This document shows positions 1 to 64,000 of a stretch of 64,000 nucleotides of DNA, piece after piece. Each line of letters starts with the position of its first letter. The stretch's first letter is position 1. The notes below the pieces were generated by a model. It was not told the origin of the DNA. It saw nothing but the letters and a program-made list of their open reading frames with translations, and did not search any database. The position numbers and the translations under genes are program-made. Origin of the DNA: Escherichia phage MIZ6; sequence record OR192075.1; one strand, written 5' to 3'.

Positions 1-1163
1 TTGTTAATGCCCGTGATGGCGTTATTATGGCGTATATTGACACCACAACGGGCGAATTTAAGTCTAAAGGGACTATCGAAGGGACAACCATTAAAGACAC
101 AGGTCAACGCGTCTATAGCCCTGTTAATAAACCAACGAATAATGATTTAGATTTGGTGTCTCGTCGCGGTGATACCCTCACAGGAACATATAATTTAAAC
201 ACCGTCACTGTTAAACTATCGGTTGATTCGAAATTAATTGCAAGGGAACGTGATTTAATTAATTTTGATGCGACTAAGATCTATTATGGTAACGTTCTTG
301 ATACGTTGGTCTTCCGAAGTAAAGATGAGCCTACCATTTTTGTTAATGGCAAAGAAGGTCGTTTTTATCACACCAACAATAAACCAACTAAAGCCGATGT
401 TGGACTAGGCAATGTCACCAATGATGCACAGGTTAAACGTGCTGGTGATATTATGGAAGGTAACTTGCAAGCGCCTAGAATGTTGGCGACAAACGATCCT
501 GCTGGTCCGAATGAATTGGTTCGTTTGAGCTACTTTGAGAGAAAATCAATGGTAGCAAATCCAACCATCATAGGAAACGTTGATTGGAACACTCTTATTA
601 ATCGCGGTATCTATCGTGTGGAAAATGCTGGGTCGGGTACTAATAAACCGTCTGATAGCTATTATAACGGCGTTTTGATGGTATATCGCCCAGAAGATGC
701 GGTCGGTACTCGTCGAATTGTTCAGGTGTATTATCCTGAATCTATTGACCATCCGATGTGCTGGCGTTCTTGTTCTAATGAATCATGGACTGCATGGAAC
801 TATGTAGATCACCGTAAATTAGCCGATATTCGCTATGTTAACGTAACTGGCGATACCATGACAGGACCGTTAACTGTTCCGGCTGCAAACGGTGTTAGAA
901 CGGCTAAAACTAACTATAACGGGGATAACTGTTATGCGGCGTTAAGCGGTGCTGATGGTACTGCTATGATTCACCGCATTAGTGATATTAAAGGGACCGA
1001 AAAGCTGGGGATCACCCACGACTCAAAGGTCGTGTTTTTCCGTTCTAGAAACAATACTCAAACCGTGGACCGCTATCAGCTTTATCATGAAGGTAATAAA
1101 CCTACTCCGGCTGATGTTGGAGCGGTTCCACTTAATGCGGTGATTGATTTTGGTACTTTCTAA
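1..1163 (+). CDS. Tail fiber protein, C-terminal portion (5' end lies upstream of window); possibly gp36-like long tail fiber subunit
   Basis: Track ORF 27..1163 stays open in frame back to base 3 and has no SD before ATG-27; tail-fiber motifs GDTMTG and HEGNKPTxADVG shared with the next gene. Confidence 0.55.
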   Translation, partial: VNARDGVIMAYIDTTTGEFKSKGTIEGTTIKDTGQRVYSPVNKPTNNDLDLVSRRGDTLTGTYNLNTVTVKLSVDSKLIARERDLINFDATKIYYGNVLDTLVFRSKDEPTIFVNGKEGRFYHTNNKPTKADVGLGNVTNDAQVKRAGDIMEGNLQAPRMLATNDPAGPNELVRLSYFERKSMVANPTIIGNVDWNTLINRGIYRVENAGSGTNKPSDSYYNGVLMVYRPEDAVGTRRIVQVYYPESIDHPMCWRSCSNESWTAWNYVDHRKLADIRYVNVTGDTMTGPLTVPAANGVRTAKTNYNGDNCYAALSGADGTAMIHRISDIKGTEKLGITHDSKVVFFRSRNNTQTVDRYQLYHEGNKPTPADVGAVPLNAVIDFGTF

Positions 1164-1167
1164 TTTT

Positions 1168-1193
1168 AGCGGGGATTATCTCCCCGCTTTTCT
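1168..1193 (+). terminator. Intrinsic terminator after first fiber gene
   Basis: GC hairpin agcggggattatctccccgct followed by tttct. Confidence 0.5.
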
Positions 1194-1199
1194 AAATAA
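1192..1199 (+). promoter_or_regulatory. Candidate late promoter element (CTAAATAA, variant of T4 late TATAAATA)
   Basis: Same octamer sits ~35 nt upstream of both the gp37 ATG and the holin ATG. Confidence 0.25.
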
Positions 1200-1233
1200 T
1201 ATTATTCTAATAACCGTTTAAGGATTTTATAAA

Positions 1234-3990
1234 ATGGCAGATTTAAGCAGAATCCAATTTAAACGCACTAGCACTAAAGGTCGTAAACCTGATGCTAGTG
1301 CGATGAATCCGGGGGAATTGGCAATCAACCTTGCGGATCAATATCTTCTTACTAAAAATGATTCCGGTGCTATTATCAATTTAAGTTGTCCTCCGGTGTA
1401 TGACCGACAAGTTAGATTCGCTGGTAAGGTTGACGGTGACAACTATATTTTAGGTAAAACTGCTAACTATATGGATGATTCAACCGCTCGCGACCTTAAC
1501 AAATTTGGTGCGTTTCGAACGAATAATGCTGATGGATGGTCTAACTTGATTCTGAACATTCCTCATTCTAGCGGTAAAGCACACGGTCGCGGGTTTGAAT
1601 TTCAATATGGTTCTAGTTCCTCTCAGGTTAAAACCTATGGCTTTGATCAGGATGGTAACAAGAGATTCAGTTACCGCATGTATCATGAAGGCGATAAACC
1701 TACACCATCGGAATTGAACGTTTACAGCAAACAAGAAGTAGATAGAATGTTTGTTAAAAACGTTAAAATGTCTACTCCTCCCGATGTAAGTCGAGGATAT
1801 TTCAAAATTGCTACCGCCATGATCCCCCAGCAAGGAAAAATGGCATTTATTCGTATCTATGGTGGTAATGGATATAACGTTAACTCTATGGATCAAGTTG
1901 ACTTTGTAGAAATCGTGATTCGTGGTGGGAATGGAAATCCTAAAGGTGTTAGTATTGCAGCATATCGACGAAATGCTTTAAATCAGCTTGAAGTATTTGC
2001 TATTAATACATCTGGTGATAACTATGATATCTATGTAAAATATGGTCGATACACCGATAACGTTATTGTAGAATTTGGAAAAACGGTCGATGTTAATTTA
2101 ACTGTTCATGATGTTCCGGCTTTTTCGGAAGCAAAACCTGCTGGTACTACCTTTGAAGGTCGTGTTATTACGATGTTCAACACCGAAAACAAAGCCGGAA
2201 CGTTGATGTTTGATAATAACTCACAAGCAACCTATGATATTGTGAGCCTTAGCAATGCACCTGATAATAGCCGAAATTATCTGCGTAAATTCCGTAGCAA
2301 AGCGAATGAAACAATATGGCATGAAACTGTTCAAGGTGATGTGTATCGTCTGGCTACTGGTTCCACCGACCAAAAAGAAGTATTAAAAATTGTTGGTAGT
2401 GATGGTTTATTTGTCAATAGACTTCATCTGCAAGGCAATAACGCGATTCGTATGTGGCGTCCTACTGGTTGTAGTAACTATTTTGAATATATGGATCAGC
2501 GAGACGGGGCTAATAAACGTCAAGGCTGGTTTGGTTTTGGTTCTACAGAAACCAACGATTTTCAATGGTATAGTGACGAAGGTAAAAACTTTGTTAAGCT
2601 AGAAGCAAGTGGTCAAGTATCTTTAAGCGCAGGTGCAACCAAAATTGTATACACTAATGGTCAATATGTAGCTGCCAATTCTGATGCATACCGTATGATC
2701 TTTGGTAATTATGGTGCATTCTGGCGTAATGACGGCACTAAAGTTTATCTTCTTTCTACTGCCGAAAATGATCGTTTTGGTGGATGGAATAGCTATCGTC
2801 CATTCATTTATGATTTAACTTCCGGTAACGTTCAATTAGGCGGTGATGGTAACGAAGATGCATTAACGTTAGAATGTGCTTCTCGTGCCGCTCGCTTTAG
2901 TAATGACGTTTACATTAAGAAAGGGCTTTTGACTTTCGACGCTGGGCGATTAAATTCCCGCGATTACTTCCGGTTTAACCATTGGGGCGATAGCAATAAC
3001 GGTCGCGATAACATCCTACAGATTGAAGACAGTCAGGGCGCACATTTTATCACTGAACGTGCTATGGGTACTGGTAACATAACAACACGTTTTAGAGGCT
3101 TTGTACGTGTAGAATCTGGTGAAATTGCATTTGATGCTAACCGTGGTTCTTCTTCGCAATTTAGTCTCCATACATGGGGTAATGAATCACGAAAACAAGT
3201 TTTTGAATGTAAGGATGCAACAAGTTATCATTGGTATACCGAACGTACTGCGGGTGGCACTGGTCCGGTTAAGTTCTCTGTTGCAGGTTCTTTCTATAGC
3301 GGAAGCGATGTTAACGTAGGCGGTAGTCTGAATTTTGGTAATGCTATTCAACGCGGCGCTAGCGTCATTACTATAGATTCTGGTTCTGCGGGTGCTGGTT
3401 CTTTTGCATCTCAACATGATGATAACGTCAAAGCACCTATTTTCCAACGTTTAGACCGTGGTGATGCGTCTATATATGTTCCTTTGATTAAGCAACGTTA
3501 TGTTCAAGGTGCAGTAACATTCTCGTTGGGTATGCTTCTTAACGAAGGTTCATGGCGAGTTCATGTTAAAGGTTCTGGTGTTGAATCTAATACTACCTTC
3601 TATAAAAACGGCGATTTCCAAGCTGGACGCAATGGTAACTTTAACGACGTTTACATTCGCTCTGACTCTCGCCTGAAAATCAACAAGGAAGAGTATAAAG
3701 AGAATGCTACCGATAAAGTAAATAATCTTAAGGTATATTCCTACGATAAGGTTAAATCTTTAACCGACCGTACTGTAATCGCTCATGAAGTTGGTATTAT
3801 TGCTCAGGATCTTGAAAAAGAATTGCCGGAAGCAGTAACAACTTCTAACATCGGCGACCCAGATAACCCAGAAGAGATCTTAACAATTTCTAACTCTGCT
3901 GTCAACGCTCTTTTAATTAAGGCGTTTCAGGAAATGAGCGAAGAATTGAAAGCCGTTAAAGCTGAACTAGCGGAACTTAAAAAGAATTAA
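1234..3990 (+). CDS. 37: Long tail fiber distal subunit gp37-like, with C-terminal intramolecular chaperone (peptidase S74-like) domain
   Basis: N-terminus MADLSRIQFKRTSTKGRKPDASAMNPGELAINL matches T4 gp37 N-terminus; conserved AGAGSFASQ..YVPLIKQRYVQG block; C-terminal ~130 aa resemble the autoproteolytic chaperone domain of T5 pb1 / endosialidase. Confidence 0.8.
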   Translation: MADLSRIQFKRTSTKGRKPDASAMNPGELAINLADQYLLTKNDSGAIINLSCPPVYDRQVRFAGKVDGDNYILGKTANYMDDSTARDLNKFGAFRTNNADGWSNLILNIPHSSGKAHGRGFEFQYGSSSSQVKTYGFDQDGNKRFSYRMYHEGDKPTPSELNVYSKQEVDRMFVKNVKMSTPPDVSRGYFKIATAMIPQQGKMAFIRIYGGNGYNVNSMDQVDFVEIVIRGGNGNPKGVSIAAYRRNALNQLEVFAINTSGDNYDIYVKYGRYTDNVIVEFGKTVDVNLTVHDVPAFSEAKPAGTTFEGRVITMFNTENKAGTLMFDNNSQATYDIVSLSNAPDNSRNYLRKFRSKANETIWHETVQGDVYRLATGSTDQKEVLKIVGSDGLFVNRLHLQGNNAIRMWRPTGCSNYFEYMDQRDGANKRQGWFGFGSTETNDFQWYSDEGKNFVKLEASGQVSLSAGATKIVYTNGQYVAANSDAYRMIFGNYGAFWRNDGTKVYLLSTAENDRFGGWNSYRPFIYDLTSGNVQLGGDGNEDALTLECASRAARFSNDVYIKKGLLTFDAGRLNSRDYFRFNHWGDSNNGRDNILQIEDSQGAHFITERAMGTGNITTRFRGFVRVESGEIAFDANRGSSSQFSLHTWGNESRKQVFECKDATSYHWYTERTAGGTGPVKFSVAGSFYSGSDVNVGGSLNFGNAIQRGASVITIDSGSAGAGSFASQHDDNVKAPIFQRLDRGDASIYVPLIKQRYVQGAVTFSLGMLLNEGSWRVHVKGSGVESNTTFYKNGDFQAGRNGNFNDVYIRSDSRLKINKEEYKENATDKVNNLKVYSYDKVKSLTDRTVIAHEVGIIAQDLEKELPEAVTTSNIGDPDNPEEILTISNSAVNALLIKAFQEMSEELKAVKAELAELKKN

Positions 3991-4030
3991 GGAAACTCCC
4001 AGGGAAGGGAACTACTAAGGAGAAACGGCT

Positions 4031-4270
4031 ATGGTCTATAATATCGTCATTGGCGCTTTGTCTAATTTCGGAATGAAATTATTGTCAAAGTTAATTAGTG
4101 AAAAGATGCTCACTAAAATTTTCTTCTATTGCGCTCGTCGTCTTGCGGCTTATACCAATACGCCAATTGATGATCGTTTTGTGGAAGAACTTTATAAGGA
4201 GTTTAATAAAGATCAGTCAGAAGATAGTAACGAGCAAGATAAATCTAGTGATAGTCAACTACCTAAATAA
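4031..4270 (+). CDS. Hypothetical small protein (79 aa), hydrophobic N-terminus, acidic C-terminus
   Basis: Strong SD AAGGAG 8 nt before ATG; sits between gp37 and holin. Confidence 0.4.
   Translation: MVYNIVIGALSNFGMKLLSKLISEKMLTKIFFYCARRLAAYTNTPIDDRFVEELYKEFNKDQSEDSNEQDKSSDSQLPK
4263..4270 (+). promoter_or_regulatory. Candidate late promoter element (CTAAATAA) upstream of holin
   Basis: Octamer 34 nt upstream of holin ATG, same spacing as upstream of gp37. Confidence 0.25.
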
Positions 4271-4303
4271 GAGTACACTGTCATAGTTATCTTAGGGCAT
4301 TAT

Positions 4304-4960
4304 ATGCAAGTTTCTGAAAAAGGGAAAGACTTTGCTATCTCAAATGTCCTGCGCGCTATTTTCACAACTAAAAGCACGGAGTTGCTCGTACTTCGTGTTT
4401 TTGCTGCCGTCGTGTTGTCCATATTGGCATTTGTCGTTTATAGTAAAAACGAGTTATTTGCGCTTTATAAAGAGACTCGTTATGAGACTTATGCTCACAT
4501 TCTCCAGGTAGAGAAAGACCGCAATTTTGATAATGCAGCACAGGAGCAGTTACAGATAGTTCATGTGTCGGCTGATGCCGATTTTTCTGCTGTTTTTAGT
4601 TTTCGTCCGAAAAACCTAAACTATTTTGTTGATTTGGTGGCATATGAAGGAAAGCTACCACACACAATCGATGAAAAAAATTTAGGCGGATTCCCTATCA
4701 ATAAAACGAGTGAAGAATATCGTAGGCATCTTTTAGGTAAATCATATTTTACCGATAAAGATTTCCAGTATATTCCATCAAGAGAAAAGAAATTAGAGAA
4801 TATCGATATAGGTTTCATGTATTCTTGTCCTATATTCAATCTCGATAATGTCTATTCTGGTAGTATCGCCATTTCATGGAAGAATAAACCGGATATTGAC
4901 ATTGAGAATTTAGATACTCTTTGCAATCAATCTGCCAGAATCCTCGGAAGGATTAGATAA
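4304..4960 (+). CDS. t: Holin T
   Basis: 218 aa; strong similarity to T4 holin t (YETY, QLQIVH, FSAVFSFRPKNLNYFVD, ARILGR motifs); ATG start. Confidence 0.9.
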   Translation: MQVSEKGKDFAISNVLRAIFTTKSTELLVLRVFAAVVLSILAFVVYSKNELFALYKETRYETYAHILQVEKDRNFDNAAQEQLQIVHVSADADFSAVFSFRPKNLNYFVDLVAYEGKLPHTIDEKNLGGFPINKTSEEYRRHLLGKSYFTDKDFQYIPSREKKLENIDIGFMYSCPIFNLDNVYSGSIAISWKNKPDIDIENLDTLCNQSARILGRIR

Positions 4961-4963
4961 CTT

Positions 4964-4998
4964 AAAGGGGAAGCCTTTCGGCCTCCCCTTCTTTTTAT
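4964..4998 (+). terminator. Intrinsic terminator after holin
   Basis: Hairpin aggggaagcctttcggcctcccct followed by tctttttatt. Confidence 0.5.
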
Positions 4999-5243
4999 TG
5001 GCGCATAGACGCGCCTGAATCGCATTTTGACGCTGTATGATGAAAACAGGTAGCGTACCAGTCATCGGCTTGTTTGTCTTCGTCAGAAAACGCGTAATTT
5101 CGTTGTACGCCGTTTTCTACTTTGACCAGTGCGATAGCTGTTTCTGGAAGATCAATCAATCGGACAAAATCACCATCTTCCCACTCTACACGAGCAATAT
5201 CATAGCCCATCTCAAAGTATACAATCGCTTGTTCTAATTTCAT
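4995..5243 (-). CDS. Hypothetical protein (82 aa)
   Basis: ATG overlaps stop of upstream gene (ATGA coupling). Confidence 0.4.
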   Translation of the reverse strand: MKLEQAIVYFEMGYDIARVEWEDGDFVRLIDLPETAIALVKVENGVQRNYAFSDEDKQADDWYATCFHHTASKCDSGASMRQ

Positions 5244-5569
5244 TCTGGAAACTTCCCGTAAACATTCTCTGCCAGCTTACGTGCGTCTTTTACAATATCT
5301 TTCATGTAATGACTATAATTTTTAGCTAGATCAATGATGCAATCAACAAAGAAGTAATAGCGTCGCAGTGCTACCATCTCAACATCTTCAAGATGACCAT
5401 TTTCTCCAATCTCTGAAATATGTTTAAATTCCTTTCGGATCGCGTCCATCGCGACATTAACTTCTTTTATAATATCTTTCGTATTATATGCACCTCGACT
5501 AATCAAAATTTTGGTTATGTCCTCTGCTTTTTCGTGAAAGTTGTCAATTTCAAACTCGATCATAATCAC
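5240..5569 (-). CDS. Hypothetical protein (109 aa)
   Basis: Track ORF; shares C-terminal pattern with ORF 5678..6010 (possible paralogs). Confidence 0.45.
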   Translation of the reverse strand: MIMIEFEIDNFHEKAEDITKILISRGAYNTKDIIKEVNVAMDAIRKEFKHISEIGENGHLEDVEMVALRRYYFFVDCIIDLAKNYSHYMKDIVKDARKLAENVYGKFPE

Positions 5570-5677
5570 CTCTCATAATTTCACGCTGTTGTGTCAACAT
5601 TTTTTCGTGGTTTGCTAATTCTATACCTTGTAATAGCATAACCAGTGCAATTTTCAATGATTCATCATCTTTCATAA

Positions 5678-6010
5678 TCAAAATTTATCGAAAATATTCT
5701 CTGTCATAATTCTTGCTTCGTCGATTATTTTCGTCATGTTCATGGTGTAGTTATGATCATTTAGTGCTTTAATGACAACGAGCAAGGAATCTAAAAACAC
5801 TCGATACCGGGTATATTCTACGCTATTTGTGAATACCGATGTTTTCTCTACTTTATCGATCAGATAGCCTAAAACCGATAGCGCCTCGTTTACTTCCCTT
5901 GTTACTTTATCGGCGCTAAACAACACCGGATAAAGACGCGGTGTGATTAACCGCGCTGCCTCTTTCAATTCGGTCGCTTTCCAGGATTCATATTTGTCAT
6001 AGTTAAACAT
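5678..6010 (-). CDS. Hypothetical protein (110 aa)
   Basis: Track ORF; possible paralog of 5240..5569. Confidence 0.45.
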   Translation of the reverse strand: MFNYDKYESWKATELKEAARLITPRLYPVLFSADKVTREVNEALSVLGYLIDKVEKTSVFTNSVEYTRYRVFLDSLLVVIKALNDHNYTMNMTKIIDEARIMTENIFDKF

Positions 6011-6022
6011 TGTATAATCTCC

Positions 6023-6355
6023 TTACAGATGAAAACCTGTTACGATCACCGCATCGATCGTACCGCTAGGAATAAACGGTTCGCCCTCTTTTATTTCAAC
6101 TTTGAATTGATGCCATTTCGCTAATACTTCTTCCGGTACACCCAGCGATTCGGCGTCTGCTTTAGTTTCATCCATAATCCAACTAGGCTGCATGAGAGCA
6201 TAGTTTACATAGTCCATTTCTGGGGTCATGTCATCAATGTTAATATATTTGCAGTTGACGCGTTTCAGAATTTCAAATTCTTTATTGTCAACCTGTACCA
6301 TGTATAATTCAGTAGTTTCTGGAATCAGTTCCCAAACAATCAGTACATTTTTCAT
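6023..6355 (-). CDS. Hypothetical protein (110 aa)
   Basis: Track ORF in minus-strand early gene array. Confidence 0.45.
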   Translation of the reverse strand: MKNVLIVWELIPETTELYMVQVDNKEFEILKRVNCKYINIDDMTPEMDYVNYALMQPSWIMDETKADAESLGVPEEVLAKWHQFKVEIKEGEPFIPSGTIDAVIVTGFHL

Positions 6356-6363
6356 AGTTCACC

Positions 6364-6732
6364 TCACTTAACAAAGATTTTCTTTAATGCTTTCAGGATC
6401 GTTGCTTCCGGCGCTTCTTCCGGTGGAGGAAGCAATTCTACCACTTCCTCTTCCAACTCGATATAGTCTACCAGATATTCTACATAGAATGCAAGTGCTT
6501 CCATGAAATTAGATGCTACATCCGATTCACCACACGCACCTACATGCATTGTATAAACACCACTGCGATCAAGTTTGTGGATGCTTCCCAGATAGTTCCG
6601 GTTATACCAGACTTCCCACACTTTCAGCTTTCCAGTTTTTGTTGCTGTTTTATAATCGGTTTCGTAATGATGCAATTGACGTTGCAAATCATTGATAATA
6701 ACACATTTTTCGTAATTGTTTTGAATTTCCAT
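6364..6732 (-). CDS. Hypothetical protein (122 aa)
   Basis: Track ORF, tightly packed with neighbours. Confidence 0.45.
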   Translation of the reverse strand: MEIQNNYEKCVIINDLQRQLHHYETDYKTATKTGKLKVWEVWYNRNYLGSIHKLDRSGVYTMHVGACGESDVASNFMEALAFYVEYLVDYIELEEEVVELLPPPEEAPEATILKALKKIFVK

Positions 6733-6742
6733 GATGTAATCC

Positions 6743-6934
6743 TCACTTATCGTTAAGAAGTTCTAAAACTTTCTGTCGTACTTTGTCAATATTGGTTGAT
6801 TCAAAAACTGTACGGTATCCCCAGCTTTGACCGTATGAGCGCGAGCAATCCCCATAACCCCATTGTTCAACCTGATAATATTCAAGGAATGGGTGCTGCC
6901 GAACTATGATACCATCGCGATTAAAAATTACCAT
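6743..6934 (-). CDS. Hypothetical protein (63 aa)
   Basis: ATG preceded by conserved GAGGATTATATT initiation region. Confidence 0.4.
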   Translation of the reverse strand: MVIFNRDGIIVRQHPFLEYYQVEQWGYGDCSRSYGQSWGYRTVFESTNIDKVRQKVLELLNDK

Positions 6935-6957
6935 AATATAATCCTCACGTCAACAAC

Positions 6958-7236
6958 TTATTTTCGGTTGTACTTCTGCCACTTTCGGTAATACTGCTTG
7001 TAATATTGTTTAATGTTTGGTGGTTCGTCACTATACATGTTATCAACCATCATGTCAATAAGACCTTCCGGTGTTTGATAGTTACCCGCTCGAATGAGTT
7101 CCTTAATCAAAAGATCTTGTGTCGCTTTATACTTGACAATAACAACTGTCTTTTCTGCCTTTCCAATTCCGATCCGGTCGTTAGCTCTCATAGCATCCCA
7201 CCAATCTTTTTTAAACTTCATGTTGTTAAATTTCAT
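6958..7236 (-). CDS. Hypothetical basic protein (92 aa)
   Basis: Track ORF. Confidence 0.4.
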   Translation of the reverse strand: MKFNNMKFKKDWWDAMRANDRIGIGKAEKTVVIVKYKATQDLLIKELIRAGNYQTPEGLIDMMVDNMYSDEPPNIKQYYKQYYRKWQKYNRK

Positions 7237-7239
7237 AAT

Positions 7240-8040
7240 TTAACCCTTCTTATATTCGCAAACATATTGAGTACCATAATCATAGCTAATGCGACCTTTC
7301 TCGATGACTTCAAAGCGGATTTCATCGTTTTCCCCTACCCACATTTTGTACTCGTTGAAGTATCCTGCTACATCCGGTTTGCTCATACCAACAACCATAT
7401 TTTTATATTGTTTGCTGCGTGTCAGATTTGATTTAAACACTTCGCGCTCATCAACATATACGAAAGAAGACAATTCACCTTCGGTCATGGTCATTTTCAG
7501 CTTGCCGCCCTTGTTGCCATAAGTAGAGTTGCCATACAATGGATCTTTGCGGCTGTCTGTTTCAATACCATCAATGATTTTCCATGTAAATTTTGCAATG
7601 CACTGATAAGTGATAGATCCAGAGATTTTCTCTTCTTTCTTCTGTTCTTCCACCACTTTTTCTTCCTGTTTCGGTTGTTCTTCTTCAACCTTCGCAGAAG
7701 TCTCTGAATCGCTTTCTGACTCGGTTTCTTCTTTAGGTAATACATTCATCAAGTTTTGGATTTGAGCGTTGTATACAGCCTCCAGTGGCTGGATCTGTCC
7801 GATATTGATCATTGTATCACGAACAGTTTTATTCCAGTTGCGTTGCTCTTGTTTCAGAGACGGATCAATCTTAACAGCCTTAACATACACCTCATGAAGT
7901 TTCGAATCCAGTGCGGAGATTGACTCATTAGCACAAATAAACTTCTCTGATTTGGTAGTGGCTTTAGCGCAATCAAAGGACGCAGCATTAGCACCGAAAG
8001 CAGTAGCGGAAAGAACGATCGCAGCGATAATGTTTTTCAT
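7240..8040 (-). CDS. Secreted protein with DUF1311 / LprI-like (lysozyme-inhibitor family) N-terminal domain
   Basis: Signal peptide MKNIIAAIVLSATAFGANA; FDCAKATT..EKFIC..LDSKLHEVY motif typical of DUF1311; acidic linker; SD GAGGAA; own promoter. Confidence 0.6.
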   Translation of the reverse strand: MKNIIAAIVLSATAFGANAASFDCAKATTKSEKFICANESISALDSKLHEVYVKAVKIDPSLKQEQRNWNKTVRDTMINIGQIQPLEAVYNAQIQNLMNVLPKEETESESDSETSAKVEEEQPKQEEKVVEEQKKEEKISGSITYQCIAKFTWKIIDGIETDSRKDPLYGNSTYGNKGGKLKMTMTEGELSSFVYVDEREVFKSNLTRSKQYKNMVVGMSKPDVAGYFNEYKMWVGENDEIRFEVIEKGRISYDYGTQYVCEYKKG

Positions 8041-8074
8041 AATATATTCCTCAATGTTTTGTCTTGATGGGAGT

Positions 8075-8103
8075 ATCTTACTACTCCCTTAATCCGGTGT
8101 CAA
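8075..8103 (-). promoter_or_regulatory. sigma70-like early promoter (TTGACA-17-TAAGAT) embedded in GGGAGTA..TACTCCC palindrome
   Basis: Minus-strand reading of tgtcaa (8098-8103) and atctta (8075-8080); palindrome 8069-8088. Confidence 0.4.
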
Positions 8104-8114
8104 CTACTTTTAAA

Positions 8115-8414
8115 TTATTTTCGCCATTCACCGGAAACAATAAAGTTTGTAAAGTGATCGTGGTCCGTGATAACGTCATTAAGTACCATATGTGGATACA
8201 CTTTAGTGATAATTTTACTAAGTACCATATGCGGATATGCTTTAGTGTAATCACGTTTACGATCAGTCATCCAGCCAACGAAAGTTGGTGCAAAGTACGG
8301 TACACCGTCAGACGATGCCATATTAAACCCTTTATCAACCATAAATGCAGCCGCCCTAAGATTTTTAATTGAAGTAGTGCGACTAATTTCAAAAACTTTA
8401 TCGGTAAAATTCAT
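8115..8414 (-). CDS. Hypothetical protein with internal tandem repeat
   Basis: Start moved to internal ATG (MNFTDK); contains KAYPHMVL / KVYPHMVL duplicated segment. Confidence 0.4.
   Translation of the reverse strand: MNFTDKVFEISRTTSIKNLRAAAFMVDKGFNMASSDGVPYFAPTFVGWMTDRKRDYTKAYPHMVLSKIITKVYPHMVLNDVITDHDHFTNFIVSGEWRK
8181..8251. repeat. Direct tandem repeat (~33 bp units, ~39 bp period) inside ORF 8115..8414
   Basis: aagtaccatatgtggatacactttagtgataat repeated as aagtaccatatgcggatatgctttagtgtaat. Confidence 0.5.
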
Positions 8415-8415
8415 T

Positions 8416-8625
8416 TTAAGCCCCCGCTCGTGCATTAATACGCATTTTCTGCATAGCCATGATCTGGTTTACTGCTTCTTCTTTACGTTCTTGCGTGATA
8501 ACGTGACCAGATTCCGCAAACTCTCCCGCAACTTCTTCTACGATCTCGCGAACTTGAGAACGTCCAAAGATGCGGTTTCCTTCGTAGCTCATAAACTCGG
8601 TTACTACTTGCTCGATAGATTTCAT
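8416..8625 (-). CDS. Hypothetical protein (69 aa)
   Basis: SD AAGGAG; own promoter upstream. Confidence 0.45.
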   Translation of the reverse strand: MKSIEQVVTEFMSYEGNRIFGRSQVREIVEEVAGEFAESGHVITQERKEEAVNQIMAMQKMRINARAGA

Positions 8626-8655
8626 GTGATTCTCCTTTCGTTTCGGTGTGGGAGT

Positions 8656-8684
8656 ATGTTAATACTCCCATTTCTTTACGTCAA
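8656..8684 (-). promoter_or_regulatory. sigma70-like promoter (TTGACG-17-TAACAT) with GGGAGTA..TACTCCC palindrome
   Basis: Palindrome gggagtatgttaatactccc at 8650-8669 overlaps -10. Confidence 0.35.
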
Positions 8685-8691
8685 CCAGTTT

Positions 8692-8934
8692 TTAGAAATT
8701 TTTCGCTTCTTCTTCGGTCATCATCACCGCGCATTCGTGCATAACTTTGAAAACCGGGTCAATCATATCGAATGCTTCGCTGGACAGTTTACGAGAAGCG
8801 ATTTTGATTGCTTCAACGTCTTCTACTACAGGAACAAAAACAGTTTTCAGTTCGTCGAGCACGGCAGCTTCTTTTTCATTCAGGAAGATCCCAGCGTCGT
8901 ACAGTGCAACTTCGATAACATTAACTTTAACCAT
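8692..8934 (-). CDS. Hypothetical acidic protein (80 aa)
   Basis: SD GGAGGA; own promoter upstream. Confidence 0.45.
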   Translation of the reverse strand: MVKVNVIEVALYDAGIFLNEKEAAVLDELKTVFVPVVEDVEAIKIASRKLSSEAFDMIDPVFKVMHECAVMMTEEEAKNF

Positions 8935-8967
8935 TTTATTTCCTCCAGTTCGTTTCGGTATGGGAGT

Positions 8968-8996
8968 ATAATACTACCGATGACCTTTGGCGTCAA
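8968..8996 (-). promoter_or_regulatory. sigma70-like promoter (TTGACG-17-TATTAT)
   Basis: Minus-strand reading of cgtcaa and ataata; degenerate GGGAGTA palindrome. Confidence 0.35.
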
Positions 8997-9198
8997 CTGC
9001 TTTTTTATTATTTTCGTGAAAATTTTTCGTCGCCTCATGTGCTTTTCGCTGGGCTTCTTGTTGTGCTTGCTGGCGTGCTGCCTCTTGTGAAGCCATAACG
9101 GAAGCATTTGCAGCAGTTACAGCCGCTACCATCGCTGCGGTATTAGCATTTACAGTACATGCACTAGCCAGCAAAGCAATTGCAATCATTTTCTTCAT
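8974..9198 (-). CDS. Small secreted or lipoprotein-like protein (74 aa)
   Basis: N-terminal signal peptide MKKMIAIALLASAC with Cys; Ala/Gln-rich mature part. Confidence 0.4.
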   Translation of the reverse strand: MKKMIAIALLASACTVNANTAAMVAAVTAANASVMASQEAARQQAQQEAQRKAHEATKNFHENNKKAVDAKGHR

Positions 9199-9365
9199 AG
9201 TTTCCCCTTTAGGTTATCTTCGACCTTCACCCATTCCGCGTATTCTTGCGCGGCTACTTTCGGATTTAGTCCGTCTTCGTACATTGCTTCAAGTAATTCT
9301 TCGTCGGTGGGCTTATACCCTAGATAAGCCTCCACCTGATTTTTCCAAATTTTATACCAGTTCAT
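9195..9365 (-). CDS. Hypothetical protein (56 aa)
   Basis: Start moved to internal ATG (MNWYKIW) to remove overlap with upstream gene. Confidence 0.3.
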   Translation of the reverse strand: MNWYKIWKNQVEAYLGYKPTDEELLEAMYEDGLNPKVAAQEYAEWVKVEDNLKGKL

Positions 9366-9369
9366 ATTA

Positions 9370-9642
9370 TCACCAGTCAAGAGCGCGTGTCTCTGCGTCT
9401 TCCCATGCTTGATCCATAACAGCCTTGAAAACATATTCTAAAGTATCATCTTTAGAGAATCCGAAGACCTTAGACGGAATATCTTCAATTGCTACTCCCG
9501 CGACTTCTGCATTACGCGCTTGGCAATAATGCAACTCTAAGTTATCGAGATAGCGACCGCCTAATTTCTCCATATCATCCCAGCATTTCCAGTAACCTAC
9601 TTTATTTGCAATCGCTAACACCTTGCTGTTTTCGTTGTTCAT
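9370..9642 (-). CDS. Hypothetical protein (90 aa)
   Basis: Start moved to ATG (MNNENSK) with SD AAGGAG; promoter and terminator upstream. Confidence 0.4.
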   Translation of the reverse strand: MNNENSKVLAIANKVGYWKCWDDMEKLGGRYLDNLELHYCQARNAEVAGVAIEDIPSKVFGFSKDDTLEYVFKAVMDQAWEDAETRALDW

Positions 9643-9673
9643 CTTTGATTCTCCTTTTGTTTGGTATGTGTGT

Positions 9674-9702
9674 ATTATGCAATGATGGATTTGTGAAGTC
9701 AA
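9674..9702 (-). promoter_or_regulatory. sigma70-like promoter (TTGACT-17-CATAAT)
   Basis: Minus-strand reading of agtcaa and attatg. Confidence 0.35.
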
Positions 9703-9715
9703 CAACTTTTTAAAA

Positions 9716-9742
9716 TAAAAAAGCCGACCACACGGATCGGCT
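9716..9742 (-). terminator. Intrinsic terminator
   Basis: Hairpin agccgaccacacggatcggct; minus-strand RNA followed by U-run. Confidence 0.45.
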
Positions 9743-9752
9743 TAATAATCAG

Positions 9753-10145
9753 TTACTTACTAAATTTCTTTTTGGCTTCGTCTACCGCATGAGATGCCAG
9801 TACCGCAGCCGCATGTGCACTTTTATCTGTGTTGCAGAGAACACCCAGATAAACATCACGCCAAAGTTTAATCATCTCGTAGATCATATCAATATCATTT
9901 TCTTGTTTGTTGGCGATGCTATTCGTCGTTATCTGGTAAGGTAACGGCTTAATCTGTACTGGTTCCGCCATCGGGCTAAACGGTTTCGGATCAGTCATCG
10001 GATTAATTGATGGCGATGTTTTCCATACGTCATTATTCCACGGTTTAACGGTTGTACCGTATATTTTATAAGGATTTTTGTCTGGATCAACCATCCATGC
10101 ATGATGGATACCTAAACCATTTGAAGTGATGCGTCGTTCAGTCAT
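9753..10145 (-). CDS. Hypothetical protein (130 aa)
   Basis: ATG with SD GAGGGGG. Confidence 0.45.
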   Translation of the reverse strand: MTERRITSNGLGIHHAWMVDPDKNPYKIYGTTVKPWNNDVWKTSPSINPMTDPKPFSPMAEPVQIKPLPYQITTNSIANKQENDIDMIYEMIKLWRDVYLGVLCNTDKSAHAAAVLASHAVDEAKKKFSK

Positions 10146-10344
10146 GTTTTACCCCCTCTGATAATTCTTTCATCAAGCTGTCGATCTTTGCTCTGTGTTC
10201 TGGCGTGTTTGTCATCTCTGCTAATTTGCTCAGAGATTCACTGGTGATCCGGTTGGATTCTTCCAGTGTTTCAACGACAATTGGCACAATCTTTTTATTG
10301 TTGTACAGAAATGCAATATAACCGCCTTCTGGATATTCTTTCAT
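10138..10344 (-). CDS. Hypothetical protein (~68 aa)
   Basis: Track start is TTG; moved to ATG (MKEYPEGG). Confidence 0.4.
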   Translation of the reverse strand: MKEYPEGGYIAFLYNNKKIVPIVVETLEESNRITSESLSKLAEMTNTPEHRAKIDSLMKELSEGVKHD

Positions 10345-10346
10345 AA

Positions 10347-11711
10347 TCAACCCTTCTTAAGTTCTTTAAGATCTTTCTTATATTCCTTCATTGCGGTCGT
10401 CTTTGTCCAATACTCATATTCACTATGATGTTTCTCGGCATCTTTGACCAGTCGATCATACTCTTCTTGAGTAACGCTATACAATGGCATAGAAACTAGC
10501 TTATCGGCGTATGGACGCAGTTTTTCATGTCCATTGATGGATTGCATTACATCGGCCTTTTTCTTTCCCTGTAGCTCGATTTCGCCATTAATTACGAGAT
10601 CGATAAATTCGGCTTTAGCCATTGCATAATTGTATGCTTCCAGCGTTTCCGCTTGCATCAATTCAATGCGTTTATCGACATACCCTAATCGGATTTCGAC
10701 GAATCGACGGATCAGATCGCTCGCTTTCTCGAATACTTCTACTAAACCACGTTCATTAACCACTACGATATTCTGGGCTACTAACTGTGTTAGTTTAAAA
10801 TCCTTCATGATTTGCTCATGTCGAGCGGATTCATCTTCGCTTTTGAAATAATCGCGTTTCAGTGTTACTTCAAATCTGAATCCATCCTTAGAGCAACGGT
10901 CATTATATGAGACAATCAGATCTTTTTCTTCCAGTGCATCCAGTACCGCTACATATTCTTCACGGTCGAACTTATAAGGGACTTCTGATATTGTCAGCTT
11001 AGTCTTGCCGTTTAGTTCATATGTACCCTCAAGAATCACACCATCGCGATCATCTCGCGGGATAACTTTACCCGTGAATTTCGGGAATTGAACACTAGGT
11101 TCTTTATCCAGTTTTCCGGCAAGTGCTAGCTCTGTGCATTCAATGAGGCTTTCCAGTGAATGCGGTAAAATGTCAGTTTTATACCCTGTAGCAATACCAC
11201 TAATACCATTAGCCAATACCATTGGCACAACTGGCAAGTAGAACGCTGGCGGGATGTGTTCCAGATCTTCGTGCTTAGGTGCGCAATTCATATCTTTATA
11301 GATTTTAAAGAAGTTTTCATGCACGCGAGCAAAGATATAACGTGCCGCACCTGCTTTCTGGACTAAACGCGATCCGAAGTTACCTTGACCGTCAAGCAGT
11401 GGAGTATTATTGCTCCATGTATTCGCCATAAGTGATCCGGCTTCTACGGCATTAGTTTCCCCGTGGTGATAACCCAACTCGGCAACACCAGATCCAATAT
11501 CTGCCATCTTACGGAATTTCTTACGGTCGCCTTTACTCTTTTGCAAAGCACATTCCATAACAAAGCGTTGCACTGGTTTAAGCCCATCCACTAATTGAGG
11601 AATCCCGCGTTCCTCGGCAGAATAGATCGCATATTCCTTAGCTTCATTATGTACAATGCTTTCAAGGCTGCGGTAAGTAAATGTGTTTACAATTTGACTA
11701 ATTTTATCCAT
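10347..11711 (-). CDS. 52: DNA topoisomerase II medium subunit (GyrA-like)
   Basis: Strong similarity to T4 gp52 (DGLKPVQRFV, GYHHGE, LLDGQGNFGSR); track GTG start replaced by ATG (MDKIS) with SD GAGGTG. Confidence 0.9.
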   Translation of the reverse strand: MDKISQIVNTFTYRSLESIVHNEAKEYAIYSAEERGIPQLVDGLKPVQRFVMECALQKSKGDRKKFRKMADIGSGVAELGYHHGETNAVEAGSLMANTWSNNTPLLDGQGNFGSRLVQKAGAARYIFARVHENFFKIYKDMNCAPKHEDLEHIPPAFYLPVVPMVLANGISGIATGYKTDILPHSLESLIECTELALAGKLDKEPSVQFPKFTGKVIPRDDRDGVILEGTYELNGKTKLTISEVPYKFDREEYVAVLDALEEKDLIVSYNDRCSKDGFRFEVTLKRDYFKSEDESARHEQIMKDFKLTQLVAQNIVVVNERGLVEVFEKASDLIRRFVEIRLGYVDKRIELMQAETLEAYNYAMAKAEFIDLVINGEIELQGKKKADVMQSINGHEKLRPYADKLVSMPLYSVTQEEYDRLVKDAEKHHSEYEYWTKTTAMKEYKKDLKELKKG

Positions 11712-11718
11712 CTTCACC

Positions 11719-12081
11719 TCATACACGCTTACAAATCACATTCTTTACTTTATCAGATTTATCAGCCCAATCCAATAGCCATTTTAACGGAAGGATTGAC
11801 ACAATAAACGGGGCAGCAATCAAAGCAAACATGATACACCTGATAATCAGGAAAACGCAAGTGACAAAACTAGCGATAGTGATCCCGACAAAACAAAATA
11901 CCATAGAAAACAGAGTAATGATATAGAAAGGCCAGAATACCCACTCCCGCATCTTAACGCCTTTGTATTCTCTGAATTGCTTAAAATCTACAAACAACTC
12001 TCGGATAGACGCGTACAGGACCGAAAAATCATCTTTCATTGCTCTGAATGAGCAATCTTCTATTTTAGAATGACCTAGCAT
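11719..12081 (-). CDS. Hypothetical membrane protein (120 aa)
   Basis: Two or three hydrophobic helices; ATG start. Confidence 0.4.
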   Translation of the reverse strand: MLGHSKIEDCSFRAMKDDFSVLYASIRELFVDFKQFREYKGVKMREWVFWPFYIITLFSMVFCFVGITIASFVTCVFLIIRCIMFALIAAPFIVSILPLKWLLDWADKSDKVKNVICKRV

Positions 12082-12083
12082 TA

Positions 12084-12377
12084 TTAACCGCCTTTCATCA
12101 TTGATACTGGAATTGTTTTCTGATTTGTGTATAACTGGCCTACTTCAATTTTTTCTTGAATCACCACGACGTTACAATATCCACTGTCTTTAAGTTTTCT
12201 GATAATAACTCGCTTTTGTTCGTCGGTGATAGGATTGACTGTTCTCACCAATTCACCGCAAATAATAGCACCATCTTTACAATTACCAGTAACTTTCATG
12301 CTACGACCGTGAACAACAACCACATCACCGTAAATCACATTTTCGTCGTCGTATTTGGTAATAACCGTGACCGTCAT
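12084..12377 (-). CDS. Hypothetical protein (97 aa)
   Basis: ATG with SD AGAGGGAA. Confidence 0.4.
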   Translation of the reverse strand: MTVTVITKYDDENVIYGDVVVVHGRSMKVTGNCKDGAIICGELVRTVNPITDEQKRVIIRKLKDSGYCNVVVIQEKIEVGQLYTNQKTIPVSMMKGG

Positions 12378-12387
12378 AATGTATTCC

Positions 12388-12415
12388 CTCTAAGAAAGGC
12401 CGCGCAAAGCGGCCT
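12388..12415 (-). terminator. Putative terminator or leader hairpin
   Basis: Hairpin aggccgcgcaaagcggcct with U-rich tail on minus strand, overlapping downstream SD. Confidence 0.35.
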
Positions 12416-12422
12416 ATGTTGA

Positions 12423-12749
12423 TTATTGTTCTACAGTATAGCCGTTGTTTTCAAGCCATGCAATAACAATCTTTTCGCCAATTTCATCGAGCATTTCATC
12501 AGCGCCATATTCTTTAATGAAAGTCGATGGATCATTATTGCTTACTACGTGCTGGATCACAACATGTTCAGGAATTGCGTCTAGCAGTTCGCTATGATCA
12601 TACTCATTAACGATATCTTCAACACTAACATTATTAACCAAATCAACATCATCCATAGTCACAGTAACGCGACCGGACGGACGCAATGAATATTGGCTAC
12701 TTTCAACTTCAACATGTGCACTTTCGCAAGTAACTTTCATATCAACCAT
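12423..12749 (-). CDS. Hypothetical acidic protein (108 aa)
   Basis: ATG with SD GAGGAA. Confidence 0.4.
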   Translation of the reverse strand: MVDMKVTCESAHVEVESSQYSLRPSGRVTVTMDDVDLVNNVSVEDIVNEYDHSELLDAIPEHVVIQHVVSNNDPSTFIKEYGADEMLDEIGEKIVIAWLENNGYTVEQ

Positions 12750-12763
12750 AATTAATTCCTCTG

Positions 12764-13765
12764 TTAGTAATGGCTAAAACCTTCGGTTACATCTTCAACC
12801 ACATAGTAACGATGACAGCGCATTTTGGCATTCGCATAATCTTTCGGGATACTTACAACGTGACGCGGATCAACTTTACATTTAATGATTCGGCCTCGTC
12901 CACCGCCATAGTGCGGAATATAGTGTTTCGCTGCAACGTGGAGTCCATTAGAGCAAGTGCGATCATCATCTGGGTCCACGTCTTTACGCTTCATTTTAAC
13001 CGTGCGCCCTGGGCTATTATCAAACGTATGCGTAAAGAAATCTTTATAATCAACATCAACACGTTTCCATGCATAGAAACAACCATCTTCCCCGATCTCA
13101 ATGTCGTTGTGCTCTAAGAAGTCAAATAGACGATCTACCGCCTTACGGCTAGGGTTTTTCTTGCACTTCTCAAAGAAGTTCAGATAGTGCGTATATGGCT
13201 TATTCTCTTTAATCGACTCCACAACTCGACGAGTCAGATTATTATCAAGAACAATATTATGATAATACACAATACCATTTTCGATACGGAAAGCGCCGTG
13301 ATAATATACTTCAACCGCTTTCTTAATGTCAATCAGCGTAATAGCTTTGATGAAATCATTATGTTTAATCGCTTCCAGTGCTTCATTAAAGTTAACATGC
13401 GACGGATCAGCAGTATAAACAATGTCACCACATGTAATAGTAATAAACTTAGTTGAGGCTATTGCTACGATTTTTGAGGAAGTAGTCACGGGCTTTTTTG
13501 CGCGTTCACCTCCTTTTCCTTTACTGGTTTTACGGCGTGCTTTACGTTTTTCTAGTGCCTTGCGACCTTCCGCTACTGCGTCTTTCTGAATCAGTAATAC
13601 ACGGGAAGCAGTACGACGAGATACCCCAAATGCTGCCGCAAGTGCTTCGCGGGTAGTAAACTTACCTTCGCCCCACTGTTTAGCCAGTTTGATTTGTTTT
13701 TCAGAATCCAGGCATTGAACGTTACGGTCAGAGACGGTGATTTTTGCTTTAGTCATAGTATTCAT
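12764..13765 (-). CDS. rIIB: rIIB protein
   Basis: 333 aa; strong similarity to T4 rIIB (SRLFDFL..NDIEI.EDG.FYAWK, TFDNSPG, MRCHRYYVVEDVTE). Confidence 0.9.
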   Translation of the reverse strand: MNTMTKAKITVSDRNVQCLDSEKQIKLAKQWGEGKFTTREALAAAFGVSRRTASRVLLIQKDAVAEGRKALEKRKARRKTSKGKGGERAKKPVTTSSKIVAIASTKFITITCGDIVYTADPSHVNFNEALEAIKHNDFIKAITLIDIKKAVEVYYHGAFRIENGIVYYHNIVLDNNLTRRVVESIKENKPYTHYLNFFEKCKKNPSRKAVDRLFDFLEHNDIEIGEDGCFYAWKRVDVDYKDFFTHTFDNSPGRTVKMKRKDVDPDDDRTCSNGLHVAAKHYIPHYGGGRGRIIKCKVDPRHVVSIPKDYANAKMRCHRYYVVEDVTEGFSHY

Positions 13766-13818
13766 TCCTCTATTAGTTGGGCGACTATCGCCGCCCGATT
13801 CACATCATTATACCAGAA

Positions 13819-13950
13819 TTATTTTGCTTCTACAACCTTGCGGATTGTGCGGTCTGATACATTATAGATTCGTGCCAGTTCGCCTTTAGTCAAGCCGCGA
13901 GCGTATTGTTTACGGATGGTTTCTTTCTGGATAGCGGTCAGTTTAGTCAT
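13819..13950 (-). CDS. Small helix-turn-helix protein (43 aa) between rIIB and rIIA
   Basis: Hand-translated MTKLTAIQKETIRKQYARGLTKGELARIYNVSDRTIRKVVEAK; SD GAGGTG 5 nt before ATG; below 60-aa track cutoff. Confidence 0.4.
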   Translation of the reverse strand: MTKLTAIQKETIRKQYARGLTKGELARIYNVSDRTIRKVVEAK

Positions 13951-13961
13951 AATATCACCTC

Positions 13962-16070
13962 TTAAAATTTAACATTCTTAACCAGTTTCATAAAGTCTTG
14001 TGCGCGTTTGTCGTTATGCAGAATACGATACCAGTTATCTACAATATCATACAGTAACGGGCTATTCTCTTTAAACTTAGCACAAACTGCTTTAATTCGT
14101 TCGTTTGCTGCCGTGAATTTTTCATCACAGATCTTTTTAGTTTCTTCGTCCATAATCCAACGAGTACGAAGGAGTAACTTGGAAACCTCTTTATTATAAT
14201 GACGACCGTACAGTCTGTCAATAAATTCTGGAACACAGCGTTCTAATTCATCGTCATGATACAACATAGTGATCACACCCAGATATTCGCCATACCCCAG
14301 ATGATTGGTCTTAACCTTCTTAGCCAGACCAGCCAGCTTACCGCGAACAAATTCTAGCGCACATTCCAATTGTTCGTCAACGAGATATTTTTGTGTCTCG
14401 TTTCGAGTAATAATATACTTTGTTACCCCGAAGTAGTCAAGCGCCGTGTGTAATGTATTTTCATTATAGATCGATTGACGGCTACGGCTTTCGAATGCAT
14501 CACCTACGCGGAACATGTGCAAGCCTGATAACTCGCGAATCTCTGCCGCTTTCATGTGATGGCTGGTTTTATGCCAACTGTCACCAATCTTTTCCATGAT
14601 ATACACGTTAGGCAGCTTGGGAGTAGCTTCACGTTGTGTACGCTCGGTCTTCTCCGGCTTAACTGCTTTAGCACGCAGATCATCGGCCTCTGATACCTTA
14701 ATCACGGTCATTTCAGATTCATCATAATACTGTTTGATGTACTCGAAAGTCTCCATATGTTTTTCGTTGCGCTGACGGAACACCAGTACCTTTTTATTAA
14801 TGCCGTATTCCTGGACCATGCCGTTAAGAGTCAGTGCACGCAGTTTCGGTTTATCGGTATCATCAATAAGACACGTAATATCTTCTTTATGCATCCATAC
14901 AAAATGCGTAATATTGTATTGACTGCTAACGAAAGCAGGTCGCAATTTGCTGATTGTGTGTCGATGATGATACAGAGTATACACCTGACCTTCTACGTCA
15001 TTAGGCGAATCTTTACCCGCATTCACAAACTTATTATAGATTGCTACCGGATCATCCCACTGTCCGATCTTACCCATCTTGCTAATAATATTGCGTTGCG
15101 TCGATGAATACTCGCTCATAAATTGCGCAAGTTTACGCTCTGTTTTAATGTTGGCGATCTTCTCTTTAACCTTTTCCAACATCATTTCATTGATTTCTGC
15201 AATGCGTTTTTCGATGTTCGCTTTAGTCTCAATTGACAAGTGAACTTCTTCACGCGATGGCATCAGGTCCAAATCACCCAACTCAAAATTAATGTAAATG
15301 GTCTGGTGCTGGCGGTTTACAGCTTCTAACCATGTTCCGCGAACATATTCATACGGGATCGGATACTGGATCTTACCCATGATTGCATATACTACATAGG
15401 AATCGTTATCACGCCCATTACAAACATAATAATTATCAAAGCTAGGGAAATAATTAATTTCGATTGCATTGATATTAGGTTTGTGTTCACCAAAATGACG
15501 CAGTACAAACTGTGCTTCTCGATGCCATGTCTGAATGTCTTTTTCTTTCACCGGAATAGTGATTTTCAGACCATTGTCTTCATAGGTCGGTTCGTCGAAA
15601 ATCTGCACCATTTTCGGCATAGAGTTTTGCACAAATGCCGTAAAGCCATAAGCGCGACCATTGTAGTAGTTTACGATTGTAAAGGTGTCGGTGTAGCTAT
15701 AAGCAGATTTCGCACCCAAACCAAAAGATCCGATATAATCATTAGTTTGGTCTTTTGTTGATTCAAAGTAAACCGTAAACAGTTGTTCTAATTCTTTCTT
15801 AGACGGAATACCAGTACCATAATCACGCACAGAAAAATACGGTTCGATTGCAGTTGGTAAATGAATATCAAACGGACGATCTAAGGTTCCGGCTTCTTTG
15901 TGAGTGTCGGTAGCATTGCACGAATACTCACGGACACAAGCACGTTCACAATATTGATAAGTGTTCTTAGAAAGCACCATAAAAGCCTTGCTACTTGCTT
16001 TCAGTGAAAAATCAACCGCACCGCTCAAGTCACTGCCAAATACTTCTTCATTATCAATATGCATTTTCAT
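13962..16070 (-). CDS. rIIA: rIIA protein
   Basis: 702 aa, adjacent to rIIB as in T4; size close to T4 rIIA (725 aa); ATG with conserved GAGGATTATATT initiation region. Confidence 0.85.
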   Translation of the reverse strand: MKMHIDNEEVFGSDLSGAVDFSLKASSKAFMVLSKNTYQYCERACVREYSCNATDTHKEAGTLDRPFDIHLPTAIEPYFSVRDYGTGIPSKKELEQLFTVYFESTKDQTNDYIGSFGLGAKSAYSYTDTFTIVNYYNGRAYGFTAFVQNSMPKMVQIFDEPTYEDNGLKITIPVKEKDIQTWHREAQFVLRHFGEHKPNINAIEINYFPSFDNYYVCNGRDNDSYVVYAIMGKIQYPIPYEYVRGTWLEAVNRQHQTIYINFELGDLDLMPSREEVHLSIETKANIEKRIAEINEMMLEKVKEKIANIKTERKLAQFMSEYSSTQRNIISKMGKIGQWDDPVAIYNKFVNAGKDSPNDVEGQVYTLYHHRHTISKLRPAFVSSQYNITHFVWMHKEDITCLIDDTDKPKLRALTLNGMVQEYGINKKVLVFRQRNEKHMETFEYIKQYYDESEMTVIKVSEADDLRAKAVKPEKTERTQREATPKLPNVYIMEKIGDSWHKTSHHMKAAEIRELSGLHMFRVGDAFESRSRQSIYNENTLHTALDYFGVTKYIITRNETQKYLVDEQLECALEFVRGKLAGLAKKVKTNHLGYGEYLGVITMLYHDDELERCVPEFIDRLYGRHYNKEVSKLLLRTRWIMDEETKKICDEKFTAANERIKAVCAKFKENSPLLYDIVDNWYRILHNDKRAQDFMKLVKNVKF

Positions 16071-16084
16071 AATATAATCCTCAC

Positions 16085-16342
16085 TTAATTAAAATCTTCT
16101 TTGTCCATCTCTGCGTAGATTACATCCCACGCCCATAAATCAATAAACGCATTATATGTCACGGTGCAATCGTTGTCAATCACTTCTTTCGCATATTTCT
16201 TGATGTTTTCGTAGGAAACTTGCGGGTCAATTTTGTGTTTACGAAGGTGCGCATATTCATATCTCAGACATTTCATAAATAGGTCCATCGATTTCTTTTC
16301 TCGATGACACTTGGCGATCATAAAATCAAAACTTCGACTCAT
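16085..16342 (-). CDS. Hypothetical protein (85 aa)
   Basis: Track ORF. Confidence 0.4.
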   Translation of the reverse strand: MSRSFDFMIAKCHREKKSMDLFMKCLRYEYAHLRKHKIDPQVSYENIKKYAKEVIDNDCTVTYNAFIDLWAWDVIYAEMDKEDFN

Positions 16343-16353
16343 TTTTCTACTCC

Positions 16354-16548
16354 TTATACATTTTCAATTACCCATTGCAGATGGGCTTCTGCGTCAACCA
16401 GTTCAGCGCGGCTTTTCTCTAAGCACTTGCTGTATTCTTTACGTTCCCACTCGGCAATTTCGTTTTTCAGGACTTCTTCATAGTAAGCAATTACGCCTTT
16501 CAGGTCTGAAACTTTACGGCTTGCCAATTCGATGTAATGGTTACGCAT
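16354..16548 (-). CDS. Hypothetical protein (64 aa)
   Basis: Track ORF. Confidence 0.35.
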   Translation of the reverse strand: MRNHYIELASRKVSDLKGVIAYYEEVLKNEIAEWERKEYSKCLEKSRAELVDAEAHLQWVIENV

Positions 16549-16735
16549 TTTGATTCTCCTTTGTTACTAGATAACGAATTTGGTCTTGCATTGCGATCAG
16601 TTCCCAGCGTGCTACTTTCATCATGGAAACTGACTCTTTGAACATAATATTAGCTTTTTCCTTCTCCCCTGTCAAGTAGATTTCTGCAATTTTTTCACAA
16701 AATTTTTGAGTTTCTTCATTCTTAAACGGTTTCAT
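16541..16735 (-). CDS. Hypothetical protein (64 aa)
   Basis: Track TTG start replaced by ATG (MKPFKNEE). Confidence 0.4.
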   Translation of the reverse strand: MKPFKNEETQKFCEKIAEIYLTGEKEKANIMFKESVSMMKVARWELIAMQDQIRYLVTKENQNA

Positions 16736-16765
16736 ATAAGTCAACCTTTTGTTTTCGATGGGGAC

Positions 16766-16794
16766 ATTATGATATATCCCCGATCCAGTGTCAA
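16766..16794 (-). promoter_or_regulatory. sigma70-like promoter (TTGACA-17-CATAAT) with GGGGA..TCCCC palindrome and one GATC in spacer
   Basis: Minus-strand reading of tgtcaa (16789-16794) and attatg (16766-16771). Confidence 0.35.
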
Positions 16795-16801
16795 CAGATT
16801 T

Positions 16802-17101
16802 TTAATCTTTTTTCAGTGCATCCATTACTCGCTCTGCGATCAGTTCTCGTAAGCACTGATAACCATGATATTTGATGGCAATGTCACGCAGATCATTAAC
16901 CAGTTCCCGTACTTCATGGTCTTTCAGATCGTCTCTGTATTTCGATTTAACCGTGTCTTTAGGTGGATTGCGGATAACCTGAAAACCTTGTTCTGCAATC
17001 ACTGCGGCTTCGCGCTGGCGTTCATGTTGTACTGTATTTTTGATCAGGTCTGCTTCCATGAACTTTGCCATACTCATCATCATGTTATTCTTTTTGCTCA
17101 T
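16802..17101 (-). CDS. Hypothetical protein (~99 aa)
   Basis: Start moved to ATG (MSKKNN) with SD GAGGA; longer track ORF would swallow the promoter. Confidence 0.4.
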   Translation of the reverse strand: MSKKNNMMMSMAKFMEADLIKNTVQHERQREAAVIAEQGFQVIRNPPKDTVKSKYRDDLKDHEVRELVNDLRDIAIKYHGYQCLRELIAERVMDALKKD

Positions 17102-17135
17102 TATTAAATCCTCATAAAAGAAAAGGGAGACTCCC

Positions 17136-17163
17136 ATTATAGAGAATCTCCCTTGTATGTCAA
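17136..17163 (-). promoter_or_regulatory. sigma70-like promoter (TTGACA-16-TATAAT) followed by GGGAGtCTCCC hairpin plus U-run
   Basis: Sits directly after the gp39 stop codon. Confidence 0.4.
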
Positions 17164-17166
17164 GTG

Positions 17167-18990
17167 TTATGATTGCATCCAAATTTTGCGCTGATCTGCA
17201 TCTTCACTATAGAGCAAATCGAATAGCTCTTTATAGTTTTCCGGTAACGTGATGATCTCCATGACAGGATCGTTGATCACGCGATGATAGTCTGATTCTG
17301 TGAGCGATGCTAAACCTTTGATATATCGAATGTTGTAACCTTTGATATTATCTCGGTCGTTCTCGAAATCTTCTAGGTCATAATACCATCGAACATCATC
17401 ACCTTTCTTTGGTTCAGCAATGATAATAGGTGTTTTGATAAACCGGATTCGTCCATCTTCGAACAATTCAGGCCAACGTGCAAAGAAAGAGATCAGACTA
17501 GGTTTAATAGACCCGATCCCGTCAGTATCAGCGTCTGTCATAATCGCAATATTTTTGTATTGCATAACTTCCAATGCATCAACACCAAATTGCAAGCCAG
17601 TGATCGCCATGATGTTAAAAATTTCGGCGTTCTTAACGATCTTTGCCTCCGGTTGTTCCCACGTTGTAAGAGTTTTGCCTCGCAACGGGAAACCTCCATG
17701 TAAATCTTGATCGCGTACAGAGATCAGATAGTTGATCGCGGAATCACCTTCCGTCAAAAACAGGGTAGTTTCTGCGTCAGTTCCAATAAGGTTAGCTTTA
17801 ACGTGTTTTGCCACCTTAGCCCGTTTCGCTGCCTTTGCTGCCTTAGTCGCTGCCGCTTTATCTGCTGCCTCTTTGCGTGCCAGGACTACAGCAATAATAG
17901 GCATGATAATGTTTTCTTTCTTAGCAATGACTTTAGCCAGCTTTTTAAAATCAAGATCAATATGACGCTTGATATCACCAGTTGGATTAGTCAATCGTTC
18001 TTTTGTCTGTGAATCAAAACGAAGGTTAGGCAATTCACGAACAATAAGAATACAGGTCAATCCAGACTTAACCGCAGCTTTAGTAACATCAACCTTATAT
18101 TCTTTCTTGATTCGTTTTACAATCTCTTCACAAAGATCATCTGTCACATAATCAACGTGTGTTCCCCCGTTTTTGGTAAACAGACCATTAGCAAAGGATA
18201 CTGATTTAAAACCTTCTCCCTCGACCGCAGGAACTAGGGCAAGTGAAAAGTTTTTATCTTCAATGACAAACGGATCATCATTGTATAGTTTAGCATAATC
18301 CTTGAACTTGCTGGTTATCTTTTTGCCATTAAACTTAAACGTGATCTTAGGAAAGATTACACTCAATGAATACATTCGATCGCAAATCACATCTGAAATT
18401 TCTTGTGACATGATCATACCTTCAAAATGATCGAAATCGGGGCAGAACGTAACCTTAGTTCCTTTCAGTTTTGACGGCTTAGATGACCAGCTAATATTTT
18501 CTGCACCATTGGTACATTGAACGGTCAGTTCATTCTCTCCGTCACACGTCACACCAGTAAACCAGGACGAGAAAAATGATGTGAGCGCGCTTCCGATCCC
18601 ATTCATACCCATAGTAACACGATTTGTATCATCAAAGTTAGACCCTGCTTTAGCTCGTGTCCATGCAGCAACTGGTTGTGGAATCTGTTTCCCTTCTGGC
18701 GTCGTAACAATATGTTGCGGAATACCGCGACCATTATCTGTTACTGACACAATGTTATCTTTTATATCCACACTAATAACATTAGCGTACTCAAAATTAG
18801 TGCGGATCGCCTCGTCTACAGAATTGTCGATAATTTCATCAATAATTTTAACTAGACCGGGAACGTATGAAACTTTGGTCCATTTTCCAAATAGGAAACG
18901 ATTGTGTGATTCATAAGTCGTTGACCCGATGTACATTGAAGGCCTCTTAAGACAGTGAGCGCGATCATCCAACAGCAAAAATTCAGACAT
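17167..18990 (-). CDS. 39: DNA topoisomerase II large subunit (GyrB-like), gp39 with gp60 region fused
   Basis: 607 aa continuous ORF; N-terminal ATPase domain plus TOPRIM-like region; T4 splits this as 39 + 60. Confidence 0.9.
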   Translation of the reverse strand: MSEFLLLDDRAHCLKRPSMYIGSTTYESHNRFLFGKWTKVSYVPGLVKIIDEIIDNSVDEAIRTNFEYANVISVDIKDNIVSVTDNGRGIPQHIVTTPEGKQIPQPVAAWTRAKAGSNFDDTNRVTMGMNGIGSALTSFFSSWFTGVTCDGENELTVQCTNGAENISWSSKPSKLKGTKVTFCPDFDHFEGMIMSQEISDVICDRMYSLSVIFPKITFKFNGKKITSKFKDYAKLYNDDPFVIEDKNFSLALVPAVEGEGFKSVSFANGLFTKNGGTHVDYVTDDLCEEIVKRIKKEYKVDVTKAAVKSGLTCILIVRELPNLRFDSQTKERLTNPTGDIKRHIDLDFKKLAKVIAKKENIIMPIIAVVLARKEAADKAAATKAAKAAKRAKVAKHVKANLIGTDAETTLFLTEGDSAINYLISVRDQDLHGGFPLRGKTLTTWEQPEAKIVKNAEIFNIMAITGLQFGVDALEVMQYKNIAIMTDADTDGIGSIKPSLISFFARWPELFEDGRIRFIKTPIIIAEPKKGDDVRWYYDLEDFENDRDNIKGYNIRYIKGLASLTESDYHRVINDPVMEIITLPENYKELFDLLYSEDADQRKIWMQS

Positions 18991-18996
18991 ATTATA

Positions 18997-19725
18997 TCAT
19001 TCTCCGTCAGTTCGTTTCAGGTATTCCAATGCCGCATATAATCTTTGAGGATCGTCTTTGAACATCCCTAATCCGGCATTACATTTTCCACAAAGAACAC
19101 CTCTTATCTTACCAGTCTTATGATTATGGTCAAGATGTTTCCACTTTTGGCGTTTTCTCACGCCGCATCGTTCATTTATGAATTTTACACCGCATATCTC
19201 GCAATTGTCAACTCTTCCTAAAATTTCTAACGCTTCTCTTTTTGATATTTTTATACCATTTTCGGCATGATGATATGGCCTATCTAGTTCTCGCTCTCGC
19301 TTCTCAAACAATCGACACTCATCAGAACAATACTTTTGAGATACGTTTATTGCAACAAATGGTTTACCACATTTAGCGCATTCTCGTTCAATCTTTATGT
19401 TTTGTGCCTGGTCCAACGATGCGCAACGAGAACAGCAAAATTTATGATAGCCTTTAGAGTATGTATGATAATTTACAGGATTTGGGCATCTTGCACATTT
19501 AACTATTCCTGTTATTCCGTGGCGCAATCTATAAACAGCCTCGTTATATGGTTGTTGATTTCTGAGACCTCCATTACAGAACTTAAACTCATTCCTTATA
19601 ATCTGAAATTCCGCAGGATACAATTTTTCCATTTCAGGAATTTTATTTTCTTTAAAAAGATTTGAGTTTAGTCTATTTCCGCTTTTCGCCTCCAGAACAT
19701 CAACAATAAACTTTTTGATGTTCAC
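18997..19725 (-). CDS. Putative homing endonuclease with zinc-ribbon repeats and C-terminal endonuclease VII-type (HNH-like) domain
   Basis: C-terminal CEICG..HLDHNHKTGKIRGVLCGKCN matches Endonuclease_7 signature; several CxxC pairs; likely GTG start with SD GGAGAG. Confidence 0.6.
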   Translation of the reverse strand: MNIKKFIVDVLEAKSGNRLNSNLFKENKIPEMEKLYPAEFQIIRNEFKFCNGGLRNQQPYNEAVYRLRHGITGIVKCARCPNPVNYHTYSKGYHKFCCSRCASLDQAQNIKIERECAKCGKPFVAINVSQKYCSDECRLFEKRERELDRPYHHAENGIKISKREALEILGRVDNCEICGVKFINERCGVRKRQKWKHLDHNHKTGKIRGVLCGKCNAGLGMFKDDPQRLYAALEYLKRTDGE

Positions 19726-19791
19726 TTTTTCTCTCTCCAATTCATAACATAACCATAACTTACTGCAACCGCCACAAAGACGGCTGCAACA

Positions 19792-19819
19792 ATCATATTA
19801 AAAATTGAGTGATTGTCAA
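19792..19819 (-). promoter_or_regulatory. sigma70-like promoter (TTGACA-16-TATGAT)
   Basis: Minus-strand reading of tgtcaa (19814-19819) and atcata (19792-19797). Confidence 0.4.
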
Positions 19820-19828
19820 GTATATGAC

Positions 19829-20002
19829 TCATGACACGCGCACATTTTTATCGTAATACCCGCCATTAATCCCGCGCGGGGCAGTTAATCCCTGTTTGCA
19901 TTCTTTACCACATTCAGGGCATTCTGCCTTTTCACGCTCGGAAATTTTGCGGATTTTCTGAAATTGACCGTGTTCTTCACAAGAATAATCATATAATGGC
20001 AT
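19829..20002 (-). CDS. FmdB-family zinc-ribbon protein (~57 aa)
   Basis: MPLYDYSCEEHGQF...CPECG motif; start moved to internal ATG. Confidence 0.4.
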   Translation of the reverse strand: MPLYDYSCEEHGQFQKIRKISEREKAECPECGKECKQGLTAPRGINGGYYDKNVRVS

Positions 20003-20003
20003 A

Positions 20004-20672
20004 TTATCCCCTTTGTTTCTTAACTGAATTTGGATCTGGATTTTCTGGCAAGTCTTCCAGACCCATAGCATAACGTTGTGCATAGATTAGCATAAGAATA
20101 TCGCGAGCGCAATCATGAATTGCATCATGTGCGATAAAACCATCTAGCGTACCCATTGGTAACGGACACTCACACATCCCGCGATGCATCAATGTACGCT
20201 CAATGGCGGTGCGAACATCTCGGATGTTCCAGAATCGCACAGGTTCAAGATTGAACGTCTCTCGTGTATTGTGTGCACGGCGGATCATATCAACTAGTAA
20301 CGGAATATCAAACGCATTACCGCGTGACCACATTACGGATTTAACCGGATCTACTCCTACGGCTTCACAGAATGCGTTAAAACGCGCTAAACCTTCTTTA
20401 GTTGATACTTCCGTACCATTTGTGATTAATTGCTTTCTCATGCCTTCTGAGGCGGTATTCTTCCACCATTCAACCACACCATGATCAAACACCCTTACAC
20501 CTTTCTGGGAAGGAATATCAAATTTTACCAGAAAGGAATTGTCAACCAGTTCTTTAAATGTAGGTGGATTGTGCGGATCTTCTTTAAATCCGATTGCCGC
20601 CATATTGATAACCGCCCCATCAGGCGGATAACCTAAACTTTCAAAGTCAATCATTAAATCCACTGGAAGCAT
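20004..20672 (-). CDS. dexA: 3'-5' exonuclease (DnaQ-like DEDDh), DexA-like
   Basis: Exo motifs DFES, GNAFD, H-x4-D; start moved to ATG (MLPVDL) with SD GGAGGA; syntenic with T4 dexA. Confidence 0.7.
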   Translation of the reverse strand: MLPVDLMIDFESLGYPPDGAVINMAAIGFKEDPHNPPTFKELVDNSFLVKFDIPSQKGVRVFDHGVVEWWKNTASEGMRKQLITNGTEVSTKEGLARFNAFCEAVGVDPVKSVMWSRGNAFDIPLLVDMIRRAHNTRETFNLEPVRFWNIRDVRTAIERTLMHRGMCECPLPMGTLDGFIAHDAIHDCARDILMLIYAQRYAMGLEDLPENPDPNSVKKQRG

Positions 20673-20673
20673 T

Positions 20674-20916
20674 TTAAATATCCTCCGCGATATGCCGGAA
20701 CAACTCCAGATCGTTTTTATCCAGAATGAAACCGCTACAATCAATAATCCCGTTACCGTAATTATCGGTTAACAGTCGTTCCGTTGCCATGTATGCGCGT
20801 ACTTTGTTGTTAAAATTCATTACATGTTGTGCATAGTCACAATGAATCTTTTGACGGTTCCACGCGACAATTGATTGTAGATGTATTACATTAGCCACAT
20901 TATTAATAACAACCAT
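20674..20916 (-). CDS. Hypothetical protein (80 aa)
   Basis: Track ORF, ATG start. Confidence 0.4.
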   Translation of the reverse strand: MVVINNVANVIHLQSIVAWNRQKIHCDYAQHVMNFNNKVRAYMATERLLTDNYGNGIIDCSGFILDKNDLELFRHIAEDI

Positions 20917-20917
20917 A

Positions 20918-21085
20918 TCAAAACCCTCGCTTAGTGAAATATTCGATCATTTTATTGATACATTCAGCTTCACTGTCGCCGGATACGTTCCATCCATAAT
21001 GACCCCAACTAAAACACATGGTAACAGTTCCATTGTGACGGCGTACCGTCACATCATCAAATTCTGGGATACTTCGCATAATCAT
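20918..21085 (-). CDS. Hypothetical small protein (55 aa)
   Basis: Hand-translated MIMRSIPEFDDVTVRRHNG...; SD GAGGAA; fills gap between dda and next gene. Confidence 0.35.
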   Translation of the reverse strand: MIMRSIPEFDDVTVRRHNGTVTMCFSWGHYGWNVSGDSEAECINKMIEYFTKRGF

Positions 21086-21095
21086 AATAATTTCC

Positions 21096-22487
21096 TCAAA
21101 TATAGTCTACTCGATACCGCGCACGGGTAACACCCACATATAATAACTGCATTGCCAATTCAAAGTCAACATTGTCTGTACACATGCAAGGAGTATACAG
21201 GAACACGCGGTCTACGCTGATCCCTTGTGACTTATGAATGGTGCAAGCTGGTAATGCTTTTACATTCAAGAACATACGCTTCATCGTCCAGAATGAATCC
21301 CAATCTGGTTTAAATTTTGGATTCTCTTTCTTCATTTCGCGATATTGTCCGGCGACCGTATTCAGATAGATAGAGAAAATGTTCTTCTGACGTTGTTCTG
21401 TCAGAATGTTGATTTCTACTAAATCTGGTTTATCTGTAGTGATTCCGACTGCATCTAAACCTACTTTCTGATTTAGGATTTCTTTGTCTTCGTCATCATC
21501 GACGCTTTCCACTTTCAGAGTATATCCTAAAACTGGTTGCGGATCTACCCCCGTGCAACGTAATGTAAATTCACGCGGGATGACCTCTTTAACTCGGATC
21601 ATCTCACCATTGTTAAAAATAACATTGGGAATCTTCTTCCCGCGTTCATCTCGCAGATATTCGATCAATGGTTCCTGAGTAACCAGAATTTCATCTACAA
21701 TCACTGGTTCATCGGTGTTATAAACGCGCTTACGTACAATTTCATTGAGTTTTTCGACGCTCTTGTTAGTGTAGGCCAGAATACGGTTTTCTAGAAGGTC
21801 TTCCGGCGTTTTAACGGTTTCGAAATAATGTTTCATAAACTCCGGCAGAGTTGAGCTATGGAATACACCCTCGTTACCGCACTGTTTTTCGAATACCCAT
21901 TTACCGTTACGGACAGCGGTCGCCACATCAATGATCGGTGCATTAGATCGTTTAATTTCTGTCAACTCCACGTTTTGAAAATTTTCATCCGTGAAGAAAG
22001 GAGAAATTGACGTTGCACCGCTCGGATCAACTGGTCGTAACTGGTGCGGATCGCCAACTGCAATAACAACAATTCGACCGTTGATACTCTTCATGAGAAT
22101 ATCAAATAGTTTCTTATCGACCATACTCGCTTCATCAACAATGATGATCTGAACATCATCTAGTTTAGGAGTATCTTTTTGTTCAAATACTTGAGTATCT
22201 TCATAGTTGGTCGGGTTAAGACGCAATAAAGCATGTAAAGTAAATGCTTGACGACCTACCGCCTTACTCAAAACTTTTTTAGCCTGATGGGTAGGCGTTG
22301 CCAAAACCACACCAGTTACACCACGGCGGACCATTTCCTGAACAATGAATTTCATCATTGCGGTTTTACCAGTACCCGCCGCACCACGGACAGTTGTATG
22401 CTTCTTTTGTTCAATGCGTTTCATTAGAACATCAAAAGCATGTTTTTGTCCGTCTGTTAACATATCGAAAGTTAATACTCTGCTCAT
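21096..22487 (-). CDS. dda: Dda DNA helicase (SF1)
   Basis: 463 aa; Walker A GAAGTGKT, helicase motifs; syntenic with T4 dda. Confidence 0.85.
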   Translation of the reverse strand: MSRVLTFDMLTDGQKHAFDVLMKRIEQKKHTTVRGAAGTGKTAMMKFIVQEMVRRGVTGVVLATPTHQAKKVLSKAVGRQAFTLHALLRLNPTNYEDTQVFEQKDTPKLDDVQIIIVDEASMVDKKLFDILMKSINGRIVVIAVGDPHQLRPVDPSGATSISPFFTDENFQNVELTEIKRSNAPIIDVATAVRNGKWVFEKQCGNEGVFHSSTLPEFMKHYFETVKTPEDLLENRILAYTNKSVEKLNEIVRKRVYNTDEPVIVDEILVTQEPLIEYLRDERGKKIPNVIFNNGEMIRVKEVIPREFTLRCTGVDPQPVLGYTLKVESVDDDEDKEILNQKVGLDAVGITTDKPDLVEINILTEQRQKNIFSIYLNTVAGQYREMKKENPKFKPDWDSFWTMKRMFLNVKALPACTIHKSQGISVDRVFLYTPCMCTDNVDFELAMQLLYVGVTRARYRVDYI

Positions 22488-22801
22488 TATCCTAAAATCC
22501 TCACCTTGCGAACACAGATAGTATTGAGTTCTCGCCGTACCCGTTCTTTTTCATATTCAGGAATTTTATATTCGATACCATCCCGAACAATTTCAGAAGA
22601 CCGGATTATACCAAATTTTCTTTTAGGCACAACCTTGTATTTCGGTTCACCTGCCAATAGACTCTCACAATAATCTATCTGATCACACATTGACGCTAAC
22701 GCAGCATCATGTGTTTCGCAAGTTAGGACGCGACCCTTCGCGTCCACTGAGTATTGAAAGAATCCGTCTTTATCACGATAACATACAGCAAATACATGCA
22801 T
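22487..22801 (-). CDS. Hypothetical protein (104 aa)
   Basis: Track ORF with start overlapping upstream stop. Confidence 0.4.
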   Translation of the reverse strand: MHVFAVCYRDKDGFFQYSVDAKGRVLTCETHDAALASMCDQIDYCESLLAGEPKYKVVPKRKFGIIRSSEIVRDGIEYKIPEYEKERVRRELNTICVRKVRILG

Positions 22802-23556
22802 TATAAACCTACCTTAGCTTTCATCAATTCAATCCACGACGCATCAATCGGAAGCCCGTATTTCACGCGTTCTTTTTGTGCTGGCGTTAAGTTCTCATAC
22901 TTAGAAAGAGATTCAATCAAAACGCTGGTATATTTTAGCACGATTTCGGCATTGTTTGCAATAGCCTTAAGTTTTTCTTCTTTCTTGTTGATTTCGCTAA
23001 GTGCTTGCTTGAGATCTGCAATTTTCTGATAACGTTCTTCCATACGGAAGAGAGTATTTTTAATCGCTCGCTCTGCTGCCTCTGCTTTCTCCGGTTCGTT
23101 GTGCTTTTTGTGGCGCTCGATTGCTAATTTCTTTTCTTCAATTGCCATTTCCTGATTTTTGATGCGATTCTCGTTAAGTTCGATCCACTCGATGTACTTC
23201 GCACGTAGGGCAATTTCATCATCAGAAAGTTTACCGTTAGTTCCTAGTTCCTGGATCTCTTTAAGAGATTCGATAGTGTGATTGCCACGGAAAGAATTAT
23301 ATTTCAGTTTAACCGGAATTACATTGCCATCAACATATCCCAGATTGCAATCAATGCGCTCTAAGGAGAGTCCGTCATCACCTTCACCGAAAGCCTCACC
23401 TGAATAGGCGCAATGAGTCTGACGGTAAATGTTACGCACTGTGACTAAGCTCATAGAGAAGTCTTTGTTGCGACGTGAAGCGCCAGCCATGATAGAGTTC
23501 AGACGGAAAACAACCAGTGCCAATTCTTCGTTAGATTTAAAAGCAAACAGTTTCAT
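22801..23556 (-). CDS. Hypothetical protein with N-terminal Cys/His region and long coiled-coil
   Basis: HCAYSGEAFG...SLERIDCNLGY region loosely HNH-like; charged helical C-terminus; SD AGGAGA. Confidence 0.45.
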   Translation of the reverse strand: MKLFAFKSNEELALVVFRLNSIMAGASRRNKDFSMSLVTVRNIYRQTHCAYSGEAFGEGDDGLSLERIDCNLGYVDGNVIPVKLKYNSFRGNHTIESLKEIQELGTNGKLSDDEIALRAKYIEWIELNENRIKNQEMAIEEKKLAIERHKKHNEPEKAEAAERAIKNTLFRMEERYQKIADLKQALSEINKKEEKLKAIANNAEIVLKYTSVLIESLSKYENLTPAQKERVKYGLPIDASWIELMKAKVGL

Positions 23557-23584
23557 AATTGATTCTCCTTAGTTGGTATGTGTG

Positions 23585-23615
23585 TATTATTGTCTATCTT
23601 GGTTTGTGATGTCAA
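23585..23615 (-). promoter_or_regulatory. sigma70-like promoter (TTGACA-17/18-AATAAT)
   Basis: Minus-strand reading of tgtcaa (23610-23615) and attatt. Confidence 0.3.
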
Positions 23616-23618
23616 CAC

Positions 23619-24122
23619 TTAAATTAAAGAAAATTTGTAAATCTCTATCAGATCGCCGTTACACGCGTAAACTTCCTCGATCTCATCAAGGATCATGGTC
23701 GTTCCTGTCTTGTATATGCACTCGCGCTCGTCTGCCAACATAGCATACAAAGACAGTCGAGTAGTCGGATTGTCATACTCTTTAGACACCACTCGGTCAA
23801 TAGCATGTTCGTAATAATTCATGCAAGGCTTGGTTGGTTTTATCGCAATAATCTTTCCTGTTGCATAAACATCGGTTGCAAAGTCCTCTGCTGTTGATTG
23901 CAGCGGTGTAAAGCTCATAGGACGCTCTACAACGAAAGAATCACCTACAATTAAGGTATCCAACTTACGGCCTTCTCTTTTGCTCACACCGCGATACAAG
24001 GCTTCATGATGCACTAACCGTTCAGTCTTTTCGATCAATCCATTAAGGATCGACATATCGATATTTTCTTTAGAGTTCATCACTTCATCAATGATGTTAA
24101 GTTCTTCTGGTGTAAATTGCAT
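23619..24122 (-). CDS. Putative ADP-ribosyltransferase (ModA/ModB-like)
   Basis: Possible R-S-E signature (LYRGV .. STAEDF .. ADERE); position between dda and gene 56 matches T4 modA/modB. Confidence 0.4.
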   Translation of the reverse strand: MQFTPEELNIIDEVMNSKENIDMSILNGLIEKTERLVHHEALYRGVSKREGRKLDTLIVGDSFVVERPMSFTPLQSTAEDFATDVYATGKIIAIKPTKPCMNYYEHAIDRVVSKEYDNPTTRLSLYAMLADERECIYKTGTTMILDEIEEVYACNGDLIEIYKFSLI

Positions 24123-24123
24123 A

Positions 24124-24155
24124 ATAAAAAAGCCTCCAATCTTTCGACGGGAGGC
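24124..24155 (-). terminator. Intrinsic terminator whose 3' arm contains the downstream SD
   Basis: Hairpin gcctcc..ggaggc then U6 on minus-strand RNA, immediately before ATG at 24122. Confidence 0.4.
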
Positions 24156-24184
24156 ATAATAAAACCATTATAGAGTAGTGTCAA
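24156..24184 (-). promoter_or_regulatory. sigma70-like promoter (TTGACA-17-TATTAT)
   Basis: Minus-strand reading of tgtcaa (24179-24184) and ataata (24156-24161). Confidence 0.35.
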
Positions 24185-24191
24185 CTAATTT

Positions 24192-24710
24192 TTAGTAGCC
24201 GCGTTCTTGACGGGCGAAGTTTTCAGCATTTTTCAGATAGTACAGCTTGAAGATATCCTTAGCGGTTAAACCTAAGCCCAGCATTTTAATCAGCACAAAA
24301 TGCCAGATATCGATCAATTCCATCGCAATTTCGGTTTTATCGTCATCTGACAGATCAGCAAATTTACGCGCTCGTGCTTCGCCGTGGTTCTTCTTCCACA
24401 CTTTAGTAATTGCGCTTGCATCTTTGCCATTTGACATGCCACCCAGGGCAACATAAAGTTCTCGTGTCTCGTCGTCGATTGCGTCATCCCACAACTTCAT
24501 CCAGTCAAGGATCTCCCCGCAAGTTTCCAGCTTATCAGGATGCGGCACCCACTCAAATTTATCAGCTAGTGCGACCTGTAAGCCTTTTTGCATATCTAAC
24601 ATTACTTGCAGCGGGTCTTTGCCGCTAGTGATTGCCTCGGAATACGCAATACCAGCTTTAGACATAGTTTCGTCGCTAACCAGACCAGCACAAGAATTAA
24701 ATTCTGACAT
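24192..24710 (-). CDS. 56: dCTP pyrophosphatase (dCTPase/dUTPase family)
   Basis: Strong similarity to T4 gp56 (DPLQVMLDMQ, HPDKLET, IFKLYYLKNAENFARQERGY); track GTG start replaced by ATG. Confidence 0.8.
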   Translation of the reverse strand: MSEFNSCAGLVSDETMSKAGIAYSEAITSGKDPLQVMLDMQKGLQVALADKFEWVPHPDKLETCGEILDWMKLWDDAIDDETRELYVALGGMSNGKDASAITKVWKKNHGEARARKFADLSDDDKTEIAMELIDIWHFVLIKMLGLGLTAKDIFKLYYLKNAENFARQERGY

Positions 24711-24724
24711 ATTCACCTCATTAA

Positions 24725-25753
24725 TTAAAATTTACAATATTTCATAAACCGCATTTTAGCCATCAGACCTTGTACGGTGTTCTCTTTGATATATTCCATG
24801 ATCTGGTCGCGTGTAGCGCCCTCGTCCTGAATCATGGCGTTAACGTCTTTAGAATGCCACGGGCAACGGTCCCACAATACAATCTTTTCCCCTGCATTGA
24901 TAAACTTTTCCAGTCGGTGCATTGTATCGGCAGACCGTGGTTCCGCATCAAGTACAAACACTCGCTGGTCTGGGAAAGGTATTTCATCTAATCCCAAAGT
25001 ACCGCCAGTAATTGCACACCCGTTATCAATAAACAATGAATCGATCGGACCTTCTAAGAAATACACTGGTTTACTCGGATCGGCGCGTTCAAGACCATAG
25101 ACCTTACTCGCTAACTCATGAGTTTTAATCGTCATATATTTGGTCTTTCCGTAATCCTTTCTCAATGCTCGCCCCTGAATGGATTCTATCTTGTTCTCGC
25201 GGTTAAAGATAGGAATCACTAAACGCGGTTCAGGTTGTGGATTCTTGAAAGTATCAGCCTTAATGTGATTTGCTACCTTTTGCCATTCTCTCGTGAAATA
25301 CAGAAGATCCCATTTATCGTGGGGAATGCAACGATCACTGACATACTTTATTATAGGATGATTAGCCGGGAGAGTATCTAACCTCTCACAGAAAGGCAAT
25401 GTTTGCACTTTCTTAATCTCCGGCTTTTCTACCTTTTTCAGTGGCTTGAACGTGGTGTTCTTGTGGTCGCCTTGTTCCTTCCGTCGTTCAATAAGCCATT
25501 CCCTGAATAGGTCCGGCTTATATTGTTTGAGAAATTCACCTAACGGCTGATTGTAGTTACAGTTGAAACAACCGCATCGCAAACTATCCTTATAGGTATA
25601 GATACGGAATCGCGCTTGAGTATGATTTTTCTTTGAGTCACCGCAGATCGGACAACTACAGACCAGCGTAAATGAGCTAGTATGCAACCGTTTAAAATTT
25701 CGTTCGCCGTATATGGCTTTTTCCGCTATTTCATAATCTGCGTAGTAAATCAT
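24725..25753 (-). CDS. 61: DNA primase
   Basis: 342 aa; N-terminal zinc ribbon CSCPICGD...CFNC and TOPRIM core; same length as T4 gp61. Confidence 0.85.
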   Translation of the reverse strand: MIYYADYEIAEKAIYGERNFKRLHTSSFTLVCSCPICGDSKKNHTQARFRIYTYKDSLRCGCFNCNYNQPLGEFLKQYKPDLFREWLIERRKEQGDHKNTTFKPLKKVEKPEIKKVQTLPFCERLDTLPANHPIIKYVSDRCIPHDKWDLLYFTREWQKVANHIKADTFKNPQPEPRLVIPIFNRENKIESIQGRALRKDYGKTKYMTIKTHELASKVYGLERADPSKPVYFLEGPIDSLFIDNGCAITGGTLGLDEIPFPDQRVFVLDAEPRSADTMHRLEKFINAGEKIVLWDRCPWHSKDVNAMIQDEGATRDQIMEYIKENTVQGLMAKMRFMKYCKF

Positions 25754-25762
25754 AATAACCTC

Positions 25763-25966
25763 TTATAGCTCAAATTTCATGAAAGTTCCTACACTTTCAT
25801 TTTCATTCTCTCCGTTCTCATCTAAGCCAAATTTGTAGACACTACCATCTGGCGCTGTGTAAGAGAATACACGAAAACGGCCTACCGGATCAAGTTCTGT
25901 AAATTCATATTCTTTTCCGGCTTCAAACAGTGCATATGTGCTCTTAAGACATTTCATCGTAATCAT
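25763..25966 (-). CDS. Hypothetical protein (67 aa)
   Basis: Track ORF, ATG start. Confidence 0.4.
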   Translation of the reverse strand: MITMKCLKSTYALFEAGKEYEFTELDPVGRFRVFSYTAPDGSVYKFGLDENGENENESVGTFMKFEL

Positions 25967-26106
25967 TTAAGCGCCACCGACAACAGAATTAGAACTACAC
26001 CAACATACATTGTGATCTCGGATAACTTTTCTGTTTTTGTTTTGTGTCCAGATAATCCGAAAACAACAACACCGATAATAGCGGACAGCAAGCCAACGAT
26101 AAACAT
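25963..26106 (-). CDS. Putative small membrane protein (47 aa)
   Basis: Hand-translated MFIVGLLSAIIGVVVFGLSGHKTKTEKLSEITMYVGVVLILLSVALK; two hydrophobic helices; no clear SD. Confidence 0.2.
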   Translation of the reverse strand: MFIVGLLSAIIGVVVFGLSGHKTKTEKLSEITMYVGVVLILLSVALK

Positions 26107-26113
26107 GATGATA

Positions 26114-26290
26114 CTAAGCACCGTCTTTCTCCTTTTTGCGTTTTTCTTTACCCGCTACACTAGGTCCACGATTGGTAATAGATCCGCTCGTTTCACCTGC
26201 TGCGATCTTCTCAGGATTGCCGCCAGCATCACCAGCGGTCATATCTTCTTTGAGTTTATTTTCTTCAACAAACTGTTTAAATCCAATCAT
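26114..26290 (-). CDS. Hypothetical small protein (58 aa)
   Basis: Hand-translated MIGFKQFVEENKLKEDMTAGDAGGNPEK...; ATG overlaps upstream stop. Confidence 0.3.
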   Translation of the reverse strand: MIGFKQFVEENKLKEDMTAGDAGGNPEKIAAGETSGSITNRGPSVAGKEKRKKEKDGA

Positions 26291-26664
26291 AGAATAATCT
26301 CTTTCAGTAAGTCAACAATCTGGTCTTTCGTCAGTTTATCCTGATTCTCTACAATCTTGATAACACAAGCGTTAACATCTTTTCGAGTCACGCGGGAGAT
26401 CGTTTTAATCCGGTTAAATGGTTCGTAGAAATATACTGCTTCATTATAGAGAGCGGATACTTTACGACGCATTTGATCTTTATCTGACAAGAAAACAAGT
26501 GCTGTTTTATGACCTTCTACACCCGCCACGTTATATAGTTCAGCAACACCCCAGCGACCTTCCGGTTCAATCATTCCGGCGTGTTTACCGTCGATAAAAA
26601 TCAGAATATCTCCGTTGAATGCGGTTTTGAATGCTACATCTTCCGGCGTAATCATATTTTTCAT
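26287..26664 (-). CDS. Hypothetical protein (125 aa)
   Basis: Track ORF, ATG start. Confidence 0.45.
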   Translation of the reverse strand: MKNMITPEDVAFKTAFNGDILIFIDGKHAGMIEPEGRWGVAELYNVAGVEGHKTALVFLSDKDQMRRKVSALYNEAVYFYEPFNRIKTISRVTRKDVNACVIKIVENQDKLTKDQIVDLLKEIIL

Positions 26665-26694
26665 GATATAGTCTCCTTAGAGTTTCATTATAAA

Positions 26695-27330
26695 TTAATC
26701 TAATGTAGAAAGCAAATGTTTTGTTTCTTTCAGTTGTCGTTCAAGATTTTTGCGTTTCTCTTTAAGTTGCATTTTAGCATTATTTCGCTCTCTTGTAACC
26801 TCTTTATCAATGCTCTTATTCCAGTTATCAATATCAGAATAAGTTGGCATACCCAATTCTAGACCTAATGCGGTTGGATGCAGGGTAACAGTCCATAAAC
26901 CGCTAATCTTCTTAAACAGGTCGGGGTGTAGTGTACTATCTACATCTTCCGGTGTCAACTCTTTTTCTTCTTTCAGTGGTGGGATCTCGTCATATGGTTC
27001 CAGTGCATTTACTTTAATATCAGATACCTCATCAAAGAATCCGCGTACATCCGCAGGAAATACACAAGCAATTTCCCAACCGTGATCACGCAGAGAAGTA
27101 ATATTTTTCACTCCCCCACCATGTGTGATGATTGATGTGACATTGCCATCAAGGTCCACCGAATTTACGAGAAATGGCTTATCGTCTGTCAGATCATTAT
27201 AAAACTGTGCTTCGGCTGTAGTCATCTCCAGAAACAGATCTCGGATCGGACGACCATCAGGTGCGTTACCTTCCTTGAGAGTATAAAAGCGACTTACGAT
27301 CCATTTTGGCGGTAAAGAATTAGCGATCAT
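26695..27330 (-). CDS. Hypothetical protein (211 aa)
   Basis: Track ORF between helicase and primase genes. Confidence 0.45.
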   Translation of the reverse strand: MIANSLPPKWIVSRFYTLKEGNAPDGRPIRDLFLEMTTAEAQFYNDLTDDKPFLVNSVDLDGNVTSIITHGGGVKNITSLRDHGWEIACVFPADVRGFFDEVSDIKVNALEPYDEIPPLKEEKELTPEDVDSTLHPDLFKKISGLWTVTLHPTALGLELGMPTYSDIDNWNKSIDKEVTRERNNAKMQLKEKRKNLERQLKETKHLLSTLD

Positions 27331-27380
27331 GTTATATCTCCTATCAAATCATTCACCAGCGCCCCGCAGGGCGCATTTTA

Positions 27381-28793
27381 TTAGAAAGTCATGTTATTTG
27401 CTAGCTCGTCGAGTTTTTCTCGTTTCTCGGCTTGCTGTGCGCTTTGTGGTTTAACTTGTGCATTCTCCTGATCTGCGATCTGGTTTGGTACTTCATACCA
27501 ACGCTGATTTCCTTTTTTCACACCAACGTTAAACCGTGAATAATAGTTCTTGTCACCGTAACGAGACTTGATCTGCTTCATGAGTTGAACGCCCATTTTA
27601 GCCAGGTCTTCGGTTTCGATAACACCCAACATAAAATCGGCTGTAGCCGGAAGACCTGCTGATTCAGCGGTATCACTCATGTTAAGGTCGGAAGCATCCC
27701 AACCCGCGCGGGTAGTCTGTGCCGCAGTCCAACCAACAACATCCCACTTAACAAAAAATCCTCGCAGTTCTTCCGCAATCGCCTTAACTAGTGTGTAACT
27801 ATTTTCAGAGTATACACGCAAGCGAGACGATGCGCAAATCCCCAGATAGTCAACAATCACAACATCAGGTTTAAACTGTTTCTTGAGTCGCAATTCATTC
27901 ATTAACGCCTCAAAGTGATTGGAGTTTGCGCCACCAGTCGGATACTGCTTGATCATCAATTTTCCAACCGGACGATCTCCGATCTTCTTATTCTTAACAC
28001 GCTTCATACGTGCGGAATATTCCGCAAAAGAAACATTACCATTATCCAATTCATCTAATGTAATGTCAAGCAAGTTTGCGTCGATACGTTTGGCTACGAC
28101 ATGCTCTGCCATCTCCATTGAGATATACAATACATCATAACCACATTCCATATAATCCGCAGCAAGAGAACACAAGCCAAGCGATTTACCAACGTTTACA
28201 CCAGCAAGCAACACATTTAGCGTTTTTCTTTCCGCCCCTCCTTTCGTGATTTTATTCAACATCGGCAGCTTAAACGGGATCTTATTCGCCTTAGTCTGAT
28301 ATAGCAAGAATCGTTTTTCAAAGTCATTAAACCAGTCATGACCTACATCAGAATCAAACGTAATGGATAGTGCTTCCTGCATAATTTCAGGAATAGCGCC
28401 CTCACTAGGCAATTTCTTATTCTGTTTCTCTTTTGGTAGTTGTGCGTTCGCCTGAATCTCTAGCGCCCGTGACATTGCATTATACATGGCACGGTCACGA
28501 ATAAATTTTTCGGTTTCCTTCATTAACCAATCAAGGTCTTCCGGTGTATTCTCCAGCGAATCGAGAAGAGTTTTAGCCCCTTCATATGTTGTCTGATTGC
28601 CTCTCTCCTTGTCCAAAGCAATCTGTAATGCAGTTGGCGTAGGAATATTGGAATATTCGTCTACGTGCTTTTTAATCAGCTTATAAATCAGTTTTTCTTC
28701 GTCTTCGGTGAAGTAGTCCGCTTTAAGGTGAGGCCATACATTCGTAAAGAATGCGCCATTGTAAATCAACTGTGAAAAGATAGTTTTAATCAT
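27381..28793 (-). CDS. 41: Replicative DNA helicase (DnaB-like)
   Basis: 470 aa; strong similarity to T4 gp41 (LNVLLAGVNVGKS, YISMEMAE, IKQYPTGGA). Confidence 0.9.
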   Translation of the reverse strand: MIKTIFSQLIYNGAFFTNVWPHLKADYFTEDEEKLIYKLIKKHVDEYSNIPTPTALQIALDKERGNQTTYEGAKTLLDSLENTPEDLDWLMKETEKFIRDRAMYNAMSRALEIQANAQLPKEKQNKKLPSEGAIPEIMQEALSITFDSDVGHDWFNDFEKRFLLYQTKANKIPFKLPMLNKITKGGAERKTLNVLLAGVNVGKSLGLCSLAADYMECGYDVLYISMEMAEHVVAKRIDANLLDITLDELDNGNVSFAEYSARMKRVKNKKIGDRPVGKLMIKQYPTGGANSNHFEALMNELRLKKQFKPDVVIVDYLGICASSRLRVYSENSYTLVKAIAEELRGFFVKWDVVGWTAAQTTRAGWDASDLNMSDTAESAGLPATADFMLGVIETEDLAKMGVQLMKQIKSRYGDKNYYSRFNVGVKKGNQRWYEVPNQIADQENAQVKPQSAQQAEKREKLDELANNMTF

Positions 28794-29107
28794 ACATAGC
28801 CCCCAACTACACGCATAACAAAGGTCTTGAGTTTATACCAGAAAGTTTCTTTTTTCAACTTTTCTTCTGCTTCTTTGATCTGCGCGGTTAACGCCTTAAT
28901 GACGTGTGGATATACCACATCACGATCTGACGGCGTGGAGTAGTCGACCACAATACCTTTAGTGTCTGGATCGTATTCAACATTATGAATATAGACAATA
29001 TGATGTTCTCCCTCTTCATCAACAATTATCAGTTCCTGGATAACTGTCTTCATTGCTTCTTGAATCAAGCCGTGTGCTTCTTCTAAACTTGTTGGCTTCT
29101 TATCCAT
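28790..29107 (-). CDS. Hypothetical protein (105 aa), position of T4 gene 40
   Basis: Lies between uvsX and gene 41; conserved GAGGATTATATT initiation region. Confidence 0.45.
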   Translation of the reverse strand: MDKKPTSLEEAHGLIQEAMKTVIQELIIVDEEGEHHIVYIHNVEYDPDTKGIVVDYSTPSDRDVVYPHVIKALTAQIKEAEEKLKKETFWYKLKTFVMRVVGGYV

Positions 29108-29162
29108 AATATAATCCTCTCTAGATATGAAAAAGGGGCACGTAGCCCCTTTACTACCATTG

Positions 29163-30233
29163 TTATGCTAACATATCTTCGATTTCTTTGTCAACTGCTT
29201 CGTCGCTGATCACTTGCCCCAGCTTATAATGATCGTTGATTGCTTCGTTAAACTTATCGTTTGTCAGAAGTGGTTTCCAGAACTCAATGCTATTGGTTTC
29301 TTTAGCACGGAACTTGCGTTCTTCGGTTTCCATCTCTCCGGTCTCGGTATTTAGGATTGAACGAGAATACCAGCCGTTTGACGGTTTCACTACCCAGCCT
29401 AACTCTACAGCCAATTCCAGCAAGCCGGAATAAGGATCGATGCCACCGCTAAATGTTACGCTAATCGGGAACTTCGATTTTTCTTTAACGGTTCGCGATT
29501 TTTCCGCATTCAGGATAAAATCATAACCAGTAATTTCGGTTCCTTCTTTCTGCTGACGACGACCAATAATGAAAACTTCATTGGCTGAATACATCGCGCC
29601 CGTACCGCCGGACATAACGGTTTTACTAAACATTTCTTGCGTTTCGTAAGTGTGGTTAATAGCGATGCACGGGATATCATTCATAGTCAGATACGGCGTA
29701 ACCATACGGAACAAGCCTTTAAGTGCTTTAGCTCGCGTCATATCCTGTGCGGATTTCTCATTAATCGCGTCTTCAACTTCTTTTTTACTTGCTAAGTTAC
29801 CGATTGAGTCAATAAAGATGATCACTTTATCTTCACGGGTAATTTGCTCAAGCTGGTTCATGATTTCAAATTTAAGTTCTTCGATGTTCTTGATCGGAAC
29901 ATGCACCACGCGATCAGGATCTACACCCATAGATTCAAGATAAGCGGATGTAATACCGAACTCAGAATCAAAGAACAAACACGCCGCATCAGGATTCTGT
30001 TTCATGTATGCACTAACGCAAGTTAATCCCATGTTTGATTTAAAGTGCTTAGACGGACCAGCAAAGAAAATCAGACCAGATTGAAAGCCTTTTTTAAGAT
30101 CACCTGAAAACGCAATATTCAGCATCGGGATCTTAGTGCGAGTATTTGTTTTTTCGTTAAAGAAGCTGGATTTAGACAGTACCGCAGTAGTTTTCAGGGT
30201 AGAGTTCTTTTTCAGTTTTTCCAGTACAGACAT
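29163..30233 (-). CDS. uvsX: UvsX recombinase (RecA-like)
   Basis: 356 aa; strong similarity to T4 UvsX (TKIPMLNIA, AGPSK.FKSN, CIAINHTYETQEMFSKTVM). Confidence 0.9.
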   Translation of the reverse strand: MSVLEKLKKNSTLKTTAVLSKSSFFNEKTNTRTKIPMLNIAFSGDLKKGFQSGLIFFAGPSKHFKSNMGLTCVSAYMKQNPDAACLFFDSEFGITSAYLESMGVDPDRVVHVPIKNIEELKFEIMNQLEQITREDKVIIFIDSIGNLASKKEVEDAINEKSAQDMTRAKALKGLFRMVTPYLTMNDIPCIAINHTYETQEMFSKTVMSGGTGAMYSANEVFIIGRRQQKEGTEITGYDFILNAEKSRTVKEKSKFPISVTFSGGIDPYSGLLELAVELGWVVKPSNGWYSRSILNTETGEMETEERKFRAKETNSIEFWKPLLTNDKFNEAINDHYKLGQVISDEAVDKEIEDMLA

Positions 30234-30244
30234 TATTAATACCT

Positions 30245-30433
30245 CTATTCAGTTAATCCGTAATACTTTAATTGCTTCATTGTTATTCGATCTTTGTAGT
30301 GCTCTTGAATTAACTTTTTCATCGCATCAACATCGATCGTCACAAATACTTCGTTGCTGTGATTTCCGTGAACTTTCTTGAAATGCTCTATGCCTTCCTC
30401 ACGTTCACGTTTAATCTTTTCAATGTCTCTCAT
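30245..30433 (-). CDS. Hypothetical small protein (~62 aa)
   Basis: Only ORF between uvsX and polymerase; track GTG start moved to ATG. Confidence 0.35.
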   Translation of the reverse strand: MRDIEKIKREREEGIEHFKKVHGNHSNEVFVTIDVDAMKKLIQEHYKDRITMKQLKYYGLTE

Positions 30434-30494
30434 AATATATTTCTCACGTTGGCGGGTATCGTCACCCAACACCCGCCATTATACACACTTTATC

Positions 30495-33173
30495 TTAAAT
30501 GTCAAACAGGTCCGTAAGCGATGCCACCTTTTCATATTGCAGCTTTGCAGCCGTGGTAATGTTCTCCAGTGGTTTGACGAAAGTCTTATTAAACAACAAA
30601 GGCCAGTCTAACCACTTCAACACTTCTGATTCAATTTCTGGCGGAATACGAGTACCAGACAACCAACCAAAACAGATTTCTCCAAACGGATTTCGATCTT
30701 TAAGCGGTACAATCATAACCTTCTCGCCTTCACGAATCGGATCTAGTCCGAATTTTCGAGCATTACGATTATAACACAATACACTCTTAACCGCATACGG
30801 ACAACCCTTAATCGGATACCCGTTTGAATCGCTGTATTTCTGTAGGTTGTTTGCCGATGATACCGCAGCAACCTCAAGATAGTCAAGTTTTCTAAACTCT
30901 TGCTCAAAAATACCGTAGTATTCCTGCAATGACTCTTCCCCTTCCTGCAACATACGGCGAATACATTCTTTCAGTGATTTCTGACATGCTTTAGGGGTAG
31001 AGCTACGTTGCGTTTCCAATCCCATGATTTTTAGCTTAGGTTCAGCAAAGCGCGTTCCTTCCATATCCCAAACATTAAGAGCATAACGCTTTTTACCAGT
31101 CCAGAATCCACCGATACCCGCAGATTTCAACGGAGGACCAGCAATTGCCTCACGGTCCATAAACATCAAGTGCTCATAGTTATTCATGTACTCGCATAAC
31201 TCGCGATATCCCTTGTCGATAATAGGTTCCATTCGATGTTTACCGAAATTATCAAGGAAGTCAACAAGTTTTTCGGTATCGTCGAAACGGTCTTCCCCGC
31301 CAACCTTATCAATAACATTGTTAACCAGCACATAAACGGAGTCAGTATCACAATAACGAACATATGCAAAATCGGTTGTTCCGCAAAGCTCGTTTAAGTA
31401 TTCGTTAATCTTACGCTCAATCCACTGAATTGCAAGCTGACCAAACAAGGTGATCGCACTAGCGTTACGGAGATCATAAAAACGGAATTTAGGATTCCCC
31501 AACGCACCATAAAGGGAGTTGATCAAAACTTTACGAGAAAGCTGGTTTGTATTGCACAAGATCGACTCGTCTTTACATTCTTCCAGCAATTTCTCTAAGG
31601 CATCTTTACTTAATTCAGAAAGCATCGATTTAAACGCTTCATCAAAGTCGTGACGCACTTCAACGCTATAGCTAATGGTTCCCCCATAAACATGATTTTC
31701 ATCGTGTAGAATCGCTTTACATAGTTCAGCATTGCGATCACATGCCAACATCATGTTTTTGTACTGCTTGCGCTGGTCGAATACCTTTTTAATCTCAATC
31801 GGTACGATACCATGAATATCTTTTCGATACATCCACCCGTTAGGCGAGCAAGAATACTCATCACTCGGACGTGGTGCAGTTTTATTGATATACTCGTGCA
31901 TCGGTGCAGCATCAAAAGATCCAGCGATTGTTTCAGGCGAAATATTAACCTGTCGAATAATAGATGGATACAGACTTGTCAAGTCAAAGCTCATCATCCA
32001 ACGGTAAGCATTCGGCACAGGTTCTTTTACGAATGCGCCAGGATAAGTCTGCTTAGGCTGTATCTTGTTCTCTGGTACTACTTTACCCTCAGCTTTCAGA
32101 GATCCGAAGATAATAGCATCCCATACTTTCATCGGGTTATAAACATGGTTAAATTTAATCTTTGCATAGAAACATAGGCTATATACCAGATCGATAAATC
32201 CGCGCTTTTTATCAATCGCCAGCACACGGTCAACGTCGCCGATGTTATAATCTATGTAAAGTTGATGGTTATCATCACGCAATTTCTTTAACGGACCATC
32301 ATAATCAACCTTACCGATTCCTGTCTCATATTCAGCAACATAATCTAATGCATATGTTGGTTGAGTAGTAAAGCTAAATTTCTTGTACAGGTCAATATAA
32401 TCAAGGCTTTCGATCCCCATGATCGTAAATGCTTCACGCTCGTTGCCAAAATCATCCTGTGAGATTCTGGATTTAATCTTACCGCACGGGCTTAGACGGT
32501 TAGCGGTTCTACTTCCGAACTTATTACTGATACGTTTAATGATATATGGAATATCGAATGTTTCTGTGTTCCAGCCAGTGAAACCAACGGGTCGGTTTTC
32601 CTCAAAGAATCGGATGTATTCTAATAGCAATTCATCTTCTGTGTCATAGACGTTATAAACAACGCGCTCTACAATATCAGGTCGAAGAATAGACTTGCTT
32701 GCTTCCCAGATTTCACCGTTTTTTCCTTTCAAATCAAATACAAAGAAACGATCATGTACGGAATCATAATGCGTAATTGCATCGATAGGATATTTCGCTT
32801 CTTCTGGTTTAGGAAATTCCGGTGCAGTGACCTCGATATCAACCCATGCTACACGGATTTTATTTCGGTCATATCGAATCTCGCCTTTATATGTATCGGA
32901 CAGATAGGAGATGATAAAATCATCCATCCCTAGTGCCTCCTGCCCCATTTCTCCCATCTTTTTACGCCATTTGTTGGCCTCGTTCATAGATGGGAATTTT
33001 TTAGCAATGCAAGGCTTGCCATAGATATCTTTATAATTCGTAACCATACCAGGAGCGGCATGATGAAATAAAGTTGGCGTATATTCAACGTAACGCTCTT
33101 GTTCTTGTCCAGCATCATCAATATAACGCTCGTAGATCTTATCACCCACTCGCTCACATGACAGAAAATACAT
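30495..33173 (-). CDS. 43: DNA polymerase (family B) with 3'-5' exonuclease
   Basis: Strong similarity to T4 gp43 across length (SFDLTSLYPSIIRQVNISPET, YCDTDS, INSLYGALGN); track GTG start replaced by ATG with SD AAGGAG 8 nt upstream. Confidence 0.9.
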   Translation of the reverse strand: MYFLSCERVGDKIYERYIDDAGQEQERYVEYTPTLFHHAAPGMVTNYKDIYGKPCIAKKFPSMNEANKWRKKMGEMGQEALGMDDFIISYLSDTYKGEIRYDRNKIRVAWVDIEVTAPEFPKPEEAKYPIDAITHYDSVHDRFFVFDLKGKNGEIWEASKSILRPDIVERVVYNVYDTEDELLLEYIRFFEENRPVGFTGWNTETFDIPYIIKRISNKFGSRTANRLSPCGKIKSRISQDDFGNEREAFTIMGIESLDYIDLYKKFSFTTQPTYALDYVAEYETGIGKVDYDGPLKKLRDDNHQLYIDYNIGDVDRVLAIDKKRGFIDLVYSLCFYAKIKFNHVYNPMKVWDAIIFGSLKAEGKVVPENKIQPKQTYPGAFVKEPVPNAYRWMMSFDLTSLYPSIIRQVNISPETIAGSFDAAPMHEYINKTAPRPSDEYSCSPNGWMYRKDIHGIVPIEIKKVFDQRKQYKNMMLACDRNAELCKAILHDENHVYGGTISYSVEVRHDFDEAFKSMLSELSKDALEKLLEECKDESILCNTNQLSRKVLINSLYGALGNPKFRFYDLRNASAITLFGQLAIQWIERKINEYLNELCGTTDFAYVRYCDTDSVYVLVNNVIDKVGGEDRFDDTEKLVDFLDNFGKHRMEPIIDKGYRELCEYMNNYEHLMFMDREAIAGPPLKSAGIGGFWTGKKRYALNVWDMEGTRFAEPKLKIMGLETQRSSTPKACQKSLKECIRRMLQEGEESLQEYYGIFEQEFRKLDYLEVAAVSSANNLQKYSDSNGYPIKGCPYAVKSVLCYNRNARKFGLDPIREGEKVMIVPLKDRNPFGEICFGWLSGTRIPPEIESEVLKWLDWPLLFNKTFVKPLENITTAAKLQYEKVASLTDLFDI

Positions 33174-33205
33174 AATATAAACTCCTTCACTTACGAAAGA
33201 CACTC

Positions 33206-33234
33206 ATTATAGGGGAATCGACCTAGTTTGTCAA
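33206..33234 (-). promoter_or_regulatory. sigma70-like promoter (TTGACA-17-TATAAT) upstream of polymerase gene, flanked by ATAGGGG / CCCCTAT inverted repeat
   Basis: Minus-strand reading of tgtcaa (33229-33234) and attata (33206-33211). Confidence 0.4.
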
Positions 33235-33255
33235 TACCCCTATCCCATCAGTATC

Positions 33256-33618
33256 TTAGCGTCCGATCTGATATTTCTCGATCAGCGTCCACTCTTCTTT
33301 CTGTTTGAAAGACAGTACACGGAAATTATTAACTTCGGTAGTTTCAAAATCACTATCAATCAGGGTACACAGATTCCACTGCGCCAGAAGTTTTGCAATG
33401 TTATTACGGCGTAATTCATCTTCCCACGTCATTTTAACACTACGACCATCTAATTTCAACAACTCCTTGAAATGAACGATGTAATAGCGCCCTTTCTTCT
33501 GGAGAATATGACAGGACTGATACAGCGTCTTGTCTCGATTGTTGGCAATGCCGCAGCGGGTTAAAGTTTCCTTAATTTTAAGGAAGTTTTCAGGACTAAT
33601 CAAATTAATTTCAATCAT
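33256..33618 (-). CDS. regA: RegA translational repressor
   Basis: 120 aa; strong similarity to T4 RegA (LYQSCHILQKKG.YYIVHFKE, NNFRV.SFKQK). Confidence 0.85.
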   Translation of the reverse strand: MIEINLISPENFLKIKETLTRCGIANNRDKTLYQSCHILQKKGRYYIVHFKELLKLDGRSVKMTWEDELRRNNIAKLLAQWNLCTLIDSDFETTEVNNFRVLSFKQKEEWTLIEKYQIGR

Positions 33619-33619
33619 T

Positions 33620-34198
33620 TTACCACCTTTCTATAATCTTTTTAAGTCGTTTCCTTTCTGTCTGATTCTTAGTAACACCCGCCAAAAGTTCATCGGTCGC
33701 ATACGGTTTAATGTGCTTCAATAACTTGTCCATATATCCCTTTTCATTAGCCAAATCGAGATAAAACCGGGCGTCATCCATATTTACACAATATGCTTTC
33801 GCCACTGCCATTAAAACCAATTTTTGGTCCAATTCTTCTGTTAGTTTAGCCCATTTACCGTATCGTTTCCCCTTAGAAATACTCTGTAAGAGATAATCAA
33901 AATGCATTTGATCTGGGAGGCCATGACCGATTAAATTCATCACATACGCGCTATATAGACAATCTGCGTGCTGGGAAAGAGCGGTGTTAATCCATCTCTG
34001 GTTATATGCAGAATTGTTTCCCACATTAACGCGCTGTTTATCTAAGGTGATATGATCCATCAGAGCAAATAATGCATTGTCGGTTTTCTCGGTGAATGTG
34101 TCCGCTAGTTCAGACACTTTTTCCCAATCACGAGAGCGCCATGCAATTTCATGCTCGTTTAATTGTGTATCATCTTCACCGAAAAATTGACCTAACAT
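33620..34198 (-). CDS. 62: Clamp loader small subunit
   Basis: 192 aa; similarity to T4 gp62 (LNEH..AW, YAMNLIG.GL, GKRYGKWAKL). Confidence 0.85.
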   Translation of the reverse strand: MLGQFFGEDDTQLNEHEIAWRSRDWEKVSELADTFTEKTDNALFALMDHITLDKQRVNVGNNSAYNQRWINTALSQHADCLYSAYVMNLIGHGLPDQMHFDYLLQSISKGKRYGKWAKLTEELDQKLVLMAVAKAYCVNMDDARFYLDLANEKGYMDKLLKHIKPYATDELLAGVTKNQTERKRLKKIIERW

Positions 34199-35172
34199 TA
34201 TACGAACTCCAATTCAACCATTAATTGCATTAACAAAAAGACAATGTGAATCTCTTTATCAGCCGCGTGCGCAAACATCTGATTATTTTCACCGATAATC
34301 TCAGTGAGACGAATAATAGAAGCTGGCTTAACTTGAGTATACAACTCATTATAAAGTTTCTTGACAAATTGAGCGTATGTATTGGTATATCGCGGTGCAA
34401 GTTTACGTACATTAGCAAACTGTTTAGTTTTAAGTGCTTCCACCACATCGGTTACTTCGGTATTGCTACTTTCGATAACCATGCTCAATACGCCAGCATC
34501 AATTTTACCATGTTTAGCGTAGCGGTCCAAAAGTTTCATTACGCGTCGGAAGTCTGGGAAGTTCTGCTTAACCAGTTCCGCTAATACGCGCATTTCTTCT
34601 ACTGGCACACCTTCTTTATCAAGAATTGCTTTACACCGGACGATCATTTCTTTCATCATGCGAAGCTGATCATCTTTAGTCGGAGATCCAAACGTGATGG
34701 GATCAAATCGAGATCGTAACGCTGGGATAATACCTTCTAGATCGTTTGCTGTGATAATGAATGTCACGTTGTTTGAGTATGCCTCAGAGAAACTACGCAA
34801 GTGTCTTTGAGCGTCAGCCAACCCCGCTCGGTCATACTCATCGATAATAACAACTTTGCCTTTTTCTCGTTTTTCTTCATCGAGTGATACACTCTGCGCA
34901 AAGCGTGTAATCTCATCGCGGATAAAATCAATCTTACAATCTGCGCCGTTAACAAACAGATAATCAACACCCACATCTTCGCAAAGCGCCTTAGCAACGG
35001 TTGTTTTACCAGTACCAGGCGATGGGCTATGCAGGATCATAGAAGGGATTCGGCCTTGCTTAACAATCTGCGCGAAGATCTTTTTATCTGCTTCCGGCAG
35101 AATACATTCAGAAATTGATTTCGGACGGTATTTCTGTTCCCACTGAAACTCATTTTCATTAACACTCAGCAT
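34198..35172 (-). CDS. 44: Clamp loader large subunit (AAA+)
   Basis: Similarity to T4 gp44 (EQKYRP, ILHSPSPGTGKTTVAKALC, VIIDE.DR); track GTG start replaced by ATG with SD GAGGTG. Confidence 0.85.
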   Translation of the reverse strand: MLSVNENEFQWEQKYRPKSISECILPEADKKIFAQIVKQGRIPSMILHSPSPGTGKTTVAKALCEDVGVDYLFVNGADCKIDFIRDEITRFAQSVSLDEEKREKGKVVIIDEYDRAGLADAQRHLRSFSEAYSNNVTFIITANDLEGIIPALRSRFDPITFGSPTKDDQLRMMKEMIVRCKAILDKEGVPVEEMRVLAELVKQNFPDFRRVMKLLDRYAKHGKIDAGVLSMVIESSNTEVTDVVEALKTKQFANVRKLAPRYTNTYAQFVKKLYNELYTQVKPASIIRLTEIIGENNQMFAHAADKEIHIVFLLMQLMVELEFV

Positions 35173-35237
35173 ATAATCACCTCTCACAAATTACATCATT
35201 AAAACGGGGAGTATTTACACTCCCCACAAACATTATA

Positions 35238-35924
35238 TTAGTCGGTGTAGCTGGAGTCAAGGTCACACGCGATCATATAAGATACGGTTTCACTTGCCAG
35301 CCATACAGCCTTACGGCGAGTGAAGCTCAGTTTGTAATCGCCGAAGTCAGTAGCAACCAGTTTCATGTTATCTTTACGAATAAAGAAATGGAAGTCTGCG
35401 GTTCCGGTATATTCGCCCATATCAAGACAAAACATCTCATTAGGATTATTTTTGTCAATCTCTTCCCAGCCTTTGATCATCAGACGACCATCAATCGGAA
35501 GAAATTCAAGGCGATCCACTTTAAGCTGATTGCTCATTTTCATAAGCTGTTTCAGATCGTCGTTGCTCAGTTCGTAATCTACATCGCTTGCAGGTGGAGT
35601 AACTCGGCCTTTCGGTGATACGATAGCGGCAGCACTAGCACCAGGATAATTAATTTTCAGACGATCATTAGACACACGAATGTTTCCGGTTCGGTCATCA
35701 ACCGTAATATCTGCTTCATCGCCTACCAGATTCAGAATACCCAGGAAAGAGTTAAGATCATAGATCCCAATTTCGTGTTCCAGTTCTTGATTCAGAGTCG
35801 CTTCACCATATACAACGTTTGTCATGTTTTTGGTGATCAGGACGTTTCCTTTTTTCAGGATGATACCTGGGTTAATCGCGGAAAAGTTTTTCAGGGTAGC
35901 AATGGTTTCTTTAGTCAGTTTCAT
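35238..35924 (-). CDS. 45: Sliding clamp
   Basis: 228 aa from ATG; similarity to T4 gp45 N-terminus (ATLKNF..IN.GI.LK) and matching length. Confidence 0.85.
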   Translation of the reverse strand: MKLTKETIATLKNFSAINPGIILKKGNVLITKNMTNVVYGEATLNQELEHEIGIYDLNSFLGILNLVGDEADITVDDRTGNIRVSNDRLKINYPGASAAAIVSPKGRVTPPASDVDYELSNDDLKQLMKMSNQLKVDRLEFLPIDGRLMIKGWEEIDKNNPNEMFCLDMGEYTGTADFHFFIRKDNMKLVATDFGDYKLSFTRRKAVWLASETVSYMIACDLDSSYTD

Positions 35925-35954
35925 CAAATCACCTTTATCATGTTAATCAATTAA

Positions 35955-36347
35955 TTACGGGTTTACTTCGTGCTCATTTTGAATCTTTAGCATTCTTTCG
36001 ATAAATTTTTTCTCGGCTTCCTTGTCGGATGAGTGAGTATACTTCAATCCAATGTAAGCTGTCAAGTATTGTTGCAGAGCATAGACAGTAACAGGATTCT
36101 TTGCGGTCTTTTTGCCATCGAGATATACCAGATCACCACGAACATCAAACGCAAGTTTACGACGAATCACATCATCAACAAATTTATCTAGGACAAAATA
36201 CCACTCAATACACTCTATCCCGTGACGGTAGTTCATTACATCATTATCTTTGATATAGTCAAACGGAATATGGCATAATTTACTATTTTGTAGGATGAAT
36301 AGCATTTGTTCTTTTAAGCTCATACGTTTCATTCTATCACTTCCCAT
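35955..36347 (-). CDS. Hypothetical protein (T4 rpbA/46.x position)
   Basis: Track ORF; start codon uncertain (several in-frame ATGs). Confidence 0.35.
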   Translation of the reverse strand: MGSDRMKRMSLKEQMLFILQNSKLCHIPFDYIKDNDVMNYRHGIECIEWYFVLDKFVDDVIRRKLAFDVRGDLVYLDGKKTAKNPVTVYALQQYLTAYIGLKYTHSSDKEAEKKFIERMLKIQNEHEVNP

Positions 36348-36714
36348 CAGCAATTGCGATCAGACGAGTTACTACTACGCCAGCGGCTTCAATCAGCAAT
36401 TCATCAGTGTCAATCTGATAACCCTTTTCGAGAATATCTTTACCTCGAATAGTTTTAGCGCCTTTAGCAATTGAATCTTCGTAATACTTGCGCATTGCCG
36501 CGATCCATTCTTTTTGCACCATATCATCAATATGAGCATACAGTTCAAAACGTGCTTGCTGCGGGATAACCTTCATTTTAGCTTTCTCGCTTTCCGGCAT
36601 TTGTAGTACCCACGCTTTACGGATCTTGTTCATTGCTCGGTCAAATTCGAGGCTGGTTTTCTTGTTCTGAATGTCTGCTACAGTAATTTTAGCCAGGTTT
36701 GCGGAAGTCGTCAT
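36337..36714 (-). CDS. Hypothetical protein (~125 aa)
   Basis: Start moved to ATG (MTTSANLAK). Confidence 0.4.
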   Translation of the reverse strand: MTTSANLAKITVADIQNKKTSLEFDRAMNKIRKAWVLQMPESEKAKMKVIPQQARFELYAHIDDMVQKEWIAAMRKYYEDSIAKGAKTIRGKDILEKGYQIDTDELLIEAAGVVVTRLIAIADGK

Positions 36715-36745
36715 AATATTAATCTCCAAAAATAAAATCAGTATA

Positions 36746-36976
36746 TCACGTTCTAAAGTTTGTTGCAACCCCAGCATCAGGGTAATCAAGTTTATCTAAG
36801 TTGGGGACCAGCATAAACTCATGATGACGACAAGACAACATTTTTGTTATGTCTTCATCGCTGTATATGCTGTTTTTCATATCCCCCATACTAACTACAT
36901 ATTCTTCACCGGAATATAGATTGATTAAGGTATACAATTCTAACTCCGGCTGCGTTACTCTGTCAAATGTTAACAT
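36746..36976 (-). CDS. Hypothetical protein (76 aa)
   Basis: Track ORF, overlaps end of gene 46. Confidence 0.35.
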   Translation of the reverse strand: MLTFDRVTQPELELYTLINLYSGEEYVVSMGDMKNSIYSDEDITKMLSCRHHEFMLVPNLDKLDYPDAGVATNFRT

Positions 36977-38645
36977 TCATTTCAGTGAATCGCCCACGTT
37001 TAACCATCTTGAGATGACGGCTAAAATCATCAGGGTTATGGTCACGATGGCTGATAATATACACGTTATCATCTAACTTGTCAATGATGGAATCAAGTGC
37101 TTTTACGCCTTGAACGTCCGTAGCCCCATCATAAATTTCGTCGAGTACCAACAAAGAAATATTAGTACCAGATACCTTACCAGCAACATCACGCCATGTA
37201 AAGAGCATCGCAAGATCAATACGTGCTTTTTCGCCTTGACTGAATGATGTATACGAAAACGATTCACGCCCCCGTGATTTGATTGTTTCGTTAAACTCTT
37301 CATCTAGCGTAAAGATATAATCCGCTTCCATGATATCAAGATAATATGCAATCCGATCATTGAAATATGGAATATATTTCTTGACGATAGACGCCTTAAC
37401 ACCGGAATCCTTCAACATTTCTGTTACAAATCCACGGTGATATTTTTCAAGAACTAGCTTTGATTTTTCATTAGTAATCTCTACCAGTTCGTGTTCCAGT
37501 TTAGCAAGTTCTTCGGAATTGTCAACCCTTTCTTTTTGTAATTCCTGAATTGCTTTCTGGATCTGCTTAGCACGACCTACAGATGCCGTTAAATTCGCTC
37601 TCTGTGACTCTATAGCGCGTTTAATTTCCAAGACCTTAGTTTGTGCTGTCTGGAAAGAATTGGCCTTCTCTGCGTACTCTACGCGTTTCTCGTCAATCAG
37701 AGACAGTTTATGTTCTGCTTGTGCTTTTTGTTCTCGTACAGCTTGATCATTACCCTGAATGATCGGTTGTGTGCACGTAGGACAGATCCCGCCTTTCTCA
37801 TGCATATGAATAACACGGTCAAAGTTCTGGATCTGTGCACCAATCTGTGCGATAGCCGTATTAATTTTAGCCAATGCCGCGCTAGGATCTTCCGGCATAA
37901 CAACAGCCAATAGCTCATCGGTCAAGCGCGTTTCTTCGGCTTTAAATGCTTTAGCAGATTCTACCTCTTTATCATACATATTCTGTAAACGCTGGAGATT
38001 CTCGGCACTCGCCTTGCTAGCGTCTTCTATGTACTTTTTATGAGTGTTGATTTGTTGCTGAACGTGATTAGCTTTCATTTCCTGCATTTGGATATTCTGG
38101 GTAATCTCGCGCACATACGCTTTATTCAGTTTATCCATTTCGCCTAGTGTAGCAATATCAAGCAAATCCTCGACCAGTTTACGGCGACCCGCTGCCGGAA
38201 GACTCATAAACGGAACATAACCAGCAGTGCCTAAAACAACGATCTGTTTAAAGCTGGCTAGGTTCATGCCTATGATACCTTCAAAATATTCCTGAAAGTC
38301 TTTGGTGCTTGCGCTCTCGTCGATCTTTTGACCGTCTCGATGCACTTCGAATACTTCCGGCTTTTGTCCACGTTTAATATAAAATTCTTTCCCGTCCAGT
38401 TCAAACCAGACTTCGACTAACAGTTTCTTTTTGTTGACGCTGTTAATCAATTGGCCTTTCTTGATACTACGAAACGGTTTACCGAACAACACAAAGCAAA
38501 GCGCCTCAATCATGGTCGATTTACCAGCACCGTTAACACCAGTGATTAGTGTCTTTTTGAATCCGTCTAGCTGAATCTCTACAGGTTCAGCACCCACGCT
38601 CATTATATTTTGATAGCGCAAGGTTTTAAAATTTAACTTTGCCAT
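36963..38645 (-). CDS. 46: Recombination endonuclease subunit (Rad50/SbcC-like ATPase)
   Basis: 560 aa from ATG, same as T4 gp46; strong similarity (KTLITG.NG.GKSTM.EA, KYIPYFN, IMEADY.FTLDEEFNETIKSRGRE); track TTG start replaced. Confidence 0.85.
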   Translation of the reverse strand: MAKLNFKTLRYQNIMSVGAEPVEIQLDGFKKTLITGVNGAGKSTMIEALCFVLFGKPFRSIKKGQLINSVNKKKLLVEVWFELDGKEFYIKRGQKPEVFEVHRDGQKIDESASTKDFQEYFEGIIGMNLASFKQIVVLGTAGYVPFMSLPAAGRRKLVEDLLDIATLGEMDKLNKAYVREITQNIQMQEMKANHVQQQINTHKKYIEDASKASAENLQRLQNMYDKEVESAKAFKAEETRLTDELLAVVMPEDPSAALAKINTAIAQIGAQIQNFDRVIHMHEKGGICPTCTQPIIQGNDQAVREQKAQAEHKLSLIDEKRVEYAEKANSFQTAQTKVLEIKRAIESQRANLTASVGRAKQIQKAIQELQKERVDNSEELAKLEHELVEITNEKSKLVLEKYHRGFVTEMLKDSGVKASIVKKYIPYFNDRIAYYLDIMEADYIFTLDEEFNETIKSRGRESFSYTSFSQGEKARIDLAMLFTWRDVAGKVSGTNISLLVLDEIYDGATDVQGVKALDSIIDKLDDNVYIISHRDHNPDDFSRHLKMVKRGRFTEMNVNI

Positions 38646-38889
38646 TAATCCACTCCGCAATCACACATTCCATAATATTAAATGCTAACACATCTTCATC
38701 AATGTTGTAAACACTTGCCGCCTTCACTTTAACTAATGTGTCTCTGCGATCTGGCAACATGATCACATAATCCAGTGTCGCAGGATCATATGTCATAAAG
38801 GGATCAACATAAATCCCTTTATTCAATGCCAGATATTCGCGAAGACCTTCTATAACCCTGTGTCTAAGGTAGGTCATCGATAGAATCAT
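38626..38889 (-). CDS. Hypothetical protein (87 aa)
   Basis: Track ORF in segment between genes 47 and 46. Confidence 0.4.
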   Translation of the reverse strand: MILSMTYLRHRVIEGLREYLALNKGIYVDPFMTYDPATLDYVIMLPDRRDTLVKVKAASVYNIDEDVLAFNIMECVIAEWINGKVKF

Positions 38890-39482
38890 TTTAGTTTATG
38901 TTCCTCTAAAAATTCTTCAATTTCACCTTGCAGGTCTTCCGCTTGCTGTTCCAGAATATCGCGAAATTCACCTACAGTCAAGCGGTAATCACATTTCACC
39001 AGTCGATGCGGGAGAATATACCCTTTATACATTGTCTCTGACGCTTCCAGGAATACCCCACTATGCATGACAGAGATCCAACCTGTTAACGTCAATGGAG
39101 TATTCGGAAAATAATACTTGCTGGATTGTTTCCACTGTACGAAAGCACCATATACAATAGGATTATATTCACCAACCACACTCTTAATAATGGATTCTAC
39201 TTTGTCTTTTACAAAGTCGCCAATGTCCATAGTTATCATCAACTCTTTTGGATGAATAATTTTAAGGTAACGACGATAGCCATCATCATAATACAGCTTA
39301 ACTACTGGTTCACCCCACATAGACGAAATATTCGCTTTCAGATATCCATAAATCGGATTCTTATCATATGATTGTTTTAGCGTGTAGGTATGCAACAGCG
39401 TAATAAAATGTCGCATTACCAGTTTATCTGGATCAGCCGCGACCATAGTCGTATTCATAATATGTTCCTCGTTCAATTTCAT
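38886..39482 (-). CDS. Hypothetical protein (198 aa)
   Basis: Track ORF in segment between genes 47 and 46. Confidence 0.45.
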   Translation of the reverse strand: MKLNEEHIMNTTMVAADPDKLVMRHFITLLHTYTLKQSYDKNPIYGYLKANISSMWGEPVVKLYYDDGYRRYLKIIHPKELMITMDIGDFVKDKVESIIKSVVGEYNPIVYGAFVQWKQSSKYYFPNTPLTLTGWISVMHSGVFLEASETMYKGYILPHRLVKCDYRLTVGEFRDILEQQAEDLQGEIEEFLEEHKLK

Positions 39483-39750
39483 ATTGTTTCAGGTCTTCTA
39501 AAAGTTCATCCACTGCTTGTTTCAGCACATGACGCAGCGTAAAGTAATAGCTTTCATCAAATTCTATTTCCGCGCGAGGAATAGAGCGAAACTTACACTT
39601 AACGGTAGTATCAGTGAGTCGCTTTTCGACCATCATCCGAACTTCTTCATGCTCTTTGGAATACCATACATCAACGGAGATCCCCTTACGTCGAGCAAAC
39701 ATAGGCAATGCCGCATTAAATTCCATGACCTTTTGTGCAAGTGTTTTCAT
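39433..39750 (-). CDS. Hypothetical protein (105 aa)
   Basis: Track ORF; start may be further downstream. Confidence 0.4.
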   Translation of the reverse strand: MKTLAQKVMEFNAALPMFARRKGISVDVWYSKEHEEVRMMVEKRLTDTTVKCKFRSIPRAEIEFDESYYFTLRHVLKQAVDELLEDLKQYEIERGTYYEYDYGRG

Positions 39751-39998
39751 CGTACAGACCCCATAGATCCACGCGCAATAACATTCTGAGTAATATCAGC
39801 AACCTTACGGGATACGATGTTTGTTAGCCCCTCTTTGGTGATATGTTCACGATCAAATGGGATTTCGTCATGAGTCCATAAACCATAGTTAGACCGAAAT
39901 GATAGCATATACTGACCATCTCGCACAACCTCAAATACATGGATCTTAGTGAATTTCGATAAACCTTCGTTGATTTCTTTCAGTGCATTAGTAATCAT
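39747..39998 (-). CDS. Hypothetical protein (83 aa)
   Basis: Track TTG start replaced by ATG with SD GGAGG. Confidence 0.4.
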   Translation of the reverse strand: MITNALKEINEGLSKFTKIHVFEVVRDGQYMLSFRSNYGLWTHDEIPFDREHITKEGLTNIVSRKVADITQNVIARGSMGSVR

Positions 39999-40023
39999 AA
40001 CAACCTCCAATCAATTTTTAGAG

Positions 40024-40052
40024 AGTATAACGGGGATTTCTCCCCGCGTCAA
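40024..40052 (-). promoter_or_regulatory. sigma70-like promoter (TTGACG-17-TATACT) with CGGGGA..TCCCCG palindrome in spacer
   Basis: Directly after gene 47 stop; drives the 47-46 intervening ORFs. Confidence 0.35.
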
Positions 40053-41078
40053 CTAACTTTTTGCGCTATTTACTTCGGCTAAAAGTTCATCAGAAATACG
40101 CTTGACCGCCGCAAGTTCTTCCGGTTCTAGGTTTTGTTCTTCCAGATATTCATAGACCATCTGAATAGTGCTTTTAACTTCAATAACACCTGTTTCCTGT
40201 GATGCGCTACTCTCCAGCTTATGGACCACTTTTAGCTTGTGTACAACGGCCTCTAACGCGCTTTCTAACTTACTTAACCCATTATCAGCAACCGTTGCGA
40301 TAAGACGCACACTAAGCCCCTTAAAGCGTTCTACATCGATTTTATCATCTGACGGGTAAGTGATACGCACATGATAAGTTTTATCATTCTGGATAAACTC
40401 TTTTTTGTGTGTATCGGTATCGAATACCCAAAAACCACGCGGATCGTTTTCGTCACCAGCCGTTAGTGTGTATGGTGTACCAATATACGTTACGTTACCG
40501 CCATCACTGATAGTATGAAAGTGACCAGAAAACACTTCACGGTATTTCTTGAGGAAGTCCGCGCTATAACCTTCTGATTTTAGCCCTTTATAGAAATAGT
40601 AACCGGACAATTCCCAATGGCCTACACAATATTCGCTGAATGAGTTTTGAATAAACTCTAAAATCTCTGATTTATTGTCATCACAAAACCACGGGAACAG
40701 ATCAAATGATACACCATCAAAGGTGACTGTTTCCGGCTTATCGATAACTTTAATACAATCATACTGGCTTAACACTTCACGCGGTGCGTTAGGCTGGATC
40801 TTGTTTCGTTTAAACATATCATGGTTCCCGACCGTGATATAACAAGTAATACCAGCCTCTTCCAGTAACGGGATGACCTTAGTGCGGTTAAATTTCATGG
40901 TTTCATGGGTAATTGCTTTTCGGCAATCAAACCAATCCCCTGTTTGAATCCATGTCTTAATATTATGCTCTTTGGAGTATTCAACCGCCTTCTTGATGGT
41001 ATCAAGAATATACTCATGCACCCACGGATCATCGCCACCGATACCAGTATGCAGATCACCTAAAAGCAAAATTTTCAT
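40053..41078 (-). CDS. 47: Recombination endonuclease subunit (Mre11/SbcD-like nuclease)
   Basis: 341 aa; calcineurin-like phosphoesterase motifs (LLLGDLH, GNHD, GHFH); matches T4 gp47 size. Confidence 0.85.
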   Translation of the reverse strand: MKILLLGDLHTGIGGDDPWVHEYILDTIKKAVEYSKEHNIKTWIQTGDWFDCRKAITHETMKFNRTKVIPLLEEAGITCYITVGNHDMFKRNKIQPNAPREVLSQYDCIKVIDKPETVTFDGVSFDLFPWFCDDNKSEILEFIQNSFSEYCVGHWELSGYYFYKGLKSEGYSADFLKKYREVFSGHFHTISDGGNVTYIGTPYTLTAGDENDPRGFWVFDTDTHKKEFIQNDKTYHVRITYPSDDKIDVERFKGLSVRLIATVADNGLSKLESALEAVVHKLKVVHKLESSASQETGVIEVKSTIQMVYEYLEEQNLEPEELAAVKRISDELLAEVNSAKS

Positions 41079-41120
41079 AGTCTCTTCCTCTCTTCGTTTT
41101 CGATGCTCTCACTATATCAC

Positions 41121-41146
41121 AGAAAAATAAAAAGGGAAACCCCTTT
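41121..41146 (-). terminator. Intrinsic terminator
   Basis: Hairpin aaagggaaaccccttt with U-run on minus-strand RNA. Confidence 0.4.
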
Positions 41147-41168
41147 CAGAGTCTCCCTTATAAAGCCA

Positions 41169-41456
41169 TTACAGCATACTTAATACAGTTTGCCGTGTAC
41201 TAATCCACATAGCAGAAAGCAGTTCTGGCGTGTGTGGCTGTTTGTAGATATCACGTAACTTTCCGATAGCGTAGATATACGCATCGCGGTTATCATCGAT
41301 GATAGCTTGTTCAGCCCACCGCTTAAGGCGTGCAATCTCTCGCGAGTTCTTACGCAAGATCTTTTCCGCTTTCTTAGCGGCTTTAGCCTCTAGTTCTGCT
41401 TGTACTTTGTCTACTTCATTCACTGCAATCTGGTCATGCTGTTCATTGCAAGTCAT
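41169..41456 (-). CDS. Hypothetical protein (95 aa)
   Basis: Track ORF. Confidence 0.4.
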   Translation of the reverse strand: MTCNEQHDQIAVNEVDKVQAELEAKAAKKAEKILRKNSREIARLKRWAEQAIIDDNRDAYIYAIGKLRDIYKQPHTPELLSAMWISTRQTVLSML

Positions 41457-41457
41457 A

Positions 41458-41691
41458 TTATTTTACCTCTGGGATATAATCAATTATTAAAGAAAATTCA
41501 TCTTCTGATACATTATAGCTATGTGAGATTGTACCCGTAAAGACCTCAAGATCCGGTGATTTGATATTGCACGGATCGATAATCACCGGAACGCCGCAAT
41601 CTCTCAAAAATAATTTGGCGAAATACGGCACGAGGTCAGTTTCAAACTCTGCTTCTTCCAGCAAACGGGAAATGTTAATTTTCAATCTCAT
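41458..41691 (-). CDS. Hypothetical protein (77 aa)
   Basis: Track ORF. Confidence 0.4.
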
Positions 41692-42208
41692 AAAATTGGT
41701 CCAAGCTAGGCAATTCCTCGGTCAATACATCTTCAACCTTTGGCGCTTTCGGTTTATTGACCGATTCCTCGTAGTTGTTGATTTTATCGTAAATGTCCTG
41801 TATGAATGCCTCATCAGCAATCTGGCACATATCAGCGTCGCGTTCGTCATATACATGATGCACAAAATATTTGTATTTTGCGGCTGTCGCTGTTCTTTCT
41901 TTTTTAATGCGCTGTACAAAAGCATTAAAGCACGCTTGCGTGATGTAAGCATGAGGATTTTTATACTTTGTCTCGTCAAAATTAATCAAACCCTTGACCG
42001 CCGCTTCGATTCCGTCGTCGATCATTTCTTCGCGCCATGTTTGACTATAACCAGAAAAGTTAAAACGACGTGATAGATTTTTAGAGATTTGCATAATTGC
42101 TAGGCCGATTTGATCGCTCATTGGAACTTGCCGACCTTCTGCTGCAATTTGTTGTTTCCAACGGCAAATTTCTTCGTAAAGCTCTTTATTGTTTACATAA
42201 TCAGACAC
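41675..42208 (-). CDS. 55: Late sigma factor
   Basis: Strong similarity to T4 gp55 ([38 protein letters not shown]); GTG start with SD GAGGGTG. Confidence 0.85.
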
Positions 42209-42248
42209 TTCGCACCCTCGCTATTATTTAGGAAATAACCCTTTCGGG

Positions 42249-43718
42249 CTATTCCCCATTACCATTATACTTTCTTTGCTTAGTTATCCACACTCTAACC
42301 ATCTCTACGGATTCACCGTCAGACGGATCAAGAGTTTTTCCTTTTTTCTTCATGCGGTACTTAAATCCGTTAAATCTTGCATTCTCTTGCTCGTTAAAGT
42401 CGAACATCTTTTTAAATGATTTTCGCCCTTTACGCTCACCGCATTCTAGCGGAATCATTCGGTCTGTTATTACATTGGCATTAGGCAGAAACGTTTTTAG
42501 ATAATCCACCAACGCCCAATCAGGAACATATAGATTAACATTCTCCTTGCTCTCGTTGTCTCTCAGGTTACAACGCAAACATAATTGAAATGCTGGTTCC
42601 AGATAATCAGACACATGACGCGCTTTCAAAAACTCGTTTGTTGGGAGATCACAACTATTAGCAAGACCTTTTAAAATATCAATCTCCCATCGTTGAGGGT
42701 TAAAGCTGAACATCACAGCAACATTTTTATGATGAATGTAAGAGTTAAGACCATAAGATCCGTAAGGTATCCGCTCACCAATACCATTTGTGCACGCTTC
42801 ACGGTCCCGATTCACGGTATAAATGAAGTCATCACCACATTCATTTTTAACCATATCAACAAGACGTTCAAAGGTATTGTTTGTTTCTGACTGGTGACGC
42901 GACCATCGTTCGGAGTCCGTCATAAGGATGATGTTAACTCTATCTGTATTTTTATACTCTTTGAAATATAGTCTGGATTCTAGCGCACTCGGAACAAAAT
43001 CGCAATTTGCATAGTATCGTAGATACTTCCCACTATATGTATCAAAGAGATTTGCACATGCTATCGTAACCTTTTTAAAGTCTCCCCACGTACCGTGTTT
43101 GTTATCGTTCAAGAAAACAATTTTCGACCCATTCTTCCGGTGTCCTTCGTTATGTTTTACCATAACGTTGATTTTCTTCTCTAATAACGCCTCATAAAGC
43201 CCTCTAAGAGAAGAATCGATCATATCAGTACCATCCTTTGCACTTTCTATCTTTTCTTTGATAGCGGCCTTCTCAGAGTCTTTTAGAACTAAGTTCTGTA
43301 GGCATTCCGATTCGTCGGCGATTGGTTCGCAATGCTTCGTGATAAGTTCAAGATTAGACTTAAACGGATACTCATTAAATTCAACCAGTTGAGGAACTTC
43401 ATCAATGTAAAGAGCATATTCACCAAACATTTTTGAACGTTCCATATTAGATAACGCTGTATGTGTAATGAATATCACATCAGCACCATCTTTAACTGAT
43501 TGCATTATAGACGCTTGCACTGTCTTAAGGCTTCTTAGTCTTGTGCTATCAATCAAGACAGCACGACCGCCCATTCTTTTAAACTTATTGTAAGATTGTT
43601 CACTTAAAACACGAGATGGCGAAGCAATAACCGCTTTTTCTTTTGTCTCTAGGACGTGGGAAAGTATAGCATCAGTTTTCCCCGCCGCTGGCAATGCGAT
43701 TAATGTTTCAATCTTCAT
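42249..43718 (-). CDS. P-loop NTPase, SF2 helicase-like N-terminal domain, function unknown
   Basis: Walker A PAAGKT, motif Ia-like SPSRVLSEQ, Walker B YIDEVPQ; 489 aa; no T4 counterpart I can recall. Confidence 0.5.
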   Translation of the reverse strand: MKIETLIALPAAGKTDAILSHVLETKEKAVIASPSRVLSEQSYNKFKRMGGRAVLIDSTRLRSLKTVQASIMQSVKDGADVIFITHTALSNMERSKMFGEYALYIDEVPQLVEFNEYPFKSNLELITKHCEPIADESECLQNLVLKDSEKAAIKEKIESAKDGTDMIDSSLRGLYEALLEKKINVMVKHNEGHRKNGSKIVFLNDNKHGTWGDFKKVTIACANLFDTYSGKYLRYYANCDFVPSALESRLYFKEYKNTDRVNIILMTDSERWSRHQSETNNTFERLVDMVKNECGDDFIYTVNRDREACTNGIGERIPYGSYGLNSYIHHKNVAVMFSFNPQRWEIDILKGLANSCDLPTNEFLKARHVSDYLEPAFQLCLRCNLRDNESKENVNLYVPDWALVDYLKTFLPNANVITDRMIPLECGERKGRKSFKKMFDFNEQENARFNGFKYRMKKKGKTLDPSDGESVEMVRVWITKQRKYNGNGE

Positions 43719-44005
43719 TAGAAACCCTTACGTCGTGCTTTCTGGCATTTCTTGATCATTTTATCAGAAATTTCGCGCTTAGGTGCAATCTCTTTCACAC
43801 CGAAAGCACTAATGCCAAATTCAGAGAGAATATATTCAACTAACAATTCACGCACACGCGCTTTACCGATATTCACGCCGTTATTTTTCAGATATGTCTG
43901 GCCTTCGACTTGCATCAGATCTAAATCAGCGTCGGTAATATTGATTTCTTCCATGCGCCCAAATCGAGAGTAAACCATGTGTGCGATTGTATTGTGTACT
44001 AACAT
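43718..44005 (-). CDS. Hypothetical protein (95 aa)
   Basis: Track TTG start replaced by ATG (MLVHNT) with SD GAGGAA. Confidence 0.4.
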   Translation of the reverse strand: MLVHNTIAHMVYSRFGRMEEINITDADLDLMQVEGQTYLKNNGVNIGKARVRELLVEYILSEFGISAFGVKEIAPKREISDKMIKKCQKARRKGF

Positions 44006-44026
44006 AATATATTCCTCACTCAAGAA

Positions 44027-44185
44027 TTACTTAATGATACTTACTTTACCAGATCCGTGACAATGAGCGCAACACCCATCACCACGCAATCCTGTTCCGT
44101 TACAGTGTTTACACTTCTTCAACGGTAAAGCCATTATAACAAATAAAGCAATAATGAACACCGAAACTAAATTCTCAATAATCAT
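44027..44185 (-). CDS. Membrane-anchored miniprotein with two DnaJ-type CxxCxGxG zinc-finger motifs (52 aa)
   Basis: Hand-translated MIIENLVSVFIIALFVIMALPLKKCKHCNGTGLRGDGCCAHCHGSGKVSIIK; SD GAGGG. Confidence 0.35.
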   Translation of the reverse strand: MIIENLVSVFIIALFVIMALPLKKCKHCNGTGLRGDGCCAHCHGSGKVSIIK

Positions 44186-44444
44186 AAATCGCCCTCAGTT
44201 CTTTATAGCCTCCAATGTGCTCGTTGTTAATGAATATCTGGGGGTATACAAACCGGAGGCTCTTTGAGTTCAGCCTCCCCGCCAGTTCTTCAATCATATC
44301 ACGGTCGGGAATAATGTCAACCCCGACCTGCTTGAATACTGGTTTAAGTGTATACGGAATACCCAGATCATCCAGTAGCTTCATTGCACTAATACAACCA
44401 TAACAATGATAAGCCTCTTTCGGTATGCCGTATATCTCGATCAT
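44175..44444 (-). CDS. Glutaredoxin/NrdH-like redoxin
   Basis: 89 aa; CYGC active-site motif and C-terminal IGGYKEL pattern. Confidence 0.6.
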   Translation of the reverse strand: MIEIYGIPKEAYHCYGCISAMKLLDDLGIPYTLKPVFKQVGVDIIPDRDMIEELAGRLNSKSLRFVYPQIFINNEHIGGYKELRAIYDY

Positions 44445-44917
44445 TTCTCAGCCTTTAATCTTTCTAGTTCTTCTTCCAGTTCCTTGATCCGTTGGTCACG
44501 TTCAAAGTCACGTTGTAGCTTAGTGGCAAATACCCGCTTAAACTGATTGTAATCATCGATTTTAAACACTTCTTCTTCGCCATAGCGACGTACAGAAACT
44601 TCGTAGTTATTGAAGAATTGTTGCATCATTGCTTCGGATGATAGTTCTGCTGATACTACTTTAAAATATTGATCTTCTGTAGGCGAAAACCAATTACAAG
44701 CATAAAGATAAACCTTTTCATTGTCTGGGCACTGGTAAGCCTTACCATCGATTTCAATCACAGAAACATATTCAGGTATAGTAGATGAATCAATAGCTAA
44801 GACTTTAAACTGACGGTCCCCGATAAACTCAGAGATCACACGATTCGCATCACTGGTTGCAAAGGCTTTACGCGCTTGTTCGCTTTTCCACTGATAGGTC
44901 ATACCAACAACAAACAT
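44441..44917 (-). CDS. Family-A paralog (novel ~90-aa domain plus coiled-coil tail)
   Basis: TYQWKSEQARKAF...IEIDGKAY...QYFKVV core; C-terminal KELEEELERLKAEK; track TTG start moved to ATG. Confidence 0.5.
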   Translation of the reverse strand: MFVVGMTYQWKSEQARKAFATSDANRVISEFIGDRQFKVLAIDSSTIPEYVSVIEIDGKAYQCPDNEKVYLYACNWFSPTEDQYFKVVSAELSSEAMMQQFFNNYEVSVRRYGEEEVFKIDDYNQFKRVFATKLQRDFERDQRIKELEEELERLKAEK

Positions 44918-44918
44918 A

Positions 44919-45743
44919 TTACCAACCTCGCTCTTTACCAATCAAAAATTCAACTTCACGACGTTTAATGTCTTCTTGAAGGTCTTTAATCTTCTGGCGA
45001 TCTTGCATGATTTCGTCCATTTTGTCAAGTGCTGCAATAAAATCATCGAAACGTTCAAAGGTTTTACCTTCATTTGCTTCGCCAAATTTAACCATAGTCA
45101 GACCGTAACGACTACTAAACAGACGTTTCAACTGTCCAACGATCTTAGAATCAGTGGTTATAACTTCCAATTCTTCTACTTCTTGAAAGAATTTTCTATC
45201 AGAATCAATAAACCAGCTAGTTCCTTTATGGTTGCTATCTTCGGTTGCACTCATTAGAGTATGGTCTTTACCATCAATTTCAATTACATCAATTTGCCCA
45301 CATGGACGAACATTTTTAACAGTAAAAGGTCTATAATTTATTGCTCGTGCAATAACATAATTAAGGTTAGATACGTTTTCAGCATAATGGCAGAAGTCGG
45401 TCATAGCATTCGCATCTTTCCAAGTATAAGTTTTACCAACTTCCCATTTCTGGGGAACTTCTTCAACTTCACGAAAGAATTTTCTATCGAATGGACTAAA
45501 GAAATATGTTGCCGTCCAAATGTCTTTTCCTGTAGCAGTTTTCGCCGTATGATAAACACCGTCTAGCTCTATTGCATTAATCCAACCATTACCCTCGATC
45601 TCGATGATGGTAAATGGCTTGTCACCAATAGCTGCACTAATATCGCTATTAAGTGGAGAAAGAACACCTTCTCCGTTAGTAATAAACTCAGTTTTAGCGT
45701 TTACATCTTTCCAGGTGTAAGTTTTACCAATTTCCCATTTCAT
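44919..45743 (-). CDS. Family-A paralog with two tandem copies of the domain
   Basis: MKWEIGKTYTWKD...RKFFREVEE then QKWEVGKTYTWKD...RKFFQEVEE; helical C-terminus. Confidence 0.5.
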   Translation of the reverse strand: MKWEIGKTYTWKDVNAKTEFITNGEGVLSPLNSDISAAIGDKPFTIIEIEGNGWINAIELDGVYHTAKTATGKDIWTATYFFSPFDRKFFREVEEVPQKWEVGKTYTWKDANAMTDFCHYAENVSNLNYVIARAINYRPFTVKNVRPCGQIDVIEIDGKDHTLMSATEDSNHKGTSWFIDSDRKFFQEVEELEVITTDSKIVGQLKRLFSSRYGLTMVKFGEANEGKTFERFDDFIAALDKMDEIMQDRQKIKDLQEDIKRREVEFLIGKERGW

Positions 45744-45755
45744 AATATATTCCCC

Positions 45756-46256
45756 TTAACCGATTTTATCAAGTTCGTTTAATGCTTTCTCTGCTTCCTG
45801 TATAGCTTGCACCCTTTCCGGCATTTTGTCAAGAAAATCTTTCAACTCTTCAAAACTGGAGATATGACGCAAGGCATTAGCACCGATAGCCGCATGTGAT
45901 TTGCATTCAAAGCGAATTTTATAATTATCCATAGCCAATTTGAGAAGATCAATTAGATCATATTCACGACCAGGCAATAAAACTTCTTTGAAGCACGCTC
46001 GGTCGCCATCGGAAAACCATATATTATCGCCAACATCGATAGAACTAATATAATCCCCTTCGTGATTATAGATTGAACGTACATTACCCCAACGGTCTAC
46101 AGTAGCGACAGTAAATGGTTTATCTAGATATGTAAACACACCATCAATATTAGGTTTTTGTTCGTAACGCCAACAATCACGCAAAATACGCTTTTCGTAC
46201 TCACCAACCAACTTATATGTCTTCCCTTCTTCCCATTTCATAATATCATCTCTCAT
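45756..46256 (-). CDS. Family-A paralog
   Basis: MKWEEGKTYKL...RACFKEV; conserved C-terminal F.ELKDFLDKMP module. Confidence 0.5.
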   Translation of the reverse strand: MRDDIMKWEEGKTYKLVGEYEKRILRDCWRYEQKPNIDGVFTYLDKPFTVATVDRWGNVRSIYNHEGDYISSIDVGDNIWFSDGDRACFKEVLLPGREYDLIDLLKLAMDNYKIRFECKSHAAIGANALRHISSFEELKDFLDKMPERVQAIQEAEKALNELDKIG

Positions 46257-46782
46257 TTTTGATATGTGATTCTAATTGGATCATACGGTCGCGCGTTTGC
46301 TTATATTCTCGGATAGCACCGATCCGGCTAGGCATACCATCCAGTACGCTCTTAATCCCTTCTAGGGTAGTGATTTTAGCAATACTATTATGCAATCCCA
46401 TCTTATCGATTAACTGAATGTCGTAGGCTTCCATAAGCAGACCCAGACGTTCTAAAGTTAGGTCTTCTTCTTTTTCTTCCGATTCTGGAATCTTAGGTTC
46501 AATAGTAACTTCGGTAAAGAAACGACGCTCGCCCGACCAAAACCACACACCGGAACAGCCAATAGGGGATTCTTTTAACGTCATAGAGTCGTAACCGCTG
46601 CCGATAATAGTAATTTCTCTAACATCACCATCATCGTCAATGTCTTCTACCCTAAACGGGCGACCAGCCAACAAGTCAACAATACATCTGTTAATAGACG
46701 ACGAAAATTTAGTCAGTTCGGCTTTCGACGCTTCGCATTCAATCTTGTAAGTTTTACCAACTTCCCATTCCATAATAATCAC
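46246..46782 (-). CDS. Family-A paralog
   Basis: MEWEVGKTYKI...RRFFTEV; C-terminal LEGIKSVLDGMP module. Confidence 0.5.
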   Translation of the reverse strand: MIIMEWEVGKTYKIECEASKAELTKFSSSINRCIVDLLAGRPFRVEDIDDDGDVREITIIGSGYDSMTLKESPIGCSGVWFWSGERRFFTEVTIEPKIPESEEKEEDLTLERLGLLMEAYDIQLIDKMGLHNSIAKITTLEGIKSVLDGMPSRIGAIREYKQTRDRMIQLESHIKNER

Positions 46783-46783
46783 C

Positions 46784-47287
46784 TCAAATAATTTTCACTG
46801 GAATACTATTAACAATCTTGTATTGTACTTGATTGTCAGACCCCCGCCACGGCTTCTTCGTTGGCATATCTTTAATATAACGACCATCGATGAACATGTC
46901 AACTGATTCTACAATTTTTCTTTGCTCATCATTCAATTGGTCAAGGGTATAACCAGACCATAGCCAAATATCTTTATTTGGCATCCATGATTTTACTTCA
47001 TCGATGATCCGCTGTACACCCTTTAAATTGCGTTTATACAGTGGATCGCCACCTAAGAATGTTAGCCCCTGAATAAAATCAGGTCTAAGCAGATCCAGAA
47101 TCAATCCCATTGTATCATCGGTGAATGGTTCCCCGTTCTTAGGATTGAGTATACTGGAATTAAAGCAACCATCACATGCGTGTGAACATCCGGTAACGTA
47201 AAGGGAGACTCTCACTCCCTCACCGTTAACCATATCACAATCTTTAATATCGGCATAGCGTAGTTTGCCGTATGTATCAGAACTCAT
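46784..47287 (-). CDS. nrdG: Anaerobic ribonucleotide reductase activating protein (radical SAM)
   Basis: CSHACDGC radical-SAM cluster motif, similarity to T4 NrdG (DIWLW.GY, PTKK.WRGSDNQ); track TTG start replaced by ATG. Confidence 0.85.
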   Translation of the reverse strand: MSSDTYGKLRYADIKDCDMVNGEGVRVSLYVTGCSHACDGCFNSSILNPKNGEPFTDDTMGLILDLLRPDFIQGLTFLGGDPLYKRNLKGVQRIIDEVKSWMPNKDIWLWSGYTLDQLNDEQRKIVESVDMFIDGRYIKDMPTKKPWRGSDNQVQYKIVNSIPVKII

Positions 47288-47429
47288 ATTCAATTACCCC
47301 GAACTCGTTTACAATCTGCGCTTTATAGTAACCACCGCGAGATGCTAATAGATAAGCTGGGCTTAGGTATTCGTATTCACGGATTTCTACTTGTGCGTTT
47401 TCAGTTTCCCAAATCAGTAAAGTCCACAT
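47277..47429 (-). CDS. Hypothetical small protein (~50 aa)
   Basis: Start moved to ATG (MWTLLIW) with SD AGGAGA; promoter upstream. Confidence 0.3.
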   Translation of the reverse strand: MWTLLIWETENAQVEIREYEYLSPAYLLASRGGYYKAQIVNEFGVIEYEF

Positions 47430-47471
47430 ATTTGATTCTCCTGTAAAGTTGTATCTCGTCTTGATGAATAT

Positions 47472-47500
47472 AGTATAGGGGATCTCGCGATCCCCGTCAA
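47472..47500 (-). promoter_or_regulatory. sigma70-like promoter (TTGACG-17-TATACT) with GGGGATC..GATCCCC palindrome (two GATC) filling the spacer
   Basis: Minus-strand reading of cgtcaa (47495-47500) and agtata (47472-47477). Confidence 0.35.
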
Positions 47501-47504
47501 GCAT

Positions 47505-48053
47505 TTATTTTAAATTTTTTCGAATGTATTCAGACCATTCCTTCCCTGTCATTTCGGACCCGTTCTGGAAACTGAAATATTCATACGGCATCGAGTCAAG
47601 ATAAAACAGGATCATACATCGCGCCATATAATACCAATCACGATTAAAGTAAACTACGTTATCACCAGTACCATCAACCCCTTTATCATAACCATCGCGG
47701 GTACGGGCGACCCATTGAATAGTATCATTTTTCTCGCGGATCGTAACAGGTTCCCAATATCCAGCACATCCAGCATGACCACACGAACAAGTCAGGAAAT
47801 ATTGACCTTTTGCTTTGTTGTCATCCCATTCACGATGGATTGGTTCGATCTCGTGAAACAGTGCTAAGCAATCATGATTATGCAACACTGGCTTACCATC
47901 AATCAATGCATGGAATGTATACAAACGACCAGTAGACAAATAGCTATCCTCACGCTCAACCAGTTCAATAGCAATCTTTTTAGCTCGTTCTTTGTGTCGT
48001 TGTGCTTTACGCTTACGGTTTAATGATTTCATATTCACCTCACACATTATCAA
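47505..48053 (-). CDS. Hypothetical Cys-containing protein (182 aa)
   Basis: Track ORF; CSCGHAGCAGYW motif. Confidence 0.45.
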   Translation of the reverse strand: MIMCEVNMKSLNRKRKAQRHKERAKKIAIELVEREDSYLSTGRLYTFHALIDGKPVLHNHDCLALFHEIEPIHREWDDNKAKGQYFLTCSCGHAGCAGYWEPVTIREKNDTIQWVARTRDGYDKGVDGTGDNVVYFNRDWYYMARCMILFYLDSMPYEYFSFQNGSEMTGKEWSEYIRKNLK

Positions 48054-48460
48054 AGGTCGCGATATAGTACATTATGAAAATGAGAACTTGCATTACCAAT
48101 ATTGTAGATAATAAATTCTTCATCCGGCGCTTGCGCTACAAATTGAGTATGAGCAACCGCCACAACCTTAAAAATACGATCCGTGATCTTGTGTTTAATT
48201 TCTGCTCCTACTTCCATAGGAACATATTCATGTGTTTCTGTTTCAGTCGCAAAACAGCCATCTTCTTCATAAGCACGAACAAATCGATCGCAATCAGTAC
48301 GCTTAACAAATTCAAGAGTATATAATTCTCGTGAATTGTCGGTATAGACCAACACAGAATTATTCTGATAGCGAATCACATACAGGTTATTATCATCGTC
48401 AATTACGCAAAAGCTACGGATTTGTGTTCCTTCGCCTTTACTCCAGCAGATATTAACCAC
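48050..48460 (-). CDS. Hypothetical protein (start uncertain)
   Basis: Track ORF begins with GTG and overlaps the upstream gene by ~58 nt. Confidence 0.35.
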   Translation of the reverse strand: MVNICWSKGEGTQIRSFCVIDDDNNLYVIRYQNNSVLVYTDNSRELYTLEFVKRTDCDRFVRAYEEDGCFATETETHEYVPMEVGAEIKHKITDRIFKVVAVAHTQFVAQAPDEEFIIYNIGNASSHFHNVLYRDL

Positions 48461-48594
48461 CGTTCCTCTAATAAAAAACTTTCCTTTAAATTAAAACTAG
48501 ACAATGTGCTAGCGTGCATTTTCACAACAACACCATCGCCAATTTCCAGTTTACGAAGTTTAACTTCTTTGCTCAGTACACAAAACATCATCAT
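48403..48594 (-). CDS. Hypothetical protein (63 aa)
   Basis: ATG with SD GAGGA and promoter upstream. Confidence 0.4.
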   Translation of the reverse strand: MMMFCVLSKEVKLRKLEIGDGVVVKMHASTLSSFNLKESFLLEERWLISAGVKAKEHKSVAFA

Positions 48595-48623
48595 GTTGTC
48601 CTCTCGTTGTTTTCGATGTGAGC

Positions 48624-48651
48624 ATTATACATTAGCTAATCATGTTGTCAA
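48624..48651 (-). promoter_or_regulatory. sigma70-like promoter (TTGACA-16-TATAAT)
   Basis: Minus-strand reading of tgtcaa (48646-48651) and attata (48624-48629). Confidence 0.4.
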
Positions 48652-48660
48652 CACCCCAAA

Positions 48661-48689
48661 ACGAAAAAGCCGACCCTTTCGGATCGGCT
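48661..48689 (-). terminator. Intrinsic terminator after nrdD
   Basis: Hairpin agccgaccctttcggatcggct with flanking A/T runs. Confidence 0.5.
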
Positions 48690-48694
48690 GAAAA

Positions 48695-50557
48695 TTACAT
48701 GTGCTTAACGCGGTTTACCATCTCGGAGTGTTTCCCGTGGTTGAATGGACGCAGATCAACAGATCCAAGATATCCACTAACGCGACGGATAACATTCATC
48801 TTTTCCAGATTGTCATTGCCGCAATCAGGGCAAACAAAACCAGACTCGGTCGCTCTCATTTCCTTAGTAGATCCGCATACATGACATACATCAGAAGGAG
48901 TATTAACACCGAAGTAGTGCAATTTATCCATTGCATAGTCTACTACAGTTTCAAGACCTTTCAGGTTGTTTTTCATGTCTGGGAACTCAACATAAGAGAT
49001 CATGCCCCCGGACGCCAGCCAGTGATAATCTTTCTCAAAGTCGATTTTCTCAAATGGAGTGACTTTCCGGTCTACGTCAAGGTGGAATGAGTTGGTGTAC
49101 CAGTCTTTATCGGTAGCACCCTTAACAATACCAAATTGCTCTCGGTCCAGTCGATTAAATCGATAGCAAAGGCTCTCGGCTGGCGTACCGTAAAGACTAA
49201 ACCCAAGTCCAGTTTCGTCCTTCCATTTTTCAGTATAATGACGCAAGATCTTAAGAATATGTTTACCGTATCGCTGCGCAACTTCCGAATCAAACGGATG
49301 AACACCAAACAGGACGCTCAATACCTCATGTAAACCAATATATCCAAGAGAGATACTAGCGCGACCATCTTTCAGAACTTCCAAAATTTCATCGTTTTGA
49401 TGAATACGGAAAAATGCACCTTCGGTATACAGTACAGGAGCAACATTGGCTTTAGCCCCTTTTAAAGCGTCTACGCGACTCATGAGCGCATCAAAGCAAA
49501 TAGGCATACGATTAGCTAGCTCTTGTTCGAATAGCTCAATTCTGCGCATTACAGACTCTTTACCAGCACGACGAGCGGCAATAAGGGCAATACGCGGAAG
49601 ATTCAGAGTCACAACACCTAAGTTATTACGTCCGTCTAATACTTCCTCGCCTTTCTCATTATGCCACACACCCAGGAAGCTACGACAACCCATCGGGCTA
49701 ACCGGAACACTAGATCCGGTGATACTACGGTTATTCTTTGCAGAGATATAATCAGGGTAAAGACGCTTACTAGAACATTCCAATGCAAGTTGCTTAATGT
49801 CGTAGTTCGGATCTTCCGGTTTAAGGTTTAATCCTTCTTCTAAGAACATCACCAGCTTAGGAAACACCGGAGTGATACCATCTTTACCTAAACCTTTAGT
49901 TCGAACTTTCAGGATCGCTTTCTGAATCAGTTTTTCTTCCCAGCTAGTACCCATACCAAATGTTAAAGTCACAAAAGGTGTTTGACCGTTGGTGGAGAAC
50001 AAAGTGTTGATTTCATATTCCAACGCTTGATACCCGTCTAGCGTTTCTTTTTCTGTCTTCTCTTGTGCATAGAGAGTATCAGCTTTGATTCCGTAGGTTT
50101 CGGCATCAGCAAGGTGTTTATAATATGTTTTCTCAACGTATGGAGCTAACACCTGATCGATGTTTGCAATTGTGGTCCCGCCATATTGATGACTTGCCAC
50201 CTGTGCGATAATTTGAGCGGTTACAGCACAAGCAACACCGATCGATTTAGGACTTTCGATTTGTGCGCTACCCAATTTAAAACCATTCTCTAGCATGTCT
50301 TTTAGATTAACAAGACAGCAGTTAGTAAACGGCATAGCGGGTGCATAATCCATATCATGATAATGAATATCACCGTCTACATGCGCTTTATAGATGTGCT
50401 CAGGTAACACGGTTTTAGCAATCTGTTTAGACACAGCGCCAGCAATCAGATCTCGACGTGTCGGGAATGTTCGCGCGTCTTTGTTCGCGTTCTCTTTGCT
50501 TACTTCGTTTTCTTTACCCGTTGCGATCTCTGTAATGTCTTTGATTAGTTTTTCCAT
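48695..50557 (-). CDS. nrdD: Anaerobic ribonucleoside-triphosphate reductase (class III, glycyl radical)
   Basis: 620 aa; strong similarity to T4 NrdD; C-terminal zinc site CHVCG..CPDCG and glycyl-radical motif RRVSGYLG; uninterrupted (no intron). Confidence 0.9.
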   Translation of the reverse strand: MEKLIKDITEIATGKENEVSKENANKDARTFPTRRDLIAGAVSKQIAKTVLPEHIYKAHVDGDIHYHDMDYAPAMPFTNCCLVNLKDMLENGFKLGSAQIESPKSIGVACAVTAQIIAQVASHQYGGTTIANIDQVLAPYVEKTYYKHLADAETYGIKADTLYAQEKTEKETLDGYQALEYEINTLFSTNGQTPFVTLTFGMGTSWEEKLIQKAILKVRTKGLGKDGITPVFPKLVMFLEEGLNLKPEDPNYDIKQLALECSSKRLYPDYISAKNNRSITGSSVPVSPMGCRSFLGVWHNEKGEEVLDGRNNLGVVTLNLPRIALIAARRAGKESVMRRIELFEQELANRMPICFDALMSRVDALKGAKANVAPVLYTEGAFFRIHQNDEILEVLKDGRASISLGYIGLHEVLSVLFGVHPFDSEVAQRYGKHILKILRHYTEKWKDETGLGFSLYGTPAESLCYRFNRLDREQFGIVKGATDKDWYTNSFHLDVDRKVTPFEKIDFEKDYHWLASGGMISYVEFPDMKNNLKGLETVVDYAMDKLHYFGVNTPSDVCHVCGSTKEMRATESGFVCPDCGNDNLEKMNVIRRVSGYLGSVDLRPFNHGKHSEMVNRVKHM

Positions 50558-50602
50558 TGTATCACCTATGAAAAAGCGGGATTTTCTCCCGCTCGTTGAT
50601 AG

Positions 50603-51097
50603 TTATTTTACCAGTTCTGCTAATTCTTTTTCTTTAGCTTCCAGTTCAGCCTTAAGCTGTTTAATCTCTTGTCGCTTCTTATTAGCGGCTTCTTGCTTAC
50701 TATTTCGGATAACCTGATCTAGATACAACTCCCAATCCTGAATATTTTTGATAATATAACCGTCAACATTAATTGGTCGGATATTTAGTACAGCTTCCAG
50801 TTTAGTCGCAAAAACTTTAATTGCTGGGGTGAAGTATTCATATTCGTTATCTTCAAACCAATAACCTAGACTTGCATTATCAATACGAAGACGAAGTTCA
50901 AGATCAAGGTCTTTATCTTCGGTGTAAAGATCTTTCACCTGACCCAGCGAACTAACAACAACTTTAAAACGAATTTTATCTACACCACCAAACACATCAG
51001 TAAGTATACCAGCAATTGAGCTATTAGCGCAAGATTGGTCGCTGAATGCGTCAAGGTTTTCTTTAGTTACAGTATACCAAACATCTTGTACCCACAT
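50603..51097 (-). CDS. Family-A related protein (shares FATKL module and coiled-coil tail)
   Basis: KVFATKLEAV segment matches family-A gene 44441..44917 C-terminal module; KQLKAELEAKEKELAELVK tail. Confidence 0.45.
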   Translation of the reverse strand: MWVQDVWYTVTKENLDAFSDQSCANSSIAGILTDVFGGVDKIRFKVVVSSLGQVKDLYTEDKDLDLELRLRIDNASLGYWFEDNEYEYFTPAIKVFATKLEAVLNIRPINVDGYIIKNIQDWELYLDQVIRNSKQEAANKKRQEIKQLKAELEAKEKELAELVK

Positions 51098-51118
51098 AAT
51101 ATAATCCTCTCGTTGTTA

Positions 51119-51146
51119 AGTGGGAGTATTATAGCATACTCCCTTC
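51119..51146 (-). promoter_or_regulatory. sigma70-like promoter (TTGACA-16-TATAAT) inside GGGAGTA-N8-TACTCCC palindrome
   Basis: Palindrome 51113-51134 overlaps -10. Confidence 0.4.
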
Positions 51147-51151
51147 GCATG

Positions 51152-52330
51152 TCAAGCACTAACTTTTTTCTTTATTGCTTTCACCTTCTGGCGAATTGCT
51201 CGAATCTCTTCGATCTCTTTTTCAGTATCTTTAACAATTTCTTTGCGATTCTGAATATCTTTATCGAGATTATCATCAAGTTTAGGCAGCATGTCAATCA
51301 AGAACTTTTTAAGGTCTTTCAGGTTGCGAATAACAGTACCTTCACCCATTACCGCCACGCCTACACCATCCGGCAGATCACCAAACAGCTTAACCAGTTC
51401 AGACAGATGATCATGATCTTCTAGTGCTTCTTCTGATTCAGATGGCAGTTCAACAAAGTTATAACGTTCATCATTGCTGATCAGGTGATACCAGCAAAGC
51501 CCAAAAGATTTAGGAGTATATTCTACACCACCAACTTCAACTGCGTCAACACTTCCGAAAGAATCTACTTTAGTTACCTTAAATCCATGTTCCAGCGTTT
51601 TAATAATTTCAATAACATGACTGGATACGGTTTCAGTATTAAACCAATGAGGCAAATTATGTGGATTTGGCTTGTATCGTTCGCCTACTTTAAATCTCTG
51701 ACCACGCTCTTGCATACGGACATATTCAACTCGCGTGATTTCCGCGAAGTATTCAAATTCGCTACCGTCAAACAAGCAATTCCATTGATCACAAAAACGA
51801 TCCGCCTTGACGGTTTCACCTTTCGCGGTGATCATGGTAGCTGATCCGTGCAATTCTTCTTCAACCAAAAAGCCATATTCGACAAAATCAACAAGTTTCA
51901 TGGCTTCTTTGTGCTCTGGGTCATGCTCTCCCCAGAATCGCTTAAATTCTTGCAAACCTTCTGGTGTAAACGAATAACATTTACCTTTTTCAAAGTAAGT
52001 CGGCATTGCATCCTCTTTCTTGTTCATCGCTTCGTATGCCTCTTTTGAGATGCGTTTAAAGTATTTACGCTCATCGTGCATAATCATAGTAGCCCAATAA
52101 TAAACGATATCCTCAGCGGAATAAACTACATCTCCAGCTTCAATAGTAATAACATGACCGTTGTCATCTTTTTCTAATACTTTAAAGCCCTTTTCGACGA
52201 TTTCAGCAACCCGAATATGACCACGGCGCGAAGCATCGGTCAGAATAATTGAATAGCGAGAAAAGTCTAGAAACTCATCTTTACCACCTTCACGGAATGC
52301 ATAGTAATGACCTTCAAAGAATTTAGCCAT
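51152..52330 (-). CDS. Family-A paralog with about four tandem domain copies
   Basis: 392 aa; repeated ...F.V.....G.....IE.G.V.Y......YF..I blocks incl. ERKYFKRI; helical C-terminus. Confidence 0.5.
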   Translation of the reverse strand: MAKFFEGHYYAFREGGKDEFLDFSRYSIILTDASRRGHIRVAEIVEKGFKVLEKDDNGHVITIEAGDVVYSAEDIVYYWATMIMHDERKYFKRISKEAYEAMNKKEDAMPTYFEKGKCYSFTPEGLQEFKRFWGEHDPEHKEAMKLVDFVEYGFLVEEELHGSATMITAKGETVKADRFCDQWNCLFDGSEFEYFAEITRVEYVRMQERGQRFKVGERYKPNPHNLPHWFNTETVSSHVIEIIKTLEHGFKVTKVDSFGSVDAVEVGGVEYTPKSFGLCWYHLISNDERYNFVELPSESEEALEDHDHLSELVKLFGDLPDGVGVAVMGEGTVIRNLKDLKKFLIDMLPKLDDNLDKDIQNRKEIVKDTEKEIEEIRAIRQKVKAIKKKVSA

Positions 52331-52361
52331 AATATAATCCTCTAGTTGTTTAAATGGGAGT

Positions 52362-52390
52362 ATCTTACTACTCCCGTTTCATCATGTCAA
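52362..52390 (-). promoter_or_regulatory. sigma70-like promoter (TTGACA-17-TAAGAT) inside GGGAGTATCTTACTACTCCC palindrome
   Basis: 20-bp palindrome identical to the one at 8069-8088. Confidence 0.4.
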
Positions 52391-52393
52391 GCG

Positions 52394-52954
52394 TTAAAGT
52401 GACTTTTGGATCTCTTTCAGTTCAGCTACTTTATCGGCGCTGAATTTAGCGTAGGTATCATGTCGAATAATTTCACTTTCAAGAAAGGTTTCCAGCCGAG
52501 ATCTATTTTCAATAAGGAACTCTTTCAGGTCTTCCGCGTTCTTGATAAAGATTTTATTGTCAGTAATGTCATCTTCAATCGCAAAGGAGATAGAGCGAAC
52601 TTTACCAAACAAGTTAATCAGATCTTCCAGCGATTCTTCTTTCTTAACTGGTTTCATTTCTTCAAACTGCTTTTTAGTGATGCGTTTAAAGTATTTGCGC
52701 TCGTTTGCAGCAATCAGAACAGATGCACCTTCATACCCATGAGTTTCTACCAGATACACACGCCCCATCGCATCAACAGTGAGAACTTTAAAGCCGTTAC
52801 AAAGCACGTCATACAAGAACTTATTATGTTGCGGACATCGTTTGATAAATTCTGCGGCTGTTTCTGCACTACGGAAAGTATAGTAACGACCTCGTTCAAA
52901 AACAGCATCATTTGAAGACTTAGCCGGATACAATTTATACGTTTTCTGTACCAT
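52394..52954 (-). CDS. Family-A paralog
   Basis: YKLYPAKSS...ERKYFKRI; start moved to ATG (MVQKTYK) after GAGGATTATATT. Confidence 0.5.
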   Translation of the reverse strand: MVQKTYKLYPAKSSNDAVFERGRYYTFRSAETAAEFIKRCPQHNKFLYDVLCNGFKVLTVDAMGRVYLVETHGYEGASVLIAANERKYFKRITKKQFEEMKPVKKEESLEDLINLFGKVRSISFAIEDDITDNKIFIKNAEDLKEFLIENRSRLETFLESEIIRHDTYAKFSADKVAELKEIQKSL

Positions 52955-52968
52955 AATATAATCCTCTA

Positions 52969-53241
52969 TCATTTCACTAATTGAACAGCACGAAACAGAA
53001 TGCGGTCACACGGAAGAAGCATAAATTCCCAACGCGGATCAAAGTCTTTAGCGGTATATGTTTTCCCATCAACCGAGATTTCACTTACATAACCAATAGG
53101 TGACACTTTAAGAACAGTAAACCCATTCTTGATGACTTCGTAGGTATCTTTCAATCCTTCGTAGTCATCCTCTAGGAAGTCTTTACGTGCTTGCTCAGAT
53201 TTAAAAACATAGGCAACACCGGATTTAAACATCTTACGCAT
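52969..53241 (-). CDS. Family-A paralog, single domain (~90 aa)
   Basis: YVFKSEQARKDF...SVDGKTYT...ILFRAV; start moved to ATG (MRKMFKSG) with SD AAGGAG. Confidence 0.5.
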   Translation of the reverse strand: MRKMFKSGVAYVFKSEQARKDFLEDDYEGLKDTYEVIKNGFTVLKVSPIGYVSEISVDGKTYTAKDFDPRWEFMLLPCDRILFRAVQLVK

Positions 53242-53272
53242 TGTTGATTCTCCTTCTTGATTAGATGGGAGT

Positions 53273-53301
53273 ATTTTACTACTCCCATTTCTTATTGTCA
53301 A
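53273..53301 (-). promoter_or_regulatory. sigma70-like promoter (TTGACA-17-TAAAAT) inside GGGAGTATTTTACTACTCCC palindrome
   Basis: Minus-strand reading of tgtcaa (53296-53301) and atttta (53273-53278). Confidence 0.4.
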
Positions 53302-53304
53302 CTA

Positions 53305-53778
53305 CTATCTTAATCTTTGTATAAATTGTTTCTTATACTTCTTCGTGATCTCTTCTCGTGTATCAGCGTCGCAGTAATCGAAACCTTCTGCGTCCATAAT
53401 AGCAACCATCTCCGCGCGTGTCAAGCGTGAAAATCGTTTTACTTTATCAACAGCATATTGAGGATGTAAATGATTGTTGGTGTAGTCTCCTTTGATGTAA
53501 TTAACATAGTTTGTAGCCCAAACAACGAAATCAGCACCTAAAGCACCAACACCAAACCGTTTAAAGTCTCCGGTCAACGATCCTTCTAGGCGGTTGCAAC
53601 ACGAATGAAGCAATCCCCTTACGCGGCCTTGCCCTTTACCATCTAGATCGTGGTCGTGGTCAAGATGGTTTTTGCTCATATCCTCAAAAAGTGGCAATTG
53701 ACAAAGGGGGCAAATGCCCCCCTGTTTTTCGAATAGTTCTTGTTTGTACTCTTTAGCACTCTTAGCAGTCAGTAACAT
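53305..53778 (-). CDS. 49: Endonuclease VII (Holliday-junction resolvase)
   Basis: 157 aa from ATG, same as T4; CPLCQ...NHLDHDHDL..G.VRGLL motif; SD GGAGGGTG. Confidence 0.8.
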   Translation of the reverse strand: MLLTAKSAKEYKQELFEKQGGICPLCQLPLFEDMSKNHLDHDHDLDGKGQGRVRGLLHSCCNRLEGSLTGDFKRFGVGALGADFVVWATNYVNYIKGDYTNNHLHPQYAVDKVKRFSRLTRAEMVAIMDAEGFDYCDADTREEITKKYKKQFIQRLR

Positions 53779-53802
53779 AAATTCACCCTCCAAAGAAGGT
53801 AT

Positions 53803-54084
53803 TTAACCATTAATCTTGTTTTTGACTACAAAGGATCGGAACTCATCAAAGCCACCGATATAATCACCATCATAGAAAATCTGCGGCATGGTGGCAATAA
53901 CTTCTACCCCTGCGCGATCCTGAATGTCGGCAATGATAGAATCAATCTTTACCGGACGACCGTTTTCGTCCACACCATCATTGACAGGAATATAGATGTA
54001 AGGGATCTTACGCGATTCACAAAGGCGCTTTGCATTCTGGCAATACTTACAGTTGTAACCTTCAAAACCAAAAATTTCTACCAT
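53803..54084 (-). CDS. nrdC: Thioredoxin/glutaredoxin (NrdC-like)
   Basis: CKYCQNAKRL active site close to T4 NrdC CVYCDNAKRLL; C-terminal IGGFDEF; track TTG start replaced by ATG. Confidence 0.7.
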   Translation of the reverse strand: MVEIFGFEGYNCKYCQNAKRLCESRKIPYIYIPVNDGVDENGRPVKIDSIIADIQDRAGVEVIATMPQIFYDGDYIGGFDEFRSFVVKNKING

Positions 54085-54092
54085 GTTGTACC

Positions 54093-54905
54093 TCAATCTA
54101 CGTTAGTTACATAAACTTCTTGTGTATCAGAAGACTTACCACCTGAACGATCTAGGCAATAGGTCTTATTCAACAGGACGCAGTTTAAATCATTCCGCTT
54201 GATAAAGTCAAGAAGATGATCATTTACCTTTCCCTTATGATGTGTGACATTACTGATACCAAACTGAAAACCACGCGCCATAATAGATTCTACCCACTGA
54301 TAGAATTTAATCTCTTCCTCGTCACTCCAGAACTTATTATATTCCGCAGAAGTGATAAGGTACGGCGGGTCCAAATAAACGAAATCACCTGGCAAGATCT
54401 CGATCTCGTCATAACGACCAGACGTAAAACTGATTCGACCGTCTTTGTTTTCTTCCTTAAAATTCAGGACACGCTCTACCGCGTTTTCGTTAAAAGTCCG
54501 GCGACCAAAATTAGCATTAAATTCGCCCTTCCGGTTATGGCGGTTAAGGTTGCTAAAACTGTGCTGAATCAACACAAACAGCGATAGCGGATCTGGATTC
54601 TCGTTATACTTCTTACGGAATGCCATGTAAGCATCTTTATCATCGCGAGACAAACCATTTTCGGCAATAATCCGCTTGATCGTAGAAACCGGATCAGGAC
54701 ACTCGTCAATGGCCTTGTAAGCATCAATTAAGCGGTGATCATAGTCATTAGCCAGAACATCCCCTTCGACGTACAGAGACACGCTCAAACCGCCACAAAA
54801 GGCATCGACAAAGCGGTTATAGTGCTTAGGGAAATATTTACTAACACCGGGCAATAACTTTTCCTTATTGCCCGTATAGGGAATTAAACCTAATGCTTTC
54901 TTCAT
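54093..54905 (-). CDS. dam: DNA adenine methyltransferase (Dam, GATC-specific family)
   Basis: Strong similarity to T4 Dam (YTGNK..LLP, RFVD.FCGGLSVSL, GDFVY.DPPYLIT.A.YNKFWS.). Confidence 0.85.
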   Translation of the reverse strand: MKKALGLIPYTGNKEKLLPGVSKYFPKHYNRFVDAFCGGLSVSLYVEGDVLANDYDHRLIDAYKAIDECPDPVSTIKRIIAENGLSRDDKDAYMAFRKKYNENPDPLSLFVLIQHSFSNLNRHNRKGEFNANFGRRTFNENAVERVLNFKEENKDGRISFTSGRYDEIEILPGDFVYLDPPYLITSAEYNKFWSDEEEIKFYQWVESIMARGFQFGISNVTHHKGKVNDHLLDFIKRNDLNCVLLNKTYCLDRSGGKSSDTQEVYVTNVD

Positions 54906-55336
54906 TATCCCTTCCTCAAATAAGTTCGTTCAATCTCTACCAGTTCGAAAAATTCTTGCCAATCACACGGAAAGTTACAGTTTCCAAAATGGTCTTCGTT
55001 ATAGAGTTCTTTACCGGATGGCAACTTAATATCTGTTACAGTATACCAACCGCAACAATCGCAATCACCCTCAGCAACAGAAACCTTCGTAGGAATTTGC
55101 ATCATTGCCAGATAGGTTGGCACGTCAGACTGTTCAAAGATCATGTAACCTTCATGGTCAAACGAGACAAAATTGTCATCACCCAAAAAAGGAATGTAAT
55201 GGTCATAATCGGTTACATGTTGACCGTGTAATTCCCATTCTACAATTTTAACATTACCACTAAACTTTATACCCATAATTTCAACAAGAAAATGAGTATC
55301 GTCAATGTAAATCTTACTAGGGGTTGGATAAACCAT
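54905..55336 (-). CDS. Hypothetical protein (143 aa)
   Basis: Track ORF; Cys cluster DCDCCGW. Confidence 0.4.
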   Translation of the reverse strand: MVYPTPSKIYIDDTHFLVEIMGIKFSGNVKIVEWELHGQHVTDYDHYIPFLGDDNFVSFDHEGYMIFEQSDVPTYLAMMQIPTKVSVAEGDCDCCGWYTVTDIKLPSGKELYNEDHFGNCNFPCDWQEFFELVEIERTYLRKG

Positions 55337-55346
55337 TATATAATCC

Positions 55347-55643
55347 TCATATCTCAGAGAATAGAATCTCTGTTAGCTTCACTGACTGCTCTCTGAATGT
55401 TAGCGTATACTCGAAAGGAAAGTCAACACCCAACTTCAAAAGAGAATAGCCTACCGCCTCTTTATGCTTATCGGTTATGGCGATCCTAACCAATTCCCGT
55501 TGAATCTCTTTAGGCGGTGAATGGATAGTAACACGGGTATCATGTAATGTCCAATCACCATTTCGAATTAAGATTAACGGTTTATCATCATTGAAGATCA
55601 CCGACCCCTTTCCGGTCGGTGAATGTTTTATATTAATCATCAA
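55347..55643 (-). CDS. Hypothetical protein (98 aa)
   Basis: Track ORF. Confidence 0.4.
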   Translation of the reverse strand: MMINIKHSPTGKGSVIFNDDKPLILIRNGDWTLHDTRVTIHSPPKEIQRELVRIAITDKHKEAVGYSLLKLGVDFPFEYTLTFREQSVKLTEILFSEI

Positions 55644-55854
55644 ATTCTAAGAAATATTCTGGAACGATATAACCGTTAAAGTCATTGCACTTATAAAAAT
55701 GTGGTGCATTTAATGCTGGATGAGCATTAGTAAAGAGTTTACCCTCTAGAAACAGAATGTAATTAATCGGTCTAATACCGACAGAATCAGGATCTAAACC
55801 TTTTTCTTTCAGTTCAGCCAGCGTTAAAACTCGTCCAGATCGTAACTTAGCCAT
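55633..55854 (-). CDS. Hypothetical protein (73 aa)
   Basis: Track ORF. Confidence 0.35.
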   Translation of the reverse strand: MAKLRSGRVLTLAELKEKGLDPDSVGIRPINYILFLEGKLFTNAHPALNAPHFYKCNDFNGYIVPEYFLEFDD

Positions 55855-56140
55855 GATTTACCCCAAATTCATCAAGATTATGTCGCAGCATTTCAGAGTA
55901 TTTTTCTACTTCCTTAATCTTAGTGTGGATCTCCACGATCTCATCTTCACTATCAGAAAGTTTAATGGCAATTGCTAGCGTGCTTTTACCAGCTTTCATA
56001 GTCTCTTTACGTTCAACCAATAGATCCGCGTGTTTCAATAGTAATTCTTCACGTTGAACATAAGCGACGGTCAAAGCATCATCAGCGATTTCTAAAGCAT
56101 TTTCAGCGACACCAACAACCATTTTACGAGTAGACAGCAT
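55847..56140 (-). CDS. Hypothetical protein (97 aa)
   Basis: Track ORF. Confidence 0.4.
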   Translation of the reverse strand: MLSTRKMVVGVAENALEIADDALTVAYVQREELLLKHADLLVERKETMKAGKSTLAIAIKLSDSEDEIVEIHTKIKEVEKYSEMLRHNLDEFGVNHG

Positions 56141-56154
56141 AAATTCACCTCACA

Positions 56155-56463
56155 TTATTTCACGTTAACGCCGTCATCAATCCAGCCGACGCTATTTGGT
56201 TTAACAGTTTTACCATAGGATGCATACTTAATCAAGCATGGTTTAACATCATTATCAAATCTTCCTAAACGTACTCCCAAATCAGGAATATCCATGTATG
56301 CGGCTTTATACCCCCATGTGCCGTATTCAGAATCAATCTCAACCGGACGGCCTTTAAAAGCATACACTACACCGTGACGGTCAACGATAACATAGCGATA
56401 ACCAGCCGGAAGATACACAGTTTCGCCGTAAACTTTAACTGGAGTAGCAGAAGAGATAAACAT
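56155..56463 (-). CDS. Hypothetical protein (~102 aa)
   Basis: Start moved to ATG (MFISSATPV) after GAGGATTATATT. Confidence 0.4.
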   Translation of the reverse strand: MFISSATPVKVYGETVYLPAGYRYVIVDRHGVVYAFKGRPVEIDSEYGTWGYKAAYMDIPDLGVRLGRFDNDVKPCLIKYASYGKTVKPNSVGWIDDGVNVK

Positions 56464-56532
56464 AATATAATCCTCACATCGTTCATTTGATGCGGTCATT
56501 ATATGATAACCGCATTTTCATGTCAACAGTTT

Positions 56533-56907
56533 TTAAAAATCTTCTTCCGGTTTATATCGACCGTCATCGACTGGTTTTGGACTGAATCCGGTATGTTTGC
56601 GCGGCTTCGCTTCCGGTTTCCCCGCGATCGATAGTCCAAGCCATTTAAGAAGTTTGTATGAGTAAGCGATGATCACAACCACCCACGTTAAAGGCCATAC
56701 AATAGAACAAATGGCATATGCTCCGGTATCGACCTCTTTGGTGTCCTTATCGAATCTGGCATACAAGCAAATTATAAGATATGTGATCATTGCACCAGTA
56801 GGCCAAATATAAAGCACATTAACAATATCTTGTGTTGTCACGTTATCCTCCTTACATGTCTTGCAGTGCATAAAAGCATTTTTCTTCGTAGTCATAGAAA
56901 ATGTCAA
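56533..56907 (-). CDS. Hypothetical membrane protein (124 aa)
   Basis: Two hydrophobic helices. Confidence 0.4.
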   Translation of the reverse strand: MTFSMTTKKNAFMHCKTCKEDNVTTQDIVNVLYIWPTGAMITYLIICLYARFDKDTKEVDTGAYAICSIVWPLTWVVVIIAYSYKLLKWLGLSIAGKPEAKPRKHTGFSPKPVDDGRYKPEEDF

Positions 56908-57130
56908 AGTATGCTTTTTCTACATACTCACCATTGATCCAAGCGGCAGTAACAATCAGAGTGGTCCAGTTAGATCCGCTCTCAACGGTAAAGGTTTTAA
57001 TACCCAGCTTCGCTGCCAAGTCACGAGCAAACTGATCGCAACCACGGCAGGAAGTGATATTGGAAGTTTTGATTTTAAAGCCACCGCGAGTTTTAGAAAT
57101 TTCTACTTTAGCGAAAGACAGGTTGCTCAT
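56852..57130 (-). CDS. Hypothetical protein (~92 aa), family-C (shares N-terminal motif with 60162..60383)
   Basis: Start moved to ATG (MSNLSF) with SD AGGAGA; FAKVEISKTRGGFKIK resembles VKIIKSSAGFGFMRGAK. Confidence 0.4.
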   Translation of the reverse strand: MSNLSFAKVEISKTRGGFKIKTSNITSCRGCDQFARDLAAKLGIKTFTVESGSNWTTLIVTAAWINGEYVEKAYFDIFYDYEEKCFYALQDM

Positions 57131-57172
57131 TTTGATTCTCCTTAAGAAAGTGTGTTTCGTTTTGATGTGTGT

Positions 57173-57201
57173 AGTATAGGGGATCACCGATCCCCTGTCA
57201 A
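57173..57201 (-). promoter_or_regulatory. sigma70-like promoter (TTGACA-17-TATACT) with GGGGATCaccGATCCCC palindrome (two GATC) as the spacer
   Basis: Minus-strand reading of tgtcaa (57196-57201) and agtata (57173-57178). Confidence 0.4.
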
Positions 57202-57210
57202 CAACTTTTT

Positions 57211-57420
57211 TTATGATTTTAGTGAATTAACCACTACATCAAAATGATGTACAGAGTACACCTTACGAAACACATACTCATCGTGTTTAGGAATAGCGCC
57301 TAACCGCTTTATTTCGCTCGCTGACACGATAAACCGTTTATCCGGTGCATTTACCTTATATGCTTCAACAACGCACGGAAAACGCGTTTTAGCGAGTTCG
57401 GGATAGTTTTCTGACTCCAT
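57211..57420 (-). CDS. Family-B small protein (start uncertain)
   Basis: ...KRFIVSASEIKRLGAIP motif; start moved to ATG (MESENYP) to avoid overlap. Confidence 0.35.
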   Translation of the reverse strand: MESENYPELAKTRFPCVVEAYKVNAPDKRFIVSASEIKRLGAIPKHDEYVFRKVYSVHHFDVVVNSLKS

Positions 57421-57439
57421 CAGGACAATGAATACCCTG

Positions 57440-57778
57440 TTACATTGATTGTAGAATCCTGTTTTTGATTTCATCAAGTTTTCTTCTCTGTACAATTCGT
57501 GCAATCTTCCTTTCATGATTTCGTTGGTTCTTGTCTTCACAGTTTACCCATTCAACAAGATCTTTACCCAACTCGAAAGCCCATTCTCGGTCTTGCTTTA
57601 CGTTTTGTAGGTATGGACTTTCTGACACTCTACGAAGTGATGTTGTCGTAACAAGAATGATCTCAGGAATGGTCGGATGTTCTTTTCCATATACAATAGG
57701 ACGCGAGTCACTATCAATACCTTGTAAGAAGGTGTATCCTGAATCACTTAGAATCATATACTTTTTCATTTCACACAT
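57440..57778 (-). CDS. Family-B small protein
   Basis: MILSDSGYTF...IILVTTTSLRRVSE; ATG with SD GAGGAA; ATGA overlap with upstream stop. Confidence 0.4.
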   Translation of the reverse strand: MCEMKKYMILSDSGYTFLQGIDSDSRPIVYGKEHPTIPEIILVTTTSLRRVSESPYLQNVKQDREWAFELGKDLVEWVNCEDKNQRNHERKIARIVQRRKLDEIKNRILQSM

Positions 57779-58035
57779 CACAGTTTCCTCAACCAGTTAT
57801 TAAAGCGAGCAAACCATGACGCTTTTCGTGCTTCTTTTACTTTATGTGCACGAAAACCACTGAAACACCATTCATAATCATCACCGAAACATGATTCAAC
57901 AGGAACACCCGCATTTCGTAGTTCTCTGGTCTTTATCATGAATCCTTGACATAAGGGGCGACCTTCAACAATGATAGGAAGTTTAACTTTTTCCATGAAA
58001 GTATACCCAGCACGGTCAATAATTTCAATTTTCAT
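57778..58035 (-). CDS. Family-B small protein
   Basis: MKIEIIDRAGYTF...GFMIKTRELRNAGVP; SD GGAGA. Confidence 0.45.
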   Translation of the reverse strand: MKIEIIDRAGYTFMEKVKLPIIVEGRPLCQGFMIKTRELRNAGVPVESCFGDDYEWCFSGFRAHKVKEARKASWFARFNNWLRKL

Positions 58036-58280
58036 TTTACATTATCTCCATAGATCTTTCCATCAATATCAATTTCACCAGCGCGAACATCTAGGATAAG
58101 ATGCGGTAGGTGTATGCAGTTTTCCCACCCTACGCGCTTCATTTCTGAAACAGTGACGTAAGCCCACCCGTTCGCTGTAATAAAGTCTACTTCAACCTTG
58201 AGAGGAAAGCAAGACTTTTCTATGTCTTCGAATCCGATAATGTGTTTTGTCGTTGAATATGGAATATATCCGATGATCAT
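58032..58280 (-). CDS. Family-B small protein
   Basis: MIIGYIPYSTT...AYVTVSEMKRVGW; SD AAGGAGA. Confidence 0.45.
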   Translation of the reverse strand: MIIGYIPYSTTKHIIGFEDIEKSCFPLKVEVDFITANGWAYVTVSEMKRVGWENCIHLPHLILDVRAGEIDIDGKIYGDNVK

Positions 58281-58711
58281 TTTGTGATCTCCTTATACTC
58301 AACACACCATAAGCGGGTAGCCCATGATAAACGCTCATAACGCTGGCAGAAATCGGACCATAGATATTGTGTACCGTCTTGCATGGTTGAAATATGCGTT
58401 TTCTCACCTACTTTCACGAAAGAAGTATTCGATTTTGTGATCTCGACCGGAGTATATCCGAAAGCGGGTTCCAAGTCAACATCTGAACTAAATGCCAATT
58501 TAACAGAATTTGTTTTTCTGACCGCTGTCCGGTTTCCTTCTGGGTACAACACAGCAGGTTTAGCGCCTAAGCGGATAAACTCAGTATTTTTAATGAACAG
58601 AATATCATGATAACCGTCATATTCCGACACTTCCATAGTAACAGGAAAATTGATATGTGCTAAACCTGGTAGATCTCGCATATCATGAAATGTAGCCATA
58701 ATCTTTTTCAT
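58277..58711 (-). CDS. Family-B protein with C-terminal extension
   Basis: MKKIMATFHD...ILFIKNTEFIRLGAKP; start moved to ATG with SD GAGGAA. Confidence 0.45.
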   Translation of the reverse strand: MKKIMATFHDMRDLPGLAHINFPVTMEVSEYDGYHDILFIKNTEFIRLGAKPAVLYPEGNRTAVRKTNSVKLAFSSDVDLEPAFGYTPVEITKSNTSFVKVGEKTHISTMQDGTQYLWSDFCQRYERLSWATRLWCVEYKEITK

Positions 58712-58721
58712 TCTATATTCC

Positions 58722-58919
58722 TCACTCTTCTGTTTCATTTCTTTTATATGGTACTATAACAGGATTAATACAGCAAGCACCAATTACGTTATGAGCACCA
58801 CAATTTAAACATTTATAGTCATGGAACTTATTAAGGAATCGACCAAACTCATAACCGACTAGCGCCGCATGTACTTGAGTCTCGATCTCATCCATATCAG
58901 CCAATGTTTTAACCTTCAT
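58722..58919 (-). CDS. Hypothetical Cys-containing small protein (65 aa)
   Basis: ATG after GAGGATTATATT; CLNCG..GACC. Confidence 0.4.
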   Translation of the reverse strand: MKVKTLADMDEIETQVHAALVGYEFGRFLNKFHDYKCLNCGAHNVIGACCINPVIVPYKRNETEE

Positions 58920-58929
58920 AATATAATCC

Positions 58930-59220
58930 TCAAATTGTAGTTTTGCGAAGATGGTTATTACATGCTTTTAATGCATCATTCGCGGTGTCATAGCGAGTAT
59001 TATCATAGCACCAATAACCATCTGTCAACCGATAAATTAATCCATCCTTTTTAGCTTCTATGAAAGATAACTCTTTGAAAGTTTCTACTTTCTTTGCTGA
59101 TACTCCACGGTCACGGCGTTTATAGAGTTTAGCTAAAATGCGTTCAGCTTGTTCCTCTTTATCACCTGACAGATCCCAGATGATGTTTCGGATATGCTTG
59201 ATTAATTGTTCAGTGGTCAT
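58930..59220 (-). CDS. Hypothetical protein (96 aa)
   Basis: ATG with SD AAGGAGA; promoter upstream. Confidence 0.4.
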   Translation of the reverse strand: MTTEQLIKHIRNIIWDLSGDKEEQAERILAKLYKRRDRGVSAKKVETFKELSFIEAKKDGLIYRLTDGYWCYDNTRYDTANDALKACNNHLRKTTI

Positions 59221-59249
59221 CTTTGATTCTCCTTAGTTGGTATGCGTGC

Positions 59250-59277
59250 ATTATAGCATTGTGATTATCTTTGTCAA
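59250..59277 (-). promoter_or_regulatory. sigma70-like promoter (TTGACA-16-TATAAT)
   Basis: Minus-strand reading of tgtcaa (59272-59277) and attata (59250-59255). Confidence 0.4.
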
Positions 59278-59321
59278 CACCCAAAAACAAAAAAGGCTAC
59301 CCCGAAGGATAGCCCATAAAA

Positions 59322-60107
59322 TTACACGCGAGCACCGTAGATCGTGCCTACTTTATCCCAGCGAGGGGCATTACCAGTAACAGCTTTACCCGCAGCACCA
59401 CCAGAGTGAACAGTTCCTCCAGTACCACCTTTAATATATGAAGATTTGCCAGCAGCTCCCAAATCTCCACCATCTCCTCCATAATGAACCCCAGAAACAG
59501 TGCCTTTACCTGGGGCAGAAATTGTACCAGCAGATGCTGCCGCTGCGCCGCCTCCTGCCGCACCCGCAGCACCAAATGGACGGCCTCCACCGCCGCCAAA
59601 TTTCATATCCATTTGAGGGAAAGGATTGTATCTAGCACCAGCACCGCCACCACCGCCACCACCAATAATACCATTATTGTTTATTCTTAAACGAGTTCCA
59701 ATTCCGTTATTTATTGCATTTCCTCCTGCTCCACCAGCAGAGTTACTTCCGCCATTTCCTCCACGACCTAATACATGAACACCAGAGTTAATAATGAGTG
59801 TTACATATTCGTTTGTCAGTGAGCTAGGGAAATCAAGACAAGGAACGCCAGTAGATTGGGAAACAATATTACCCGTGATAGTAATTACTACCGGAGTAGA
59901 TCCTTGTGCTTTCATCCAGTTAATAAGAGTGTCTTTATTGTAAGAGTTACTAGCACCAATGCTATAATGAATCTCTTTAGAGCGTCCGACCATTGCCGAC
60001 ATATACGCCGGACGACCTAAGCGAACAGCTTGCATTGCGGCGCTCATCCACCGTTGACCAGTCTCGGACACAGCAGATGATCCTACCCATCCAGAAGATA
60101 TTGCCAT
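59322..60107 (-). CDS. 38: gp38-type tail fiber adhesin homolog (glycine-rich)
   Basis: N-terminus SGWVGSSAVSETGQRWM and NEYV..I...GV...GRGGNGGSNS plus poly-Gly motifs and C-terminal VTGNAPRW..G.IYG.RV match T2/S16-type gp38 as I recall it; SD GAGGAA. Confidence 0.7.
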   Translation of the reverse strand: MAISSGWVGSSAVSETGQRWMSAAMQAVRLGRPAYMSAMVGRSKEIHYSIGASNSYNKDTLINWMKAQGSTPVVITITGNIVSQSTGVPCLDFPSSLTNEYVTLIINSGVHVLGRGGNGGSNSAGGAGGNAINNGIGTRLRINNNGIIGGGGGGGAGARYNPFPQMDMKFGGGGGRPFGAAGAAGGGAAAASAGTISAPGKGTVSGVHYGGDGGDLGAAGKSSYIKGGTGGTVHSGGAAGKAVTGNAPRWDKVGTIYGARV

Positions 60108-60119
60108 AAAATTTCCTCA

Positions 60120-60143
60120 CAAGAAAAGCCCCAATTAAGGGGC
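60120..60143 (-). terminator. Intrinsic terminator
   Basis: Hairpin gccccaattaaggggc followed by U-run on minus-strand RNA, between upstream gene and the gp38-like gene. Confidence 0.45.
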
Positions 60144-60161
60144 ATTGATTGATAATATTAC

Positions 60162-60383
60162 TTAGATGACCTCTGCTTCACCATTCAGGAAGAAAGACCA
60201 TGTTTTGTTAGGATAGCGAAGCGCCCATGATTCAGCGGTTTTAACACCAGATTCGAACAATTGACGGCTGGTTACTTTAGCCATACCATCTTCGATGGCA
60301 ACGTTTTCAATAATCATCGGGTACTTAGCGCCACGCATGAAACCGAAGCCAGCGGAAGATTTGATAATTTTAACCGTTGCCAT
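60162..60383 (-). CDS. Hypothetical protein (73 aa), family-C
   Basis: ATG with SD AGGAGA; N-terminal motif shared with 56852..57130. Confidence 0.4.
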   Translation of the reverse strand: MATVKIIKSSAGFGFMRGAKYPMIIENVAIEDGMAKVTSRQLFESGVKTAESWALRYPNKTWSFFLNGEAEVI

Positions 60384-60424
60384 TTTTGATTCTCCTAGAA
60401 AGTGTATCTCGTTTCGATGTGTGT

Positions 60425-60453
60425 ATTATGCAATAACACCGGAACGCTGTCAA
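60425..60453 (-). promoter_or_regulatory. sigma70-like promoter (TTGACA-17-CATAAT)
   Basis: Minus-strand reading of tgtcaa (60448-60453) and attatg (60425-60430). Confidence 0.4.
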
Positions 60454-60471
60454 CACTTTCTAAGAAAAATT

Positions 60472-60756
60472 TTAAACTAATCGAATGTAGCCCAAAATTT
60501 CAGCATTTTTAGCCAGATCTAAAATTTCCCATTCAAGATCGCCGTAGTCATAATTTGCAACCATCAACTGACCATTTTTCATGCAGCAATCATGAGAGAA
60601 AATTTGCCCCGCATAAACTACGATAGTAATAAACTTTCCTGATTCTGGCGGTGTGGAAGACAAAGCGACCATATGACCATTCAGCTTAGTCACCAGTGAT
60701 GGAACAATAAAATTCGGGCTTACCTGAATACCGTTAAATTCGTTTGTGTCTTTCAT
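60472..60756 (-). CDS. Hypothetical protein (94 aa)
   Basis: Track ORF. Confidence 0.4.
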   Translation of the reverse strand: MKDTNEFNGIQVSPNFIVPSLVTKLNGHMVALSSTPPESGKFITIVVYAGQIFSHDCCMKNGQLMVANYDYGDLEWEILDLAKNAEILGYIRLV

Positions 60757-61103
60757 GCCAGACCTCGCAAAACACTAATAGCATAATCATGCTGGTTATT
60801 CATAATATCAATTGCATTGTGATAACGAGCTAAACCATCAAGGATAAATTCTTGTTTATCCTGTTTCAGTTTGGTATCACGCGCAGCCATAAGAGCATCA
60901 AGAACAGGTCCAAAGTGATTATCTAATTCATCTTCGGTTGCAATGTTTCCTATTGCCTCGTCGATCCGTGATTCTAATGCTTGCTTTTCGTTGATCACTT
61001 GCTGGGTATATTCCAACACATCAAGAATATCGCGGGTAACGTCGCCATGATAAGGTATCCCCGCATGAAGATGATCGATTAATCGCTGAATATCAATGTT
61101 CAT
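60753..61103 (-). CDS. Hypothetical protein (116 aa)
   Basis: Track ORF. Confidence 0.4.
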   Translation of the reverse strand: MNIDIQRLIDHLHAGIPYHGDVTRDILDVLEYTQQVINEKQALESRIDEAIGNIATEDELDNHFGPVLDALMAARDTKLKQDKQEFILDGLARYHNAIDIMNNQHDYAISVLRGLA

Positions 61104-61438
61104 TTGTAACCCTCCTCTGAAAGCACATCCCAGATCGTTGCGTCAAGATGCATTAAATTCCACATAATAGAGTCATAACTACCGAAGCCAGAAGTAAAAA
61201 TTACATCACACTGGCGATATGTCTTATGAAAATCGGTGGCTGTCTCTGCATCAATCGGCATATCGTCACCGGAAAGCACCAGACATTTAAGAATCATAAC
61301 TCTGTTAGCCGTTGGCGCTTGCTTAGTCTTTTCAGCATATTTTTCGATGATCCGTTTTGCCTTTTCTTCTTTGATACGTCCAGACCAAATCCGGTTTCGG
61401 TATTGATTCATAATAATTTCAATCACATCATTTTGCAT
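61100..61438 (-). CDS. Hypothetical protein (112 aa)
   Basis: Track ORF. Confidence 0.4.
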   Translation of the reverse strand: MQNDVIEIIMNQYRNRIWSGRIKEEKAKRIIEKYAEKTKQAPTANRVMILKCLVLSGDDMPIDAETATDFHKTYRQCDVIFTSGFGSYDSIMWNLMHLDATIWDVLSEEGYK

Positions 61439-61637
61439 TCTTCACGGTCTCCATAATTGTTTTGTAAGCCAGTTTAAGATGATCACCGAAAAACTTTGCG
61501 GTGTTACCCTTCGGATCGCGGAGCATGGTTTCTACGATCTCATCGGTAGTAACAATTTCTCCTTTCTTTGCTGCATGTTCTACCATATACTTCAAAGTTT
61601 CTTCGGAAGCAAGTGCTGCCGCTACTGGATTAATCAT
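61428..61637 (-). CDS. Hypothetical protein (69 aa)
   Basis: ATG with SD AAGGAGA; promoter upstream. Confidence 0.4.
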   Translation of the reverse strand: MINPVAAALASEETLKYMVEHAAKKGEIVTTDEIVETMLRDPKGNTAKFFGDHLKLAYKTIMETVKNAK

Positions 61638-61666
61638 TTTGATTCTCCTTTGTTGTCGATGTGTGC

Positions 61667-61695
61667 ATTATGCTATACCCTATTCCGGTTGTCAA
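61667..61695 (-). promoter_or_regulatory. sigma70-like promoter (TTGACA-17-CATAAT)
   Basis: Minus-strand reading of tgtcaa (61690-61695) and attatg (61667-61672). Confidence 0.4.
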
Positions 61696-61700
61696 CACCT

Positions 61701-61736
61701 AAAAACGAAAAAGCCACCCTTTCGGATGGCTTTTTG
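61701..61736. terminator. Bidirectional intrinsic terminator
   Basis: Hairpin agccaccctttcggatggct flanked by A5 and T5. Confidence 0.5.
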
Positions 61737-61965
61737 ATTATATTTTATTCACGTCCATTTGTATAGTAGTGTTTGAATCGACCTTTGCTAAACTAGTTAA
61801 ACATAGTAACCAATTCACCATCCCTTTCCAATGATAACACTTCCTCGTCTTAGACGGGTCTTCTGATTCGGCAGTAATTGAACACGCGAAAGTATGAGGA
61901 AGCCAAATAGTTGTGTTGATGCTAGTATTCTTTTACTTCTGGTATGTATCCCAATGTGACTAACA

Positions 61966-62364
61966 TTAAGCCAATCGAGTGAGTTTATAAATTGTTTTAA
62001 AGCATAGAGCTTTGATATCGTCTAAAACGCTCTGTAACGAGCTATCAACATCATTATAAATCTCACTAGCCATTTGCGTTAACTCTTGCAAATAGGCAAT
62101 TTCGCTCATCTCCTTGCGGACGACCAACGTTGGCCGATAACGACCAGTGATCCCAATATTGGTTTCAGTGAAATCATCAACCAATTCTTGCATTTCAAGA
62201 TAGAACTCTTCTAGAGCCTTATGTTTTGCATAAGATCCAGGACCAGTTACCCCAAAATGCGCAGAATGCATATAAGTAACACTCATCAGACATTCACCGA
62301 TAAAGCGGTCAACTTTATTATCTTTTCCATCTTCGGACGTCTTTCGAAAATCACTGAATTTCAT
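61966..62364 (-). CDS. Putative ferritin-like / Dps-like protein (~132 aa)
   Basis: Start moved to ATG (MKFSDF) with SD GGAGA; H..H..V.G......H..LEE......D..TE pattern loosely resembles a Dps ferroxidase helix pair. Confidence 0.3.
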   Translation of the reverse strand: MKFSDFRKTSEDGKDNKVDRFIGECLMSVTYMHSAHFGVTGPGSYAKHKALEEFYLEMQELVDDFTETNIGITGRYRPTLVVRKEMSEIAYLQELTQMASEIYNDVDSSLQSVLDDIKALCFKTIYKLTRLA

Positions 62365-62653
62365 GTTCTCGATTCTCCATATTATGCAACATAACAAACT
62401 GTTGTGCGGCATATTCCCCCATAATAAAACACTGCTTAGAATCCATACATTTACTACGAGCATACATCTTCATAATATGGGCATGAAATTTCTGGCTGGT
62501 TTCAATGGAAGGAGATATTTTGTTTACATATACTATCATTGCACCGTCGAAATAATCAGTAAAGTCACCAGTTGGATCATATTGATCAGCACTGACACTT
62601 CCGACCGCAGTCAAGCATATTGCCGCTGTTAGAGTTTTACGAATAAATGACAT
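62351..62653 (-). CDS. Small secreted protein (100 aa)
   Basis: Signal peptide MSFIRKTLTAAICLTAVGSVSA; SD GGGGGA lies in the 3' arm of an upstream hairpin. Confidence 0.4.
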   Translation of the reverse strand: MSFIRKTLTAAICLTAVGSVSADQYDPTGDFTDYFDGAMIVYVNKISPSIETSQKFHAHIMKMYARSKCMDSKQCFIMGEYAAQQFVMLHNMENREHEIQ

Positions 62654-62721
62654 AAGTCATTCCCCCAGATTAAAAATATTCAGTTATATTTATAATCTGG
62701 GGCTTTATTTATGATTAACTC

Positions 62722-63318
62722 TTATTTGGTAGTACCGTCAATAAAATGTTTACGGCACACAGAGACATATTTATCCTCTGCACCAACTTCTATTTGAGCA
62801 CCATCGCGAATAACATTACCCTCTTTATCTACACGAAGGACCATTGTTGCTTTCTTGCCACAATGACAAATACCCTTCATTTCGACCAGTTTATCAGCAA
62901 ATGCCATTAATGCCGCAGATCCTTCAAATAGATTGCCCTGAAAGTCGGTGCGAAGGCCATAGCACAGTACAGGGATATTTGCATCATCGACAAGCGCACA
63001 CAAGCCTAAAACATGCTCTTTAGTCATAAATTGGGCTTCATCTACAAATACAGCATCAGGACGCCATCGATCCGGTCTACGCTTACCTAACGATTCACGA
63101 TAAACCAAATCGAAAAGATCATCCGATTCAGTGAAGGTGATCGCTGGAGCACTTAGGCCAATTCGGGAAACAACTTCACTTTCTGAATCTCGATTATCAA
63201 TCGCTGGCTTAAGAATTAATACTCGCATATCACGTTCGGTATAGTTATAAGCACTTTGTAACAGAGAAGTTGATTTGCCAGCGTTCATAGATGCATAGTA
63301 GAAATATAGTTGCGCCAT
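62722..63318 (-). CDS. tk: Thymidine kinase
   Basis: Strong similarity to bacterial/T4 Tdk (MAQLYFYYASMNAGKST, VLCYGLRTDF, YVSVCRKH). Confidence 0.9.
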   Translation of the reverse strand: MAQLYFYYASMNAGKSTSLLQSAYNYTERDMRVLILKPAIDNRDSESEVVSRIGLSAPAITFTESDDLFDLVYRESLGKRRPDRWRPDAVFVDEAQFMTKEHVLGLCALVDDANIPVLCYGLRTDFQGNLFEGSAALMAFADKLVEMKGICHCGKKATMVLRVDKEGNVIRDGAQIEVGAEDKYVSVCRKHFIDGTTK

Positions 63319-63611
63319 TAATTAATCTCCAAAAATCCAGCAAGACCTAAACCGATATAAGTCCAGATACAAAGGAAAAAGAAGCAAACACCCATAGCAA
63401 AGATAAATCCGCGTAGTGTCTTTGGATAACCTACCCAATATTCCCGACCATCTTCTAACCGGATCAGCTTATTTCCTTGAGAGTCCATATCAATTACAAC
63501 ATGTTTATTTCTGGATTGTAACAGATATTGCTTGACAATCTCAATACCCGCCATAATAACAATAACGAAATTGAAAGTCCACATAACAAGGTTAATGGTA
63601 GTCTCAAGCAT
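63318..63611 (-). CDS. Hypothetical membrane protein (97 aa)
   Basis: Two hydrophobic helices. Confidence 0.4.
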   Translation of the reverse strand: MLETTINLVMWTFNFVIVIMAGIEIVKQYLLQSRNKHVVIDMDSQGNKLIRLEDGREYWVGYPKTLRGFIFAMGVCFFFLCIWTYIGLGLAGFLEIN

Positions 63612-63846
63612 TTTCTATAACCTCCACCCAATCAGGTGTTTCCTGAAAGACTCCTTCGCCTTCATGATGGTCGCAACCTTTATTGCTGCAATACATCCAC
63701 CAATCCCACATTCCCCACGGTAAACGCTGCATATCGTCGTTACAGCAAGTGAAGATGATAGGCCAACCACATCTAACACATCGGCAGTTTTCTTTCATGT
63801 GAGCGGTATTAGGCTTCTTCATAGATGACTCCAATATAATCGACAT
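63604..63846 (-). CDS. Hypothetical Cys/Trp-rich protein (80 aa)
   Basis: CRCVRCGW...CCNDD...CSNKGCDHHEG. Confidence 0.4.
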   Translation of the reverse strand: MSIILESSMKKPNTAHMKENCRCVRCGWPIIFTCCNDDMQRLPWGMWDWWMYCSNKGCDHHEGEGVFQETPDWVEVIENA

Positions 63847-64000
63847 TTACATTTAGGGCAATGCGGTTCTTTAATATAATACCCGTCTGTCTTTGGAACA
63901 CTAACAGGAGCGGTTTTTATATTGTATTCGGTGAAACAACGAAAACAAGTTACGTTTTCTACAGACTGACGTTTCACCCAATCACCGGAATATAGATCAT
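63829..64000 (-). CDS. Hypothetical Cys-rich protein, 3' portion (5' end beyond window)
   Basis: Open frame from window edge to TGA at ~63829 (..CFRCF..HCPKCKC..). Confidence 0.3.

Follow-up and report, generated by a model that had tools for sequence, protein, structure and literature searches.

A promoter-less cassette encoding a probable free-standing homing endonuclease with an Endo VII motif, upstream of topoisomerase gene 39 in Krischvirus

The free-standing homing endonucleases of T4 are typically carried as promoter-less cassettes that overlap the ORF upstream and start with GUG (PMC2988022). Intron-encoded enzymes cut within 25 bp of their insertion site, a placement in which enzymes of the SegF/SegG/MobE type differ (PMC2988022). 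HNH-type homing enzymes, the family in which MobA is filed, often only nick DNA, and how a nick initiates homing is unsettled (PMC2988022). A further family, designated “DHHRN,” has as its founding member F-CphI (ORF177 of cyanophage S-PM2), a free-standing enzyme of a T4-like phage with a C-terminal endonuclease VII (Endo VII) motif that targets a conserved gene in phages without the element. For gp6 of phage VR7 (VR7ORF006c), a role as a free-standing homing enzyme has been predicted, and the protein has been placed in an “endonuclease clade” in which the motif is C-terminal rather than in the “resolvase clade” in which it is N-terminal (Fang 2018).

Within the 64,000-nucleotide stretch of phage DNA analyzed here (the window), an intact ORF of 242 aa at 18997..19725 on the minus strand, equal to a GenBank CDS of Escherichia phage MIZ2 (Krischvirus; OR167178.1), has F-CphI/“DHHRN,” including its relative VR7 gp6, as its nearest described family. 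Comparative evidence makes it probable that this ORF is itself a free-standing, F-CphI-like (“DHHRN”) homing endonuclease with an Endo VII motif, belonging to the small group of VR7 gp6. The features of the window that bear on this assignment are as follows.

18997..19725, minus strand: endonuclease gene, 242 codons plus TGA, with a GTG start; the GenBank CDS is named “endonuclease VII”
19516..19725, minus strand: N-terminal helical domain, aa 1-70 (AF2), found in the MIZ2/VR7-type endonuclease family alone
19423..19497, minus strand: zinc finger 1, aa 77-101, CARC...FCCSRC, an FCS/YacG-type treble clef
19315..19380, minus strand: zinc finger 2, aa 116-137, CAKC...YCSDEC, of the same FCS/YacG type as finger 1
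19015..19209, minus strand: C-terminal Endo VII-type (beta-beta-alpha-Me, “DHHRN”) nuclease domain, aa 173-237 (Pfam PF02945)
17167..18990, minus strand: gene 39, topoisomerase II large subunit, 607 aa, the presumed target gene
18310..18990, minus strand: foreign 5' segment of gene 39, nt 1-681, which travels with the endonuclease
18931..18961, minus strand: position matching the putative homing/cleavage site, gene 39 nt ~30-60, codons ~11-20 (..DRAHCLKRPSM..)
19722..19832, minus strand: resident hydrophobic ORF of 36 aa, homologue of RB49 ORF006.1
19741..19743, minus strand: left (upstream) junction of the insert, within the 3' end of ORF006.1
19792..19819, minus strand: sigma-70-like promoter-like site, TTGACA-16-TATGAT, an 11/12 match to the consensus
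53308..53778, minus strand: true gp49 Endo VII (Holliday-junction resolvase), by tblastn and Pfam; outside the element

The ORF and its domain lie far beyond chance expectation. The GTG at 19725 overlaps the stop codon of the 36-aa ORF upstream (GTGA) and, as an initial annotation of this DNA had proposed, follows a Shine-Dalgarno sequence, GGAGAGAG, 5 nt upstream. The N-terminus that results, M-[ND]-[IL]-K-[KQ]-F-I, is kept across the aligned homologues, with an ATG at the equivalent position in the P0002 homologue and short N-terminal extensions in those of P0015 and P0016. The adjacency to topoisomerase gene 39 noted in that annotation amounts to 6 nt, the start of gene 39 lying at this distance downstream and its ribosome-binding site falling within the last codons of the endonuclease gene. 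The ORF is intergenic and outside any intron or intein, and the neighboring gene 39 is intact at its full 607 aa. An Rfam scan of 16000-21000 returned no group I intron and no other family, and an association with a group I intron, as for F-CphI, was rejected for want of an Rfam match. All 10 copies of the endonuclease gene that were read are intact, with pairwise dN/dS values of 0.06-0.11 (0.05-0.15 over all copies compared), indicating that the ORF is under purifying selection and the gene functional.

The domain search that had been named beforehand as a check found an Endo VII-type nuclease, in agreement with the Endonuclease_7 signature first recognized by inspection of the C-terminus. 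Pfam Endonuclease_7 (PF02945) matches aa 173-237 of 242 with E=5.6e-16 and 58.7 bits against a cut-off of 23.6, the best match to PHROG endonuclease VII/HNH families has an E of 1.5e-20, and the motif is complete from C175 to N216 (C175-x2-C178 ... H197-L-D199-H200-N-H202 ... R208 ... C212-x2-C215-N216). The zinc ligands of the domain are C175, C178, C212, and C215 and the catalytic residues D199, H200, H202, R208, and N216; in an alignment of 30 relatives the elements CX2C, D, H, H, R, CX2C, and N are invariant. F-CphI and the MIZ2 ORF both keep the full set (CX2-4C, D, H, H, R, CX2C, N), but F-CphI is a much smaller protein in which the catalytic domain occupies residues 71-129, and the motif is all that the two have in common; no N-terminal or zinc-finger homology was detected between them. 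They differ also in that F-CphI has demonstrated activity, a Mg2+-dependent sequential nicking that leads to a double-strand break, whereas that of the MIZ2 ORF is predicted. The closest solved structure is not the T4 resolvase but Hpy99I (PDB 3fc3), a sequence-specific bacterial restriction enzyme that, unlike the MIZ2 ORF, is paired with a methylase.

The several CxxC pairs previously reported in its N-terminal half resolve into two fingers of FCS/YacG type, at aa 77-101 and 116-137, both following the pattern CxxC...[FY]C(C/S)xxC (C77/C80/C97-98/C101 and C116/C119/C133/C137). In the second finger C116, C119, and C137 are invariant or nearly so among relatives, and for the first a DNA-binding role is presumed. 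Ahead of the fingers, the AF2 model places helices at residues 3-11, 21-24, 29-35, 37-49, and 59-69 (block mean pLDDT 75-94), a domain presumed to be the target-recognition module. The architecture of aa 1-150 forms only ~7-8 clusters at 50% identity in an exhaustive search of 1.84 billion representatives.

In overall design the ORF resembles VR7 gp6 and its homologues in VR26, RZ, and TH15, which are 40-45% identical to it over 98-99% of the protein and share the helical N-terminal domain, the two zinc fingers, and the C-terminal Endo VII motif. Like the MIZ2 gene, these genes lie directly upstream of gene 39 and are sporadic within their genus, although that genus (Gaprivervirus) and its subfamily are different ones. 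The two groups differ in how expression is arranged, as the VR7 gp6 group is inserted just after a MotA-box/TATAAT middle-type promoter and uses an ATG with no Shine-Dalgarno sequence, whereas in MIZ2 a Shine-Dalgarno sequence precedes a GTG and the gene is coupled to the small ORF.

Like MobA, the MIZ2 element is free-standing, with the same essential gene as its predicted target, in a cassette that includes sequence presumed to protect the carrier, and MobA too is a promoter-less cassette with a predicted GUG start (PMC2988022). Protection is conferred by a 50-nt bypass element in MobA and, presumably, by a diverged 5' segment of gene 39 in the MIZ2 element. Insertion of MobA at ~nt 1400 has split the gene into 39 and 60, whereas the MIZ2 element sits before codon 1 and leaves gene 39 whole. 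The analogy to mobA drawn in the initial annotation thus stands for function and fails for relatedness: mobA of T4, a pseudogene of HNH type, lies downstream of gene 39, between 39 and 60, while the endonuclease ORF gave no Pfam match to HNH_3 (PF13392) or AP2 at E<=1. Homology to MobA is unsupported on both counts, location and lack of an HNH_3 match. A Mob-like ORF of the JSE_00005 type, with the HNH_3 and AP2 domains that the MIZ2 ORF lacks, does occur downstream of gene 39, at its 3' end, in JSE, G37-3, kvi, and G5211.

The “intronless homing” of SegF, SegG, and MobE offers another parallel, in that an intergenic gene directs cutting of a neighboring conserved gene in the recipient, as predicted for MIZ2; the flanking markers are co-converted and the target sites polymorphic. 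The Seg enzymes are GIY-YIG nucleases, a different family from the MIZ2 ORF; in P479 the slot before gene 39 is filled by a GIY-YIG/NUMOD3/I-TevI-type ORF.

The boundaries of the insert also bear on how the gene is expressed. A promoter at 19792-19819 had been described as the endonuclease's own. The match to consensus was confirmed, but the site cannot be called its own because it lies beyond the inserted segment, within the 36-aa upstream ORF, and is identical at every base in RB49, a phage without the endonuclease. In all Krischvirus this resident site is probably what drives gene 39, and the cassette, itself promoter-less, would borrow it. The 36-aa ORF, for which Pfam returned no match, has had its last 7 codons replaced by the cassette. 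Upstream of ...GGTTATGTTATG the sequence is common to genomes without the endonuclease gene, the 935-941 nt upstream of the left junction diverge at background level, and the P0002 contig has the same left junction. Two other matches were seen in the region, TTGACA-18-TAAAAT at 19211..19182, internal to the endonuclease gene, and CTGAAA-18-TATAAT, ending at the gene 39 ATG.

Among the Krischvirus records that match this region, the gene is far from universally conserved. It is present in 12 of 56-58, always at one identical site, and absent from ~44 (about 80%), and carriers belong to ICTV species with other members that do not have it. Judged by their flanks, carriers and non-carriers are mixed: over 935 nt MIZ4 is within 1-2 nt of Sf20 and RB49, and over 1080 nt a mere 2 nt separate G5211 from G37-3. 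No mention of the endonuclease cassette was found in the literature searched on Krischvirus or the MIZ phages.

Presence of the gene is linked to a foreign version of the start of gene 39. Anchored extraction of gene 39 with its upstream flank, used to compare MIZ2 with RB49 (a 739-bp gap), reveals a chimeric gene 39 in MIZ2, foreign over nt 1-681 and RB49-like over nt 682-1824. Between 10 genomes with the endonuclease gene and 7 without it there are 140 fixed differences, all in gene 39 nt 4-681, and across the same 17 genomes none in nt 682-1824; divergence in the 5' segment is 12-34% against a background of 1-3%. The foreign allele is found at >=92% identity in 13 records (the 12 carriers and G37-3), with 43 records at ~79%, giving 12/12 carriers against 1/44 non-carriers (Fisher p=2e-11). 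G37-3 retains the allele without the endonuclease gene. The right-hand boundary, at nt 681, is common to all Krischvirus carriers. No donor of the 681-bp block was found, the nearest sequence outside the cassette being RB49-type at ~78-79%; the P0004 contig, 27-45% diverged, is no nearer. The foreign segment is presumed to be a cleavage-resistant allele.

Beyond Krischvirus, full-length relatives with 36-76% identity occur in Gaprivervirus and in about nine metagenomic lineages, and every full-length homologue with readable context lies directly upstream of, and co-oriented with, a topoisomerase gene. In P0016 the slot before this gene is kept although the upstream neighbors are not syntenic. 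Among the Gaprivervirus records listed, only VR26, RZ, TH15, and VR7 are carriers, with about 25 lacking the gene; a scan of IMG/VR with the family alignment returned VR26 itself as the sole full-length match.

These lineages differ in the length of gene 39 that has been co-transferred, 57 nt in VR7 and ~1200 nt in VR26 as against 681 nt in MIZ2. Compared with VR25, which lacks the gene, VR26 is diverged by 15-47% over gene 39 nt 1-1200 but by 0-6% over nt 1201-1833 (~11% in the last 33 nt), while VR7 has 19 mostly synonymous differences at nt 9-57 and is then near-identical to ~nt 300. Two other lineages preserve marks of a different kind. In P0016 the start of the endonuclease, MSEFKILSERD, is a 28/33-nt copy of the start of its own gene 39 (codons 1-11), and in the P0004 contig 15 codons left over from an earlier gene 39 start, MAEEFHLLTNKEHVR, stand immediately upstream of the endonuclease. 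Read together from sequence comparison, the duplicated gene 39 starts (the first 11-15 codons, in two lineages) and the linked foreign allele are insertion scars.

On the basis of three indirect lines, the VR7/VR25 tract, the P0016 duplicate, and the P0004 remnant, the predicted homing site in genomes without the element is gene 39 nt ~30-60, which in RB49 reads 5'-TGAACATGTCCTTAAGCGTGCAGGAATGTATATAGG-3'. The segment at 18931..18961 in MIZ2 would presumably be a diverged, immune version of it. Such a location suggests that the MIZ2-type element directs cutting within a few tens of bp of its insertion point, more in the manner of intron-encoded enzymes. As the MIZ2 and VR7 enzymes are ~40% identical, their target specificities may differ.

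The proposal that the ORF is a homing endonuclease directed at gene 39, made initially from one sequence for gene 39 or a neighbor, is thus strongly supported by comparison (sporadic presence, a linked 5' allele, a conserved slot). Of the outcomes named beforehand as refuting it, neither lack of a nuclease domain nor universal conservation was observed, and it is because of the nuclease domain, the presence or absence of the gene at a fixed site, the linked allele, and the common slot that it is preferred. In a mixed infection, the enzyme would recognize the first ~60 bp of gene 39, probably ~nt 30-60, in a phage without the element by means of its N-terminal helical domain and two zinc fingers, and its C-terminal beta-beta-alpha-Me domain would nick or cut the recipient gene. 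Repair of the break by recombination, with the carrier genome as template, would then copy two adjoining pieces from the carrier, the endonuclease gene (a net 739 bp) and 681 bp of gene 39. The gene 39 segment, 12-34% diverged, is presumed to be uncleavable, which would confer immunity, and too different to permit recombination within it, so that a unit of ~1.43 kb would move as one block. We infer from comparison that the enzyme cleaves DNA, where exactly its target lies, that the carrier allele is immune, and that the element is still mobile.

The alternative that fares best, although it is unlikely, is that the ORF encodes an accessory nuclease, or what was once a homing endonuclease, that has lost its mobility, having entered once from a diverged relative, undergone ordinary homologous shuffling since, and been kept for some benefit to the phage such as the exclusion of co-infecting competitors by cutting their DNA or the stimulation of recombination-dependent replication. 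Because all Krischvirus carriers have one right-hand boundary, at nt 681, the data would also fit one ancient acquisition, after which the flanks recombined in the ordinary way and no homing continued. With the left junction likewise the same in all carriers, the boundaries point to one founding event, and since T4-like phages recombine heavily, mosaic flanks do not alone require homing. The dN/dS of 0.06-0.11 signifies sustained selection on the endonuclease, and purifying selection of this strength is atypical for a purely selfish element near fixation, so that the gene could benefit the phage. The constant boundary is expected under active homing too, however, if the block is too diverged to recombine within, and an enzyme that excludes competitors by cutting their gene 39 would mechanistically be doing what a homing enzyme does. 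Several lineages have the slot filled by homologues that are 36-60% identical, the diverged gene 39 tract is a different one in each, and the insertion scars differ between lineages; these differences argue for repeated independent invasions of one site, more than a passive passenger would account for.

An elaboration with a distinctly smaller probability is that the element is dedicated to gene 39 in a fuller sense, with the tandem fingers also contacting the GyrB-like subunit, or the start of its mRNA or DNA, and with each invasion swapping into an essential enzyme a foreign N-terminal (ATPase-domain) segment of 20-400 codons. If this were true, the element would be a driver of modular phage topoisomerase evolution as well as an inter-phage weapon, selected for its benefit to the carrier.

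That the protein is a second recombination endonuclease VII, either a structure-specific Holliday-junction resolvase or a DNA-packaging helper, is the reading implied by the name in most GenBank records and by the names of the Pfam and PHROG families, and the protein does conserve the catalytic residues known from T4 Endo VII. It is nonetheless very improbable. A tblastn search with a T4 gp49 query located a full-length orthologue at 53308..53778 (44.6% identity over 157 aa, E=7e-45) in which Pfam finds both Endonuclease_7 and Endonuc-dimeris (PF09124, E=1.1e-15); with its own gp49 the phage already has the resolvase role filled. T4 endonuclease VII (1e7d) is a dimeric junction resolvase, and its C-terminal dimerization domain, PF09124, has no Pfam match in the endonuclease ORF, where the motif is instead C-terminal, the arrangement of the “endonuclease clade.” Hpy99I as the nearest structure and the absence of the gene from about 80% of otherwise near-identical phages also speak against it.

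Equally little credence is given to a partner or regulator of the topoisomerase whose YacG-like fingers bind the GyrB-like gp39, with the nuclease secondary, which would account for the constant adjacency to gene 39: the likeness is confined to the treble-clef zinc core common to FCS fingers and repeated in hundreds of unrelated proteins (as a functional lead the YacG similarity was rejected as a generic treble-clef match), most close relatives would not do without a regulator of an essential enzyme, and the foreign allele and the duplicated starts of gene 39 are scars of insertion rather than regulatory features. In addition, comparison by eye shows nothing after either finger that matches the C-terminal tail of E. 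coli YacG (DLGEW...), a part that contributes to the binding of gyrase.

The preferred assignment, a homing endonuclease aimed at gene 39, has consequences for annotation, as the labels “endonuclease VII,” “recombination endonuclease,” and “hypothetical protein” should read probable homing endonuclease. It also provides a concrete predicted target, gene 39 nt ~30-60, for an uncharacterized branch of a recently defined family of Endo VII-motif homing enzymes, members of which could, where their specificities are new, hold modest interest as rare-cutting nucleases or nickases. That the endonuclease cassette is a fairly ordinary kind of mobile element of T4-like phages is well supported. The comparison also documents natural chimeras of gp39, with 227 foreign N-terminal codons, and such proteins must still work. 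More broadly, the gene for the large subunit of the T4-like topoisomerase is contested by at least three unrelated types of homing endonuclease at its two ends, Endo VII and GIY-YIG types at the 5' end and HNH_3 at the 3' end, with MobA, known from the literature, in the middle.

The 4.2 kb around the endonuclease ORF is 100% identical to the corresponding region of Escherichia phage MIZ2 (OR167178.1), a Krischvirus of the RB49-like group of T4-like phages. Comparison with related sequences supports the proposal in the initial annotation of a likely homing endonuclease targeting gene 39, and this ORF quite probably is, or recently was, such an enzyme; the accompanying claims of its own promoter and of a link to mobA did not stand.

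Features of the endonuclease region and its comparisons
17167..18990, (-) strand: gene 39, topoisomerase II large subunit, 607 aa, starting 6 nt past the endonuclease stop
18997..19725, (-) strand: endonuclease ORF, a GenBank CDS labelled 'endonuclease VII'
19722..19832, (-) strand: 36-aa hydrophobic ORF, homologue of RB49 ORF006.1
19819..19792, (-) strand: sigma-70-like promoter-like site (11/12 match), inside ORF006.1 and outside the insert
53308..53778, (-) strand: canonical gp49 endonuclease VII of 157 aa, matching both Endonuclease_7 and PF09124 (dimerisation domain)
~17160-17185: window site corresponding to an HNH_3 + AP2 ORF of other genomes (L004, L005, L006, L014:661-1224), not in MIZ2

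The position beside gene 39 and the GTG start with a Shine-Dalgarno sequence (GGAGAGAG, 5 nt upstream) are as first annotated. The start is supported by conservation of the N-terminus, M-[ND]-[IL]-K-[KQ]-F-I, across the aligned homologues; a close metagenomic relative (P0002) has ATG at this position, and the P0015 and P0016 enzymes have short N-terminal extensions. The GTG overlaps the TGA of the 36-aa ORF (GTGA). Among carriers, the genomes with the endonuclease gene, the GAGAGAGAAAAAG tract before the GTG (window 19726-19742) varies in length: loss of 2 nt in MIZ4 (L010) and MIZ5 joins the 36-aa ORF and the endonuclease into one continuous reading frame (an 834-nt CDS in GenBank), and loss of 1 nt in Skers (L012) and JK32 (L015) lets the small ORF run 26 nt into the endonuclease gene. 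This variation may represent slippage-prone translational coupling. The full-length gene 39 ORF matches that of RB49 codon by codon, starting at codon 1. GenBank records for MIZ2, G2248, G5211 and FL04 annotate it 54 nt short (1770 vs 1824 nt; window 18937-18990), which accounts for their apparent 60-nt gap after the endonuclease.

The C-terminal Endonuclease_7 signature noticed initially was recovered by domain search (PF02945, aa 173-237, E=5.6e-16, well over the curated cut-off), with PHROG endonuclease VII/HNH families matching down to 1.5e-20; the Pfam scan found neither HNH_3 nor the dimerisation domain of Endo VII. Across 30 aligned relatives, residues C175, C178, D199, H200, H202, R208, C212, C215 and N216 do not vary. 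The CX2C...DHxH...R...CX2C-N set that defines the family and is essential in F-CphI of cyanophage S-PM2 (Fang et al. 2018) is thus present in full, and by family the enzyme groups with F-CphI in the clade of Endo VII-motif 'DHHRN' endonucleases. By sequence, its closest relative of known structure is Hpy99I, a restriction enzyme (E=7.9e-10, aa 162-239), and T4 Endo VII matches through the core alone (E=4.5e-3). In the AlphaFold2 model (mean pLDDT 87.4; pTM 0.50, in keeping with a beads-on-a-string layout), five helices form an N-terminal domain (aa 1-70), which is followed by a pair of small zinc fingers, one helix and, at the C-terminus, a beta-beta-alpha domain. When aa 1-160 were run exhaustively with HMMER against 1.84 billion representatives, the whole N-terminal architecture turned up in only ~7-8 clusters, all remaining matches being to the generic second zinc finger.

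Two other identities can be dismissed. A MobA homologue is rejected, as there is no HNH_3 match and MobA lies at ~nt 1400 of the topoisomerase gene in T4-type phages. A gp49 resolvase is likewise rejected because canonical gp49, with PF09124, is encoded separately in the same window; that protein, 44.6% identical over its full length to T4 gp49, is the phage's real Holliday-junction resolvase. The same argument has been made for VR7 gp6 against gp81 (Fang et al. 2018).

Comparison across relatives, proposed in the initial annotation, found the gene to be sporadic. Megablast with the 4.2-kb region returned 58 Krischvirus records, most missing ~19% of the query, and tblastn placed the endonuclease protein in exactly 12 (MIZ2-5, G2248, G5211, Skers, PHB13, JK32, JEP8, E26 and FL04; 96.7-99.6% identity). 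RB49, Phi1, JSE, Sf20, kvi and others have nothing between ORF006.1 and gene 39, which share 8 nt. The net insert is a constant 739 bp in 10/10 carrier loci read, and its left junction is sharp, inside ORF006.1 right after ...GGTTATGTTATG (window ~19741-19743). Carriers sit in ICTV species whose other members are without the gene: species RB49 includes PHB13, and species gec3s includes JEP8 and E26, while GEC-3S itself aligns over only 81% of the query, as non-carriers do. In the flanks, the nearest neighbours of carriers are non-carriers and vice versa, with 1-2 nt differences in 935 nt between MIZ4 and Sf20/RB49 and 2 nt in 1080 nt between G5211 and G37-3. Another small presence/absence polymorphism of this early-gene cluster is a 177-nt ORF of the phi1p009.1 type between the ORF009 and ORF010 homologues of Phi1, G37-3, kvi, Skers and Delraymugoa (L003, L005, L006, L012, L020), not in MIZ2 or RB49 (corresponding window site ~20915-20920).

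The insertion is accompanied by a foreign 5' segment of gene 39. Among 18 genomes, carriers and non-carriers differ by 0-3%, the within-group background, both on the upstream side of the junction (940 nt) and over gene 39 nt 701-1800, vs 12-34% over nt 1-700. All 140 gene 39 sites with no base common to 10 carriers and 7 non-carriers fall in nt 4-681 (window 18987..18310), and this right boundary is identical in all carriers. In the whole phage collection, 13 records matched the 700-bp block at >=92% (the 12 carriers and G37-3), and 43 others did so at ~79%, alignable only from nt 54; the carrier-type allele thus occurs in 12/12 carriers vs 1/44 non-carriers (Fisher p=2e-11). Because the closest sequence outside the cassette is of RB49 type at 78-79%, the donor is an unsampled relative. 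In Skers and JK32 the block contains an RB49-type patch (nt ~120-190, conserved GHKL N-box codons), which speaks against this patch as the recognition site.

The single exception, G37-3 (L005), is without the endonuclease and has 138/140 carrier-type bases in nt 1-700; its junction is RB49-type through ATGAGTGA, with an apparent crossover in the opening 5-9 nt of gene 39. Probably this phage is either a derivative after endonuclease loss or a naturally resistant recombinant, and it fits the expected state of the homing endonuclease life cycle in which the element is lost and the resistant allele kept. Since the block has diverged too far for recombination inside it, a constant right boundary is expected under homing and under a single founder alike, and this chiefly limits what can be concluded about ongoing mobility.

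Other lineages have an endonuclease in this slot too. In VR7, VR26, RZ and TH15 of the genus Gaprivervirus, which belongs to a different subfamily, gene 39 is directly preceded by a full-length homologue (40-45% identity); among the Gaprivervirus records listed, ~25 others are without one. Carrier VR26 and non-carrier VR25 diverge by 15-47% over gene 39 nt 1-1200 vs 0-6% over nt 1201-1800 (last 33 nt, ~11%). VR7 differs from VR25 by 19 mostly synonymous substitutions in nt 9-57, including AGC<->TCN serine switches, and by 0-2% from there to ~nt 300. Metagenomic homologues (P0002, P0004, P0009, P0010, P0013, P0014, P0015, P0016; 36-76% identity) all directly precede a topoisomerase large-subunit gene and share its orientation; as P0016 has DNA ligase and metallophosphatase as upstream neighbours, the conserved link is to the topoisomerase gene only. 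Every lineage pair tested gave dN/dS of 0.05-0.15.

Apparent insertion scars point to the target. The P0016 endonuclease starts MSEFKILSERD before the family N-terminus, its first 33 nt being a 28/33 copy of codons 1-11 of its own downstream gene 39, with synonymous differences; in P0004 a Shine-Dalgarno sequence, ATG and MAEEFHLLTNKEHVR, recognisably like a gene 39 start (cf. RB49 MSEFRILSDREHVLKR), lie just before the endonuclease GTG. Considered alongside the VR7/VR25 tract, whose end is at nt 57, the scars suggest that the original break or insertion was at ~nt 30-60 of gene 39, and there is roughly an even chance that the cut lies there. This stretch encodes ..(D/E)H-x-x-K-R-x-G-M-Y-I-G-S, and its K-R-(A/S)-G codons in every carrier allele read differ from the non-carrier CGT-KCW-GG.

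The promoter-like site first credited to the endonuclease (19792-19819) exists but is resident: lying outside the insert and identical in RB49, it indicates that the cassette is promoter-less and uses a resident signal, as do seven T4 free-standing endonucleases; upstream-ORF overlap and a GUG start also have T4 precedents (PMC2988022). The last endonuclease codons (..DGE*) hold the GGAG preceding the gene 39 ATG. In Gaprivervirus-type lineages the endonuclease ATG directly follows a MotA-box (TTGCTTTA) and TATAAT, with no Shine-Dalgarno sequence, and in VR25 this element, presumably a T4 middle-type promoter, precedes gene 39. An Rfam scan of 16000-21000 matched no family, hence no group I intron there. 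RNA hairpins are predicted on the (-) strand at 19760-19792 (14-pair stem just downstream of the promoter-like site, in ORF006.1 and in RB49 too) and at 19693-19721 (9-bp stem starting right after the GTG); the 111-nt region around the start folds at -32.1 kcal/mol (z = -4.7 vs shuffles), with Shine-Dalgarno and GTG unpaired.

Other elements also occupy the topoisomerase gene. Gaprivervirus P479 has a Seg-like ORF (GIY-YIG + NUMOD3 + I-TevI-DNA-binding; L031:1230-2027) in the upstream slot, and the gene 39 allele next to the P0010 Endo VII-type enzyme is of P479 type, suggesting that one element can take the place of another there. In SP18 (L030:1174-1572) and, beside its endonuclease, in RZ (L009:3538-3951), this slot has an ORF of 132-137 aa that Pfam does not confidently place in a family. 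A further endonuclease slot, which varies independently of the first, lies at the 3' end: just downstream of gene 39, JSE, G37-3, kvi and G5211 have the HNH_3 + AP2 ORF (Mob-like, 187 aa). Its presence goes along with changes in the final 24 nt of gene 39 (WMAS vs WMQS ends, 13-32% divergence), and G5211 has both endonuclease types. A 275-aa ORF overlapping the topoisomerase gene end in P0010 (L038:3664-4491; weak NUMOD3 match, E=0.006) may be another 3'-slot endonuclease.

The T4 Seg and Mob enzymes, with their 'intronless homing' (PMC2988022), would be the functional match for the MIZ2 element, and its relative VR7 gp6 has already been called a probable free-standing homing endonuclease (Fang et al. 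2018). The literature searched contained no description of a Krischvirus member, of the ~1.43-kb cassette structure (endonuclease gene plus foreign gene 39 segment), of slot conservation across lineages or of a predicted target at the extreme gene 39 5' end, and these are new. As a probable homing endonuclease, the MIZ2 element is a clean and testable case of a known type.

Follow-up and report, generated by a model that had tools for sequence, protein, structure and literature searches.

The conserved recombination genes 47 and 46 of Escherichia phage MIZ6 (OR192075.1, analysed here as a 64,000-nucleotide stretch, the window) are separated by four small genes, which are probably best understood as an accessory cassette specific to the genus Krischvirus (RB49ORF038c-037c-036c-035c), set within a small hyperplastic slot, with one core gene on either side, and headed by a PeSL (promoter-early stem-loop) element. 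We hold the structural and evolutionary description of this cassette with high confidence; what we propose for the function of its products is tentative. The window belongs to the RB49/Phi1/JSE group (Krischvirus), and its sequence at this locus is 100% identical to that of phages MIZ2 and MIZ3. The same four genes (ORF038-035 in Phi1) are present, annotated as hypothetical, in each of the 58 Krischvirus records; far from being peculiar to MIZ6, the cassette is fixed throughout the genus and was annotated long ago. As a discovery it matters little: the genes have stood in GenBank since the RB49 genome and in PHROGs, and the promoter type has been known as a class since 2010. What the analysis adds is the recurrence of the slot between genes 47 and 46, the faster evolution of its occupants and their exchange in a near relative, and the two-speed domains of one of the four products.

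The genes, here termed ORFs D, C, B and A in the order in which they follow gene 47 on the minus strand (Table 1), are tightly packed. The start of C overlaps the stop of D, and the start of A the stop of B, in both cases as ATGA; the invariant C-terminus of C (YYEYDYGRG) overlaps the start of B, and the last 20 nt of A overlap the start of gene 46, with no intergenic space between them. D has 83 aa when read from its ATG, which lies behind a GGAGG Shine-Dalgarno sequence 6 nt upstream, and would have 87 aa if an upstream TTG were used. For B, the maximal frame (38886-39482) specifies 198 aa and an ATG at 39458 gives 190 aa; we prefer the latter start because of its GAGGAA Shine-Dalgarno sequence, the 190-position PHROG profile and the use of the same start in other genomes.

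Table 1. Features of the locus between genes 47 and 46, in the direction of transcription (positions in the window)
Feature	Position	Strand	Evidence
Gene 47, Mre11/SbcD-like recombination nuclease subunit, upstream flank	40053..41078	-	ORF list
Predicted PeSL-type early promoter	40024..40052	-	10/12 consensus matches; sequence; conservation; GEC-3S annotation
Predicted stem-loop within promoter spacer	40030..40047	-	Folding energy versus shuffles
ORF D, 83 aa (RB49ORF038c / Phi1 ORF038; phrog_15867)	39747..39998	-	
ORF C, 105 aa (RB49ORF037c / Phi1 ORF037; phrog_15856)	39433..39750	-	
ORF B, 190 aa (RB49ORF036c / Phi1 ORF036; phrog_16328)	38886..39458	-	
ORF A, 87 aa (RB49ORF035c / Phi1 ORF035; phrog_14972)	38626..38889	-	
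Gene 46, Rad50/SbcC-like subunit, downstream flank	36963..38645	-	ORF list and sequence

In all 11 genomes compared, the four ORFs are intact, in the same frames and of nearly the same lengths, and their pairwise dN/dS values lie between 0.13 and 0.21 (A, 0.13; C, 0.15), with dS reaching about 1. The shortness of the ORFs and their lack of any database family with a function might suggest that some or all of them are chance frames in a non-coding spacer. However, beyond their intactness in these genomes and their detection in 58, a diverged metagenomic relative (contig L012, SRR8048117) keeps B and C as ORFs whose products are 40-50% identical, AF2 predicts confident folds for B and D, and the locus has no structured-RNA match in Rfam at E <= 1. 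We therefore give the chance-frame explanation next to no credence, and for practical purposes the selection analysis refutes it. An earlier note, made from the sequence alone, had listed four genes of 83, 105, 198 and 87 aa here, and the ORF list, the conservation and the dN/dS values confirm them, with the shorter start for B, as real protein-coding genes under purifying selection.

The cassette opens with a predicted sigma-70-type promoter that follows the TAG stop codon of gene 47 without a gap and consists of a -35 box TTGACG (40052-40047), a 17-nt spacer and a -10 box TATACT (40029-40024). Its context is ...GCAAAAAGTTAG|TTGACG...TATACT...TTGGAGGTTGTTATG, with the gene 47 stop in an A/T-rich stretch and with a Shine-Dalgarno sequence and the ATG of D after the -10 box. 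By itself such a match is weak evidence because the like are common in AT-rich DNA (33 promoter-like matches in the AT-rich window versus 19.8 expected). Across 12 Krischvirus loci, the element is essentially invariant from the -35 through the -10, the sole exception being one phage whose -35 box ends in A in place of G; L012 keeps the promoter architecture, and the same site was independently annotated as a promoter in phage GEC-3S. Intergenic, followed by a Shine-Dalgarno sequence and ATG, conserved and a member of a repeated family, the promoter that the earlier note had assigned to the cassette can be taken as confirmed, as a predicted early-type promoter, on these features. Between its two boxes lies a predicted stem-loop with a 7-bp stem (GCGGGGA/UCCCCGU) and a GAAA loop (MFE -15.4 kcal/mol; z = -2.4 versus shuffles). 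Promoter-hairpin pairs of the same subclass occur elsewhere in the window at 47500-47472 and 57201-57173, and variants with the hairpin over the -10 at 17163, 51155, 53301 and 56526.

The PeSL class was described in 2010 in Phi1/RB49 (Arbiol et al. 2010, PMC2839356; also Comeau et al. 2014, PMC4122927). As in the Phi1/RB49 elements, sigma-70 consensus-like boxes here enclose a G/C-rich stem-loop, the upstream stop codon lies in an A-rich stretch before the -35, the Shine-Dalgarno sequence and ATG of an ORFan follow right after, the element is repeated in the genome, and relatives differ in gene content at the positions it bounds. The boxes and their spacing, which falls within the 16-18 nt of the class, the stem-loop, the intergenic context, the repeated family and the association with gene exchange all identify the element as a putative PeSL. 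It departs from typical members of the class in sitting within a conserved replication/recombination module rather than a large hyperplastic region; and unlike the single ORFan found between two PeSLs, the genes headed by the putative PeSL are four and continue into an essential core gene.

Promoter and terminator/attenuator activity has been demonstrated in vivo for other Phi1 PeSLs (PMC2839356). Only RNA reading through from gene 47 contains the stem-loop, so it may be an attenuator or a 3'-end structure of the gene 47 message. We propose that at the hairpin the transcript of gene 47 would be attenuated or terminated, and that the promoter would set early transcription going again across the four ORFs and into gene 46. 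Since each of the five reading frames overlaps or adjoins the next, with no space left for a further promoter, the predicted promoter would drive D to A and extend into gene 46; in the absence of a gap between A and 46, gene 46 itself would be transcribed either from this promoter or by transcription that starts upstream of 47 and reads on. No T4-type late promoter (TATAAATA) was found within or near the cassette.

In T4, genes 47 and 46 are not the nearly contiguous pair that the earlier note had taken them for: 46.2 (87 aa) and 46.1 (68 aa, DUF5487) lie between the two. The other genera vary, with two ORFs, one or none at this position, and in three lineages 47 and 46 overlap directly with nothing between. 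The slot ORFs of different genera show no mutual relationship by BLASTP or hhalign, except for the Slopekvirus-Pseudotevenvirus pair. On these comparisons of gene order, we read the 47/46 junction as a slot for recurrent insertion throughout Straboviridae. The Krischvirus cassette resembles T4 46.2/46.1 in slot, strand, similar sizes, start/stop overlaps with the neighbours and lack of an assigned function, but comprises four genes versus two. Homology of A-D to T4 46.1/46.2 was rejected (best BLASTP E about 0.5; hhalign probabilities < 2%; no Pfam match at E <= 1), as was homology to the slot ORFs of Slopekvirus, Pseudotevenvirus, Acinetobacter or Vibrio phages, for which BLASTP and hhalign gave nothing significant. 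The synteny comparison that the earlier note had called for thus has a divided outcome: the same four ORFs hold this position in the close relatives, and T4 has there two ORFs without detectable similarity to them.

A promoter of its own and the variability of the slot among genera would also be expected of a recently acquired moron or of mobile-element cargo such as a homing endonuclease, and homing endonucleases do occur nearby, with an HNH enzyme encoded immediately upstream of gene 47 in RB49 and homing endonucleases adjoining 46 in Slopekvirus and Pseudotevenvirus. Yet the GC content of the cassette (0.36-0.43) and its skew match the flanks, it is fixed throughout the genus, and no terminator closes it, A running directly into gene 46. 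It also encodes no nuclease or integrase domain: Pfam and NCBIfam gave no GIY-YIG, HNH or LAGLIDADG match, and the sole PADLOC 'HEase' match has E = 0.042 (11.5 bits). Nor is there a homolog outside the genus that might mark a donor. We hence consider recent acquisition of this kind very improbable. Lambdoid morons (the contrast is drawn in PMC1524935) are likewise extra genes with their own promoter between conserved genes; the cassette differs from them in the missing terminator, the lack of a compositional difference, its fixation in the genus and its expected early lytic, rather than prophage, expression.

An exhaustive HMMER search of 1.84 billion representatives retrieved no homologue of B outside Krischvirus-like sequences, and word-indexed searches with B, C and D together with scans of IMG/VR and JGI metagenomes likewise returned Krischvirus-like sequences only. 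As far as sequence detection reaches, the cassette genes are shown to be restricted to Krischvirus and its nearest metagenomic relatives. In agreement with the earlier note, which had seen no recognisable motif in the four proteins, searches of Pfam, NCBIfam, PADLOC and PDB sequences were empty or far below threshold; the PHROGs matches are to families of 'unknown function', and no paralogs of the cassette genes were detected elsewhere in the window. The HIDEN-SEQ preprint, the accessory-gene screen preprint and the Krischvirus papers searched hold nothing on a role for A-D.

Within the genus, the cassette genes are 4-8 times less constrained than the flanking 46 and 47, whose products have dN/dS values of 0.03-0.04. 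D falls into two allele classes, and B combines a variable N-terminal domain (dN/dS 0.33) with a highly conserved C-terminal one (0.04; motif GVFLEASETxYKGYILPHR). The gp46 and gp47 of L012 are 88-89% identical to those of the window; in its cassette, also headed by a PeSL, D is replaced and A is absent, with a promoter/hairpin-like spacer in the place of A. The putative PeSL at this locus is associated with gene loss and replacement between relatives, and modular shuffling mediated by PeSLs, the mechanism proposed for Phi1/RB49, probably gave rise to the cassette and its variants. Alternatively, A-D could be lineage-specific partners of the gp46/gp47 nuclease, as accessory subunits or as regulators, co-expressed with it to keep stoichiometry. 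Their genes lie between those of the two subunits, the overlap of A with gene 46 suggests translational coupling, the constraint on the C-terminal domain of B equals that on gp46/47, and many other genera keep a small ORF of some kind in the slot; but the slot is empty in three lineages, its ORFs are unrelated between genera, and the loss, replacement and divergence of the cassette genes in L012, next to such similar gp46/47, are not what one sees with obligate partners. We regard this alternative as unlikely.

The AF2 models point to a small two-layer alpha-beta3-alpha fold, occurring once in D, whose model is also confident, and twice in B (pLDDT 89, pTM 0.80). In predicted fold, these proteins are like the type III secretion class I chaperones, whose homodimers bind unfolded effector segments, and the YbjN family, D and each half of B superposing over about 65-80 residues. 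The structure prediction suggested in the earlier note for the 198-aa protein thus yielded, for B as the 190-aa form, two such halves, and it brought weak structural neighbours only; B and D themselves carry no catalytic family signature. Paralogy at the sequence level among A, the two halves of B, C and D was rejected (hhalign probabilities <= 1.8%), so the fold shared by B and D is a matter of the AF2 models only. On a quite improbable reading, A-D are related alpha-beta3-alpha binders that would have descended by in-situ duplication and divergence, C and A, judged by eye from their sequences, probably having the fold as well. Together they would form a module linked to the phage Mre11/Rad50 machinery that counters host defence or modulates the nuclease; the module might shield DNA ends made by gp46/47 or recombination intermediates from a host sensor, and the hypervariable N-terminal domain of B would be an arms-race interface. 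If the genes are instead the accessory cassette that we favor, their products may be non-essential, early-expressed proteins that bind other proteins in counter-defence or in taking over the host. The conserved C-terminal domain of B would then have an unchanging partner, and its variable N-terminal domain would follow one that changes. With its sharply two-speed domain structure, B is a reasonable candidate for host-interaction or anti-defence screens of RB49-type phages.

The minus-strand block from gene 47 to gene 46 holds a cassette of four tightly packed ORFs, D, C, B and A, headed by a sigma-70-type promoter (see the table). The coordinates and ORF sizes reported in an earlier note on this DNA agree with the ORF list and the sequence, its 198 aa for B being the length of the maximal ORF. 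For B, a GAGGAA Shine-Dalgarno precedes the ATG at 39458, which fits the 190-position PHROG profile and serves as the start in the annotation of other genomes. The observation of a four-gene insert with its own promoter is real and largely rightly described; its apparent oddity arose from the inaccurate premise that 47 and 46 are essentially contiguous in T4. Between them, the T4 record lists 46.2 (87 aa) and 46.1 (68 aa, DUF5487), and the cassette is ordinary for T4-like phages and already catalogued.

Features of the 47-46 block and further elements of the promoter-early stem-loop (PeSL) type in the window; dN/dS values are Nei-Gojobori pairwise estimates across 11 Krischvirus loci
Feature	Position	Strand	dN/dS	Remarks
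Gene 47	41078-40053	minus	0.041 (gp47)	ends in TAG; from ORF list and sequence
Promoter, sigma-70-type	-35 TTGACG 40052-40047; -10 TATACT 40029-40024	minus		17-nt spacer; directly after gene 47
Shine-Dalgarno GGAGG		minus		ahead of ORFs D, C, B, A
ORF D	39998-39747	minus	0.19	83 aa
ORF C	39750-39433	minus	0.15	105 aa; ATGA overlap with D
ORF B	39458-38886	minus	0.21	190 aa from ATG at 39458; maximal ORF from 39482, 198 aa
ORF A	38889-38626	minus	0.13	87 aa; ATGA overlap with B
Gene 46	38645-36963	minus	0.027 (gp46)	start overlapped by final 20 nt of A
PeSL-type, same subclass as 40024-40052	47500-47472, 57201-57173	minus		TTGAC-GGGGATC...GATCCCC-TATACT
PeSL-type, other subclasses	17136-17163, 33206-33234, 51128-51155, 53273-53301, 56498-56526	minus

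A consensus match alone proves little here, because this DNA is rich in them (33 sigma-70 matches in 7 kb, where 19.8 +/- 4.9 would be expected). What makes the cassette promoter credible, among other points, is its location in the block's sole intergenic gap, its essential invariance across the 12 Krischvirus loci compared (the exception, Ec_Makalu_001, has TTGACA for TTGACG) and its independent annotation as a promoter in the GEC-3S record. It shares the defining composite design of the PeSLs described in Phi1 and RB49 by Arbiol et al. (PMC2839356), in which the upstream gene's stop codon, set in an A-rich tract, is followed by a strong sigma-70 promoter, a G/C stem-loop and lastly an ORFan's Shine-Dalgarno and ATG. 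Each genome has about 50 of these elements, sorted into five subclasses according to where the hairpin lies. Some of them have been shown to have promoter and terminator activity, and PeSLs were proposed to take part in the modular shuffling of genes (PMC2839356; work extended in PMC4122927). In RB49, predicted early promoters are frequently found ahead of "novel ORFs" and in some cases drive T4-like genes further downstream that have no promoter themselves (Nolan et al., PMC1524935), the same arrangement that we infer for the cassette and gene 46. Because each of D, C, B and A overlaps the next gene down to 46, gene 46 would be transcribed only from the cassette promoter or via read-through from upstream of 47. 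There is no T4-type late promoter motif near the cassette, and no Rfam family matches the region. A near-consensus promoter-like TTGACA-18-TAGAAT (36937-36966, minus) overlaps the gene 46 stop codon within an overlapping downstream 76-aa ORF (the 45.2-like ORF033).

Over 36900-41100 the Escherichia phages MIZ2 and MIZ3 match the window with 100% identity, and 56 further records, all Krischvirus (RB49, Phi1, JSE, GEC-3S and others), with 90-99%. D, C, B and A are RB49ORF038c, 037c, 036c and 035c of RB49 and ORF038-035 of Phi1, in every case annotated "hypothetical protein". In tblastn searches of 50,697 phage genomes each of the four matched an identical set of 58 records and none beyond it; gp47 at ≥95% identity likewise occurs in exactly 58 records, the next-best gp47 being <60% identical. 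Hence, the cassette is fixed in, and limited to, the genus Krischvirus: the same four ORFs are conserved across these relatives, but are absent from T4, which has other genes there. A moron or mobile-element origin fits poorly with this fixation, with the lack of an encoded nuclease, a terminator or an outside donor, and with a composition like that of the flanks, which argues against a recent foreign origin.

Purifying selection acts on all four ORFs, which marks them as real genes, with a constraint four to eight times weaker than that on the flanking gp47 and gp46; a non-coding origin of the region is refuted by the same measure. ORF B is sharply bipartite, with a dN/dS of 0.33 at codons 10-95 versus 0.04 at codons 96-190, the latter constrained as strongly as core genes and including the invariant motif GVFLEASETxYKGYILPHR. 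Its variable N-terminal domain has a 4-codon deletion in some genomes (RB49, GEC-3S).

The occupancy of the 47/46 junction in other Straboviridae shows it to be a recurrent insertion slot. It is empty, with 47 and 46 overlapping by 4 nt, in Serratia phage X20 (Winklervirus), Klebsiella phage ATCCa (Jiaodavirus) and Shewanella phage Thanatos-1. A Slopekvirus-like Klebsiella phage and Pseudotevenvirus EBPL each have a single ORF of ~100 aa there, the two being homologous; a KVP40-like Vibrio phage has one of 75 aa, and Acinetobacter phage LemonAid has two ORFs. One of the latter (203 aa; LemonAid 4765-5376) is annotated as a phosphoesterase and lies beside the Mre11-like phosphoesterase gp47; no similarity to ORF B was found. 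Neither the T4 proteins 46.1 and 46.2, which sit in the same slot as the cassette, nor the other slot ORFs surveyed showed significant similarity to A-D by BLASTP or profile-profile comparison, and the Pfam DUF5487 profile matches none of the four. The Krischvirus cassette is thus one lineage-specific filling of a slot that was filled independently in several lineages. Such empty junctions, and slot ORFs unrelated from genus to genus, weigh against the main rival explanation, that A-D are accessory partners of the gp46/47 nuclease, which is favored by where the cassette lies and by A being coupled to gene 46.

A further point against nuclease partners comes from a metagenomic relative. When 1.84 billion cluster representatives were searched exhaustively with HMMER, B matched only four clusters, one of them (P0007, ~40% identity) on the 2.7-kb contig L012 (Logan contig SRR8048117_7230). 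Here gp47 shares 89% and gp46 88% identity with its counterpart in the window, whereas the cassette between them (L012 675-1871) differs much more. At its head is a PeSL that keeps the design but differs in its stem, TTGACA-CGGGGGATAGTTCCCCC-TATAAT, followed by an 84-aa ORF without similarity to D, a second ORF with 50% identity to C and, third, the B homolog; A is missing, and a second promoter/hairpin-like spacer (TTGACA...ATCCCC...GGGGAT) precedes 46. L012 has lost A and had D replaced although its gp46/47 are nearly unchanged. Such faster divergence, together with the replacement of modules at positions bounded by PeSLs, is what the PeSL model predicts. Scans of IMG/VR and JGI metagenomes added only near-identical loci. 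The C-terminal G-x-YYEYDYGRG of C (39433-39465) is invariant even in the L012 homolog; the same nucleotides also encode, in another frame, the Shine-Dalgarno of B and its first residues, MNxTM, so that the invariance may be due to dual coding and not to a tail with a function.

That the four proteins have no recognized motif, as the earlier note had it, is borne out by searches of Pfam, NCBIfam, PADLOC and PDB sequences, all empty, and PHROGs places each in its own "unknown function" family. Structure prediction, which that note had proposed for the 198-aa protein, yielded AlphaFold2 models that are confident despite shallow alignments: B (pLDDT 89.1, pTM 0.80) is modeled as two helix/three-strand/helix halves and D (pLDDT 85.1) as a single such module. 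The only conclusion that we draw from these results is that a generic α-β3-α fold, devoid of an enzymatic signature, is common to D and the two halves of B; by eye, the sequences of A and C probably follow the same pattern. Paralogy among A-D is unsupported by sequence profiles. The best-supported explanation is that the cassette comprises early-expressed, genus-specific accessory genes, installed and remodeled by PeSL-mediated recombination, which would encode small protein-binding factors serving host takeover or counter-defense, with B potentially pairing an invariant docking domain with a fast-changing one.

Upstream of gene 47 lies a 12-bp hairpin with a T-run (41159-41132, minus), which the GEC-3S and Ec_Makalu_001 records annotate as a terminator; after it come an extended -10-like TGATATAGT (41119-41111) and a strong Shine-Dalgarno. 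The region 41111-41159 looks like a second PeSL-like terminator/promoter unit, such that gene 47 may form a transcription unit by itself, with an element of this kind on either side. Directly upstream of gene 47, RB49 (AY343333, 4881-5435) has the HNH/AP2 homing endonuclease RB49ORF040c, another variable point right beside the cassette; the window (41079-41168) is without it and has the Phi1-type arrangement, with a-gt.4 next.

Follow-up and report, generated by a model that had tools for sequence, protein, structure and literature searches.

A phage-encoded SF2 helicase-like protein with a predicted XPD/DinG-like fold in the gene 55 region of RB49-type phages

The gene between 55.2 and 55

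A gene for a helicase-like protein lies on the minus strand between genes 55.2 and 55 of Escherichia phage MIZ6 (record OR192075.1), within the 64,000-nucleotide stretch of DNA analyzed here (the window). The complete coding sequence (42249..43718, minus strand) starts with ATG, ends with a stop codon at 42249-42251 and specifies 489 amino acids, in agreement with a preliminary description made from the sequence alone. Its start overlaps the stop codon of the upstream gene (43718..44023, minus strand) in the sequence TAATG. This neighbor is genuinely homologous to gp55.2 (the two DUF7570 proteins are 47% identical). On the other side, gene 55, encoding the late sigma factor (41675..42208, minus strand), begins 40 nt past the helicase stop, so its earlier placement upstream of gene 55 is correct.

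Over 2.9 kb, the sequence is identical to Escherichia phages MIZ2 and MIZ3 (100%) and 99.3% identical to RB49, in which the gene corresponds to RB49p044 (NP_891615). The two genes differ at 8 nucleotides, all in third codon positions, and their proteins are 100% identical. All 489 residues align with positions 8-502 of the 502 in the profile of PHROG 2467, a family with a function-less label (E=8.8e-175), and in 134 divergent relatives no variation was seen at K14, D106, E107, G323, N325, Q378, R382 or R386. We conclude that the gene is real, and not a chance open reading frame, that it is under constraint, and that its catalytic residues are invariant. It is nevertheless unstudied so far and "hypothetical" in all annotations; in the literature on this gene, on phage DinG/XPD-like helicases and on Krischvirus escape mutants, the sole mention found was a table entry of 2006 (DEAD/DEAH at E=0.069).

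In T4, the gene order is nrdH-55.6..55.3-55.2-55.1-55, followed by a-gt.5..a-gt beyond gene 55. The preliminary description rightly placed agt and small 55.x ORFs in this neighborhood, but a-gt lies beyond gene 55 and the 489-aa gene therefore occupies the slot of 55.1. The T4 protein in that slot, gp55.1 (87 aa, DUF5495), is an ORFan unrelated to the helicase and acts through UvrA to block NER in the host. The helicase has no similarity to it and no T4-type match in tblastn searches, nor did it prove homologous to any conserved core protein that T4 encodes here, which bears out the view that T4 has no counterpart. The product of the upstream gene, gp55.2, inhibits host topoisomerase I in T4 (PMC4396842). 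Gene 55.2 adjoins the helicase gene in six sampled lineages; a functional pairing is not supported, since T4 has 55.2 without the helicase and the two genes are 1.2-2.3 kb apart in two lineages. A link through a "DprA-like" neighbor was also rejected: this gene is confined to the phage 31/25 group, no Pfam family backs the label, and the gene found upstream in the CC2/65 phages is not related to it.

Domain architecture and superfamily

The N-terminal part of the first RecA-like domain (residues 1-112; 43383..43718, minus strand, as are all features below) was delimited by AF2 secondary structure, by a Pfam DEAD match on residues 11-130 and by PDB profile alignments covering DEAD-box motifs I/Ia/Ib. 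It contains a strand (2-7), Walker A, motif Ia, the segment FITHTAL (83-89) and Walker B. Walker A (motif I, P10-AAGKT-15; 43674..43691), whose position was checked directly in the sequence, includes G13, K14 and T15, invariant in alignment A1, K14 also being invariant in the 134 relatives. The motif Ia-like segment (S33-PSRVLSEQ-41; 43596..43622) aligns with the DEAD-box "PTReLa.Q" region, and Walker B (motif II, Y104-IDEVPQ-110; 43389..43409) is a DExx box with D106 and E107 invariant in the 134 relatives. These three motifs had been noted earlier in the N-terminal third of the protein, and all indeed lie at or before residue 110.

Directly after Walker B, AF2 secondary structure places an insertion roughly 100 aa long (residues ~113-215; 43074..43382), made up of 4-5 helices and some 3 strands; motif II and motif III are 112 residues apart. 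The chain then returns to RecA1 (216-257; 42948..43073) with a predicted strand at 216-221 and a motif III-like V-T-I-A-C-A-N (218-223; family consensus xAN), in which A222 is nearly invariant in the 134 relatives and N223 in alignment A1. The second RecA-like domain (~258-420; 42459..42947) includes the segments FIYTVN (298-303), YGLNSY (322-327), FSFNP (337-341) and YVPD (397-400), as well as motif VI (E374-PAFQLCLRCNLR-386; 42561..42599), whose Q378, R382 and R386 (putative arginine fingers) are invariant both in alignment A1 and in the 134 relatives. What had been left as unassigned C-terminal two-thirds is thus the remainder of the helicase core, not an unknown domain.

The C-terminal tail (421-489; 42252..42458), defined by AF2 pLDDT, secondary structure and composition, consists of a low-confidence basic linker (426-431), a conserved segment S434-FKKMFDF-441 and a helical hairpin (443-458, 468-486). 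With 17 K+R against 10 D+E, it probably binds nucleic acid or a partner. Equivalent tails of several relatives of ~500 aa gave helix-turn-helix (HTH) matches below curated thresholds.

The only curated Pfam family above threshold was DEAD (E=3e-6; 27.4 bits, cut-off 26), and scans against NCBIfam and PADLOC found no family for this protein. Searches of PDB sequences with the single protein or a 42-sequence profile gave nothing useful, whereas a 134-sequence profile reached generic SF2, matching RecA1 domains at 5e-7 to 1e-4; the best matches were the DEAD-box proteins DDX52 (4.6e-7), Mss116 and DDX42, and reverse gyrase, PriA, Mfd and UvrB scored no worse than 2e-4. The sequence and structural features expected of SF2 are thus present: Walker A GK[T/S] and DExx in RecA1, a RecA2 with motif VI arginine fingers, and profile similarity. 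Structure prediction and a fold search, suggested in the preliminary description as checks, also matched SF2 helicases, and its label of an SF2 helicase-like P-loop NTPase stands on all three lines of evidence (Pfam, PDB profiles and fold). Only "large" is relative, a length of 489 aa being on the small side among XPD/DinG-type helicases.

The predicted fold is that of SF2 and closest to XPD/DinG, its nearest structural neighbors being members of the XPD/Rad3/DinG family. Structural alignments with XPD/DinG proteins extended over 313-370 residues, about 100 more than the at most 266 obtained with core-only SF2 proteins. In CasDinG, an arch (352-467) composed of a 4-helix bundle and a 3-stranded sheet follows Walker B D337/E338 (PMC10450177); the insertion at ~113-215 agrees with it in position, size (~100 aa) and alpha+beta content and, compared by position and composition rather than by residue-level superposition, appears arch-like. 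No Fe-S domain is evident: there is no Cys in residues 43-105, and the ~60 residues between motifs Ia and II include core elements. Only C130 and C380 are conserved cysteines in the T4-like clade, and none is conserved across the 134 relatives. DinG/XPD-specific Pfam or NCBIfam models did not match, nor did either profile match PDB sequences of DinG/XPD; two distant relatives matched Csf4 models, but only at the P-loop level. It is therefore the modelled structure that points to XPD/DinG, while sequence profiles reach the generic SF2 RecA1 region.

Distribution and relatives

A tblastn survey of phage records (E<=1e-5) found the helicase in 243 records, comprising 58 of Krischvirus type (at least 95% identity) and 185 with less than 60% identity. 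The divergent full-length homologues share 35-42% identity, occupy the syntenic position and occur in at least eight genera. Among records of "Escherichia" phages with gp55, 53 of 611 matched; for Aeromonas, 77 records had gp55 and 77 the helicase, which appears to be present in every Aeromonas T4-like phage in the collection. The phylogenetic distribution, another check proposed earlier, thus takes in many T4-related phages, including RB49-like ones, and leaves out T4. Overall, the helicase is carried by about 1 in 8 gp55-encoding phage genomes in the collection and missing from about 87% of them, so the T4-type life cycle can do without it.

Clustered at 50% identity, the wider family falls into more than 1,000 groups. 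In some relatives of ~800 aa, the same helicase core is followed by a C-terminal primase-like extension that has DxD-type motifs and a PriCT-like end, and one such long form is found in an island, at the int/alpA/replicase position. The primase and HTH signals in relatives were all below curated thresholds, and the extension had no match among PDB sequences. The window protein lacks this extension, and its tail, like the T4-like tail in general, has no homology to it. A genome contig scan revealed no bacterial contexts: it yielded just two loci, which carry gp55 or gp55.2 and so belong to contigs of T4-like phages that had been binned with bacteria. Plasmids searched with a long relative gave no more than three weak matches, all in Sinorhizobium megaplasmids and without annotation.

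The primase-helicases of P4-like satellites and PICI-type islands have the same int/AlpA/replicase position as the ~800-aa relatives. In the latter, however, the order is reversed (helicase N-terminal, primase-like part C-terminal) and the helicase is XPD/DinG-like SF2, as opposed to SF3 or SF4. These probable SF2-helicase/primase fusions in an island replication slot may represent a class of replication proteins of mobile elements that has gone unrecognised.

Possible role and comparison with known helicases

Our preferred interpretation, to which we assign a probability of roughly 55%, is that the protein is an active SF2 NTPase resembling a stripped-down XPD/DinG and serves as an accessory helicase during the replication, recombination or repair of phage DNA. 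It would consist of two RecA-like motors with an arch-like insertion right after Walker B, no iron-sulfur domain and a short basic helical tail. If it works like DinG, CasDinG and XPD, single-stranded DNA would be held across both motor domains, and ATP hydrolysis through K14, D106/E107 and the arginine fingers R382/R386 would drive 5'->3' movement. Duplex DNA or RNA:DNA hybrids would thereby be separated, or proteins stripped, against the insertion. Most likely, such an accessory helicase would be non-core, acting for example in the processing of R-loops, D-loops or stalled forks. We infer the DNA (not RNA) substrate, the 5'->3' polarity, the early timing and the biological role.

The gene appears to be co-transcribed with 55.2 and gene 55, leftward like the surrounding early genes for replication, recombination and nucleotide metabolism; matches to promoter consensus sequences near it were no commoner than in shuffled sequences. 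With Dda, gp41 and UvsX already encoded by RB49, no vacant helicase role is apparent, and since dda is among these genes, the new helicase would be an addition to it and not a replacement. Among the roles listed in the preliminary description, that of a helicase is favored and the other two are not: anti-restriction found no match to known families, and no link to DNA modification was seen. A role as an alternative to glucosylation was rejected because Erwinia phage Cronus carries both a homologue of the gene and an alpha-glucosyltransferase.

Several other explanations were considered. The tail might recognize a site or structure in phage DNA (an origin or R-loop) that the helicase then opens, which would imply a way of starting replication that is not available to T4 and is comparable with the rep-ori modules of satellites and islands. 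Relatives that join the same core to a C-terminal HTH or primase-like extension suggest such an initiator, as do the long form in an island replicase slot and the gene-free gaps of 0.55-1.2 kb that follow the gene in three non-T4 contexts, one of them with dense 24-32-nt direct repeats and a 39-nt inverted repeat. The other two gaps, both bacterial, contain no convincing iterons; in the window, 40 nt separate the helicase from gene 55 and no iteron-like element lies beside the gene; the T4-like tail has neither an HTH match nor homology to the primase-like extension; and the signals in relatives fall under curated thresholds. Kinship with the herpes UL9-like origin-binding protein is unsupported, as one relative matched that helicase family weakly and no UL9-type protein was among the top 50 viral fold matches. 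We regard an initiator as unlikely. A related proposal, which we consider slightly less likely still, is that the helicase is the domesticated motor of a so far undescribed mobile-element replication module (an XPD/DinG-like SF2 helicase fused to an AEP/RepB'-like primase with a PriCT end) that became, as a stand-alone enzyme with a DNA-binding tail, a dedicated initiator or R-loop enzyme in T4-related phages, possibly together with co-translated gp55.2. If true, this would reveal a route of replication initiation or R-loop management absent from T4, derived from proteins whose domain order is the reverse of that in all known primase-helicases.

It is also improbable that the gene serves in conflict, countering host defence (for example by unwinding or stripping CRISPR/Cascade R-loops, Argonaute or restriction complexes) or excluding competing phages and mobile elements. 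The 5,027 PADLOC models gave no meaningful match (a lone one at E=0.009, to an unrelated model, was spurious), relatives matched defence models weakly and at the P-loop level only, and no effector gene adjoins the helicase in the phage. Its syntenic conservation at 35-42% identity across at least eight genera, with 77 records for both gp55 and helicase in Aeromonas, looks like vertical inheritance of a housekeeping type and not like arms-race turnover. An RNA helicase or RNP remodeller of DEAD-box type, working on phage transcripts or the late-transcription machinery of gene 55, would fit the Pfam and best PDB sequence matches, the alignment of RecA1 motifs I/Ia/Ib with DEAD-box proteins (PF00270) and the immediately downstream position of gene 55. 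Yet the protein lacks or replaces each of the DEAD-box hallmarks (Q motif, DEAD, SAT and HRxGRxGR); instead it has DEVP, (C/S)AN and QLCxRxxxR, a P-loop only 9 residues from the chain start, a large insertion separating motif II from motif III and a weaker structural match, and we hold this role to be very unlikely. Least credible is that S434-FKKMFDF-441 binds the gp45 sliding clamp internally, as the C-termini of gp43, gp55 and gp33 do, and so brings the helicase to forks or to late transcription complexes activated by the clamp. The segment shares an 8-residue hydrophobic register with the ends of gp43 (SLTDLFDI) and gp55 (SLDQFYEI) of the same phage, follows the only disordered linker of the model, and could in principle work from within the chain, as an internal clamp epitope can in gp55-gp33 fusions (PMC2988020). 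A pattern spanning all three segments occurs nowhere else in the 44,442 aa of window ORFs, but this test is circular, since the pattern was derived with the target included. A matrix trained on gp55/gp43 tails only ranked the segment 144th among 36,216 octamers, its third position is Q or K in place of the conserved acidic residue of clamp epitopes, and segment and hairpin are conserved in near relatives outside T4-like phages that lack gp45, including a Neptuniibacter genome. Having failed both the independent scoring test and the phylogenetic test, this motif, attractive at first sight, retains only a low probability.

An accessory XPD/DinG-like helicase would add a fourth helicase type to T4-type replication systems, in phages that are the reference for replication and recombination enzymology and in which it is unstudied. 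PHROG 2467, together with hundreds of phage genomes, could be reannotated from "hypothetical" to "XPD/DinG-like SF2 helicase". The T4 accessory helicases Dda (SF1B) and UvsW (SF2) have no sequence homology to the protein, which differs from them by the insertion after motif II.

Relative to the XPD/DinG family, the phage protein is divergent (identity about 10-15%) and short (489 aa versus 550-890). It has no N-terminal accessory domain, its basic helical C-terminal tail is unique to it, and it is phage-encoded and stand-alone, unlike the family comparators. Other members also lack the cluster, namely Staphylococcus aureus DinG and the type IV CRISPR protein CasDinG; the latter retains a vestigial Fe-S domain (PMC10450177), whereas the phage protein has not even that. 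Without the Fe-S domain, the protein lacks one half of the pore through which XPD/DinG enzymes guide ssDNA, so polarity and unwinding are not simply transferable from them. It may serve as a minimal model of an XPD/DinG architecture free of Fe-S, one that could separate the contribution of the arch to unwinding from that of the Fe-S domain.

The helicase gene and its setting

The window is a segment of a Krischvirus genome, and the helicase gene lies in it at 42249..43718 on the minus strand, with an ATG start and a product of 489 aa, as the preliminary description had it. The surrounding 2.9 kb are 100% identical to Escherichia phages MIZ2 and MIZ3 and 99.3% identical to RB49. The protein is identical to RB49p044 (NP_891615), labelled there as a hypothetical protein; the RB49 copy differs at eight nucleotides, each a synonymous third-position change, and the gene is under constraint. 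A marginal DEAD/DEAH Pfam match (E=0.069) was listed for RB49ORF044c in a 2006 comparison of five T4-like genomes (PMC1524935), and our literature search found no study of the protein after that table entry.

The minus-strand order is nrdH, a 52-aa zinc-ribbon ORF, 55.2, the helicase gene and gene 55. The 55.2 stop overlaps the helicase start in TAATG, and a 40-nt spacer separates the helicase stop from gene 55. In T4, the order is nrdH-55.6...55.3-55.2-55.1-55. The gene upstream of the helicase is a genuine 55.2 (47% identity to T4, DUF7570), and the equivalent T4 slot is occupied by the unrelated 87-aa 55.1, in keeping with the earlier remark that no T4 counterpart is obvious. That remark had also placed agt and small 55.x ORFs in this T4 neighborhood; the 55.x ORFs are there, and a-gt is on the opposite side of gene 55. 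In T4, gp55.2 is an inhibitor of host topoisomerase I, and gp55.1 acts through UvrA to block NER (PMC4396842). The helicase gene is no artefact, nor does it belong to the T4 core.

Early co-transcription of the helicase gene with 55.2 and 55 is the simplest reading, because the minus strand here has no terminator-like hairpin, sigma-70-like matches (no commoner than in shuffled sequence) lie upstream of 55.2, and no late-promoter motif was found upstream of the helicase gene. The only late-type motif nearby is CTAAATA, in the spacer before gene 55 (42209-42248, minus strand), which also carries a small hairpin, AGCCC-GAAA-GGGTT, ahead of the GTG start. This motif is nearer to the annotated late promoters of RB49 (GTAAATA) than to T4 TATAAATA, which occurs once in the whole window versus 5.7 occurrences expected.

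Several other features of this region were observed. The 52-aa ORF (44027-44185, minus strand; ATGA overlap with nrdH) has a hydrophobic segment at its N terminus and, after it, CKHCNGTG...CCAHCHGSG, a zinc-ribbon pair of the DnaJ type (CxxCxGxG); it shows weak NCBIfam DnaJ/anti-TRAP matches and a match to PHROG 3931 (unknown function). Between nrdG and nrdH, four tandem ORFs of 166, 274, 166 and 178 aa (44441-46782, minus strand; RB49p048-051) are paralogues with 25-31% identity, genes of unknown function that were duplicated locally; all start with a W-E-x-G-K-T-Y-type motif, and the 274-aa ORF contains the module twice. In RB49 (8551-9210 of its locus), a-gt.4 and gene 47 are separated by RB49p040, a 555-bp homing-endonuclease gene of the HNH/AP2 type. 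It is cleanly missing at 41079-41168 of the window, where the 90-nt spacer is identical to that of RB49, and its HNH sequence has no match in any part of the window: a presence/absence polymorphism involving a mobile endonuclease.

Protein anatomy and fold

In an alignment of the protein with 41 full-length homologues (42 rows, drawn from a 5.8-billion-protein collection), conservation spans the entire chain, beyond the N-terminal third that holds the three motifs noticed earlier, PAAGKT (residues 10-15), SPSRVLSEQ (33-41) and YIDEVPQ (104-110). The segments FITHxAL (83-89), motif III-like TIA(C/S)AN (218-223), FIYTxN (298-303), GLN (323-325) and FSFNP (337-341) are conserved, and EPAFQLCxRxxxR (374-386) is invariant. 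When 134 relatives with ~20% identity to the query were aligned, invariance was confined to K14, D106, E107, G323, N325, Q378, R382 and R386. These comprise the lysine of Walker A, the acidic residues of Walker B, the motif V region and, in motif VI, a glutamine with two arginine fingers. This pattern points to a working NTPase.

An AlphaFold2 model built from the 42-sequence alignment is confident (mean pLDDT 87.6, pTM 0.75). It consists of the first part of RecA domain 1 (residues 1-112), an insertion of four to five helices and about three strands (~113-215), the remainder of RecA1 (216-257), RecA domain 2 (~258-420), a disordered basic linker (426-431) and a helical hairpin (443-486). The C-terminal two-thirds, initially left unassigned, can therefore be assigned to the insertion domain, the rest of the helicase core and a 70-residue tail.

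The protein scores 27.4 bits with Pfam DEAD (cut-off 26). Neither the single sequence nor the 42-sequence profile had a meaningful match among PDB sequences; the 134-sequence profile matched RecA1 of DDX52, Mss116, reverse gyrase, PriA, Mfd and UvrB (4.6e-7 to ~2e-4), and by sequence the protein belongs to SF2 only generically. A DEAD-box protein was ruled out because the Q motif is missing and DEAD, SAT and HRxGRxGR are replaced by DEVP, xAN and QxxxRxxxR. When the model was used for a Foldseek search, a kind of check suggested in the preliminary description, ranks 1-16 were all XPD/DinG-family helicases. With the Pfam and profile matches, this fold bears out and sharpens the initial view of an SF2 helicase-like P-loop NTPase.

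Distribution and the wider family

Homologues occur in 243 phage records, full-length ones at 35-42% identity, and gp55 in 1,880, which puts the helicase at about 13%. When records were grouped by the first word of the organism name, gp55 and helicase counts were 77 and 77 for Aeromonas, 611 and 53 for Escherichia, 278 and 9 for Klebsiella, and 56 and 18 for Enterobacter; Synechococcus/cyanophage, Acinetobacter and Vibrio were not among the name groups listed with the helicase. The gene was directly seen in Krischvirus, Pseudotevenvirus (RB43), Biquartavirus (phage 31), Ceceduovirus, Ishigurovirus, Bragavirus, Nanhuvirus and Roskildevirus. Its position beside 55 and/or 55.2 is kept. In six sampled lineages 55.2 is immediately upstream, and in two it is separated by 1.2-2.3 kb; in RB43, the helicase gene is followed by 34. 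The distribution looks like vertical inheritance with loss from T4/RB69-type lineages. A role as an alternative to hmC glucosylation was ruled out, because Roskildevirus (Tevenvirinae) carries both the helicase and alpha-glucosyltransferase.

In Aeromonas phage 31, the gene upstream of the helicase (5441-6004 of that locus) is annotated as a DprA-like DNA recombination-mediator and matches the same-named PHROG 768; it has no Pfam DprA or other Pfam match, so the label reflects remote clustering only. Close homologues in records titled Bacilli MAG and Flagellimonas marina lie on contigs that also encode gp55 or gp55.2, one of them 178 kb in length; both contigs look like genomes of T4-like phages that ended up in bacterial bins or assemblies.

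An exhaustive HMMER search over 1.84 billion cluster representatives yielded 1,330 relatives (766 at E<=1e-10), from which the 134 aligned above were drawn. In a viral structure library, the fold was found in proteins of Agrobacterium jumbo phage Atu_ph07, Ralstonia phiRSL1, Fusobacterium Fnu1, Achromobacter Motura and Pseudoalteromonas H101, all uncharacterized. The 146 more distant representatives that were sized (P0044-P0189 of the best 150 listed) include two classes, of about 450-560 aa (67) and about 700-860 aa (57).

Several short forms have a putative C-terminal helix-turn-helix; HTH_23, HTH_7 and HTH_29 gave matches in 4 of 9 scanned, all sub-threshold. Two bacterial short forms are carried by integrase/resolvase islands and are closely followed by a TIR-type or DUF4062 gene. 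In these islands (Thalassotalea fonticola chromosome, locus positions 8213-13234, and locus L018, 1529-5202), a divergent serine resolvase precedes the short form, and a gene-free gap of 0.55-0.65 kb follows it, before the DUF4062 or TIR_2/SEFIR gene; this recurring neighborhood is not in PADLOC. Behind another relative, on a 146-kb phage-like contig (locus L016), a 1.2-kb gene-free stretch (11497-12672) is crowded with families of direct repeats, each of 24-32 nt and present in 3-4 copies, and has an inverted repeat of 39 nt. This stretch looks origin-like or regulatory; the genes before it encode an N6/N4 methyltransferase and a CapR/HNH-type endonuclease.

All 54 long forms sampled share a single homologous extension of ~350-400 aa with the motifs LDxDxG, NSxS...RxRVxIP and GxDxxK...SxFYLPC and a helical end. 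Its repeated matches to PriCT_1 (best 9e-4; also 0.004 over 57 of 67 model positions), RepB_primase_C and a PHROG DNA primase family are sub-threshold. One long form, of 814 aa, lies between an integrase and AlpA-like HTH_17 gene on one side and cargo on the other, a slot that in P4-like satellites and PICIs holds the primase/replicase of the element; others adjoin a resolvase, AAA_25 and exonuclease, or an ATP-dependent ligase. Relatives of ~800 aa on two metagenomic contigs (L020, 8168-12445; L021, 6023-10300) and the Bradyrhizobium sp. 172 chromosome combine an N-terminal XPD/DinG-like helicase with a conserved C-terminal extension that bears DxD-type motifs and finishes in a PriCT-like end; they may represent a previously undescribed type of SF2 helicase-primase, reversed in domain order, from integrative elements. 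The long forms suggest that the helicase core commonly serves as a replication protein of mobile elements, and these probable helicase-primases deserve attention. The window protein has no such extension, nor is its own tail homologous to one.

Probable role and comparison with XPD/DinG helicases

The protein is very probably an active SF2 NTPase with XPD/DinG-like architecture. As RB49 also encodes dda, 41 and uvsX, it would be an extra helicase, and our main reading (probability roughly 0.55, taken as a whole) is an accessory DNA helicase or translocase with a DinG-like mechanism that acts when phage DNA is replicated, recombined or repaired; DNA as the substrate, the polarity, the timing and the role are all inferred. 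An initiator helicase specific for origins or R-loops is unlikely, as is a helicase for conflict or counter-defence, and a DEAD-box-like RNA helicase is very unlikely.

We give hardly any credence to a helicase tethered to the gp45 sliding clamp. Its segment S434-FKKMFDF-441 resembles the clamp-binding ends of gp43 and gp55 of the same phage, and a joint pattern matches only these three sites within the window. However, that pattern was constructed using the helicase itself, a matrix trained independently puts the segment in 144th place out of 36,216, and the segment is also conserved in relatives without gp45; the clamp idea is therefore unsupported.

The putative accessory helicase belongs to a large and wholly uncharacterized family and adds a helicase to a model replication system, although such a fold is unsurprising in an accessory NTPase of a phage and nothing new in mechanism is demonstrated. 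The XPD/DinG family is defined by an arch inserted directly after Walker B; in the type IV CRISPR member CasDinG, Walker B is D337/E338, and the arch (352-467) is a four-helix bundle with a three-stranded sheet (PMC10450177). In the window protein, the alpha/beta insertion (~113-215) follows D106/E107, with 112 residues between motifs II and III, and its likeness to the arch is one of position only. The 4Fe-4S domain between motifs Ia and II, an XPD/DinG hallmark, is absent: residues 43-105 contain no cysteine, and no conserved Cys quartet occurs anywhere in the protein. An XPD/DinG-specific sequence-profile test was likewise negative. For these reasons, we describe the modelled protein as XPD/DinG-like in architecture without assigning it to the family itself. 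It represents an unstudied SF2 helicase family, XPD/DinG-like and Fe-S-free, a new form of a known kind.
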